A stretch of 41,546 nucleotides of DNA, from assembly GCA_020536535.1 (NCBI GenBank), contig JAHLWZ010000935.1, positions 1 through 41,546 on the forward strand, read 5' to 3'. The DNA is from Pelomyxa schiedti (lineage: Eukaryota; Protista; Evosea). Numbering within the stretch: the stretch's first letter is position 1; each line of letters opens with the position of its first letter. The notes under the pieces were generated by a model that saw only the letters and a program-made list of their open reading frames with translations, ran no database searches and was not told the DNA's origin. Both the position numbers and the translations under genes were made by a program. This document shows positions 1-41,546 of this stretch, piece by piece.

Positions 1-1496
1 AGCTGTCACCAATTTGCTGAGTATGATGATACTCACCAAAAGTTGGTTTGTGATTGTATTGTTAGTTGAAAAGCTGCTTACTCCAAATGGAGAAGCAGTA
101 TTTGTGGCTTCTATACGGGGGGACAACGACACACAATCGATGCACGGAGGGATTGAGTCGTCAGTGTTCAGAAAGAACTTGTAATGGTGTTGGCCTGGTG
201 GCAGTGACAGTCGCAATGATGGTGTCGGGTCGGTGTACCACCGATGAAACATACGGTGTCGCTTCCAGTTGTCAAAACTACATGCCAGTTCGACGGTGAC
301 ACACCCGTAGGTGTACGCACTTGGAGCTCGAATATCCACCGAACGCATATTTGATCAAGACATTCGAAGTTTCTCGGGTTTCGAAGAAGACGGGTTTGTC
401 GCGAAACAGCCTGGGTTGTTTCGTCCAAGAAATGCTCCGTGTTACTGCAGTCGATCCCTTCGACGTTGTCAGCCTCCTTGAGGCTCTCGGGAGTCCGCGC
501 TGGAGGAAGGCGGCCCGCTGGGTGGTGCAGCCGACACCATGCTTGCAGCCCAGGGGCACGGGCCCACCGGGGAGGCTGGTGGCAATATTACGTTGACCAC
601 GCACTGCGTTGCGGCAACACGGAGGTAATTTTGTTGAGAAAAAAACCTAGATACTGTGTGTATGCTGCTCTTTAAGAATTTTCTCACAGTGGGCACACCA
701 TGCAGCTTGCGGCATGGATGCACAGTCAATTTACAATACAAACAAGAGAGCCATAGAATGGATTTTATGCCGCAGTGGCCAGACCCCATTTTACCCACAG
801 ACGACCTGTGGGCTCGCGCGATCATCGATGCAATCAAGAGGAAGTGGTATGACCTGCTTCTTGTTGTTGTGTCAAGGATGTATTCGAGAGACCCTGAATC
901 TCATCGGGGCGAGATGCAGAAGTGCCTTGAAACATTTTGCAAGGACAGCAGAACGGATATGATAGACTTAAAGAAACATTGACCTCGGAGCACTGGTACG
1001 GATGACGATGACGGATCGGGAAACGCTGAAATTCGTCTGCCACAGGTTCTGCTTTCAGATCTCAGGCATGAGCTGGATCTTATTCCCAAACTTTCAGGTG
1101 CGTGGCAGCAAATTGAGCTTTGCTCTCCTCCTCGACATCCCTCTTGATGTTGTCAGATACCTGGTGGACACCTGCCATATCCCAATGGCTAGCGGTCTGA
1201 TGAGGAGCCCTGGTGACCTTCATCCGAATGGCCCCTCTGCTATGCCCGTCTACAGAAGGCTTGAGAATCCGGAATTTGTCGAGAAACTGATTTGGTACGT
1301 GCACTCCTCACACCATTGCGCCGCGGTATCAGTTGTACCGTCCGTGGCACACTGGATACCGGACCCGAATCTGACCAAGATTTTGGGTGGCACAGCCACA
1401 TCGAGATTGAGAAATTTGCACGACACCGAGGAGTGTCTGAGCTGTACTCAATTTTGGACAGCGTACAACGAAGCCCGGTGCACACCAGCTGAATAA
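1..1496 (+). pseudogene. Degenerate or partial gene with ankyrin-like fragments
   Basis: Protein-like segments sit in different frames: ...YYVDHALRCGNTE before a gtaatt donor (~625), ORF 656-982, and ORF 1002-1496 containing DIPLDVVRYLVDTCHIP. ORF 656-982 (..MIDL) joins RNIDLGALVRMTMTDRET only through a 1-nt shift near 970. The 5' part is stop-interrupted and may be cut by the window edge. Confidence 0.35.
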
Positions 1497-1929
1497 AATA
1501 ATCAATTAAGGCACAGCCACACCCACACTCTGTGACGATGTGTTTTAATTTCCTGTAAAAAAAAAAACCCCTCCGCACGCGAAGATGCGGGTTGCGACGC
1601 CAGGCTACGGGTTCGTGCACACTCGTCGTGATGCAGATCGTGTACTGCCCCCCGTGAGCAGTCTTTTTCTTTCTTTGACTTGTACACCCTTTTTTTTTTT
1701 TTTTTTTTTGACACATTGAAATTAAACAAGGTGACGACCGCAGAAGGTGAGCCATCGACGTCAAATGGTCGCACGGAGCAAGTCACAGCTCAAGGAGGCG
1801 TGAAATCAGACATCTCAGTTTTTCGTGATGGATTCTTCTCGTGCATTAGGCGGCTTCCTTTCAAATGGGTATCATGATTTGGGCTCTTTTCCCCCTTTTT
1901 TTTTTCACACTGTTTAGCCCGAAGAAGTA

Positions 1930-4900
1930 ATGGTCGTTGTGTGTGACCAGAACTCTTTCATGCTCGAACTGGATTCACATAATTCACCGCCGATCGTGTA
2001 TGTGGACTCTCCTTCAGCGTCTATGCTTGCATCTCTTGCTGCGGGCTCCCCAAAGTTCTTTGAAACCATTTGCATGCTTGGAGCAACGCAAATGGCTGCC
2101 CTGATGACACATGGTTCCCCCAGAGTGGCCATGCACCTTGTAGCCTCTGCTTGGGAAGTTTTGGGTAAGCCAGTGCACGATCAAGTACTTGAGGGCATGC
2201 AAAAACTGTCTGGAGCGTGCCCCTTTGATGCAGGTCACGTGTGGGAGACTTTCCTTAGGAATGCTGCAGGGGTAACAGAAGCAGAGGTAACATTGCCCCA
2301 ATACCAATCCAACTCTAAAAAAAAACCTAAGAGGAGCTCCCAGGATGCTGCCTACGAGAAACGTGACAAGCTTGTCTCGTGGTTGCTTGCCAACCAGCTG
2401 ATAGAACTGCCTTACAACCACACTGCAATGTGCAATGCACTTCATAGTGATCTTTCAAGGAGACCAACCATGTGCCACTCTGTGCTTTCAAAATATGATG
2501 TTGCCTGTGAGCTAAGAAATGTTATGCGAGTTTCAAACTTCATTCGGGTAAGCCTCTCTTGTAGTCATATTTAAATCACATGACCGAAATAAGGAAGACT
2601 TAATCCCTAGAACAACTGCAGCCACCCCCATATTGCTTGTGGGTCGCGAGAGCCGTGCTTTTGGGAATCAAGCCTATCTTATGGCCTCCAGCAAACTCGT
2701 TCTCCCTGACGAAAACCTAATCTCCTCTGCCCAAACTCTTTTCAACATTTCGGATGGTGCAGAATTGAGGAAGGATCTCTTTTCAGTCATACCACCTAAT
2801 AACAACACTGCATTCAATCTGGTAGTTAAGCTGACTGATCTTTTGGTTCACCTTGGTCCAGGTGTGGGACGGCTGAAATCACTTGTTTCTAGGAAGGAAC
2901 CACACCCCTTGACACAGTACTGTGGTGTATTGCAGACCCTTCACCACCAGTTGGAGATTATACACACAGAATCCCGTATTATTCTAGATAAGGAAGTTTC
3001 ACGTGTGGTATGTGGCATTTCCCCACCTCTATGGCTTTACCTGACTGAATTCAGGTCCTGAGCTTGACAGATTATGCTTTTCGAACCTTGCAAGATTGTC
3101 AGCATCTCCAGGACTATCGTAACTCACTTATGTTACTGAAACAGAGGATGGACAGATATTCAGGGATCAGTGGTGATTTTGCTTCTGCAATTACCTCAGT
3201 GGAGGATTTTCTGCCCTTACAAAAGACAATAAGCCCGGCATTTAGTGTATTGTTGCAGCGCATTTCTCCCAATGCTGCTGAGAAATTCAAAGCTAATGAA
3301 ATTGAGGACAAACCAGAGCAAGAACCTGCCCTCAGAAAACTCGTACGTATTGGCGGGGATCGTGTGTACATGTCAGCATCATTTGAATGGATTTCAGAGG
3401 CAACTGATATTGTTGAAGCAGTACCCCTTTTCATATATGAACACACCGTGGAAAGGGAGGGCATCTCCAAGACTGAATTTCATGTAGACCAAGAGGGTCT
3501 GGAGGTTTGCTCATACTCCTTCCATTAGCCTCAATTTCCCTGGTTCACAAATCGCAGGCTACTGTGCGGCAGATGGCTCCTAACCTGGCCGAGAATATCA
3601 GACGAATGTTATCTTCACTCCATGTATCTCTTGCCCGTGAAGTTGTGTGCCATGCAGTTTCTGTGTCCCTGGAACAGTTGAAACTATTGGTCACTGAGAA
3701 TGGTCTTGACATAGACTCTGCTGTGTTGACTGCCTTAAAAGAATGCCGGCAGCGTGAAGTCTCTTTGGTTGCCCTATGGATTTCCATTCAATTTGAGAAG
3801 AGGGTGGAAGAGATTGAGGAGTACGTGGAACAACAGTGGTGCACAAATAACTATGTGGATCTTCTTTCTGCCACTCGTTCGGTTTTGGTGCAACCCAATG
3901 CCAAACTGCTGAGTCCATCTTACTCCACTGCTTGTGAAAAACTTGTTGCCCAAGTTTGCAATAGTGAAATATCCAATGATTCTACTGGAATATCTAAGTA
4001 CACTCCAATTCTGTGGAAGCGACAAAGACCACTACCTGCGTTTCACCTTCTTACCACAGAGGCACCTGGATTGATGGAGGCCTTCATACAAACAGTGCTA
4101 GAAGAACAAATGGCACTAGAAAACATTATTCTAGCCTATGGCCTTGAGTCAGAAGTAAAACTGCGCTCTGAGAAGTATGCAGGCAAGCTGCTGCACATCA
4201 GTCGTCACATAATATCTGAATTTGGCTATGAACCTCTTCTCAAGCAATACTTAGCAAAGCAGAACTGTTCTGAAGCAACCGCGTCCTTTACACTCATCCA
4301 AGAGCACACAAGAGTTCAAGAAGAGGTAGCAATACTAGCAGTTCTAGTTGATACTGCCTTTTCCCTCTCTGTAACAGACATGAACTCAGAAAACTGGATC
4401 ACAGAATGCATCTCTTGGATTGAAAGTGAGTGCACCAAGTTAAAATTACAGGAGCCCTCCTTGATGTTAGAGATAGAGTGCATTTCTTTACAACATGTTT
4501 TAGCTAATAACTTGGTGGATCCTGTCTTTTCTGAACTAAATGAAGCAAGTGGGAGCAAGCCTTCTGCATCTGCCGTGCGCATGGTGGTGATGCGGTCCCC
4601 TGAATTTTTAATGGAATTTAAAAGCAACATTTCATGGCAGTTACGGAGGCATCTTCTGCATTCTCTAGACAAAAGACATCCAGAGCTTTGTCTGGAGCGA
4701 CATGCTAAGCACTATATCCGGAACAGAACAGTGCTCACAAGAACATTAGCTGCACGTGAATTGATAAAGGAGAAAGGCCTTGCTCCACTGATGCTCTCTC
4801 CCCTCTATGCCTATGGTAGTGGAGTTGTGGATCAAAGAGATGGGCATGCAGTCCCTGTTGGACGCAGGAAGAGGTTTCTTCCATATGAAAATAATTAACA

Positions 4901-7900
4901 CTGAGCATCCTTGTGACCTCAAACAAGATATCACTTGATATATGCCCCAAGCAGAGTGAATCTAGGTAAGGGTGAACTGATGTCAGTGCAACAGTGGCCT
5001 CAGTGGGCTGGCGTGAGTGATCCCCTTGCTGCTTCTCATGCCAAGCACATGTATGAGCATATAAACTATCACCCCGTGATACACACAATTCGTGAAACTG
5101 AGAATCTAAAGGTGAGTGAAAATCAATGGACAGCATTGATTCGCGCCGTACGCAATTGTCAGGCCTTGTTTGTAGACAGAGAGGGAGTGGGAGATATAGA
5201 GCTACTGGAATACGAATATGCACAGAGGGATGGCCTAGCTGCAGCTTCTCGTAAGCTGAAGGAAAATTATTCGGCAGGGCCAACTGCTGGATATTGCATT
5301 CCAAAGGACTTACTTTTCAAAATGTTTGTGGTTACATTCCAGGATGAGTCTAAGCTTGAACAAATTGGTGTCTCTGCACATCTCCATGCTTCAACTCTCA
5401 GTACCCTTCATGATATATTGGACAGGAGACCAGACTTTCGTAGTGTTGCTGAATGGGAAAAATGGGCTGCAACACTTTTACAACCCGAGTCAATAAACTC
5501 CCGGCTCCTAGGAAGCAATTTGCAAACCTCTCATAGTATTCAGCGATTTAATTCTTGTCTTGGTAATACTTCCATTGTCTATCACTTACCCAAGCTGAGC
5601 AATTTGCTGCCTACTGTTGGTGTTCCCAACCCAAGGACACAACATGGACGTGATCTAGCCGCAGTTGTGTGGAGTTCTTGGGCAGAAAAGAAGATTAGTC
5701 TTGGCGGAGAACAAGTAAACCGATCACTTGTATTTGGATTTGTAAGAGGTATATTTCGTGCTGCAAGAATGGCTCGAAGTCTTAATCCATTGGTTCCCGT
5801 TGCTCAAGATGAGCGGCTTCATATCCATGTTTTTGGGACTTACAAAGGGGATGAAGATTATCCTGCACCACCTGATGTTCGGTTTGCAATGTCAATGCGT
5901 TTGTTCATGATACTCAGTGGTCATAGTCATGAAGTTGCTTTGTGCCTTGATGAAGAGGGTCAAGTTATAGCTCACCTACTCACACATGGCCTCAAGTTGC
6001 AGTCACAAAACGCAATGGATAAACGAGCTGCCAGCATGCTAGCTTCTCACTTTGTTGGAAAGAATGAATTTGATTCCAATGAAGACGCGAGGGTGATTGA
6101 GGCATTGATGAAAGAATTTCCACCAATGCCAAGCGTTGCAGACATTACCATTACGAGTGTACCTGGTGTCACCACGGAAGATTTACTTGGATTTAATGCT
6201 GAAACGAAGGCTCTTCTGTCCAATGACGCAAAAAGAGCCTTGGAGCTTCTGAAGACTTATGGAATTAATACTGAACAAATGAGGGCAAATGCTCGATTGC
6301 ACAAAAAGTTTCCAGAAGAATGGGCTCCTCTAAATAAACTCTCCACACAAAAAATACAGTTCCTCAAGGAAGAAGTGGGGTATTCAATACACCCCCTGGT
6401 TTTACAGTTACGTGGGCCTGGGTCAAATTTTAGGTTGGACTTACAGGCACAAGATATAGTCTTATTCTGCTGTCCCCATATGCAGGTTGGTGTGGAACTC
6501 TCCATGGTTTTTTTGTTTCTAATGGAGTTTGAAAGATGATGTCTCTTACTCCAACAGAGCTACGGGACCTTATGCTCCTTGGCAACCCTACAAGCGCCCT
6601 TGTTGCCCTCGACTTCGTAGTTCAGGGAAAAAAGAGGGTGTGGTGTGATAGAGATGTAATGAGCTGGTATGCTGCATGTCGGGGAATAGATGCGCAAGGG
6701 AATGAAATTGAAAATTGGGATGAAAGGGAAATTCGCGGACGTAGAGGCTCATATCTTGCGTTTGGTAAAGGCATATTCGATGTTGAATCATCCCTTGGCA
6801 TGATATTATATGATCGTGTTGGCTGCCAAGAAAAACGGGCCATAAAGCTTTACAAAGCCTTAGAGAATGTGGTAAATAGCAAGCCCCAAGCATACGAAGA
6901 ATTCCTGTCGATTTTCACAGAGGAATTCTCTATTGCCAAGTCCTCCTCTGTAAGACAAGAAATGGAGTGGGCATGTGACTATGAGCAACAAGTGATCCTC
7001 AAGGGCAGGTTTCAACAACGAGACACTATAATACGACAAGTACTAGAAAATATTGTGTATGGAATGCCGGCTAAAAGTTTTGGAGCTTTAGAGTGGCTCG
7101 CAACTGGTGGAATGTACCTCTTAAATGGCCTTCCTGCCTTAAAGCAGCAAAGGATTCTTGAGATTTGCTTTAAAGCTATCTCTGTTATGAATGGGAAGCC
7201 TCTGATAAGCAACTCTGATAGCGATAAAATATCGCACTTGATTCGCCCCCAGTCAATTGGAGCGTCATTCAAGTGGGCAGAGCAAAAAGGAGAAATGTTT
7301 TCCGTTAAAGCATCTGAACAAGTTAAAGAAACTGCCGTTGCGCGCCGACGGGCATTAATAGCTGCTAGTCGGATGCAAGCAACTGCCGAGCAGCTTTCCC
7401 AAGGCGTTTTATCTTGTTCTAACCTACATTTTCCTGAAACACCCCATCAACTACTACAATTTGCATTATCCACTACACGAGAAATTGTGGAATCCCTTAG
7501 GAATTCGTCACGTTCCTTTAGTGCAGCTTCACTTGTTGGAAAACTGTTGGGCCTGTGTCCAGCTGCAATTGACTCAATAACTGATCTTCTGCCACTTCCC
7601 CATAAAACATTGGTGAAAACATACACCAAACAGCTGACTGACGAATCTGGGTTAAAAATTGAAGTGTGGAAAAAGTTCAGTGGCACTTACGAGGACCAAG
7701 GACTTCTTTCAGAGATGTTTGATGCATGCAGCACCAGTTCTGAAAACGAAGAACTTGTGCTATCTCTATGTGAAATTCTCTACACGGCATTACTAATGTG
7801 GAAGACTTTACCCTTTCTCACCACAACCACTGACAATGTTGGGAATGTCCATCTTTGGCGGGCACTGGCCGAGTTTTTTGCTGAAACCATTGATGACCAT

Positions 7901-10900
7901 TACAGCGAGTACAATCCATGGTATTTGGACCATAAAAGATGCTCTCACTGGCACAGATTGTATGATACCTTGGGGTTTCTGAAGCCGGAAACCAGTGAAA
8001 TCCTTTACCAACTGGCCTGGAAGCATCATCGATATATGTATTTCTATGTGAGAACACTGATACTCGAGCACACTGCATTCAGTGCAATTCCGAGCACAGA
8101 GGCGGAGGTTTTACTTGGAGATGTGGTCTTAGGCAATTCACTGAGTGGTGAAGAAGACGTGGTCCGTGTGGTTGGCATTGGTGCTGGTCATCCTCCAGGC
8201 TATTTTGAAACACTGTGGCGAGCGTATAACCACCTCCGTGAGTTTGCCTTTATGGCAAATGATGGCTTTTCGTTGCCTGTTGTGGCTTGTGGGGTGGATC
8301 CCCAAACCCTAAATTGCACTTCACGTGTAAATCACGTGTTTCTATATCCTGTTGGTCGCACTCATATCTCAAGAGCTCTATCTGAAGGGCCAACAATGGG
8401 GGCCAATTTACTAGTAACCCGCGACGGTTGCATAAACTCTCTTCCTAAAAGTGAGGATCACCGCCCACTTGTGTGTATCAGTGACGCCCACACATGGCTC
8501 AGATTTGACGAGGCCGTGATGCTTCTTCATACTTCACGCAATATTACTCAGGAGCAAGCTCGAGACTACTTACTAGCATCGAACTATAACACAAGCAAGG
8601 GGGTAAGGTTTGCAATTACATTTTCCGACCCTGTGTGGGCTGGATCAGTATGCTGCTTCCACCATCATCGACTAGAAAAAGAGGTGTTCACAACCTGTGG
8701 CTATCCATCAACGGACAAATCCAGGGTACTTTTCGAATTGACATATAATAAATCACTCTATCCATCTATCTACACCGTGCCCGGGAGTGGAGTTGAACTT
8801 CCTCCAGAAATTGATTGGATGTTAGAGCATACAACGAAATTTGGGAGCAATGACGCAGAGGCAATTGTGGCAATTTCACAAAGGTTACGAGAATTTGCAC
8901 AGAGACATTTTTCAATCATCGCGAAAGGAGCTGCTGAATCCGGTGCAAGGAATTTACAAAGATTTGACCTTGTCAATCGTAACTCTGGTGTCGTTGACGA
9001 ACAACAACTTGTGGCTGCCAGTAAGTTTGTATACACTATAAGCAAGACTCAGAATGTAACCATTCAGAGAGCTATCATTACTACACCTTTTTCATGGATG
9101 GATTCCCAGGCAATTGAAAGGTTTGTGGAAAGACAACAAACAGAATGGGGTGCTGCAGTCCAATTACATGTTCACCCTAAAGATGCTGTATATGGTACCC
9201 TTCGTGTGATCATGTCGTGTGGAATGCCAAACAGTTGCAATCTACACGATCCGGCCAATTGGACCCCTTCACACATTCTTTATTTATGCAGCACCCAGGT
9301 GGCCACAAACGTGGGCCGCCAGGGTACTCTTGAAGTTCTAGACCCGAAGTAAGTTTTTTTTTTGTGTAGGTTGTTCTAAACCACCTCAAATAGGTTTATT
9401 CAACCTGCTTTCCGTGAATCTTTCATTACTGGACTGGTTGATGCCGCACGAAATTCTATGGTAGCTGTTTCACGGTTTGGGCACCATTACTGGCACAACT
9501 GCAGTACCGTTGAAGGCGTTACTCTACCGTCTTACCATGAGCTTCATCCTGAAGACCCCGAGTGTGATTCGAGTGGAATTCCCTACTGGTGGCCTCGATA
9601 CCTTATGCTGGATTTCTTACCGGAACCAATATTTGCTACACAAGATGGGAAAATACTTCATGATGTACAAATTCTGGATGTGTGCCCTGTATGCATTGCT
9701 GATTTTTTCCTTGGTCATTAACCTCTACCAGGGGAGGACCCTTATTGCAACTCAGACCCATTTTGTGATACAGACCCCTGGTTGTCCCTCCCCCTTTATT
9801 CCTCGCATTGCAGGTTTTCGATTTTGGCTACTTGAGCCAAATGTAGGTATAGGATTATGGCCAAATTATTGGAAGAGAGAGGTGTGCCTTGAACAAGAGA
9901 TGTGCGTCCAACAACATCGAGAAACGAACTGGGGGAATGTGGGTGTCAGTGACAGAATCGTTTTGTCAAACTTCTTGCTTGCTGGAGCAGCTTTCATGAA
10001 GTCACGGGGCATTTCCGTTCCTCCCTGTATCCCGGTTAGGAACTCGGAAAGCACATCATCTCAACAACTTTCCACAAATGTTCAAGACACAAAAGGTCTC
10101 TTCCTTTCAGCACTACAAGCCTTACATGAGCAACTACCTCATGTAAAAGAAGTAGGACCCCTCGAATTTAGTATCCTCCTGGTTGAACTGGCCTACCTTT
10201 ATTTCAAGGAACAGTTCTCTACACAGAAAATTAGCAATTCTCACACCCTCGAGCTCGTTAAGAGGTGGGTTGAGTCTGAGGAGGCAATCTCTCAAATTTT
10301 TGAACCTACAGTCTCAAAACTGCCAATTCCCATCGCATTAAGCAAAAGTGCTCTCTTGTCCTTCTTAGGAGACCCAGTCTACACATGCAGGATAGCAGAG
10401 ATTGTACTTGACCGGTTTAAGAGTGTACTTTTAACTCCCCCAACTGCACTCTTACCTCATTCATGTGAGTCTATGGGCCAAAGCACAACATTTTCCAAGC
10501 CCAACATTGTGGCGGTTGTTACTGGCAAAAGGTCACTTATGTCTCACCACCTTTTTCCCTGGTGCATGCGTCAGAGCACAGACACGTTAGTTATAGGCGT
10601 TCATACAGACTGGCTAACACCAGACGCAAAAGCATCCAGAATCATAACCTATGATCCTGCAAAGTCCCTCTTTATTGAACTGGCACTTGCGGCACCCCTT
10701 AGATTTACTCATACCTATGTTGTTGAGCTGCCTGCAAGCACAGAACTCATCGATCTCACGACGTTGTGCACCTGGTTTGATAGTGTGAATATAAAATCTA
10801 TCAACCCGTTATCCAGTGCCATAGAGCGTGCAGCTGATAAAACGTGGCTAATGAAGAACGCATCGTTGTTCAGCATTCCAGTCCCACTTTCTGGAGTAGT

Positions 10901-11590
10901 AAGTAAGGCTGCCGATATCGGCCGTGTAATACAAGAGCTTTCCTCATTATCTCGGAGCGAGGGAATTATCATCAAAGCCGCAAAGGGAACAACCGAGGGA
11001 GCAACTGTGCAATGGTTTGCTTCTACCGACGCGGCAAGTGCCTCCAACTACGCTGAGAGATTACTTTCACGAGGGGATATTATTATTAGCAAGTATGAAG
11101 GATCAGTAACCTATCAGGGCTGCCCGCTTGTTTTGCGCTTCAATGTTGCCTGCACCGGAACCGAGTGGCACACAACATGTTCTCCAGTCATTGGTGCCAA
11201 AGGGGAAAAGGTAGCAGTGCTGGGAAAAATTCCGGCTCAGCCAACAATGTCAACAGTACTGCGGAACTTGCAAGTCGCAAACACCGGCACAACAGTTTCA
11301 ATTACAGAGACGGAGTTCAACAGCCTTACCAACATCGCAAAGCTAACTGCTAACAAGGTATCTATCTACCCTAGCCCTATCACCCTTCCTAATTATGAGC
11401 ACAGATAAGCCTTCCACTTGTTGGTATTGATGTAGTTTTGGTTCACACCGAGGCAGGAATACAAGGACGCGTACTAGAAGCCAATGCCAGGCCCGGCAGC
11501 CTCATTTTCGCCGAGACAGTTCAGTTCACACCCCAAGGAATAGTATCTTCACCTGCACAAGCAATACCGCCATCATTTTTCCTGTCGTAG
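1930..11590 (+). CDS. Giant multidomain enzyme (~3091 aa): nucleotide-sugar dehydrogenase-like region plus two ATP-grasp domains
   Basis: Nine exons joined by phase-consistent GT-AG introns: 1930-2547, 2594-3007, 3055-3504, 3558-4873, 4928-6485, 6536-9348, 9394-9688, 9732-11357, 11405-11590 (9276 nt). Dehydrogenase motifs: YAPSRVNLG, ETENLKVSEN, AGPTAGYCIPKD, GTYKGD..DVR, DIVLFCCPH, YLAFGKG. ATP-grasp 1: IIAKGAAESGARN, LMLDFL, LLEPNVG. ATP-grasp 2: AADKTWL, IIIKAAKGTTEG, VGIDVV, VLEANARPG. Confidence 0.85.
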
Positions 11591-12188
11591 GTATTCCTTG
11601 AAACAAAAGAACTTCTCGTTTGCTGTTACTTGAGGTCGTGGAGATTGGCATAATGAGGGCAATTAGATTACTGCTTGTAAACACCCTCAGAACCCTTCAG
11701 CTTCAACAATGCTCAGTCTTTTTTTTAAAGACTCAAGCCTCTCTCCGTCTTTTTTATTTAAATTGAAAGAAGGGAGAGTACGAGCCCCTCCCAATCACAA
11801 AAATACGTGATCAAAGCGCATTAGTTGACGACCAGGAGCACGGTTGCTCATTAGTAAAAGGCGAATGACAAAAACGTTATGCGCCTGGCCCTGCGCCGGT
11901 GATTAGAAATTCTCTCCAACCCTTCGAATTTAAACAGGGTCCCACCGATTCGAATTATGGTTTGGATCCAAATTGGTTGCTACACGCGGAGAAAGAAGAG
12001 TTTTAAAGGGGTTTATTTATTGTTGACCCAAAAAAAACAACAAAGATTTTGACAATGGCATTTTGTGGCAAAGGGAATAGCTAATTCGGTGTTGGTGGGA
12101 GCTTGACATGTGGGAAGCCAGAACTCCTTACCAAGGAGTCCATGTCTCTAATTGTCTGATTCTAATTCTTTTGTGGAGTTGGAACACA

Positions 12189-13658
12189 CTACAAGAAGAA
12201 GGAGAACGTGTTCACCAGCTCCAGGTAAATGTAGGGAACGCAGATCTTGCACAACTCAATCCCAGAGGGAGCTTCATTTACAATTATGCTGTCACGCCTC
12301 ACGTGAAGTAAAAGCCCGGCCTCACCCCACACGCAGTTGCAACAGCCAACGTGGTCAACTGTCATCAACGCACTTGTGGGAGTGTTGCAGTCCCAGATTT
12401 CGAACGAGTATGGGTGAGACACGCAATACAACCTGTCACTCAGTCCGGAGATGACGACCTCGTAGTTGCACGTTGAGCAATAATGGGATGAATTGACCAC
12501 TGATGACGACGACTCTGGCAGCTGGAGCACAATGTTCTCGTTGTGGAATTTTACCAAAACTATGAATGTGCGCTGGTGCGATTCTGTCCGCAGAGTAACC
12601 AGCGACGAAAACTCGTAAAGCTGGTATTTCGCGCCAGACTTGACAAATCTTCCTGATGATGGGAGGTAGCACTTGGTGCAAGTGATCGGCTTCAGCGAAT
12701 TAGAAGACCACGTGTGCAGCAGGTTTAAAACAGTCAACTCAATGCAATTCACCTCGTTCCTGGAAGCAATAACTGCCTCATCATCATGCCAGTGAATGAA
12801 GAAGAATTCACATCTGCCAAACTGACCCGGCGCTGAAATTACCCGGCTTATGGGAGGTGGTATCCCGTCATTTTCCTCTGGGTCAGTAGTACATAGGTTC
12901 GCGATAATGGCCTCCCCCTTCGAGTATTTGTAGATAACAAGCCACTTGTGATTCACCTGATAGGAAGGTAATCCAAGAATCCTTCTTCCCTCCCACAGCA
13001 ATGCCCGATTCTTGGAATTTCTCCACCAGTCAACATTCACTTCACTTCCGGCGCGATCGCCGCACTCGTGTGGCTCCACTGGCTTCCTATCTCTTTGGTA
13101 GAACGCTTTCCCACAAAGGAATCTCTCGACCAGGTGAGCGCGGTTTATAGCAATCACCTCGCTAGCTTCGCACTTCTTCCACAGGCTCGTGAGCTTCCCC
13201 ATCACTCCCAGGGTCGCCATCGACACCCCAAACGTGATCAATGTTTCCTCGTAGTGGCAAGGCGGCACTGACATCACACTCACACAGAACAGCCTCACGC
13301 GGCGCCCGCCGCCGTTCCCATAATCGCCGTTGTCACCGTCGCCATCACCAGTGTCGTTCACCCAGTCCCACACCAGCCTCAGGGCCAGGCGAAAATTTTC
13401 ACTTGGCAGCCAGCCACACCTCGGGTGCGAAATCAAGCACAGAGCCGCGAATTGCAACTGCAAATCCAGAGTCGGTATCACTTTCTCCTCGGTTTCCTCA
13501 GGGTGGTAGCACCGCGCGTGGGGCGACAGAACGGCGCGCTCGTGCTTCGTCCGCTTCTTCCTCCTCCCATAATTGGCGTTGGCGCTCGGCGGCCGCTTCG
13601 CCCCCGCCTCGGTCGTCATTTTGGCCCCTGCGCCGGTGGCGTCCTTGTCGTACTCCAT
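12189..13658 (-). CDS. Intronless lineage-specific hypothetical protein (489 aa)
   Basis: Uninterrupted ORF from an ATG at 13658 preceded by an A-run. It has a basic NLS-like N-terminus (RRKKRTK), the motif LQFAALCLISHPRCG, and a beta-rich C-terminus (VNHKWLV, FEIWDCN). This resembles a Pelomyxa expanded family as I recall it. Confidence 0.75.
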   Translation of the reverse strand: MEYDKDATGAGAKMTTEAGAKRPPSANANYGRRKKRTKHERAVLSPHARCYHPEETEEKVIPTLDLQLQFAALCLISHPRCGWLPSENFRLALRLVWDWVNDTGDGDGDNGDYGNGGGRRVRLFCVSVMSVPPCHYEETLITFGVSMATLGVMGKLTSLWKKCEASEVIAINRAHLVERFLCGKAFYQRDRKPVEPHECGDRAGSEVNVDWWRNSKNRALLWEGRRILGLPSYQVNHKWLVIYKYSKGEAIIANLCTTDPEENDGIPPPISRVISAPGQFGRCEFFFIHWHDDEAVIASRNEVNCIELTVLNLLHTWSSNSLKPITCTKCYLPSSGRFVKSGAKYQLYEFSSLVTLRTESHQRTFIVLVKFHNENIVLQLPESSSSVVNSSHYCSTCNYEVVISGLSDRLYCVSHPYSFEIWDCNTPTSALMTVDHVGCCNCVWGEAGLLLHVRRDSIIVNEAPSGIELCKICVPYIYLELVNTFSFFL

Positions 13659-13814
13659 TTTTTTAACACAGTGCTGTAGTGACACATTTCCCCTTCTTTT
13701 TTTTTTTTTGTGTTGTCCAAGCGGCTCTTTTTTTTTTTTTGTGTCTCATCAGATTTGGAAGTGCACTGTGAGGGTTCTGTACAATTGAGAGGTTCTATCT
13801 ATCAGGTCACCATG

Positions 13815-15006
13815 TCACTCATTGTCGTCATCATCATCATCAGAGCTGGGCTCCTCCTGGAACTTGGCCCATTTGCTTGTTGGTGGCAGGCTAGGTACTC
13901 TGGTGGTGCTGTGTGGCTTTGTGACTGTTGGCGCACTTGCGGCATTTGTTGTGCTGGGTTCCCATTGGTTTGGTGTTTGTGCAGTGGTGGGATATGCTGT
14001 TGGGGATATGGGCTTCTTGCCCGCATTGTTTGTATTTGAAGACGCAGTTGAATGTGCCTTGAAACTTGAATTTGTAGCTGTATTTGGATTTGCTTTTGTG
14101 CTGGTGGTGTGAGTGGGGGCCTGGGGCCTTTTGAGCGGGAGAAGCGATGTTGGTGCTTGTTGTGGCTTTTTGGTTGAACTCCTTGTTGGTGGTTCTGCTT
14201 GGGCAGGTGGTGGGTTTTCTTCTTGTTTTTCTTCCGCGGAATGTTCTTCTCTTCCTCGTTTATTTGCATCTCCGCGGACTCTTCTTTTCTTCGGAGTTGG
14301 TGACTGCAACGGAGCAGCAACAGGGCAAAGGCAGTCGCCGTCATCACTGTCAGATGATTCCTTCGAAAGGGTGAGATTACAAATATATCAGTGATTGAAG
14401 GAAGTAATGGAGGCCACTATTTAAGTGATTTGGCGCCATTTTGTGATGTGATCAGTCATACTGGGTCCTCCATGAATTGTGCCCACTTTGACACTCCAGT
14501 TGTGACAATGGGTGCCGCCACAGGTTCAGACTGGGTGGTTCTGCCATCCCTGTCGTCTACTACTGGCGTCTTTGTATGAGCGTCTTCATCCTCCTCATTG
14601 TAGTTGTCATCATTCAGTGCTGCTGTACTTCCACTCAAACTATTCTGTGGGGGTGGTGATGGGTCCCTGGGTCTGTCTTGGTTCCCCATTTGCCTATTAA
14701 GAGACATAACTTGTTCACGGATATCTTTCGCGACATTGGATACGCCCAGCACCTACATAGCACTTAGATTTGGAAAAAAGACCAACCAGCCCATTGTATT
14801 CCTGTTCCATTTTATAAGTTAAATACAAGTCACAGAACCCAAGTGAGGGAATATGCAGTAGATAAAAGGGAAAATACCCTGACGATTGATTGCTTTGTGT
14901 TGCACGTACGACAGGCCCACTTGTTGGTCTTGGTTCGTTGCTGAGCCTGATGCATCCCACAATTGCAACATTTCACGCACAAGTACTCAATCAGTCGGCA
15001 CGACAT
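13815..15006 (-). CDS. MRNIP: MRN complex-interacting protein-like (UPF0544)
   Basis: Exons 15006-14878, 14752-14462, 14360-13815 (~321 aa). The N-terminus MSCRLIEYLCVKCCNCGMHQAQQRTKTNKWACRTCNTKQSIVRVLGVSNVAKDIREQVMSLN matches the MRNIP CxxC..KWxCxxC..KQS zinc ribbon. The low-complexity tail has SKWAQF and SKWAKF. Confidence 0.85.
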
Positions 15007-15589
15007 CCTGCCCGCGGTTTATTGGAAATCAGGTACAAGCCATAATACTCTCGTGAAAAAGGAATCCCGGCCAGAAAAGGAGGACGGCAACTAAGCTTCT
15101 TTGGGTCCTCCGAAGTCTATGGACAACTCAGTCAGAGCGTCATCTTCTTGTTCCCCCTGTTGGTCCCCCACCAGGGGGCACAATGAGGCTCCGGCTGATT
15201 CTTTTTCGTGAGAAAAGGGCGTGGTGGAAGCAGGTGCTCCGACTGGGGCAGCCGGGCCGTGATGGCAGTGAAAAGTTATTTGTTGTGTATGTGTGGGGTG
15301 GCATTGACCATACGGAATGACGAGGTGTGGCACTGAGCCTGGAGGGTTCTGGGTTGGGGGTTGAGGTTCTGCAGGAAGTATCGAAGATACAAGGGGGAAG
15401 AGCAGCAACGGGCACTGGCTCGTTTGTTTACTGAAACGCCACATGCCAACGCCACCCAAGAGAAGAATAAAAATAATTATCATTGTTCTGAAACCCAGCA
15501 GCTATGACTTGGTACTCTTTGTATGTAAAAGCTGGACGCTGTGCTGAATACATGTGGTGTGTTGTGTGCATTTCCCAGTGTTTTTCTGG

Positions 15590-17730
15590 TTAGTGACCGT
15601 CAAGTGCGGAAAAGTCATATAAACGGGACGGAGGACCAGGACAAATGCGCCTAACACACCAACCTTTGTGTTCAAGCCAATCACGAACACTGGAGGCATG
15701 TGATGTAAGGGTGTAAACGGCCACATTCCCTCCTGTTAGTCAGAGGTTAATATTGGTATAGATGTTGGGGTTTTTTTGGGGGGGTAAGTATCTACCCATT
15801 CCTGCAGCAGCAACTCTCATGGCGGCTATATTAGGGAAGTCAGCGGAAAGCTGTGAGGCAGCCTCGTCAATGTCAGGGATGCTTCTTTGGAAGGCACCAA
15901 CTTGATAGGCAAGGTTGGCTCCAGAAGCTGAATTTGGGTTGAGGGTGCAGTACAGTAATTATAGTATTGTATTTAAAAACGTTACTTAGCCACTGTTTCA
16001 AAACTGTGTCAGTGGGCTTTACATCCACCCTTGGTGAGGTTGCCCAGGGTGTTGGTGCGAAGGATTTTCTGTAGTCTATCAGTGCACGGTCTCCATCATG
16101 AGATAATGATACAAGATGCAAAACTTCAGGGAGGTTGTTGTGCTCCAGGGCTGAGAGGTATTGCAACCCTCTGAAGCACTTTATTTGCAGTCGGTATCAT
16201 AAAGAATTACCTCTCAATTTCTGAGAGACCATACAGTGCAATTTGTCGGAAGGTAATTTGTTCCTTTCAATTTAGGTTTTCAACAATGAAAAACAAAGAC
16301 AAAAAACCTCGGGGATGAGCTGGAGTAGGGAGTAAATTGTGCTAAACATTTGTGAGCGAGCTTCGCCACTTTGCACGTATTGCTGCCTGTCATCTTGCAA
16401 TAATGAGCATAACAGAGGCCTAGATAAAATAAGTGTCTCGAAAAGGAAAGAGAATGAGTCGACTTCTCATGGCGGCGCAAAGCAGTGAGGATAACCTCAA
16501 CTTGAGTCTGTGACAAACCGACTTTGGCAGTTTGATCTATGTTACTCAGTCCAGAAACAATCATCTCAGTGGCAGGGACATAGGATAATTGCATGGTCTT
16601 CAGGTGTTGGAAGGTTTTGAAGAGGTACTGGAAGATCATTTGTATATACCCGTTTTGCCCACTCCTGTATTAACGTCGCTGTTTCTCTCGGAATGCACAT
16701 GTGCTGGCATAGCCATGGCAACGCTTCTGAGGTTGAAAGCCGTGGGATCTTGAGTTGATAAGTTCAATGAGGGGACAAATGGACACACATTTGTATTAGC
16801 CATGAATACAGTTAAACTATTTGGTAGTGCCACTGTTCTCAAAAATTCTTCAGGGAAGGATCCAATTACAGCAACTTGCCCTTCTTGTGCAAATAACTGA
16901 GCTGCTTTATCTGCAGCCCCTGCTTTTTTCCCAAGGTAGTACTCACCAAAGTCGACCTACAAAAAGATGAATTACTTTTACAACTTTCTAGAGTCACCTC
17001 AAATGTGATTGTACCTGGGATAGCTGTTGCAATGTCAAACCCAAGTCAAGTAATGCATTGATGCCCACTGAAAGTGCAGTAGTGAGTGCAGAGGACGATG
17101 CCATCCCAACACACCAATGCAAAGCTAACGAACCACTGGAGCTAAAAAAGGCATTGATTCCTTTTCCTCCCTCAGCACAACGCTGACCAAGAGACGGGCA
17201 ACTCACATTGAGCAGATATGCCAATGCAGCTTTGCAGTAACTGTGCCAGTCATCAGGATTCCAGAAAACCCTGCCAGGCTCAGGCCTACCAACCATCAAC
17301 TATGTGATGTTAGTATGGTACAAAAAACTAAAAAGAATTCACCTCTTGTATGCCAACAGAGCCTGAAGGGAAAGATGCAGAGGAGTTGTAAAAGTGGAAC
17401 AAACCGTCCTGAGAGCACTGTACCACAGCCACAATGCACTCCTGAGTGGCAGCATTGATAGTGAATCCTCCCAAACCAGGGAAGTCAGTGTGTCCCTTGT
17501 TTAATTAGCATTGGAGTTAATTACCATTATTAGAACTAACAACTAAAAGCACAACGAACCATGAAAATTCTGTCCCTCCCAGGAGCCACAACCACAACAA
17601 CAGGCTCGTCAGGCACAAAGACGTCCAGAGGCACTCCCATAATGGCGTCGCACACGGCTGACAAAACACTGGATCCGTGCTCGTGAGTGTGCTTCTGCGT
17701 GGCCTCTTGCCACTGGCGCAACGACCTCAT
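15590..17730 (-). CDS. Divergent GHMP-family sugar kinase (galactokinase-like), multi-exon
   Basis: Spliced motifs in the expected order: VVAPGRDRIFM|GHTDFPGLGGFTINAA (cf. APGRVNLIGEHTDY), GMASSSAL (ATP-binding loop), GEYYLGKKAGAADK (cf. GxMDQ), MRVAAAGMGGNV (cf. ARxxGAGxGG), and C-terminal PGPPSRL. Stop at 15590-15592. Confidence 0.85.
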
Positions 17731-17850
17731 CGGTCTGGTTCTGCGAATTTGAATTTTTGATTTTTTTTTCAACTCGAGGGTTTTGTGGTATCAAACTCAA
17801 CCGAGGAGTCGCTCCCATCATCGGAAGGCGGCCCCCTGTCTTCGTCATCC

Positions 17851-19501
17851 CTACCACCGCTGCCCAGTTGGTCCCATCAATTGCGTCAAGTACTCGTCCA
17901 GTTGAGCGGCCCAGCGATCCACTTCAGCATCCACTTGCACAGAGTCGCCCAGGGACTTCTTTATTATGGGAGGAGGGCTTTCTGTTTGAGTGGAATTTGA
18001 AGTGGCACTGTGATGTTCCAATAGGCATCCAAAGTCATCTGAGTGGGATTAGAAGGACTTGTGGTAATGGAACGAACTTGTGTTGTTTGCAGGCTCTACT
18101 TCTCCGTGTTGGGCAACGTTCTTCGGCATTTGGCTGAAAACCTCACTTTCCCTACCTGAGATAGAAAGTCTTAAGGACTGCTCATCATGTGATTCTGGAA
18201 GAACTGTGGCAACCAAACGTAGCCCTGCAATAAATCTGTGGTGTTAGAGCCAGTGATTTTTTGGGGGATTTCATCAACTTCTTGCAGGGATCGTGACAAT
18301 TTCAATTCTGGGCCCCTTATTTGGCATTGATTCACGGGATTGCGTAATACCAACTGAAGTTAGACCCTGAGAAAAAGAGGGGGCACTCCCAGTTGGATTA
18401 TCAAACCATTTTGCCGGTAGTGTCAGAGGCTCTTCCGTTGCTTTCCTCCTCCTCTTTACAGTTGGAGACTTCTGAGAAATGTTTGAATGAGGCAACTTCA
18501 ACTGTTAATTGATTGAGAAGCAAACTACTGCCAGGCTATCCGTTGGACTCTCGCTGGGTACAAACTCATCCCTGAAGACACGAACTGGGGGAGGAAGTCC
18601 AGAAGCCGGTCTCCAAATAGTATACCATATTGTTATCATTCCCGACTTGCTGCAAATAGCTTCCATTAAAACACGGAATCTGGGAAAGGCTCAGAAGGCC
18701 AGGCACTTGGAGAGTAAATGTATACCCAAATCTACTTGCAGTTTGGCTGATGAACTGTGTTATTTCAGGTTCATTGCTATACTGCTGGCTTCTGCGGTTC
18801 ACTGTAATTCCTAGGACGGCCAAGTCTACATGTAGAGGAAACAATTTAGACAACTCAACTCAAACTAGCCGAGTGCAGCGAATAGGATAGGAAAGAAACC
18901 AGCCAAGATATTTTTCTCGAACAGTCCCACCACGTCGGTTGATGGTGCGGTGGAGTAACCTGAAGGCCTCTCAATATCAGTGGCATCTTTTGTGCCCTCA
19001 AACAGGCCCATGTAGTCGAGAAAAACCCCACATACAGACCTATTCCAGCACGGGGGGGATGTATGAACAACGCAGTACAGTGTCTGGTATTGATGTCAAA
19101 GCTAATTAAGCCCTTCTCACTCAGTAAATACATCACAGATAGCGGAATCGGCAATTCCAGTGGCTGATAGGCTTTTAGCATCAGACAGACAAGCTGAAAT
19201 AGCGATGATACGGCCGGAACCGATAGGCACTTGCTCTCTCACAGCTTGCGAACTTTGCGCCTTGGGACCATCAATTACTAGATAGTGTGGGTAGTAATCT
19301 GTGGGTGACACCGGTTTTCTTTGTCCAACCAGTGCTTGGTTGTGAGTTACGAAAAAAAATAACTCCCCTTTGGCCCACACTTCTCAATATCACATTAGAC
19401 TGCTGTTTGAACGACGTATTTTCGTTTTCGGCTGTGAACACGGGGGTGGCCTTGTGGTGTTTGTGGCAAATAGTGAAACATCCCCTCGCTTGTCTGTCCA
19501 T
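17851..19501 (-). CDS. Hypothetical protein, multi-exon
   Basis: ATG at 19501 follows an A-run. Successive minus-strand segments are separated by intron-like gaps and end ...EVDRWAAQLDEYLTQLMGPTGQRW*. No domain recognised, and the internal junctions are uncertain. Confidence 0.5.
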
Positions 19502-19830
19502 TTTTTTGGTGGTTTAAAAAAGGCAGGTAGTACGACGGTTCTTAGGGGAACCCGGGACGGGGTAGCTTATAAGAATTCGCAGTTGCAGAGTTTGCTTTGA
19601 CAAACAAATCAAACCTTCTAGAAACGCGACGATTCCGTGTCTGTATAAATGGGTTCAGGAGAAAATCCATTATTATAAAAATAATAATCTCTCAAAACAA
19701 CACGACCGGTGCGCTGACACACAACTTACACAATTTAAACACGAAAGTGACTGGGTACGTCCCTTTTTTTCTTCTTCGTTCAAATTAACGTGTTGAAGAA
19801 ATCGTCTACTCTTACGAATACGCACAAGCG

Positions 19831-21822
19831 ATGAGTACACAATACCCAAGGTTTTTTTCCTCTTCCTGTTGAATACTCAACGTTGTTTATTGACGTGGAC
19901 GATTCTACGAGTTCGTCAAGCCAGCAAATCAGCATTTACGCGCTCACTCACGGGGCTTTCATTGGGGTCCTGCAGAATTTTCGGATTGGGGGACTGGACA
20001 CAACGGCCGGCGGCAAGAGGCACCGCTAGACGGGCACACCCCCATCCCACTCGCTGGCACACGATGCCAAAGCAAGAACTAAAGAGACAAGTCTCACCCT
20101 TGCGAAGGTGGAATCAAGGTTTCAGCCCACAAAAAGGCGAGGGAATGCTTTGACATCTCCCGGACCTCAGATTGGATTCTGATCCCTTTTTCGCCTCTCA
20201 ACTGGTGACTTACTTTCTCTTTCTCTTGTTGCGTGAACTTGGGAGGACTGGTCACACCGTCGCGGCTTGCCTCTTCTCCGCTCTCGGCTCCGTTACACCC
20301 CCACCCTTTCTGGAGGTGATGTGGGATCCCAATGAATGTCTTCACACAACTCGATATTGTACAGAGGGTGTAGTTTCTTTTCTGTGTTGCTTTTTTTCAC
20401 TGCACTCCAGGTTTTTGTATGTGTCAATTTACTGGATAGTGTAAACTCAATGCATCAGCTGTAATTAGGTAACCACCATCCCACTGTCACAGGTTTCTTA
20501 CTCCACTATAGATCCACTAGAAGATCATTGTTGCGATCCTATGTAGAAAGTAGCAATCCTGCTCGCAGGGAAACGGAATCCAATCCTGCAATACGCTTTT
20601 ACCTAACAACACTTGGCTTGCGATGTAAGCTACCGTGTGGGCACTGCCCACAGTCGGACTAACCCCTAAGTAGGAAAGCCTACTTCCTCCCACATTGAGA
20701 AGTTCGCCAGACATCCACCGACTGCACCTCAGCCGATTTGCACATACATGCACCTGGAGAAGCGTGACTTGAACTTTCCACACTGAATTACACCTTCCAC
20801 GTGCAGGCTCATAAGTGTGAGCAACACACAACATTCACCTTTTTACCACAATCAAAAATAATAAAATCGCATCTATTACCTTATCCTTTATCGCCGATAC
20901 CCGATGTTCACCTCCGGAGAGCGACACGTCATAGCCGCTTAGAAAGAAATGTATTTAAAAAACGTCCAACAGGCCTTAGAATCAGTCCTAGGTGTCGCCT
21001 GAATCCCTCAGGGTCCCAGATTCGAGTAGTTTTCCCAGAAATCCCTCAGTGATTAGAACCGTACTTAGAACTAAAAGAGGGTTCCAAAAGGTAGGCGGCA
21101 GGGAAGTAGTGTCTGGAGATGACATAATTGCAGGCCTTACTCCTTTTGTGAGAAATTTGTAGAAGAACAAGCAAACCTAGATCAATCCTGTGACTTGATC
21201 GACATGGCTGCAATTTCAACAGTTTATTCGAGTTGTCCAAAGTCAAAGAATAGTGGAAGGAGACCCGCGCCTGCCCTTCGTTTGTTCCGTCTGTTTTATA
21301 CCATTTTGTGGGACATGCCACATGTTTGTCCATGCGAGATTACAATGCAGCGCCGTGAACCACTTTGTCGCCCACCACGCTGGAGGGTTCGACGCGAACA
21401 TAGTGCAGGTCAACATCCCAATCCATCAATGCCGGCTGCTAACCCCTTGGCACCACACACAGGTGTGCGCGGAGAGGGAGACATCATTGCAACGCAGTGG
21501 GTGGTGGTGCCCCATGTGCCGTCGCGTGCAATGTTACAGGCAGACAAACGAGAAGGTTCTGTGCGGCTCGCGTGTACGCAAGGACGTGCTGGTCGATGGA
21601 TGTGGCTACAAGTTCCGCCTGTCCTCCGCTGAAAAGTACACGGCCTCCACCGCCTGCGACACGGGCCTGCCCATCGCCAGTTGTTCGAGGTGCAACAAAA
21701 GTCTCCAGGGGACCACGTCTCACGAGTGCCTTCATTGCACACCGCCGTTCGTGGTTTGTAGCGACTGCTTCCCACAAATCACCCAAGGGCACCTGGGGCA
21801 CACCTTCTGCAAGAGAATCTAG
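19831..21822 (+). pseudogene. Disrupted RBR-type (IBR + RING2-like) E3 ligase with ZZ-type zinc finger
   Basis: The 3' ORF has an IBR-like segment (CSVCFIPFCGTCHMFVHARLQC), a RING2-like segment (CPMCRR..CG..GCGYKF) and a ZZ-like segment (CSRC..CLHC..VCSDC..HLGHTF). There is an in-frame TGA at 21050-21052 and a frameshift at 21243 within SCPK[C]QRIVEGD. The 5' exons are only partly resolvable. Confidence 0.6.
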
Positions 21823-21899
21823 GAAAAAAAAAACTCTTCTGTTGAAAAAAAAAACCGAAAATTTTTACTGCCTGCGGCTCCTCCACCAAAGAGCAGACC

Positions 21900-24523
21900 T
21901 TAGAGGGGTATCTTTTTGGACATTTCTTTAATGTTGGAGAGAATTGTGGTCTCCACTTTGTTTCCTTGGCCAGAAACTATGTGCAGTACATCATCCATCA
22001 AGTGACTGTTGCCCATGATATCAACGTGGTCACCTGTGTCTTTGCCACCACGCAGACTGAGTGTTGCTGGTAAGTGCTTGTCTATTTTCTTATTAGAAAG
22101 CAGTAAGGGAGAGACTAGCAGCAGTGATCATACATTCTTTTGTGACTGTTTGTACTCCACCAGGATTTAGTTTTGGGTTGTTGGGCCATGCTTCCACACA
22201 CATGTACCTGATTTGAGAGAAGTTACATTTTCGTTCAAGGAATAAAGCACACCCCAAACTGATCAGCGGGACAGTTCCATCTCCATCGGTGCTTTGAACA
22301 CCAGCGGAAATATCTGCTTTGGGTAAATTCACTCCTCTGCAAAACAATTAGAGCAGGGTGGGGGAAATGCAGGAGATTACAAATTAAGTGAGGTGCGCTC
22401 AGTGCCTCTCCCTGGGGTATAGTGATATCTGTTATCAAATTGAGTTTTCTTCACAAAGTAAGTTTGACCCACGCTCTTTCAGTCCCTTTGCCTACTCCAT
22501 AGAGACAGTATATGGTCAAATTGTTTGCATTGGGAAGAGGTGACTCCAAAGGATTTGACCACCTTTATCTCAGTATGAGGACCCAACTCCCAAGGATCAG
22601 AAAAAAATTACTTATGTGGGTCGTCCTCGGCAGTGACACTTGCACCATAGGAATACCTGCGGTTTGGGGTATTTGAATTATTTCTCCTACTAAAAACTAA
22701 CCTTGAGGTTATATGGTGCAGTACAGGATCAGTATCTATCCACTTGATCAAGTCATCCATTAGAAGATAACTACCTTGCAATATCTGAGTCCGGAAAAAC
22801 GGGGAAGAAAATTTACCATTATGATCGTATCTGATAATTTTGCCAAGTGTGGAATTTAAGATAACAGCTGGATCATCAGCAGATAACTTTTCATTTCCCC
22901 AAATGGTGTTTCCTCCCTATTCAAGTTTAACCTTGTATACTTGAAATGCAAGACATTTGTGTCTCTTTGAAATGCATACTCTGGGTAGAAGGCTACCTAA
23001 ACTGCCCCAACTCCTAAATAGCTGCATTCGTTGCTGCTTTGAAAAAAATTTATCGAACATAACAGTTAAAGGTCCAAGTATGCGTGTAGCTTCGCTCATC
23101 TCACCAGACAATATTGGTGGAATAACCTACTCCAATGAACAAAACTGTTGTTGATCTGGTTAACAATACCTTAGGGCTTCCAAGCCATGGTGGACCAATT
23201 GCCACTACAGACTGCACGTGGTCATTCACCCAGGTAGGTCCTCCCCCTGACCAAATTTATGATCTTTTCAACAAGGGGATACTTACTCCCGCCAAGAGGG
23301 CTCTCAACCCACTTCAAGAAGTGCAGAAGAATATTTGCACCCATGCTGTGAGTGATCAATACGACTTTGTGATCTTCATTTGTGGATTGCAACATCTCCA
23401 CTTCACTTTTGAGTCGCGAAAATCCCTGGTCCATGTTGAATATTATTTCCTTTAAAAAAAAGTTACATGATCCCGCTTTTCAACATTCTCAAAGTGCAGG
23501 CGCCAGTCATAAGCAAACATGAACATGGTGTTGGTGTCATAGCCAACCTTCGTTGTTGAATGTAAATCAGCAGACATAGAGCCGAACATACAGTGGCCAA
23601 GTGCTCAATTAACGGAGCCCACACCCAGTAGCCCGGTACCACATAGTCGGATGCAGCCATACCTGTACTTGGTCTGAGTTTTATTCCTGGAGGGTCAATT
23701 TCCTCCCCTGAGGACGGGTCCAAAGTCATGTGCTCAGCCCAGCAGCTTGTCTATCATCAGTTGGTGGATGGAGGGTAAGTGTGTGAGGACAAACCTGCAG
23801 CACAAATTGATGCATCATGGATACAGTTCCCCACATTCTCTGTCTGAAAGTACTGGCAGCACAGGATTTACCCTGCCATAGTTCCAGCCCACTACAACAC
23901 AGACCAGGAATCATCACGACTGGGTGGTGGACATGATATCCCTACAATGTTGGGAATATTCATCAGTACTAAGCTAAGTACAGAAAAGCACAAACATCAG
24001 TTAATTTAGGCTGCACTCCTTTGGACGAATTGCCATTGGAGAGGCCAAGTAATTCCACAAGTGAGGATATGTTTCCAATCAAGCTGCTGTTACTCACATT
24101 AAGGCCTTTTTCCCGTCTCAGTGTCCAGCCCACAAAAAATCCCGCCACATTATACCAGGAGCAAGTTGAGTGATTAGGCGAAAGACCGAACTGTCAGTGG
24201 CGTTTCTATTGTTGCTGTCATCCATAGCCCATACACTGTAGCCAACACTCATTCCAACAACCACTCCCTGCAAGGAAATTTTAGAACTCGGCGTAACAAA
24301 AATGGCAGTCCACGCAAATAAGCGTTCGTCGTTCCATTGCCACTGAACACACTATAACGCAAGCTGTCACCAGCACGGCAACTGGAGGTCGTTTGTCAGG
24401 ATTCCGCGTGGTGTGTTGTAGTGTTTGTTTCTGGCGTGGCGTTCCTTTTTGTTGGTTCAAAACCGCAGCATTCGACGTGTCAGATCTCGCCTTCCCGTCA
24501 CCAACAGCACCCCTCTTGTGCAT
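21900..24523 (-). CDS. PDAT: Phospholipid:diacylglycerol acyltransferase (PDAT/LRO1, LCAT family)
   Basis: Motifs: HPVVMIPGLCCSGLELW, DPPGIKLRP, DYVVPGYWVWAPLIEHLA, AYDWRL, catalytic Ser in ITHSMG, NPLESPLP, IYCLYGVGKGTER, Asp in DGDGTVPLISLG, His in GDHVDIMGN. An N-terminal hydrophobic anchor is present. Many short introns. Confidence 0.93.
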
Positions 24524-24665
24524 GTTTTTTTTTCTTTATGTACCACGAGGGAACCAACCCGCTTTGACAGGTTATCCGCGAAACGATGTAATTAAATCTT
24601 GATTCGGAGTATTGCTTCGTGATGGATCGAACCGTTTTTGATCAGATAGCAGATAGCAGCAGAGC
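24524..24665. promoter_or_regulatory. Probable bidirectional promoter between PDAT and GNAT
   Basis: Only 142 bp separate the divergent start codons. Confidence 0.5.
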
Positions 24666-25628
24666 ATGGGCGGGGTGAAGTTCGTTGTGGTTGGGGACTC
24701 AGGCGTTGTCCCACCGGTGGACGCTGGTGAGCAGATACGGAACATATTTTTGGTGACTCAGGACACCCTGGCGCCCAGGGGTGCTCAGATGGCGATGCGC
24801 CATATGGCCTCGCAAGCCCTCTCCATCGCTTCGTTTATCGCTTGTGTGTACTGGTTGGCGATTAAGGGTTATGGGTTTATTTTTGGGACGTTCTTGTTAC
24901 TGATGACCGACATTTTCTTTTTCCTCCCTATAGGCGTTAATCTTCTGTGCCTATGTATATTCTGGGGAGTGGGAATAAGTAGCTTTTTGGTGAAAGTGGT
25001 GGTCTATTTGGGTGTAGCTTTGTGTGCTGCCGTGTGCATGTACATATTCCTGGTTTGGTATGCCAGGTACTTGTACAGGAAAGAAGTAGTGTACACTGCA
25101 CACAAGAGTGATTTGGCTGATCCCATAAGCTACTACAATCAATCCAACGGGTGTGAATAAACATCAAAAAAAATAACCCGTTACATGCTGTTTAACAGCA
25201 CGTTCTAACTCTTTTTCCATATTTTAATGCGCGAAATCGATTTCATTAATACCACTCTACTTTCCTACTCACTAACAATAAAACCTCCCACCTCTCGCAG
25301 GAAGTTCTGCCTCCTTGCCATTGACCAAGACAATGACCAGATAGTGTCCATGGCATTCCTAACCCCACATGATCCAGCTTCCAAGACCTGGAAGCTTACC
25401 AGAGTAGGCACACTACCACGCCACCAGGGGCGAGGCCATGCCACCAGGCTGGTCACAATGGCCCTCGATGTGGCCCAAACTAGGTGCCAGGCCTCGCATG
25501 TAATGCTCACTACAAGTGCCCCTCAGGAAGCTGCAGTTCACATCTACTCAAAGCTGGGATTCGTTGCGACTCACATTACCCCTCTAGTTTTTGGTGTGGG
25601 AGAACTGCACTTTGTGAAACACTTCTAA
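24666..25628 (+). CDS. Membrane-associated GNAT N-acetyltransferase (NAT8/camello-like)
   Basis: Two exons, 24666-25150 and 25301-25628. A long hydrophobic insertion is followed by KSDLADPISYY. It has acetyl-CoA motif A (LTRVGTLPRHQGRGHA) and motif B (LTTSAPQEAAVHIYSKLGF). Confidence 0.88.
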
Positions 25629-25733
25629 GGGGAAAAAATAAGAGTTTTCATTCTCTACTTCTCTTTTCTCTTGAATCCTCAACATTGCTACAAAAAGGGT
25701 GTTGGTGTTGGGTGTATGTGTGGAATGAATGTA

Positions 25734-28375
25734 TCAGGAGGATGATGTTGTGGCTGGGGGTGATGGTGAGGTGAGCCATTCAAGGGGAACGGAGGGTGTT
25801 CCCATTGGCTCTTGTCCACTTGTGGTTACACTGACTTGTGTTTGTTCAGTGCCCCACACAAAAGCTTCTAGGTCTCTCATGAAGCACAGCAGAATGGAAC
25901 TGCACAGCCGATACACGGTTTTGCATGTGCGGCCGGCGACATACACGCAGCAGTCGTGGCTGAAACCACTGCCGAGGACCGCAAAGTGATGGTGCATGCT
26001 AGTGAGCCCTATTGCTTTGTACAACATGTGTTCTGCAGGTTGTCATTGTAGTGTCAGGACCGGAAACATACCGCCAGGTTCAGCAACTTGCCCCTCCATT
26101 CTATTATTCCTCAATTTGTCCAGAATTTTCTGTACTATTGGTGCTGTAACGTCAGAGAGCTGTGAACCAGGGCTACCTGTTTCAAAAAAAAAAGTGAGTA
26201 ATGTTGGCTATCTATCTGATCAAGAATTACTTGAAGAGAAGGTAATATTAAGCTTTTTGATTATGTTGTTTCCCTCAACAGCCATCAAAATATGCGGAAG
26301 CGCGGCATATGATACAGTCTCTGTGATTACTTAATCAAAGTTTTGATAAGTGGAAAAATTGCCTTCAATGGAGAGTGATTGTAATCCCCTGCTAAATTCA
26401 ATTAACTCATACAGTGCAAATTGATCGCAAATATCTCTGTTGACTTGGTGTTCGTTAGACACTTTTTGTGACGCGGAAAAGGTAGGTAGTCTGCATACAT
26501 GATAGATTGAGGTGTTTTAGAGAGGAACTTGAGGTTTGCAATGAATCTCCCAGGAACTGCAAACCAATTCCGTTGATACGGTTGGCTGTAAAAAAAAAAA
26601 AGAAATTAAGATTACAGTAGGAATAAAGAAAAGTACACTCTAGACTTAGACTTTGCAAAGTATTATTGTTTCTTAGTAAGGTTGAGAATTTTAGGACACC
26701 CTGCTGTCCAATGTTATTTTCTATGGTGGGTTAATGGAAAGTACATAATGCTCGGAAGGATACTAGCAAATTTAAAGTTGACAATCAGTTTATTTTCAGA
26801 AAGTGCTGTACAAATTATATCGCTTTTTTTCCCGACAGTGGTGCTGGCATCCCCAGTCGAGAAAATGGCACTTAAGTTTAAATCACATATCGTAGATGTT
26901 GCTCGTATTAAGCTGGCAGCACCTTCTGCTCCAATATCATTTACTATTTGGCGTTGTATTAGAAAACAAGAACCACAGGGAGGCAACATACACCCCAAGT
27001 CCAGCAAGAGAAGTGAGGAATGAATCAATTCATTTGCTAGGGTTAACGCTCCGCGCTCAGTTATTCCACAATCTATGTCATTGCGTTACTTCAAAACACT
27101 TGACTGATGTCCATAGGAACACACTTTCTAAATATAGGCACACTAAGCTACTTTGGTTTCGAAGTAGAGTGGCAATATATTCTAGGCCAGCATTGCCAAT
27201 TAGTGGGTTATCTGAAAAAGGAATGTAAATGAATCAGAGGAAAAAAACATTATGATTACAGGCAATATCCAAGAGGAAAAGGGGGTATGCTCGACGAGCA
27301 AGAGCATTGGCAATATGTGAAATGCCAGTTGAAGTGAAGTAATTACCTAGACAACGTTATAAAAGTCATAATGAAAGAGGAATATCAATTGTACCACGTG
27401 CTATTAAACTTGTAAGAGAGCTATTTTTTATCAGAGCGGATTCAAGTGCAATTGCCAATGTGTCGGATTCTGACGCTACGGGGATGATGGCTGTAGTGTT
27501 TGTTAGGCTACTACATACCAAAGTGGGTGAATTTCAATCAAAAGAAAAAAAAAAAGGTGAGTGGTTACTTGACCAGAGATATTTAAAGTGCGTAATGTAA
27601 TGTTTGGGTCATTGAGAAGCCGTGATATAATTTCTGGCCTTCTCTCAAATCGGTTGTCTAAAAGTACTTTTTACACAATAGCCAGGCCAGGCGTTATTTA
27701 TACCACCCAAGTCCAGATTGTGTAAGTGCAGTCCCTCTTTCTTATTAAGGGCGGTGATGATAGATTCCACAACATTGGCGGTGAGCCTATTACCTAACTG
27801 AATGTTAATTGAGTTGCACAAGGAATCTACTAAAAAATTACTGCGTAAGTCCAGGTGACAAAGGGTATCATTCAATGTCAAGGCCACAGCCAGTGCTGAA
27901 GCCGTGGCAGCAGTTATAAATATACCTTCCCATAATTTTAGCCTAAAACCCAGAAGTATGTATGGTATGGAAACTATATGCAATTAGCTGTTTCCCACAC
28001 ACCTCTCAAGGACAACGATCTGATGGATCTATTACTTGCAAGGCTGGATGCAATCAAACAACCTCCTGCATCCCCCAAGTTGTTATCTGCTCAGTAAATC
28101 AGGAACAAAGCAAAATGCAAAAAAACGGTGGGGGAAAAAAAACCTCTGAGATCCAGCTTAACGACCCTGCATTTTTTTGGGTTGCCAATTGCGGCGGCTA
28201 TTCTGGCAATGGCACTGAAATCCAGTGACATCTTGGCGAACGACACCGATTTTGCCGTGAGCAGGGCATCCTCAAGTTGCAACTTCAACTTGGTTTGTTG
28301 CTGCTGTTGTGCTTGAGAAGTCGATGTCGCAGTCGTAGCACTGGCACTTACACTGGTGCTGGTTTTGCCTGACAT
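25734..28375 (-). CDS. RNI-like leucine-rich repeat protein
   Basis: Repeats across many short exons: NNLGDAGGCLIASSLASNRSIRSLSL, LNDTLCHLDLR, NDIGAEGAASL, NRINGIGLQFLGDSL..LKHLNLS. ATG at 28375 follows an A-run. Confidence 0.85.
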
Positions 28376-28710
28376 TTTTTTTTGTTTGTATTCAAGAAGT
28401 TTCGGGAATTCCATCGTTTCGGGTGCCCATCAGTCCCGTTGTAGGCTCACTGCAGGATAGAAAAACCAAAAAGATGTACCAGACCGAAACGACCTTGAGT
28501 GGCGCGGATGAAGCACCATTGGTAAAGCTATGCTGGGGTAGTTGCTTTTGCCGCTAATTCCGAAGACCGGGGGACCACAGTGTGTCCTGTCCTTACTGAA
28601 CGGCTGACGAACTCGGTCTCCAGCTCCATGTCCCCAGGTCCCGGCCCCAGCCCACCCCCGCTTATGGGAAACAAAAACGGTACGGGAAAACAAGACCAAC
28701 TTGGGGGGTA

Positions 28711-29757
28711 ATGATACTCCAACCAGCAGTTGGCGGGAAGGGGCGAGGGATAGCTGTCCTCGGCGCACCCCCGCAAATGCCGGGGGGCGCGGCGCGCGAT
28801 TCGTGGAACGCGCTTATCGTCGCCGATCTTCACATTTCGCCTGGCGCATACCACTCCGAGGCAGAACAACAGAGAGTACGTGCACGTTAGAGCCCACACC
28901 CACAATTCGAATCGACCCGATTGTTGTCGTTGTTGTCGCCTCAAACCGATATGGGGGTTTTAGGCATTGATGGATATACCGGCCATTGTACAGAAGCACG
29001 GTGTGGAACAGATCATTATCCTTGGCGACTTGTTCCAAATGGTGGCATATCCTGGATATCCTGAATTGTACCTGGATGTGATTGACAAACTAGTTGCATG
29101 CAATGTACCAATTATAGCCATTGGTGGTATGTGGCCTGCCCAGATTGTTTTTTTTTAAAAAAAAACTCGTACAAGTTGTGCGATTCACTATTAGTGCTTT
29201 AACTAGGAAATCATGACAGGCAATGGTTTGACTTGTATAAAAATGACTGGATAGCAAGAGCTCACGGACTGCTCAGCATCTATTCTGAGGTGATGCTGGA
29301 ACTTCACAACACGTGCGCCTCGGAAGGGGTTGATCCGTCTGAATTGCAAAGAGCTTATTTGACGCATGACGGTGTGTAGTTTCCTTTAGTTTTTCATTCT
29401 CGTTCAAATAATTGGCTAGGAGGAAACGGACAGTGGATTACACCCAAACAGAGGGAATCTTTTGTCATGGGGCTTCGGAGCTGCAATGGAATTCGACCCA
29501 CTGACTTACTTGTATGCGGACATGTGCACTGGCAAGAGGACTATATGAGCACCAATAATTCTGCCATTGTTGGTGGGCCCCAGAATAGCATCACGTTTTG
29601 CTATTGATATAATATAAAAACCCACGCTTACTCCTCGTATAACTGACACACTCAAGGTTGCCTCACAGCGAACAGGCACTATGGTGTACTCAGAACCTCC
29701 AATGCCACAGGCAACACAACACCCAAATTCCAACTATCCCTTCTTCAACACTCATAA
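28711..29757 (+). CDS. Calcineurin-like metallophosphoesterase
   Basis: All five motifs appear after splicing: IVADLH, ILGDLF, IGGNHD, LTHDG, VCGHVH. ATG at 28711, stop at 29755-29757. Confidence 0.88.
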
Positions 29758-30112
29758 TCTCTTTTTCATGAATACGAAACGTCATTAACTAAAAATAGTG
29801 ACTACGAAACAGTAGAAACACCAACCATGAACAAACAGGCACACTGCACACGTTACACTGGTTCTGGAAGCACATGGTACCCGCGAGAACTCTGATAAGA
29901 GTTCTGTAGGGTCCTGGTGCATCTCACTTCCATTTTTGTTGTAGCGAATCGTACTGCTGTTTCTACCCCGGCGAGTGACGACGACTTTCACTTGCGTGGC
30001 TGCTGTGAGGGACTATCCGAACTAACACCAAGGAGGGATGACATCAGACCGGCCCAACTACGTTGCGGGTGTTGGGTACTCAAACCCATCGTGCGTCGAG
30101 GCCAGGGGAAAC

Positions 30113-30200
30113 ATGGCCACCGACAACTTAGACATGTCTGACCCTGAGCTCAAGACTGCCTTTGACCAGTTCACGGCATCAGAGATCAACTGGTATTTCT

Positions 30201-30265
<65 letters not shown>

Positions 30266-30982
30266 TTGAATTAATAATTATAAATAAAAATATATTAGGC
30301 TCTTTTGGCCTAAAGCTTTTACTACTGCGTAGGTTGTTGTATGGCTATGTCCCAAAGTCTAACAAGCTGAAACTTTGTGAGTGTTTCTTCCCTCTTTCTA
30401 GTTACATTCGTTACCCGTTCCTAACTCCACTTGAATTGCAGACTCTTCTGGAACTGGTATTTAGAAAACAACCTACAAAGAATTCACATCACCTATTCTT
30501 TACAAATTCCAGAAAGTTTGGATGAAATGGTTGCCGAACTGAATGACTCAAGAGTAACTCCCAGTTTGCCAAGTTTCCGAGTACTAATATTTTCATTCCC
30601 ACCCTGTAAGGTATTATATGGGTTGCTAAGGTTCGAATACACACCAGGCCAAAAAAAAATTGTCTACATCACGTGGGCAGGAGAGGTGCGTTTCTATCTC
30701 ATCGCTGCTTATTCTTCTCCCAATTTCACAAAGGCTGCATCACCCGTTATCAAAGGACAAATAACCAGACACTCTGACGCCATTGCTAAGTTCCTCAAGG
30801 TTTGCCTTAAGTTTTTCTTCTTTCTTTTTTCCCATTTTTTGTGTTTCTAACAATACCCTCAACAACATACACAGCCCTTCCACCTACAAATCAATGCACG
30901 TGAAGAGAGTGACCTCTCAGAGGATATTGTGCGTGGCCGGCTGGCCAAGTGCTCTGCTTCGGGCTATGGTCCTGGCTACTAG
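30113..30982 (+). CDS. Coactosin-like ADF-H actin-binding protein
   Basis: Seven exons give MATDNLDMSDPELKTAFDQFTASEINWLLYGYVPKSNKLKLYSSGTESLDEMVAELNDSRVLYGLLRF..KKIVYITWAGE..PFHLQINAREESDLSEDIVRGRLAKCSASGY, a typical ADF-H (coactosin/drebrin) pattern. Confidence 0.9.
30203..30264 (+). repeat. 62-nt poly(T) tract in intron 1 of the coactosin-like gene
   Basis: Direct observation of an uninterrupted T run. Confidence 0.95.
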
Positions 30983-31121
30983 ATACAATGTTCCACAACC
31001 AAAAAACAAAAGAAGAAGAGCTAAGGCAATGAACGGGTTTATCACCCTCACTCATTCAATAGAAATTAGTTCAAACAGAAATTGATTATTGACTTTGGCT
31101 TTTTGTTGTTCAGATAAGTAA

Positions 31122-34100
31122 TTAAGATGAGTCGGGGTTTGCCTCCTCGTCGTCTACTTCACTTACGCGGTTGTTGTGTTCATCAAGGTAGTGGTCATAC
31201 AAGGAGAGAATCAATATGATGCGGTACTCTGGGTCTCCGAGGAGATCCGCAAACATGTTGTTCTTCTTCCGTGATGGAAGCCACAACGCCCCTTTGTCTA
31301 GGTCATTCACATAGTTCACTTTCTGCCAAGTTGTTAGCCAACAACCACTTTGTAAATGCAGTTGCTTACATTGTTAACGACCGCAATCTTTTTCCCAGTG
31401 ATGATGTAACGAATTTTGGGGGCTATGGCATTTCTCTCAGAACGGTTCATGTTACAGATTTTGTTGATAATCTTACGAGTGTAAGTACGTTATGAAAATG
31501 GAGGTTGTACCATTGGGAAATGCATTGTATAACGGCTAGACCTTCCGCACGTCGTTTTCACCCAGGTAACGAATACTTCCATGTCAGTTGATACTATGGC
31601 ATGCAGGGTGTCATTTTCAAAGGCCATTAACCGTTGTAAAGCTCTGCCCGAATGGTTGAGATTTCTTCTCCAAAAAGAAGTTACATACTGCCTGGCACGA
31701 ATTTGCACATTGACAATTTCATCTGCAAGTACAGAGAGACAGCGAGCAGGATCCGCAAAAGTGTCCATAAACCAACCTTCATCAATGCATTCACGAGCTG
31801 GCTTGTTCACACGATAACGGATACCATTGCCAACAATGGCACGTATCAAATTGAGACGGGCACATGGAGAGACGGTTCTTTATTCTGTGAGAGCAAGAAG
31901 TACAAGAAAAAGGTGTACTTGGAAAAGAAGGTAGTGGGGCTCAGTGTCTGTAAGTAGTGCAGTAAAGATTTAGATGGGCAGGCACCACAGGCTGCCAAAG
32001 TCGATGCAAAAGCTTCTTTTACAGAAACAATCCAAGGTTGTGGTGCAATACCCCAGTTTTTATCCACCTCTTCGAGAAGTAGGTTCTGCACAAATGATAA
32101 GGGTTGAAGTTGATTTCTTTCTTACTGTTGTGGGACTTGGTGTGCTTCCACGCATGCGGCCTAGCCACCAGGATGAATATACAAGCGCAGAATGTAAGGA
32201 ACTTATGGTTGGGTACCCTTGTCTCTCTACTTGCTGCAGTACTCTAACGATAGTAGGAATTGAAGCTTCTGAAAAGCTGAAAGAGTTAGAAAATGCATAG
32301 TAAGATGGAGCATGCCTCTCTGCAGAGAAGGTTGGATACGCTTTTCCTACAGTCTCATGGGTGGGTTTCTTCATAGTACAGTCAATAAATTCCTCATCTG
32401 CGGCGGCATCCTCTTGTTTTGTCAATCTCATAGCATATAAGCACAAAGGAGACGCAAAACTGGAAATACAAATTCTCCAAATCAGAGAGATTAATGTCCG
32501 TAGCGTAGTTCCCCAATAATATTTTCTCGAGAACACCCATTACCACCTTGTAAAACATGAGGTGGAAAACAAAAGTAGCTATACTTCATCAGAAGCTGAT
32601 CGGAAAATAGTAAAAGCAGATCGCCTCACAGCAAGAGATACAGCATTTATCCAAAAATGGTTCTAGTGATAAGGATTAAGGGCGAACTTCATATACTGCC
32701 ACAATACCCATTCAGTTTCTGACGGGAATAATTTCTCCAAACCTAAAAAGTTTGAGAATTTTTTTTTATTTAGAGGAAAATTACTTGGACGCGGAAGAAC
32801 AAGGAGATATCCAATTGCAGACATTATATTCTTGACTTAAAAATTTTAGTAGACTCCAGTAAATCGGGTCCATAACTCACTTTGATCCCGGGTTTCGTAG
32901 GGGCAAATTGAGAGGAACCTGGTAATTCGAGATTCTATTATTGGTAACCAGTTGAACTCTTGGGCGATTGCTAAACAGGTTCTCTGAAATTGAATGAGCA
33001 ATTTCAGAGGATGCTCCCCACATGGATGTCCGAGCCTAGCAGCCATGGTTCCCAATACCTGTCTTACATCAGTGCGAATGACACCCCGAAACAAACTTAC
33101 CAAGAAAATTGCGTCAACTTGCTCAGGTGTAAACCCAAGGGGGTCCAAGGAAACGTAATAACCTTACATGACAGGTTAATTTCTGGGTGCAAAGGCATCC
33201 TAAAAAGTACCAATAGATTGCTTTAATAGAATCCTCACAACTTTCCAGTGCTCTTGGTGAATGTATACTTCAAAGCTGAGAAGAGGAAAACATGGCAAGA
33301 AACTTACATGGAAGCCACGAATTGATTGGTTCGCGCCCTCTACCTCGTACAGCAACACCCATCTCAGAGCCTAAAGTTTGTGCTTTGTTATAATGTGTAG
33401 ATGAAAGGCATTTTGGAATACCAACACCGAAGCCTCCTGTTGTTTTTAAATGTCCTTGGATGTCTATTTGACATCTGATTGCTTCCTCTATGGCGGACTT
33501 TGCAAGATAAGTGCAGCTAATAGCATTGACACGTATTTGTGTTGGGTCATCAACAACCCACTCAGGACGACTGTGAAAGGCAAATGAGTGAAGGAACCAG
33601 AACTCATAATACAAAAAAACCTTACAGCAAGACCAAATCCGCACATGTCCTTGTCTCGAAGGAGGTCACGCCAATCCGAAAGTGACAAAATGCATGAAAA
33701 AAGGCTGACACTTTCCTCAGAAGCATCCCCAAAGGTAGTTTGGTCAACAACCTTGGGTCATTAAAGGAAGAAGTACAAAGAAGTTTCTTACATGCTGTTC
33801 AAGTACTTCTTGGTCCTTTTTAAGCACCATCGCATTCTTTGAAATTCGACGATCCATTCTTCTTCTTCGATTAGACTTAAACGTCCCTGCAAAGGCAATA
33901 TCTGCAAGTCTGGCCCTTTTCAAATAAATTAGTGGAATGATGGAATTCGATGCCTTCCTCTTTTTAACACACTTTGTTGCTGAACTCCAGACTCCACGTG
34001 CCCAGGTTGCCAATAGATCTAGCATCCTCGCAATCCGCAGCCGTTGGCTACTCATGAGATCCATTACTTGGGCACGTTGTACACGAGGAAGCTGGAAAAT

Positions 34101-36819
34101 ATCTTTGGAGTCTTGCCAGCGCTACTGAGGGTGAGATTGATCGTACAGGTTGCAGACACACTCGAAGAGAGGTTAAAACTCCTTGTAGTGAGGAGTTGTA
34201 TTGTCGGATCTCTGGGTCTGATGGTGGCTCTTTGTGTGCCCCTATTTTCCCAAATAGGGCATCCACTTGCAGTGAAATACCATACAAGGCTGAAATATAT
34301 TAATTTGTTACAGGGGGAAAGACAGGAAACACACAAGAAAGAACAATTGAAGAGTCTCCATCAAGTGCTGTCATGGTAACCGGGCACTCTAACTGTGCTT
34401 GAATCCTATCAGAGCCTTCTTTTCTGATCGCTATTTTCCCATTGACTTGTCTAGGAGGACGTAAAATTTCAGAAAGTAGCTGAAAGAATCCTACGCTGGG
34501 AGTTCGGCTGTTTTCTTGAGAGTCTGAACAAATGTTGCCTTTCCCCCTCTGTCAATGTTTGTCTTAACCTAGATTTCGAGGTTAGTTTTCAACAGAGTAT
34601 TTGAACCAACAGTTGCACAGTCAGTTGGTGGCCCATTCTCGTTGCAGAAAAGAAATCCAGGAATATTGAGAGTAATGGATAGTTGACCACCGTAAAGTGT
34701 GGCAACATCAAAGATAGCCTCAAGTTTCTGCTGCAACCCATGCTTTCCATCACTATCATCAGCAAAAAGGAAACCGCCTGGCTGGGTTCCAAGCTCTCTC
34801 CTCAGTCTATCCAAATCTTCAAAGCGATGACTTTCTGTGAAACCAACACAATGAACTGTTGCTGTGCAATTCTATGTTTAATGTGAAACTTGGTTATATG
34901 ATAACAAAAGAACCGGCAATGCATGTAAATATAATCGCAGAGAAGTATAGGACTGGAAAGCATTCCTTTTGGTTGTGTGGGTACCTACTTTCTGTCACTT
35001 TTTTTGTTTTTTTTTTTAAAAGAAAAAATACCATCTGTCATGAAACCAATCACAATGTCAAGATCGCCATGGGTGCGCGTGGTTTGTTTTATTACATCCT
35101 GGCAACAATCAAATGCCGATGCAAAACATGTCAGGCCACCTGGTGTTAACTATGTAGAACTGTTAGAAAATTTGGGCAGTTGAGGTAAAAAGAAGACATT
35201 TTCAATCTCCCGTTCTCTGTTTTGGGCAGTCCAAGAAAATCTGGACGCTGTAGAAGAGTACAAAATAACTTCAATGATTACATTTGGGTCTGAAAGAGGG
35301 TAAAAATTAGAACCAAGTGAGAGCTAAAAGAGAATCGTACCCGATTCACTTTCCTCCAAAATATATAGTAAAGCATTTTGCACTTGTCTCCATGCTGGTT
35401 TCATGGAGCCACTGCGGTCAACAACGAGAAGTAATAGTGTCTTTTTTTCGGCTGGCGGAGGTGTAGTCAAGGAAACTGTCAGGGTTGCATCAATTGTACT
35501 GGCATCACTTGAGTCAACTTGCTATAAAAGTGAGATGGGCCCATAAATCAATAGAAAAAGAAAAGACCAGTTGCTCAATGGCCATTTCAGCAGAAAACCC
35601 CTTGGTACCTACATCGTAATTGATGAAAGACTTTCAAGAGATATGCATAAATTACCAGCTGAACTGTGCTGTATGTCTTCTGCTGATAATGGTTTTGAAG
35701 AAGCTGTTGATGGAGGTGGAGTAAGAGTAACAGATCCAAGTGGAATTGTTGTTGCAATAGAGAACTGTCCATCAGGGTTGCGACTATTTCTTTTAGTGAA
35801 GCTTATTCACAGTGGGAAAAATGACTACCTAAGAGTGACGAGATCATTAACTGTAAATGTAACAGGCTTCCAAGCCATTTCGAAATCCAAAATGAAAGTC
35901 TTCAGTTTGGACTAAAGGAATTGGTATAAGAATGATTTTTGGGCACAAGATACTTTGGACATTCTTCCAATTGTCACTGTTGGAGGGGAATCAGGGTCTC
36001 GAATTTTTGCAGCACATTGTGGAAAAGCATCGAAAACTATTTTACGAAGCCGTGAAAGGGCACCAAAGGGCTGTATTGAATGTTTATAACAGGGATTGCG
36101 TCACATTGCCCTCCCAGACAAAGAGAGACAGGCACCTTGGCCTCAGGAATAAGGAATATTTCCCACTCCTCAGTTGCTGGATCCACTTCAACGTAATTAA
36201 AATTTCTCAAGTGAATTGTGAAAGGTGTGATCTGAGACAACTTTCCACACAAAAAGTCCGATGCTTGTTTGAGTGATTCAGCTGGCATAAATGGGCAAAG
36301 TCTAAACAAAAAGGTATGAATACAAATTCAAAATAGGGGACAAAAAAGGAAAAAAATGAAAATGAAAATAAAAAAAAAAAAACCCCACTCCCATAATCTC
36401 GCTTTGGCTCACAAAGGCACATGAGGAGGCCACAAAGCGCAGTCAGGATCCACCTGGGACCTCACACTCTGAATCGCCGCAAACGAGCTGTCGGTCGGCG
36501 AGGGCACGATGGCGAGCACGGTCGTCTGCGGGCGGCCCACCGTCGCGTACTTCTGCACCGTGGTCCCGGTCGCCCAGTGCGACGCCGAGAACGTCTTCTC
36601 CTCCCCGGACGACGCCGCCGACGTGGCCGCGCCGCTCGCCGTCGCCCTCCCCCCCGACCCCGACGCCGCCGGGGCCGCGGTGGCCCTCGGCGCCGCGACC
36701 CGCGACTGCGACGAGGTGGTCGTGGTGCTGCTGCTCGTGCTCGTGCTGGTGGTGGAGGTGGTCGTGGTCGAAGATCTAGCTGGCGCTGCGGTTGTCGTTC
36801 GTCTGTTAGAGCCCGACAT
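31122..36819 (-). CDS. Large protein: degenerate 2H phosphoesterase-like domain + VWA domain + uncharacterised C-terminal region
   Basis: S/T/A-rich N-terminus, then TVLAIVP..WPPHVPLLCPF..ITPFTIHLRNF..FPQC..PPTVTIG (2H, LENG9-like). VWA: LLLVVDRSGSM (MIDAS DxSxS, ~35402-35434), GGLTCFASAF, IGFMTDG, VHCVGF. The C-terminal region includes SRPEWVVDDPTQIRV, RGRGREPINSWLP and MDPLGF. Many introns. Confidence 0.8.
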
Positions 36820-37172
36820 GCCTCGAACTGTTGGAAATGCAAAAAAGAAAAAAAAACAAAAAAACCTGGACACGGTGTCGAAACGTCTTTTTCACGGCAA
36901 TCACTTGTTGGAAAGTCAGAAACCGGAAACAGAAAGAGGAATCACAGGATGGGGAGTTTGGGATCTTGTCGCAAGTGGAAATCTTTCCCGGATAACGGTC
37001 CTCCCCATTGACATGTGATTGTGCAGCAGAACCTCACCACCCTTCACATAGACCCCTCAGTCAAACACACCTCGTCTTTCTCCATTTGTAATACCGGGAT
37101 AATCTTAGATACACTTGCTTTATTTTAATGTTCGAATGAACTGCACAGCCAATTCAGACGAAATCCTGAGTC

Positions 37173-37828
37173 TCAGGGATATTCCTCACTCTGGAGCTGG
37201 GCGTAGCCCGTGCTGTTCTGCTTGGCTAGTAGTGGAGCGCCGTCGCCCGAGGACACGGATGATGGGAGGTCAGAGAACACAAGCTCCATATCTTTCTTCT
37301 GGCTCGCGTGCCTGTGCCTGTGCCTGTGCCTCTTCTTTGTGTTTGTTGGGGGTGCTCTCTCACCCATTTCCTCCAGAACTGTGGTCAGTGCAACCTGGGG
37401 CACATTTGGTGGTGAGTAGTTGTCATCGTGTTTTTGTTGTTATTGTTGCAGTTGGTTGGAGTGTGCAAGTTAGGTGAATTGAGTGATTGTTATTATTGTT
37501 GGTTTATGTTTTGTGGGGGGAGTGAAGATTGTAGGGATTGGTGTACCCGGTGCGGTTTGCTTGGGTCAGTGGAGGGTGGATCAGGTAACTGGCTCATACC
37601 ATCTATCACATCTTGTACCTTGATAAATGAAGATAGTTAGGGCCAAAGCAATATTTAGCTGGCTCACAGAAACACAGTCAGGTGGGAGAACCGAAAGTTG
37701 GATAGAGAAATGCGAAGTGTTGATAGATGGGTAGATACTGGAACAAGTTTGTCAGGGGGAGTGTATATAGCTGGCTCACCACCGCCACGCTGGCCTGGTT
37801 TTTTTGGCTTTGTGCGTTTGTGCACCAT
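37173..37828 (-). CDS. Small hypothetical low-complexity protein
   Basis: Three phase-0 exons are plausible: MVHKRTKPKKPGQ..DKLVP | VQDVIDGMSQLPDPP..PHR | VALTTVLEEMGE..YAQLQSEEYP*. The start could lie further upstream (~38118). Confidence 0.45.
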
Positions 37829-38403
37829 CAATGTCGCTGATGGGGGGCAATTGCTGCTGTTGGTATTTGGTTTGTTTGTTGTGGTGGTAGCAGTTGTGTG
37901 TGGTTGTGATTGTGAATTTGTTTGAAAGTTAAAATTAGCAGTTGCTTGTGGACTATGTGTATCAAACAGAGCAGACGCGAAATCCGTCTTCGAGTTTCCT
38001 TTGTTTTTTTTTTGTTTAAATAACCATTCAGCTCTGTAGAACTGGTAATACGAAGAAGTCCCACAAGTGAAAATATTTGTCATTTTTTAGTACCTGGTGG
38101 TGCTACACTAGCAGCCATGGTGCAAAAAAAACGACCGTCGACGAAGTCAGTGTAAAACCGATTGTTTACGGTAACTTTCTGAGCAGAAATGAAGATCCGA
38201 GGCGGGCTCTGGGGGACACTCTCGACTGATGTAAAGGGGAGCTAATCAGAGTGCATCACGTGAGATCCAGAGTTGACCCTCAGTTTCTCATACCAGTCTG
38301 CACTCTCTGATCACTTATCATATAATTCTCGCTGATTTCGTTTTCGGGGTGGCGGCTTTGCAGCCCAAAAACCGAGCGGAAAAAAGGAAAAAAAAACCAA
38401 CAC

Positions 38404-40199
38404 ATGGAGGCGGTGCGGCAGCGGGGGAGATCACGTGAGATCCCGTCGTCATTTTGTCTGGTACTATGTTGTGTCGTAATGACGGGTCTGTTGTGCTCCG
38501 GTGAAAAACTCGTTCTCCCCGACGCGGCCGAGTACGATCTCAGTGACTCATTTTTTGGCCTTTCTGGTACCTCGAATGCATTTTCTTTTTCCGTTTTCTT
38601 TCCTCTTCTTTCTTATCTCTCCTGAATAGTGGCTCTTGGCCCGAGCAACGTTTTCGTGGGAGCACCGTATGGGAACCCTTGGGCCGTTTACACAATGCCG
38701 GACGCCGCTACCATGGGAGGTGTTGTTGTGATATACCCTCTTGATGGCGTGGATCCACAGCATGTATTGCAGAGCCCTTCTACTCCTGATAGAGACACGA
38801 TTGATTACTATGGTGTTTCTGTTGTTGCAAATGGAGATTCTCTGTTCGTGGGGTGCCCCGCCTGCCCGAGTGGTGCGGAACTCTTGGTTTTGGTTGCGCT
38901 TTCTCACTGTTGCACAGGGACTGTTTATGTCTATGATAAGTCTGACGACTACACAAGTGTGGCGTCAGAATTTATATCTGATCATTCGCAATCTGGATTT
39001 GGTGCTGTAGTGGCAGCAGCAGGAGATTGGGTAGCTATAAGTGACTTCAGTGAGGTGACAATGACTACATTTCTCATATTCTATTAACATAGATCGTAGG
39101 ACATCCCAGTAGTATGGATTTTCAAGCTCGCTCCGGACAACACATATATGCAAGTTGATTCCGTGGAGGGAAATTCTTTTGATGGCTTTGGCATGTCGTT
39201 GTGCCTCACTGTGGACTCGGCAGATAATGTACTCTATGCTACTATGAAAATACCCTTGACTTTCCACAGGTGTGGCTGTTTGTTGGAGCTCCGCATGAAT
39301 CAATCAATGGTACTGAAAATGCGGGAGCTGTGCATGTTTTCCATACCATTGCGGAACAACCCTCCTCATTCACAGAGACACAAGTGCTGGCCCTAGACAA
39401 CGACGAAGTTCTGGAGAATGATTACCTGGGGACATCTATCGTTGTTTCTCCTTTCAACACAATGGTGTCAGTTGGTGTCCCCCAGATATATGGTGGTGGG
39501 GAGGATGAAGAGAAGAATTCCGGCAAGGTTTCCTTCCATCTTTCGGAAATCTGTTGGCTTAGATTGACAGGTTTTAATGTGGATTAGAGACGACGAAACC
39601 TCAATGACTTGGGAACGTCAGTCTCAACTTACTGGAAGAGGAAGTGACAACTCAAATTTTGGTTATGCACTCGCAGTATCATCTGATAGTAACACGATAC
39701 ACCTCGTCGTGGGATCTCCTAGCGCTTTCCATTCGCAATCTTTGGATGGCCAAAGCCCAAAATCTGGCAGCATTCAATTGTAACGAACCCATTCCTCTCC
39801 TTTTCTCTAACCATTACCCAGTTATGACGTTGAAGAAGGAAGCTCATCATGGCTGACAAAGCAAACACTTTCCGGGGATTACTCTCCCGATGGTTATGGA
39901 ATTGCTCTGGCACTCACTTCAAACCAAGCCATTGTTGGTGCCCCTTGGTCTCTCGTCACCACCGGTGGTGCCACAAAACTCGACCCAAAGAACCTCCCTC
40001 TGAGCACACAGGCAATTGCCGGTATCGCTGTGGGTGTTGTGATTGGCGTTGGCCTGGTGGCCACATTGCTGTCCGCAATTTACTTCCGTATGTCAGGAGT
40101 ACACAAGGTTCAAGGCTATGTTTTTTTCAAAAAACAATGAGAGGTGTTTGACTTTGTGCATTGCCAGTAGAAAGAAAGTTCTACGAATATTTTTTTTAA
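38404..40199 (+). CDS. FG-GAP repeat (integrin-alpha-type beta-propeller) single-pass membrane protein
   Basis: N-terminal hydrophobic signal, then repeats FFGLSVAL..VFVGAP, YYGVSVV..LFVGCP, GFGAVVA, GFGMSL..LFVGAPHE..AGAVHVF, YLGTSI..VGVP, FGYALA..VVGSP. C-terminal TM AIAGIAVGVVIGVGLVATLLSAIYF, short tail LERKFYEYFF*. Confidence 0.85.
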
Positions 40200-40230
40200 A
40201 TGAATTTGATGATTTTTGGTTTTTGTGCTT

Positions 40231-41408
40231 TTAAGTTCTTGTTGGCGGTGTAGGTTGTGTTGTGTTGTGAAGTTGTTGGAGCTGTGAAACAGCTTCTTCA
40301 TCTTGTAAGGGAGGGGAGTCACCATCTTCCTCTTTGATATCTGAACAGGCAATTGAGCAACATGTAGGTTGGAAGGAAGAAGTAAGAAGGTACATTGATC
40401 ATCTCCAGATACACCATCATCAACTGTGGAAGTAGGCCCATTTGCCCCAGTGCCGCTTGTGTTTAGGTTGGTGCTTACGTCGTCACCACCGGCATCTCTC
40501 CAGTCAGGAACCATGGTCTTGATGTGGTAGTTGCAAAAGGGATACTGCTTCTTCTTCGGAACGGGAATGTAGCACTTCTTTGACGAGCGTTTATTGGGGT
40601 CTTTGTATTGACAGAAAATGAAGGGGGACTCTGGGTCTAACGGGGCATGATGCTTTTTGATGAAAAACGTTAATTGGATCAAAGACAACACAAACCTACC
40701 CAACAATATCGGTAACCATTCAGTGCTTTACTCTTGCATCTCGTAAAGCCGTCTTTTCCTCTTGCAATACAAATAGTGGAGGCTTCTTCTTTAGGCAGTG
40801 GCTTCCCTTGTTCATCCACTAAAAAAGAGTTCAGTGGTTCATACATCTATTGTGATTTCATACCATACTTCTGAACTTCACGGGAATATCTTCGAGACCT
40901 CTTCCGTGGAGCAGGGTGGTGGGTATGAGTCTCCGCCTCACGGGGTGGAGCTGCGGTTGGACGTCTGCGTGACGATGCAGGAGATGAGTGTACTTTAGTA
41001 CGGTTGTGCTCGTTTTCAGACCATTCGGAAACACTGCCACCATCCCCAGGATTTTCCTCAACTGCATCGTCAGCACATGTTGCTGTGGTTGTCTGGTAGT
41101 TTGCAGAGGTATTTAGTACGGTTTCAGTTTCAAGCTTTTCCAATTTATCAAGAAGAAAACTTAAAGAAGCTATTAGAAGAAAAGCAACTGGTAGGCACTC
41201 CCTTACTCTCTCTCTTTGCGCATGCGTTTTATTCTTGCATTGAGTTGCACAACTTCATCTGCGAATTCGTAGGATTCCTTTGCTGCTTGTTTGTCTTATG
41301 TTGATGTGTGTGGGAAAACCATATAGCAAAGTGCCAAACAACTAAAACAACAAGTACCTCCAACAAATTTCGGTAACGTTTCTTAAGTTCCCTGTATTTT
41401 TCACCCAC
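40231..41408 (-). CDS. INO80E/TFPT-like coiled-coil protein with C-terminal C3H-type zinc finger (5' partial)
   Basis: Spliced EKYRELKKRYRNLLE..ADEVVQLNARIKRMRKERSFLLDKLEKLE resembles the INO80E N-terminal coil (YRNLKRK..KSFLLDRL). Later CQYKD..KKCYIPVP..PFCNYH resembles zf-C3Hc3H. The first exon is probably at or beyond the window edge. Confidence 0.65.
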
Positions 41409-41546
41409 TGCAGCCGGATTAATTCACAAAGTGACACACGCCCTCGACTCTCTCCTTTAAAAAACTCAAAATGTCAAAATGCCACCAAGGCAACGTGGTG
41501 CATTCGCCTTCGTGGCAGAAGAAAAAGGTTCTCAATTCGTGAAAAT

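What the first reader, a model, noticed from the sequence alone, without database searches (positions are those of the whole stretch)
1930..11590. Hidden ~3091-aa fusion: nucleotide-sugar dehydrogenase plus two ATP-grasp ligases, a candidate undescribed sugar-acid/amino-acid assembly enzyme
Seen: nine exons splice into one frame, with dehydrogenase motifs in the N-terminal half and two complete ATP-grasp motif sets at the C-terminus. Established: UDP-glucose/GDP-mannose dehydrogenases oxidise C6 of a nucleotide sugar to a carboxylate. ATP-grasp enzymes activate carboxylates and ligate them to amines, and TupA-like and sugar-transfer-associated ATP-grasps act in bacterial surface-polymer loci. 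Inference: one polypeptide could make an NDP-uronic acid and then add one or two amino acids or amines, for a glycocalyx or cyst-wall polymer or a small metabolite. I do not know of this architecture in any characterised eukaryotic protein.
Basis: partly seen in the sequence, partly recalled or inferred. Interest (0 to 1): 0.92.

Follow-up and report, generated by a model that had tools for sequence, protein, structure and literature searches.

The report
Giant sugar-dehydrogenase plus double ATP-grasp enzyme
The amoeba Pelomyxa schiedti has a real gene of about 3,100-3,270 residues that joins a stretched nucleotide-sugar-dehydrogenase-like module to two different ATP-grasp ligase modules; it belongs to an uncharacterised giant-protein family shared by amoebozoans and several bacterial phyla, and probably makes an amino-acid- or amine-modified sugar acid.

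Summary
The public model (KAH3744193.1, Pelo_14398, 3268 aa, 12 exons, window 1002-11590) adds two upstream exons that no homologue supports.

No exon hits Pfam or PDB by itself, but family profiles and AlphaFold models confirm all three domain calls:
- **Dehydrogenase-like module:** its profile matches UDP-ManNAc dehydrogenases (E 6e-14) and its model matches them structurally (Z 19-20). The Rossmann and central domains are spread over about 975 residues by insertions.
- **ATP-grasp 1:** a full fold match (Z 13-14, 263-280 residues aligned).
- **ATP-grasp 2:** 16 of 24 orthologues hit ATPgrasp_ST.

The catalytic Cys, Lys, Asn and Asp are invariant. However, GxGxxG is replaced by GRxSRAF and the PER glutamate by Ser, so redox activity is not assured.

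The protein is neither hidden nor unique. Orthologues exist in Mastigamoeba, Clastostelium and Dictyostelia, and at least 115 bacterial species carry relatives (Omnitrophota, Latescibacterota, Gemmatimonadota, Methylococcaceae). Most long forms also fuse a galactokinase-like GHMP kinase. In Pelomyxa this kinase is a separate minus-strand gene at about 15620-17504.

Bacterial neighbours (GHMP kinase, NTP-transferase, GT4) fit a nucleotide-sugar-acid amidation pathway. That chemistry is inferred, not shown. The scan had also noted this stretch under two sub-findings.

The parts
1002..11590 (+). Public gene model Pelo_14398 (KAH3744193.1 = P0001, 3268 aa, 12 exons, stop at 11588-11590).
   Evidence: P0001 is 100% identical to the 938-aa exon; it is named; exact exon map. 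Homology to the family begins only at P0001 residue ~236, so exons 1002-1445 and 1749-1868 are unverified.
2615..6628 (+). UDP-glucose/GDP-mannose-dehydrogenase-superfamily module (P0001 ~391-1660). Its Rossmann N-domain and central domain are interrupted by about 700 residues of helical and beta insertions.
   Evidence: Family profile A4 vs PDB: 4r16 E 6.4e-14, 3g79 2.5e-13, Cap5O 5.3e-9. AlphaFold model pLDDT 85.8. VIA-align: CalS8 Z 19.7, 4r16 Z 19.4, hUGDH Z 18.3, model residues 7-984 against chain residues 8-303. The protein atlas lead also pointed to PF00984.
2642..2662 (+). GRESRAF loop after beta-1, at the place of the GxGxxG NAD fingerprint. The family motif is G-R-x-S-R-A-F-x-N-Q.
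   Evidence: Column-by-column alignment of the 46 family rows that cover the loop; translation check; beta-1 sits at model residues 12-17.
4947..4958 (+). PSRV motif, equivalent to PERV of UDP-ManNAc/GalNAcA dehydrogenases. The Glu is replaced by an invariant Ser1118.
   Evidence: HMM alignment to 3g79; invariant columns.
5109..5309 (+). Central catalytic domain: K1171 and N1175 (KVSEN) and G1231-Y-C1233-I-P-K1236-D1237 (catalytic Cys motif).
   Evidence: These columns are invariant in the 12-row full-length alignment and again in the 53-row A4 and 47-row A7 alignments, except D1237, which the and 41 lists do not show as invariant and one search shows as the majority residue only. Aligned to AE..K..EN and GGHCLPKD of 4r16; translation check.
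5841..5882 (+). YKGD...DVR motif of the C-terminal NDP-binding domain.
   Evidence: Aligned to YKG..DDTR of 4r16 and Cap5O, as weak second domains. Y1415, K1416, D1426 and R1428 are invariant.
6629..8122 (+). All-helical middle domain of about 500 residues (P0001 ~1661-2158); function unknown.
   Evidence: Secondary structure of model A residues 1-498, pLDDT mostly above 85. No PDB sequence match for profile A5. Its fold was not searched on its own.
8318..10004 (+). ATP-grasp module 1 (P0001 ~2224-2756), spanning introns 9350-9394 and 9689-9731. It belongs to no Pfam family.
   Evidence: Model pLDDT 88.3. All top-50 Foldseek hits are ATP-grasp fold enzymes (Ddl/VanA, LysX/ArgX, DcsG, PsnB, one tubulin-tyrosine-ligase chain), best E 4.6e-4. 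VIA wide: CPS Z 14.3, DcsG Z 13.9 (275 of 297 residues), LysX Z 13.2 (263 of 273), model range 565-1097. K2426, N2554, G2559, D2640, E2700 and N2702 are invariant.
10374..11587 (+). ATP-grasp module 2 (aligned segment P0001 2880-3268; the matched core is ~2944-3244), of ATPgrasp_ST / YheCD / DcsG type.
   Evidence: Profile A3 vs PDB: DcsG 1.8e-3, cyanophycin synthase 2.3e-3, GshAB, RimK. 16 of 24 orthologues hit PF14397, 7 hit PF14398 and 5 hit RimK. P0001 itself hits NCBIfam DcsG at E 1.6e-4, residues 3009-3128. Invariant K, D, ExN, R and G. It is a separate gene just downstream in 41 of 81 bacterial loci.
11358..11404 (+). Last intron (47 nt, GT..AG), shown to be removed in RNA.
   Evidence: RNA contig joins 11256-11355 to 11403-11592; the joint can be read 2 nt further right, which matches.
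9689..9731 (+). 43-nt intron that homology requires but that is retained in the only RNA-library contig covering it.
   Evidence: Contig 9534-10158 is collinear with the genome and carries a template-switch adapter at 9534. The frames before and after must be joined to match the family consensus.
15620..17504 (-). Multi-exon galactokinase-like GHMP kinase gene. It is the orthologue of the C-terminal module that is fused to the giant protein in Omnitrophota and Dictyostelia.
   Evidence: tblastn of the C-terminal parts of P0004, P0103, P0104, P0110 and P0007: E down to 3e-38, 42-68% identity in blocks. Pfam PF00288 and the GalK signature are found in the fused modules; NCBIfam gal_kin E 2e-10.

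Best explanation
SHOWN. Window 1002/1930-11590 (+) is one intron-bearing Pelomyxa schiedti gene. Its product is a multidomain protein of about 3,100-3,270 aa. In order, it contains:
- a poorly conserved N-terminus;
- a module of the UDP-sugar 6-dehydrogenase superfamily, closest to UDP-ManNAc, NDP-GalNAcA and TDP-glucose dehydrogenases. Its Rossmann and central domains are split by large insertions. It keeps the catalytic Cys1233, Lys1171, Asn1175 and Lys1236/Asp1237, and the NDP-domain YKG..DxR motif;
- a helical domain of about 500 residues;
- an ATP-grasp module that belongs to no Pfam family;
- a second, unrelated ATP-grasp of the sugar-transfer-associated/YheCD type.

A fifth module, a galactokinase-like GHMP kinase, is fused in most long orthologues. 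In Pelomyxa it is a separate minus-strand gene 4 kb downstream.

The family is single-copy here. It is shared by Evosea amoebozoans and many bacteria, and the eukaryotic clade groups with long forms from Omnitrophota.

INFERRED mechanism.
1. A free sugar is phosphorylated at C1 by the GHMP kinase.
2. It is converted to an NDP-sugar by a separate nucleotidyltransferase, which lies adjacent in some bacteria.
3. The dehydrogenase-like module oxidises C6 through a Cys1233 thiohemiacetal/thioester to give an NDP-uronic acid.
4. The two ATP-grasp modules activate carboxylates as acyl-phosphates and add one or two amines or amino acids.

The product would be an amidated sugar acid for a glycoconjugate or metabolite. 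The logic resembles Cj1441 plus the Cj1438 C-terminal domain of Campylobacter jejuni.
For: One gene:
- The 938-aa exon alone runs from the end of the dehydrogenase module into ATP-grasp 1.
- Bacterial homologues carry the same order in one uninterrupted ORF.
- A Clastostelium transcriptome ORF of 2797 aa spans the dehydrogenase module through ATP-grasp 1.
- The last intron is spliced in RNA.

Domains:
- Dehydrogenase module: profile E 6e-14 and Z 19-20.
- ATP-grasp 1: Z 13-14 over whole chains, with every top hit an ATP-grasp.
- ATP-grasp 2.
- Catalytic and Mg/ATP residues are invariant.

Pathway context:
- GHMP kinase is fused in orthologues and lies next door here.
- In 81 bacterial loci the ATP-grasp 2 gene follows in 41; GHMP kinase genes occur in 13 plus 6, NTP_transferase in 6 and GT4 in 6.
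- An Omnitrophota locus has three giant genes in tandem, carrying SIS, GHMP and PGM/PMM domains. A metagenome contig has DegT aminotransferases and PFK nearby.

Precedent: Cj1441 makes UDP-GlcA, and the TupA-like ATP-grasp domain of Cj1438 amidates its C6 carboxylate (PMC11800397, PMC11800379). Cj1441 itself matches the model at Z 16.8.
Against: - The NAD fingerprint GxGxxG is replaced throughout the family by G-R-x-S-R-A-F, with a non-glycine at the second position.
- The Glu of the PER motif corresponds to hUGDH Glu161 (from my knowledge of the enzyme; PDB 3khu is the Glu161Gln mutant holding a thiohemiacetal intermediate). Here it is an invariant Ser.
- No member reaches the Pfam or TIGRFAM cut-offs for the dehydrogenase.
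- P0001 itself has no Pfam hit at all.
- No nucleotidyltransferase lies on this contig.
- No substrate, product or phenotype is known for any member.
- RNA coverage is fragmentary, and one intron is retained in the only contig that covers it.
Confidence: 0.5

Rival explanations
1. The architecture is the same, but the dehydrogenase-like module is no longer an NAD-dependent oxidase. It would act as an NDP-sugar- or nucleotide-binding or scaffold module, or use another cofactor or chemistry. The two ATP-grasps would then ligate amino acids to, or phosphorylate, a substrate that is not a newly made uronic acid, for example a peptide, a protein tail or a sugar phosphate.
For: GxGxxG is replaced by GRxSRAF, with two conserved Arg, in every family row that covers the loop. 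The PER glutamate is replaced by Ser. Huge insertions sit inside the Rossmann domain. Structural neighbours of ATP-grasp 1 include protein and peptide ligases (LysX/ArgX, RimK, TTLL, PsnB) and inositol-phosphate kinases. Bacterial fusions and neighbours include PFK, HD, SIS and PGM/PMM, which act on sugar phosphates.
Against: The catalytic Cys, the Lys/Asn pair, Lys-Asp and the NDP-domain motif are invariant across very distant members, which is not expected of a dead enzyme. The replacement loop is itself strongly conserved, which suggests a ligand. GHMP kinase, NTP-transferase and GT4 neighbours fit nucleotide-sugar chemistry.
Confidence: 0.3
2. Gene-model artefact: the region holds two or more adjacent genes (a dehydrogenase-like gene and ATP-grasp genes) that the reader and the public annotation wrongly spliced into one.
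For: No RNA contig bridges the modules, and the 43-nt intron 9689-9731 is retained in the one contig that covers it. In many bacteria ATP-grasp 2 is a separate gene. The two upstream exons of the public model have no homologue support.
Against: One uninterrupted 938-aa exon joins the end of the dehydrogenase module to most of ATP-grasp 1. The dehydrogenase-through-ATP-grasp 1 core is a single ORF in all bacterial members. ATP-grasp 2 is fused in Mastigamoeba, Dictyostelia and Omnitrophota. All introns are 43-54 nt and preserve the frame and the homology. The intron inside ATP-grasp 2 is spliced in RNA.
Confidence: 0.03
3. The contig is bacterial contamination of a single-cell amoeba assembly, for example from an Omnitrophota-like cell.
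For: The closest non-amoebozoan relatives are Omnitrophota proteins at 44-46% identity. The runs of the study that holds this DNA include single-cell libraries.
Against: There are eleven GT..AG introns, one confirmed in RNA. The nearest relative is Mastigamoeba at 58-63% identity, within a supported amoebozoan clade. The rest of the contig has short-exon eukaryotic gene structure.
Confidence: 0.01

Closest known systems
UDP-N-acetyl-D-mannosamine / NDP-GalNAcA / TDP-glucose dehydrogenases (P. horikoshii 4r16, M. mazei 3g79, S. aureus Cap5O, CalS8) of the UDP-glucose/GDP-mannose dehydrogenase superfamily
   Same: Shared fold of the N-terminal Rossmann and central domains (Z 18-20, about 250 residues at 3.1-3.6 A). 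Shared sequence blocks around AE..K..EN, GG.C.PKD and YKG..D.R (E down to 6e-14). The catalytic Cys, Lys, Asn and Asp are kept.
   Different: The roughly 300-residue N-terminal and central domains are spread over about 975 residues by insertions. GxGxxG is replaced by GRxSRAF. PER is replaced by PSR. The module is embedded in a protein of more than 3000 aa. It scores below every curated family cut-off.
Campylobacter jejuni Cj1441 (UDP-glucose dehydrogenase) with the C-terminal TupA-like ATP-grasp amidoligase domain of Cj1438 (glucuronamide of the HS:2 capsule)
   Same: The proposed logic is the same: a UGDH-type enzyme makes the C6 carboxylate and an ATP-grasp amidates it (PMC11800397, PMC11800379). 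Cj1441 matches the dehydrogenase-module model at Z 16.8.
   Different: In Campylobacter these are separate proteins, the ATP-grasp is of the TupA-like family, and it is fused to a GT2. Here there are two non-TupA ATP-grasps: PF14305 is not among the families hit. They are fused to the dehydrogenase. No activity has been shown.
Sugar-transfer-associated ATP-grasp (PF14397) and YheC/D-like ATP-grasp (PF14398); D-cycloserine synthetase DcsG
   Same: Orthologues of ATP-grasp 2 hit PF14397 (16 of 24) and PF14398 (7 of 24). DcsG is the best PDB and NCBIfam match. The D...ExN.RPG Mg/ATP motif is kept.
   Different: All hits are below the gathering score, and the Pelomyxa segment itself hits no Pfam model. 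The module is part of a giant fusion.
Galactokinase / fucokinase-type GHMP sugar-1-kinases
   Same: The fused C-terminal modules, and the neighbouring Pelomyxa gene, carry the GHMP motif and the GalK signature. A stand-alone bacterial neighbour matches the fucokinase half of FKP at E 3e-43.
   Different: The module is divergent and below cut-offs. The Pelomyxa gene is not found by the Pfam six-frame scan. In Pelomyxa it is split off onto the opposite strand.

Membership tests
UDP-glucose/GDP-mannose dehydrogenase superfamily (PF03721/PF00984/PF03720, TIGR03026) | N-terminal Rossmann domain plus central helical domain fold | tested here: met
   VIA-align Z 19.7 (CalS8), 19.4 (4r16) and 18.3 (hUGDH); about 250 residues aligned at 3.1-3.6 A; model 7-984 against chain 8-303.
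UDP-glucose/GDP-mannose dehydrogenase superfamily (PF03721/PF00984/PF03720, TIGR03026) | Catalytic Cys in GG.C.PKD, and the Lys/Asn pair of the central helix | tested here: met
   C1233, K1236, K1171 and N1175 are invariant in the 12-, 47- and 53-row alignments; D1237 is invariant only in the 12-row one. All aligned to the motifs of 4r16 and 3g79.
UDP-glucose/GDP-mannose dehydrogenase superfamily (PF03721/PF00984/PF03720, TIGR03026) | C-terminal NDP-sugar-binding Rossmann domain | tested here: inconclusive
   Weak second and third HMM domains to 4r16 and Cap5O, with YKG..D.R invariant. One structural alignment reaches chain residue 379, but at rmsd 16.4. The model was cut at residue 1584, before the domain ends.
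UDP-glucose/GDP-mannose dehydrogenase superfamily (PF03721/PF00984/PF03720, TIGR03026) | GxGxxG dinucleotide-binding fingerprint after beta-1 | tested here: not met
   G-R-x-S-R-A-F-x-N-Q in the 46 family rows that cover the loop. The second Gly position holds E, L, M, I, F or A.
UDP-glucose/GDP-mannose dehydrogenase superfamily (PF03721/PF00984/PF03720, TIGR03026) | Glu of the (N)PE / PER motif | tested here: not met
   PSRV, with invariant Ser1118, aligned to PERV of 3g79.
UDP-glucose/GDP-mannose dehydrogenase superfamily (PF03721/PF00984/PF03720, TIGR03026) | Score above the curated family cut-off | tested here: not met
   P0001 has no Pfam hit. Homologues score 18 bits against a 25.4-bit cut-off for PF00984 and 60 bits against 189.8 for TIGR03026. 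It is therefore homologous but not a standard member.
UDP-glucose/GDP-mannose dehydrogenase superfamily (PF03721/PF00984/PF03720, TIGR03026) | NAD+-dependent two-fold oxidation of an NDP-sugar | not testable with these tools
   Needs an enzyme assay.
ATP-grasp superfamily (module 1, P0001 ~2224-2756) | Three-subdomain ATP-grasp fold | tested here: met
   Z 13-14 covering nearly whole chains (DcsG 275 of 297, LysX 263 of 273, ArgX 270 of 281). All 50 best Foldseek hits are ATP-grasp fold enzymes.
ATP-grasp superfamily (module 1, P0001 ~2224-2756) | ATP-binding Lys and the Mg-binding acidic residue plus E-x-N | tested here: inconclusive
   K2426, D2640, E2700 and N2702 are invariant and occur in the expected order. 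Their placement in the active site was not checked on coordinates.
ATP-grasp superfamily (module 1, P0001 ~2224-2756) | Sequence match to a described ATP-grasp family | tested here: not met
   No Pfam hit. The profile of 62 sequences finds nothing in the PDB at E<=1. hhalign finds no similarity to module 2.
Sugar-transfer-associated ATP-grasp PF14397 (module 2, aligned segment P0001 2880-3268) | Profile match | tested here: inconclusive
   16 of 24 orthologous segments hit PF14397 (best E 2.2e-6), but the Pelomyxa segment does not. P0001 hits NCBIfam DcsG at 1.6e-4. The profile hits DcsG, cyanophycin synthase, GshAB and RimK at 2e-3 to 0.9.
TupA-like ATP-grasp amidoligase (Cj1438C type) | Match to PF14305 | tested here: not met
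   PF14305 is not among the families hit by any of the 24 module-2 segments at E<=0.05, nor by whole proteins.
GHMP kinase, galactokinase-like (neighbour gene 15620-17504, minus strand) | Orthology to the fused GHMP module; GHMP motif II | tested here: met
   tblastn E down to 3e-38 to the C-terminal modules of P0103, P0004, P0104 and P0110. These modules carry PF00288 and the GalK signature. A G-M-A-S-S-S-A-L motif is seen in the exon ORF. The Pfam six-frame scan did not pick the gene up.

The most novel reading that the evidence does not exclude
The family is an undescribed megasynthase. Evosea amoebae either inherited it from Omnitrophota-like bacteria or exchanged it with them. It would carry out, on one or two polypeptides, a whole route from free sugar to a doubly amidated (amino-acid-decorated) nucleotide sugar acid.

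Its dehydrogenase module would use a new cofactor-binding loop (GRxSRAF). Because the hydrolytic Glu is replaced by Ser, it might hand over or hold its thioester intermediate differently from all known UGDH-type enzymes. The product would be a so far unknown building block of amoebozoan walls, spore coats or cysts.
Probability: 0.2. Interest if true: 0.8.

Novelty: new variant of a known kind. Interest (0 to 1): 0.6.

Why it matters
The three enzyme folds are ordinary. Their combination is not: a protein of more than 3000 aa whose dehydrogenase Rossmann domain is split by hundreds of residues. I found no description of it in the literature, and most of the protein belongs to no Pfam family.

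The family is conserved from methanotrophs that can be grown in culture (Methyloglobulus morosus, Methylotetracoccus oryzae) to Dictyostelium relatives that can be genetically manipulated, so its product can be found experimentally.

It is also a clean case of a gene of about 9 kb shared between bacteria (Omnitrophota-type) and a eukaryotic supergroup. It shows fusion and fission of the same modules (ATP-grasp 2, GHMP kinase, PFK) in different lineages, which ties those modules together functionally.

If the chemistry is as inferred, it would reveal a new sugar-acid amide in amoebozoan surface or wall biology.

Tried and rejected
**Searches that found nothing**
- Exon-by-exon Pfam scans at E up to 10 and PDB sequence searches of the three largest exons.
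- Profiles of ATP-grasp 1 (A2), the middle region (A5) and the first 580 residues of the dehydrogenase module with its insertions (A6) against the PDB. They gave nothing, or only coiled-coil noise.
- hhalign between the two ATP-grasp profiles: no similarity, so they are not a tandem duplication.
- Foldseek on the 1200-residue dehydrogenase model. It gave only weak local hits (best E 0.036). The fold became clear only with VIA-align.
- Literature searches. Locus tags gave 0 papers. ATP-grasp + GHMP + UGDH + Dictyostelium gave 0. Two preprints on giant Omnitrophota genes do not mention GHMP, UDP-glucose or amoebae.

**Hypotheses tested**
- Paralogues: the gene is single-copy in the genome.
- A nucleotidyltransferase on this contig: none; hits lie only on other contigs.
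- Other ORFs of the window, including the 497-aa minus-strand ORF at 12189-13682: no Pfam hit and no relation to bacterial neighbour genes.
- Direction of transfer. The free tree nests amoebozoans among Omnitrophota-type sequences. However, the AU test does not reject a monophyletic Omnitrophota-type group (p 0.078), so the direction is left open.
- Contamination and gene-model artefact were considered and rejected (see the rival explanations).

**Not done**
Whole-protein work used the database's own protein P0001, as returned.

Full report
**What the window is**

The window is a whole 41,546-bp contig of the anaerobic amoeba Pelomyxa schiedti. The largest exon of the finding (6536-9349, 938 aa) is 100% identical to residues 1630-2567 of a 3268-aa database protein, P0001. 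This protein is KAH3744193.1, "hypothetical protein Pelo_14398 [Pelomyxa schiedti]", seen on one contig of 41,546 bases.

Exons were searched one by one by reference. For whole-protein work I used P0001 as the search returned it.

**Check of the observation**

The + strand carries a chain of long ORFs from 1930 to 11408. Exact mapping of P0001 gives 12 exons: 1002-1445, 1749-1868, 1918-2286, 2332-2547, 2594-3010, 3058-3504, 3558-4874, 4929-6485, 6536-9349, 9395-9688, 9732-11357 and 11405-11587. Ten introns are 43-54 nt and one is 303 nt.

Family homology begins only at P0001 residue ~236. The two upstream exons are thus unverified, and the start at 1930 remains possible.

RNA-library contigs from the same study lie on three places:
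- 7040-7471.
- 9534-10158. This contig is collinear with the genome, so it retains the 43-nt intron 9689-9731. It carries a template-switch adapter at its end.
- 11256-11355 joined to 11403-11592. This is a GT..AG joint that equals the last annotated intron.

So the gene is transcribed and spliced at its 3' end. No contig bridges the modules.

The fusion rests on other evidence:
- The 938-aa exon itself runs from the end of the dehydrogenase module into ATP-grasp 1.
- All bacterial homologues have the same order in one ORF.
- A Clastostelium transcriptome ORF of 2797 aa spans the dehydrogenase module through ATP-grasp 1.

**Domains: single sequences find nothing**

No exon, and not even the whole of P0001, hits any Pfam family. 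The three largest exons find nothing in the PDB by sequence. A language-model look-alike search gave only a weak lead to the UDPG_MGDP_dh central domain (score 0.81). The picture changes once homologues are used.

**Dehydrogenase-like module**

A profile of 53 homologous segments (A4, P0001 960-1660) hits the following:
- UDP-ManNAcA dehydrogenase 4r16, E 6.4e-14
- NDP-GalNAcA dehydrogenase 3g79, E 2.5e-13
- Cap5O, E 5.3e-9
- CalS8 and several UDP-glucose and GDP-mannose dehydrogenases

The aligned blocks are PERV (here PSRV), AE..K..EN, GG.C.PKD and, weakly, YKG..D.R.

An AlphaFold model of P0001 385-1584 (47-sequence alignment, pLDDT 85.8, pTM 0.85) aligns to CalS8 at Z 19.7, to 4r16 at Z 19.4, to human UGDH at Z 18.3 and to Cj1441 at Z 16.8. 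About 250 residues align at 3.1-3.6 A. Model residues 7-984 correspond to chain residues about 8-303.

The Rossmann NAD domain and the central domain are therefore present, but spread over about 975 residues by helical and beta insertions. This confirms the "stretched" dehydrogenase of the scan's sub-finding.

Invariant residues include K1171, N1175, G1231, C1233, P1235, K1236, D1237, Y1415, K1416, D1426 and R1428. Most are invariant again in the larger alignments; D1237 is not.

Two defining features are not met in any member:
- The GxGxxG fingerprint is replaced by G-R-x-S-R-A-F-x-N-Q (GRESRAF at 2642-2662).
- The PER glutamate is replaced by an invariant Ser (PSRV at 4947-4958).

The module is homologous to these dehydrogenases and keeps their nucleophile machinery. 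Its cofactor use and full two-step oxidation are open questions.

**ATP-grasp 1**

A profile of 62 segments finds nothing in the PDB. The model of P0001 1660-2760 (pLDDT 88.3, pTM 0.82) gives the answer.

All 50 best Foldseek hits are ATP-grasp fold enzymes. The exhaustive VIA search gives the following:
- carbamoyl-phosphate synthetase, Z 14.3
- DcsG, Z 13.9 (275 of 297 residues)
- VanA, Z 13.7
- LysX, Z 13.2 (263 of 273 residues)
- ArgX, RimK, TTLL, BacD and others

All of these fall on model residues 565-1097, which is P0001 2224-2756 and window 8318-10004.

K2426, N2554, G2559, D2640, E2700 and N2702 are invariant.

Residues 1660-2158 form a confident all-helical domain. I could not search it on its own.

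**ATP-grasp 2**

- The profile of 24 segments hits only ATP-grasp enzymes at the top: DcsG 1.8e-3, cyanophycin synthase 2.3e-3, GshAB and RimK.
- 16 of the 24 orthologous segments hit PF14397 (sugar-transfer-associated ATP-grasp). Seven hit YheC/D and five hit RimK. The Pelomyxa segment itself hits none.
- P0001 hits the NCBIfam DcsG model at E 1.6e-4.
- The invariant K, D, E-x-N-x-R-P-G set is present.

The two ATP-grasps are unrelated at profile level.

**The family and a fifth module**

Representatives at 50% identity give 92 clusters, many of 2,400-6,000 aa. Named members come from:
- Mastigamoeba (58% identity), Clastostelium, Heterostelium, Polysphondylium, Acytostelium, Synstelium and two Dictyostelium species
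- Omnitrophota and Latescibacterota, with a distant Lokiarchaeota member

A scan of one genome per species confirmed 115 relatives in bacterial genomes and kept 80 loci. These also include Gemmatimonadota, Armatimonadota and Methylococcaceae. Among them are the cultured Methyloglobulus morosus KoM1 and Methylotetracoccus oryzae C50C1.

Most long forms carry a C-terminal GHMP kinase with a galactokinase signature. In Pelomyxa that module is a separate multi-exon gene on the minus strand at about 15620-17504 (tblastn E down to 3e-38). This is a gene fission with linkage kept. It confirms and explains the scan's neighbouring note on a GHMP kinase.

In the short bacterial forms, ATP-grasp 2 is the next gene downstream in 41 of 81 loci. 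Other recurrent neighbours are:
- GHMP kinases, in 13 plus 6 loci; one matches the fucokinase half of FKP at E 3e-43
- NTP_transferase, in 6 loci
- GT4 glycosyltransferases, in 6 loci
- a LarA-N-like protein, in 9 loci
- two-component and sigma-54 regulators

One Omnitrophota locus has three giant genes in a row, carrying SIS/DUF4954, the family member, and GHMP plus PGM/PMM. Another contig has two DegT aminotransferases and a PFK. PFK is also fused to the N-terminus of P0021.

**Evolution**

The gene is single-copy in this genome.

In a tree of the 1,690-column core, Pelomyxa plus Mastigamoeba (support 100) join Clastostelium plus Dictyostelia in one clade (99). This clade groups with Omnitrophota-type long forms (97 and 100). 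The Latescibacterota, Gemmatimonadota and Methylococcaceae short forms lie on the other side. An ATP-grasp-1 tree with 98 rows agrees.

The free tree nests the eukaryotes inside Omnitrophota-type sequences. However, an AU test does not reject Omnitrophota-type monophyly (p 0.078).

An ancient transfer between an Omnitrophota-like lineage and the ancestor of Evosea amoebozoans is likely. Its direction is not settled. Both trees are quick searches.

**How it most likely works**

Shown: the architecture, the conserved catalytic residues, and the module associations.

Inferred: a route running sugar-1-kinase, nucleotidyltransferase, C6 oxidation on Cys1233, then one or two ATP-grasp amidations. 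This is analogous to Cj1441 plus the TupA-like ATP-grasp domain of Cj1438. Together those make the glucuronamide of the C. jejuni capsule (PMC11800397, PMC11800379).

The main rival is that the dehydrogenase-like module, lacking GxGxxG and the PER glutamate, does something other than NAD-dependent oxidation. The ATP-grasps would then act on another substrate.

Contamination and gene-model artefact are effectively excluded.

**Verdict**

The pathway is plausible and now better grounded, but unproven.

The protein is an already annotated hypothetical protein. It belongs to an uncharacterised, widespread family, so it is not a unique hidden gene. I rate it a new variant of known kinds, with interest 0.6.

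Noticed in passing
window 15620-17504 (-): A multi-exon galactokinase-like GHMP kinase gene. It is the orthologue of the module fused to the C-terminus of the giant protein in Omnitrophota and Dictyostelia, so this is a gene fission that kept linkage, on the opposite strand.
   Followed up: yes
window 9689-9731: The only RNA-library contig that covers this 43-nt intron (9534-10158) retains it and starts with a template-switch adapter at 9534. It could be an unspliced transcript, an internal start, or DNA carried over into the single-cell library.
   Followed up: partly
window 1002-1868: The two upstream exons of the public model (P0001 residues 1-188) have no counterpart in any homologue, not even Mastigamoeba. 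The true start codon is uncertain (1002 or 1930).
   Followed up: partly
window 12189-13685 (-): A 498-aa uninterrupted ORF lies between the giant gene and the GHMP gene. It has no Pfam hit and no similarity to the family or to bacterial neighbour genes.
   Followed up: partly
window 11600-41546: Apart from that ORF, the rest of the contig has only ORFs under 200 aa (many short exons). The giant gene, by contrast, has exons of up to 938 codons and introns of 43-54 nt. This intron-poor structure fits a bacterial origin but does not prove it.
   Followed up: no
L002 1-32483 (Omnitrophota JAMWCF010000002.1): Three giant genes lie in tandem, of more than 3351, 4160 and more than 4584 aa. The outer two carry SIS/DUF4954 and GHMP plus PGM/PMM domains. 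This looks like a sugar-phosphate pathway written in giant proteins.
   Followed up: partly
P0021 residues 852-2303; P0003 residues 520-870; P0130: Bacterial members carry extra fused modules. P0021 has PFK, HD, HEAT repeats and CsrA at its N-terminus. P0003 has a WD40 propeller. P0130 has a PIG-L-type deacetylase domain, according to precomputed Pfam.
   Followed up: partly
P0112-P0114 (metagenome proteins): Three unnamed metagenomic proteins of 2,077-2,659 aa fall inside the amoebozoan clade in the ATP-grasp-1 tree. They probably come from uncultured eukaryotes (amoebozoans) in metagenomes.
   Followed up: no

Follow-up and report, generated by a model that had tools for sequence, protein, structure and literature searches.

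A predicted nucleotide-sugar dehydrogenase module swollen by six helical insertions in a giant protein of Pelomyxa schiedti

The window analysed here, a 41,546-nucleotide stretch of Pelomyxa schiedti DNA, contains the gene Pelo_14398 (positions 1002–11590, forward strand), which encodes a protein of 3268 residues (P0008; KAH3744193.1). The gene was placed by a 100% tblastn match to P0008, an exon map and an RNA contig; 12 exons were mapped, with introns of 43–54 nt (eleven) and 303 nt (one), and the stop codon is TAG (11588–11590). Residues 396–1739 (2630–6865, on the forward strand like all of the segments described below) constitute a nucleotide-sugar-dehydrogenase-like module of 1344 residues, including six insertions, which was delimited using profiles, models and mapping. 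According to the exon map, the module is spread over five exons in three frames and is split by four GT–AG introns of 47–54 nt (3008–3054, 3505–3557, 4874–4927 and 6486–6535). The public protein KAH3744193.1 agrees with this five-exon model, the 3006|3054 joint is present in the RNA contig, and the rotifer and dictyostelid homologues run uninterrupted across the remaining exon junctions of the module. The gene is single-copy in the Pelomyxa genome. The module stretch was also found whole in contigs of three more runs from the same sample and study, which are not independent because they are possibly source data of the assembly. A GHMP (galactokinase-like) kinase gene is located 4 kb from Pelo_14398 on the reverse strand (15632–17580).

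The module comprises an N-terminal Rossmann domain, a central helical domain and a C-terminal Rossmann-like domain. Its core segments are separated at six loops by helical insertions totalling about 830 residues, which bring it to 3.2 times the normal length. The first segment (2630–2704; ILLVGRESRAFGNQAYLMASSKLVL), assigned from the model, structure alignment and conservation, contains β1, a remodelled nucleotide loop, αA and β2, with ILLVGRESRAFG encoded at 2630–2665. β1 begins exactly at ILLVGR (model residue 77, corresponding to Ile396 of P0008), and the Pelomyxa model starts with a strand (77–82), a helix (85–95) and a second strand (99–101). Insertion 1 (residues 421–577; 2705–3222) links β2 to β3 through long helices and holds the intron 3008–3054. 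It is followed by a segment running from β3 to β4 plus a β-hairpin (residues 578–666; 3223–3489; model, conservation and mapping), which includes ATDIVEAVP (3400–3426) and in which Glu642 and Pro645 are conserved across the family. Insertion 2 (residues 667–829; 3490–4031; model and mapping) is helical, holds the intron 3505–3557 and is mostly missing in compact bacterial members (profile positions 332–461 are absent from P0034, P0058, P0063 and P0068). β5 and αE (AFHLLTTEAPGLMEAFIQTVL...; 4038–4136), recognized by conservation and by comparison with a canonical UGDH, carry Thr837-Thr838 (codons 4053–4058), and the large helical insertion 3 (residues 865–1105; 4137–4859; model and mapping) lies between αE and β6. 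β6 and its P-S-R motif (YHLIYAPSRVNLG; 4929–4967) were identified by profile alignment to aPERV of 3g79 and Cap5O; YAPSRVNLG starts at 4941, the Ser1117 codon is 4947–4949 and the intron 4874–4927 lies just 5' of β6.

The central, dimerization-type domain (4968–5348) was assigned from homologue alignments and from the PF00984 and TIGR03026 matches of bacterial homologues. It contains ETENLKVSEN (from 5094), with the codons of Lys1171 (5109–5111) and Asn1175 (5121–5123), and the codons of Cys1233 (5295–5297) and Asp1237 (5307–5309). Insertion 4 (residues 1251–1349) and a long linker helix (residues 1350–1395), placed together at 5349–5783 from the homologue model and mapping, lead to the C-terminal domain (5820–6865; 4r16 profile stretches, homologue model and mapping). 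This domain contains HIHVFGTYKG...DVR (GTYKG..DVR at 5835–5882; Lys1416 codon 5844–5846; Asp1426 and Arg1428), insertions 5 (5919–6137) and 6 (6168–6449), DIVLFCCPH (6453–6479) and, after the intron 6486–6535, ALVALD and YLAFGKG (6752–6772). The motif series thus spans residues 396–1708, or 1313 residues, compared with 418 in the closest solved enzyme. All nine motifs listed in an earlier note on this DNA were located in the order and at the positions that it gave, and the roughly threefold enlargement by helical inserts that it proposed agrees with this span and with the six modelled insertions; the single stretch that it drew (2630–6772) places the motifs correctly but is composed of five exons of a 3268-residue gene rather than one frame.

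A family search returned 73 cluster representatives (52 at E ≤ 1e-10), mostly proteins of 2000–8000 residues. Against the PDB, the family profile matched 3g79 (E 1.4e-14), 4r16 (E 6e-14, in three collinear stretches), Cap5O (E 3e-9) and CalS8 (E 7e-7); the second and third 4r16 stretches pair YKeevqDvRfS with YKGGTDDTRNS and GaDvv..H with GADAIVIATDH. Bacterial members exceed the gathering score of PF00984 (27.4 and 32.2 bits versus 25.4) and match TIGR03026 (E 1e-13), and language-model features of the sequence indicate PF00984. A Pfam search with the Pelomyxa sequence itself gave no match at E ≤ 1, and a six-frame PF00984 scan of the Pelomyxa genome found no match other than the canonical UGDH, which a different contig carries (G000:C872). 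The Pelomyxa sequence by itself fails the Pfam models, so the case for homology is built on the family profile and the fold. A profile restricted to the N-terminal region found no dehydrogenase in the PDB, and this domain is therefore assigned from predicted structure only.

AlphaFold models were made without templates. The model of Pelomyxa residues 320–1250 (pLDDT 89.7, pTM 0.88) superposes on CalS8 (VIA Z 21.2, r.m.s.d. 2.7 Å for 263 residues, chain residues 7–293) and on 4r16 (VIA Z 20.4, with the alignment starting at model residue 77, paired with chain residue 1). The whole-module model of P0034, a compact bacterial relative (pLDDT 92.9, pTM 0.89), matches 4r16 with a Foldseek E of 5e-9 and a target TM of 0.78, and with a VIA Z of 23.3 (r.m.s.d. 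2.0 Å, 414/418 residues). All ten matches listed in an ESM Atlas structure search are nucleotide-sugar dehydrogenases. Because both models superpose on solved dehydrogenases, the Rossmann fold is predicted to reassemble around the roughly 830 inserted residues; the fold of the Pelomyxa C-terminal domain is deduced from alignment to the modelled homologue. The earlier expectation that the motifs would converge in space is borne out by these models, in which the scattered segments form three domains (Z 20–23); their alignment to the enzyme family holds with the family profile (E 1.4e-14 against the PDB) but not with the Pelomyxa sequence alone, which fails Pfam. The module genuinely belongs to the UDP-glucose/GDP-mannose dehydrogenase superfamily and is nearest to the WecC/Cap5O/CalS8 branch.

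Across about 50 aligned family sequences, with a mean column identity of only about 22%, Cys1233, Lys1171, Asn1175, Thr837-Thr838 (49/49 sequences), Asp1237 and Tyr-Lys1416...Asp-x-Arg are invariant. The two threonines lie in the β5 motif FHLLTTEAPG, which the earlier note had overlooked; this segment probably corresponds to the E-S-T-v-P-G-T motif, in which Thr131 of human UGDH lies (Thr131Ala in the title of PDB entry 3itk), and the equivalent motif of the canonical Pelomyxa UGDH reads VVEKSTVPVRTADVIETVL. At the GxGxxG position the family has G-R-x-[S/G]-R-A-F (Arg401 41/44, Arg404 43/44, Ala405 41/44; Ser or Gly at position 403 in 42/44). The second and third glycines of GxGxxG are absent, and the family alignment contains no conserved acidic residue after β2. 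Ser1117 occupies the position of Glu in PER/NPEF, and this Ser and the following Arg are invariant or nearly so. As the replacement motif is itself conserved, the nucleotide loop has been remodelled, not decayed. The earlier note was right that the catalytic Cys and Lys are kept, that the Glu of xPER is altered (to Ser throughout the family) and that the glycine loop has changed, but its description of the loop as degenerate does not hold; its suggestion of altered cofactor use or chemistry remains a reasonable hypothesis.

The gene is part of a previously undescribed family encoding giant, collinear and mostly bacterial proteins (Omnitrophota and others, with one Lokiarchaeota MAG). In a quick tree, the eukaryotic copies, from Pelomyxa, dictyostelids and rotifers, group into a single clade next to one that contains Omnitrophota. 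In bacteria a GHMP kinase is fused to the giant gene or encoded next to it, and the Pelomyxa kinase gene noted above is homologous to and collinear with the bacterial GHMP part; other neighbours of family genes are ROK, PGM/PMM, SIS/GlmS-like and GMPPB_C. Downstream of the module lies a conserved region of about 1000 residues, and the C-terminal domain of the protein is weakly ATP-grasp-like (ATP-grasp matches of the downstream domains are sub-threshold only).

We consider it likely that 2630–6865 encodes the insertion-swollen sugar dehydrogenase module of a spliced gene, catalytically alive and with an altered cofactor loop and acyl release. The invariance of the catalytic residues at such low overall identity argues for activity. 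The module would bind a nucleotide sugar or phosphosugar and oxidize a primary alcohol via a cysteine thiohemiacetal and then a thioester. The hydride acceptor would sit at the rebuilt loop, where a small residue caps αA and the two flanking conserved arginines suggest that a phosphate site remains in use, perhaps with a specificity that is NADP-like or changed in another way. Because Ser always takes the place of the water-activating Glu (Glu161 of human UGDH), acyl-enzyme release would probably differ from ordinary hydrolysis, and it may be coupled to the downstream region and the ATP-grasp-like domain.

The same fold might instead run reductively, with the ATP-grasp-like domain making an acyl phosphate, Cys1233 forming the thioester and NAD(P)H reducing it, or phosphorolytically, with phosphate releasing the thioester as in GAPDH; either mode dispenses with the hydrolytic Glu. 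The loss of that Glu with retention of Cys, Lys and Asn, the conserved arginines of the nucleotide loop and of P-S-R, and the weak ATP-grasp signals would fit, but those signals stay sub-threshold, WecC-type 'PER' motifs ordinarily have an Arg after the Glu as well, and the neighbouring kinases, mutase and pyrophosphorylase-like genes suit NDP-sugar supply for oxidation. To our knowledge no superfamily member operates in this way, and we regard the two modes together as unlikely. Slightly less likely still is a pseudoenzyme that serves the other parts of the giant protein only as a scaffold or as a sugar-nucleotide sensor: GxGxxG, a conserved acid after β2 and the hydrolytic Glu are all missing, huge helical insertions could aid assembly and a separate canonical UGDH is retained, but the catalytic set is invariant and the strong conservation of the replacement loop does not resemble decay. 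Chance resemblance, bacterial contamination, mis-assembly or a wrong gene model, suggested by the missing Pfam match and by bacterial MAG proteins among the closest relatives, is highly improbable and already contradicted by the profile (E 1e-14), the fold (Z 20–23 along whole chains), eleven short GT–AG introns, one of them seen in the RNA contig, the collinear eukaryotic homologues and the single gene copy, with the contigs of the three further runs as non-independent support.

An active dehydrogenase module, our preferred reading, resembles several known systems. UDP-N-acetyl-D-mannosamine dehydrogenase (WecC/Cap5O; 4r16, 3ojl) and NDP-GalNAcA dehydrogenase (3g79) are the best profile matches (E 1e-14 to 3e-9), and the former is among the best structural matches (Z 23.3 for the homologue, 20.4 for Pelomyxa). 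These enzymes share with the module the domain order, the P-x-R strand, the x-E-x-x-K-x-x-E-N helix, G-G-x-C-x-P-K-D and, C-terminally, Y/F-K...D-x-R and G-A-D-x-v-v-x-x-x-H. The Pelomyxa module differs in being about 3.2 times longer and part of a 3268-residue multidomain protein, in having Ser for the Glu of P-E-R and G-R-x-[S/G]-R-A-F for GxGxxG, and in falling below Pfam thresholds; its family lacks the conserved acid after β2 and the conserved Arg of the C-terminal I-G-R. CalS8 (TDP-glucose dehydrogenase of calicheamicin biosynthesis; 4xr9, 4xrr), which ranks first among the structural matches to the Pelomyxa model, is by contrast a stand-alone enzyme of 456 residues with a normal NAD loop, co-crystallized with NAD and TDP-glucose. 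The same fold (Z 16–20) is seen in UDP-glucose 6-dehydrogenase (human UGDH and bacterial Ugd/Cj1441; 2q3e, 3khu, 7kws). Counterparts of human Cys276, Lys220, Asn224, Asp280 and probably Thr131 are kept, whereas that of Glu161 is Ser; mutation of Glu161 in the human enzyme traps a covalent intermediate (Glu161Gln, trapped thiohemiacetal, in the title of 3khu). With a canonical UGDH encoded elsewhere in Pelomyxa, the module is not the housekeeping enzyme. An ESM Atlas dehydrogenase of 574 residues (PF00984, PF03721 and the CBS domain PF00571) provides a precedent for an added domain, but there it is one small known domain, compared with six large helical insertions and a rebuilt cofactor loop in Pelomyxa.

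As judged from predicted structures of the Pelomyxa protein and of a bacterial homologue, residues 396–1739 of P0008 (KAH3744193.1), the product of the Pelomyxa schiedti gene Pelo_14398, form a complete, insertion-laden dehydrogenase fold of the WecC type in which the residues for covalent catalysis are conserved. The window has a G+C content of ~45% and contains few long open frames. P0008 was retrieved with a profile of exon 8, is publicly annotated as 'hypothetical protein Pelo_14398' (3268 aa) and maps back to window 1002–11587, where the gene was reconstructed exactly with 12 exons; eleven introns of 43–54 nt and one of 303 nt are all of the GT–AG type. The gene is present in one copy in the 52 Mb assembly. 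Searches with the window sequence were run on single exons, and P0008 served wherever exons had to be spanned. An earlier note had read window 2630–6772 as a nucleotide-sugar dehydrogenase on the strength of nine motifs. All nine were located where the note had placed them (P0008 residues 396–1708), but the stretch consists of plus-strand open frames chained in three phases rather than a single frame, and one motif, FHLLTTEAPG in strand β5, had been overlooked. The motifs are carried by parts of exons 5–9, with introns at 3008–3054, 3505–3557, 4874–4927 and 6486–6535 (+). The 3006|3054 joint is present in a single-cell transcriptome contig that stops at the next exon border, and rotifer and dictyostelid homologues continue through the other intron junctions. 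The N-terminal ~326 residues (window 1002–2376; exons 1–3 and the start of exon 4, including the sole long intron of 303 nt) match none of the other retrieved family members in a phmmer search with residues 1–330; either the extension is specific to the lineage or the gene model is doubtful here.

No Pfam family was found for the Pelomyxa exons at E ≤ 1 or for P0008 at E ≤ 0.01, and the Pelomyxa sequence scores below the Pfam gathering score for the UDP-glucose/GDP-mannose dehydrogenase superfamily (models considered: PF03721, PF00984 and PF03720; TIGR03026). Searching the PDB with exons 8 and 9 (phmmer) gave nothing useful, and the sole match in a six-frame PF00984 scan of the Pelomyxa genome was a canonical UGDH on contig C872. 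Language-model features suggested PF00984 for the sequence with fairly high confidence, as a lead only, and the only PDB match of a five-sequence profile was a UGDH, at the right place (E = 0.34). Rotifer relatives at ~50% identity were found by word search, and an exhaustive profile search returned 73 cluster representatives, of which 52 had E ≤ 1e-10. The family ranges over Omnitrophota, other bacteria, a Lokiarchaeota MAG, dictyostelids, rotifers and Pelomyxa, with named members from Polysphondylium, Synstelium, Brachionus, Omnitrophota MAGs, an unclassified bacterial MAG and the Lokiarchaeota MAG. Most relatives are 2000–8000 aa long with the domain near residue 900–1200, and several are labelled 'galactokinase' on account of a fused GHMP kinase. 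Two bacterial homologues, P0021 and P0025, score above the gathering threshold of PF00984 (27.4 and 32.2 bits versus 25.4), and bacterial members match TIGR03026 at E = 1e-13 over model positions 141–280 only. A 21-sequence family profile built over the central and C-terminal region matched the solved structures of an NDP-GalNAcA dehydrogenase (3g79; E = 1.4e-14), a UDP-ManNAc dehydrogenase (4r16; E = 6e-14), Cap5O (3ojl; E = 3e-9) and CalS8 (4xr9; E = 7e-7). The 4r16 match runs through three collinear stretches and reproduces the pairings of the earlier note (PSRV with PERV, the K..EN helix, GG.C.PKD, YK...D.R and GAD.vv...H). A profile of the N-terminal 750 residues (alignment A4) found no dehydrogenase in the PDB, only coiled-coil noise. 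Since the bacterial homologues pass PF00984 and the family profile matches solved enzymes, whereas the Pelomyxa sequence fails Pfam, the homology is transitive: the motifs align with the dehydrogenases through the family profile (E = 1e-14), but not when the Pelomyxa sequence is set alone against Pfam.

The whole module (residues 253–1356, 1104 aa) of P0034, a compact bacterial member, was modelled with AlphaFold without templates from a 53-sequence alignment (pLDDT 92.9, pTM 0.89). Foldseek aligned this model with 4r16 at E = 5e-9 (target TM 0.78, ~860 alignment columns), and VIA-align superposed 414 of the 418 residues with an r.m.s.d. of 2.0 Å (Z = 23.3; model residues 67–1080). For Pelomyxa, residues 320–1250 of P0008 were modelled from 49 sequences (pLDDT 89.7, pTM 0.88). 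With this 931-residue model Foldseek gave only local matches in the central domain (~140 columns, E ~0.07), its alignment being broken up by the insertions; the full match was recovered by VIA-align, with CalS8 (Z = 21.2, 2.7 Å over 263 residues, chain residues 7–293) and with 4r16 (Z = 20.4), the latter beginning where ILLVGR does, at Ile396 (model residue 77). Among the matches listed in a shape search of an independent library, the ESM Atlas, all were nucleotide-sugar dehydrogenases. The Rossmann fold thus reassembles in the models, in support of the earlier reading as a dehydrogenase, and the three-domain arrangement (N-terminal Rossmann, central helical and C-terminal Rossmann-like domains) is present; the C-terminal domain of the Pelomyxa protein is assigned, probably correctly, by aligning it with the homologue that was modelled and by the second and third profile stretches that match 4r16.

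The module is 1344 aa long, 3.2 times the length of 4r16, in agreement with the roughly threefold stretching by helical insertions proposed earlier. Six helical insertions add ~830 aa. The N-terminal domain starts with β1–αA–β2 (residues 396–420; 25 aa), followed by insertion 1 (421–577; 157 aa), β3–β4 with a hairpin (578–666; 89 aa), insertion 2 (667–829; 163 aa), which several bacterial members lack for the most part, β5–αE (832–864; 33 aa), insertion 3 (865–1105; 241 aa) and β6 (1111–1123; 13 aa). The central domain (1124–1250; 127 aa) is joined through insertion 4 (1251–1349; 99 aa) and a linker helix (1350–1395; 46 aa) to the C-terminal domain (1408–1739; 332 aa), within which lie insertions 5 (1441–1513; 73 aa) and 6 (1524–1617; 94 aa).

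Conservation was scored over ~50 sequences with a mean column identity of ~22%. The residues that are invariant or nearly so are Cys1233, Lys1236, Lys1171, Glu1174, Asn1175, Ser1117-Arg1118, Thr837-Thr838, Tyr1415-Lys1416, Asp1426 and Arg1428. The catalytic cysteine motif is GPTAGYCIPKD, with Cys1233 at window 5295–5297; it aligns with GGHC.PKD of 3g79 and 4r16, and the cysteine is invariant in two alignments (A3 and A6) and nearly so in a third (A5). In ETENLKVSEN, which aligns with aEv.K..EN of the solved enzymes, Lys1171, Glu1174 and Asn1175 are invariant, so that the catalytic Cys and Lys are retained as the earlier note had stated. The central-helix Lys and Asn correspond to Lys220 and Asn224 of the human enzyme. 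At the C-terminal sugar-nucleotide motif (G-L-A-F-K-x-x-T-D-D-x-R) Pelomyxa has FGTYKGDEDYPAPPDVR, in which Tyr1415, Lys1416, Asp1426 and Arg1428 are invariant and which aligns with YKGGTDDTRNS of 4r16 and YKGDVDDIRES of Cap5O. Glu642 and Pro645 are conserved in β4. Thr837-Thr838 (49 of 49 sequences) lie at the end of the modelled β5 strand, and FHLLTTEAPG is probably the counterpart of E-S-T-v-P-G-T, as judged from the motif, the secondary structure and the strand position. The latter motif carries Thr131 in human UGDH.

Two elements of the canonical active site differ. Ser1117 of YAPSRV, invariant or nearly so, stands opposite the Glu of aPERV; the altered Glu that had been remarked on is always Ser in the family. 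The Glu of N-P-E-F/x-P-E-R corresponds to the water-activating Glu161 of the human enzyme. In the human enzyme the Glu161Gln exchange traps the thiohemiacetal (title of PDB entry 3khu). The second element is the cofactor loop, which had been described as degenerate: in place of GxGxxG the family has G-R-x-[S/G]-R-A-F, kept in 41–43 of 44 sequences (Arg401 in 41, Ser or Gly at 403 in 42, Arg404 in 43 and Ala405 in 41), and the position of the acidic residue after β2 is variable (Asp in eight sequences, Arg in six, Thr in five and Ser in five). As judged from the alignment, the loop is remodelled rather than degenerate.

The module is followed by a region of ~1000 aa (P0008 residues 1768–2757, window 6950–10007) that is shared by nearly all family members and is strongly conserved, many of its Gly, Arg, His, Trp and Asp residues being invariant. 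A profile of this region had no match in the PDB or Pfam. Its last third contains the ATP-grasp-like strings KGAAESGARN, ATNVGRGGTLE and LLEPNVGIGLW, with sub-threshold matches only. Some members have a further C-terminal domain, in which scans were likewise only sub-threshold (ATPgrasp_YheCD at E = 0.002 in one homologue and ATPgrasp_ST at E = 0.03–0.13 in three). Language-model features gave ATP-grasp leads for the downstream parts with reasonable confidence, a little lower than for PF00984.

Downstream of the giant gene, at a distance of 4 kb, the window carries a GHMP (galactokinase-like) kinase gene interrupted by short introns (15632–17580, minus strand). This gene is collinear with the GHMP portion of a giant protein encoded beside the bacterial homologue P0011, and nothing else in the Pelomyxa genome matches that portion as well; in P0017, P0034 and P0083 the giant protein carries the GHMP kinase as a fused part. 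A 498-aa open frame (12192–13685, minus strand) lies between the two genes. No Pfam family at E ≤ 0.01 was found for the window ORFs of 150–500 aa (this frame and those at 13.8, 21.3, 24.7, 32.1, 38.6 and 40.1 kb). The bacterial homologues adjoin genes for sugar-phosphate and NDP-sugar enzymes. P0083 (3438 aa; JGI contig L006:1–30317) comes after ROK, a GH94 phosphorylase, PGM/PMM and a 565-aa protein without a Pfam family, and is itself followed by a 1243-aa GATase_6+SIS (GlmS-like) protein. A bacterial Logan contig (L012:1–34205) has three giant genes in a row on the same strand, encoding a protein of >3342 aa (SIS, DUF4954, GMPPB_C), P0011 (4734 aa) and a protein of >3375 aa (GHMP, PGM_PMM, ROK); the trio looks like a whole sugar-activation pathway in the form of giant fusion proteins. 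A search of the Pelomyxa genome with the bacterial upstream neighbour, the SIS/DUF4954/GMPPB_C protein, as query did not find a counterpart, and the surroundings of P0025 showed no informative operon. In a FastTree phylogeny of the module, Pelomyxa, a rotifer-like sequence and the dictyostelids form one clade (support 85), sister to the Omnitrophota protein P0012 with P0011 and P0013 and lying within the bacterial radiation; owing to the midpoint root and the quick method this tree is indicative only. The eukaryotic copies, which have introns and the corresponding GHMP kinase beside them, look like a candidate case of transfer, in which part of a bacterial gene cluster would have passed to eukaryotes, anaerobic amoebae among them.

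Altered chemistry is a clear and testable prediction from the invariant change of Glu to Ser and from the arginine-rich cofactor loop that the family conserves. The conserved residues suggest that the module would bind a nucleotide sugar or phosphosugar and oxidize it via a thiohemiacetal and a thioester on Cys1233, with the hydride acceptor probably at the rebuilt loop; release of the acyl-enzyme would be unlike the usual hydrolysis assisted by Glu, and a coupling to downstream domains may be involved. A bolder scenario is speculative and has only a low chance of being right: an NDP-sugar-derived acyl group would be loaded on Cys1233 and, as the hydrolytic Glu is invariably Ser, the thioester would go to a nucleophile other than water, which may be an amine, phosphate or a downstream ATP-grasp-like domain of the same polypeptide. 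The product would be a sugar-acid conjugate or polymer, and amoebae and rotifers would have acquired the giant-enzyme cluster with its GHMP kinase from Omnitrophota-like bacteria. If true, no other variant of the UGDH mechanism would have been both channelled and non-hydrolytic before. It is unlikely that the module runs in the reductive or phosphorolytic direction. A pseudoenzyme scaffold is slightly less probable again. Chance or artefact is very improbable, with the match to 4r16 found by both profile and fold.

The module illustrates how far a fold can be stretched: an architecture of 418 residues is retained at ~2 Å despite 600–900 residues added at six loops, and the eukaryotic copies escape detection by Pfam. 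No description of the family was found by full-text literature searches or by word look-ups in Omnitrophota giant-gene preprints, and the dehydrogenase fold provides a first handle on a giant-protein family so far annotated as hypothetical or by its fused kinase domain. Pelomyxa has a separate, intron-bearing canonical UGDH (G000:C872:18436–19766; loci L001–L003, L008 and L009) with the motifs GAGYVG, EKSTVPV and SSPEF, so that the housekeeping enzyme is not the giant module. The canonical enzyme reads GAGYVG...VADLN, in contrast to the G-R-x-[S/G]-R-A-F loop of the giant module.
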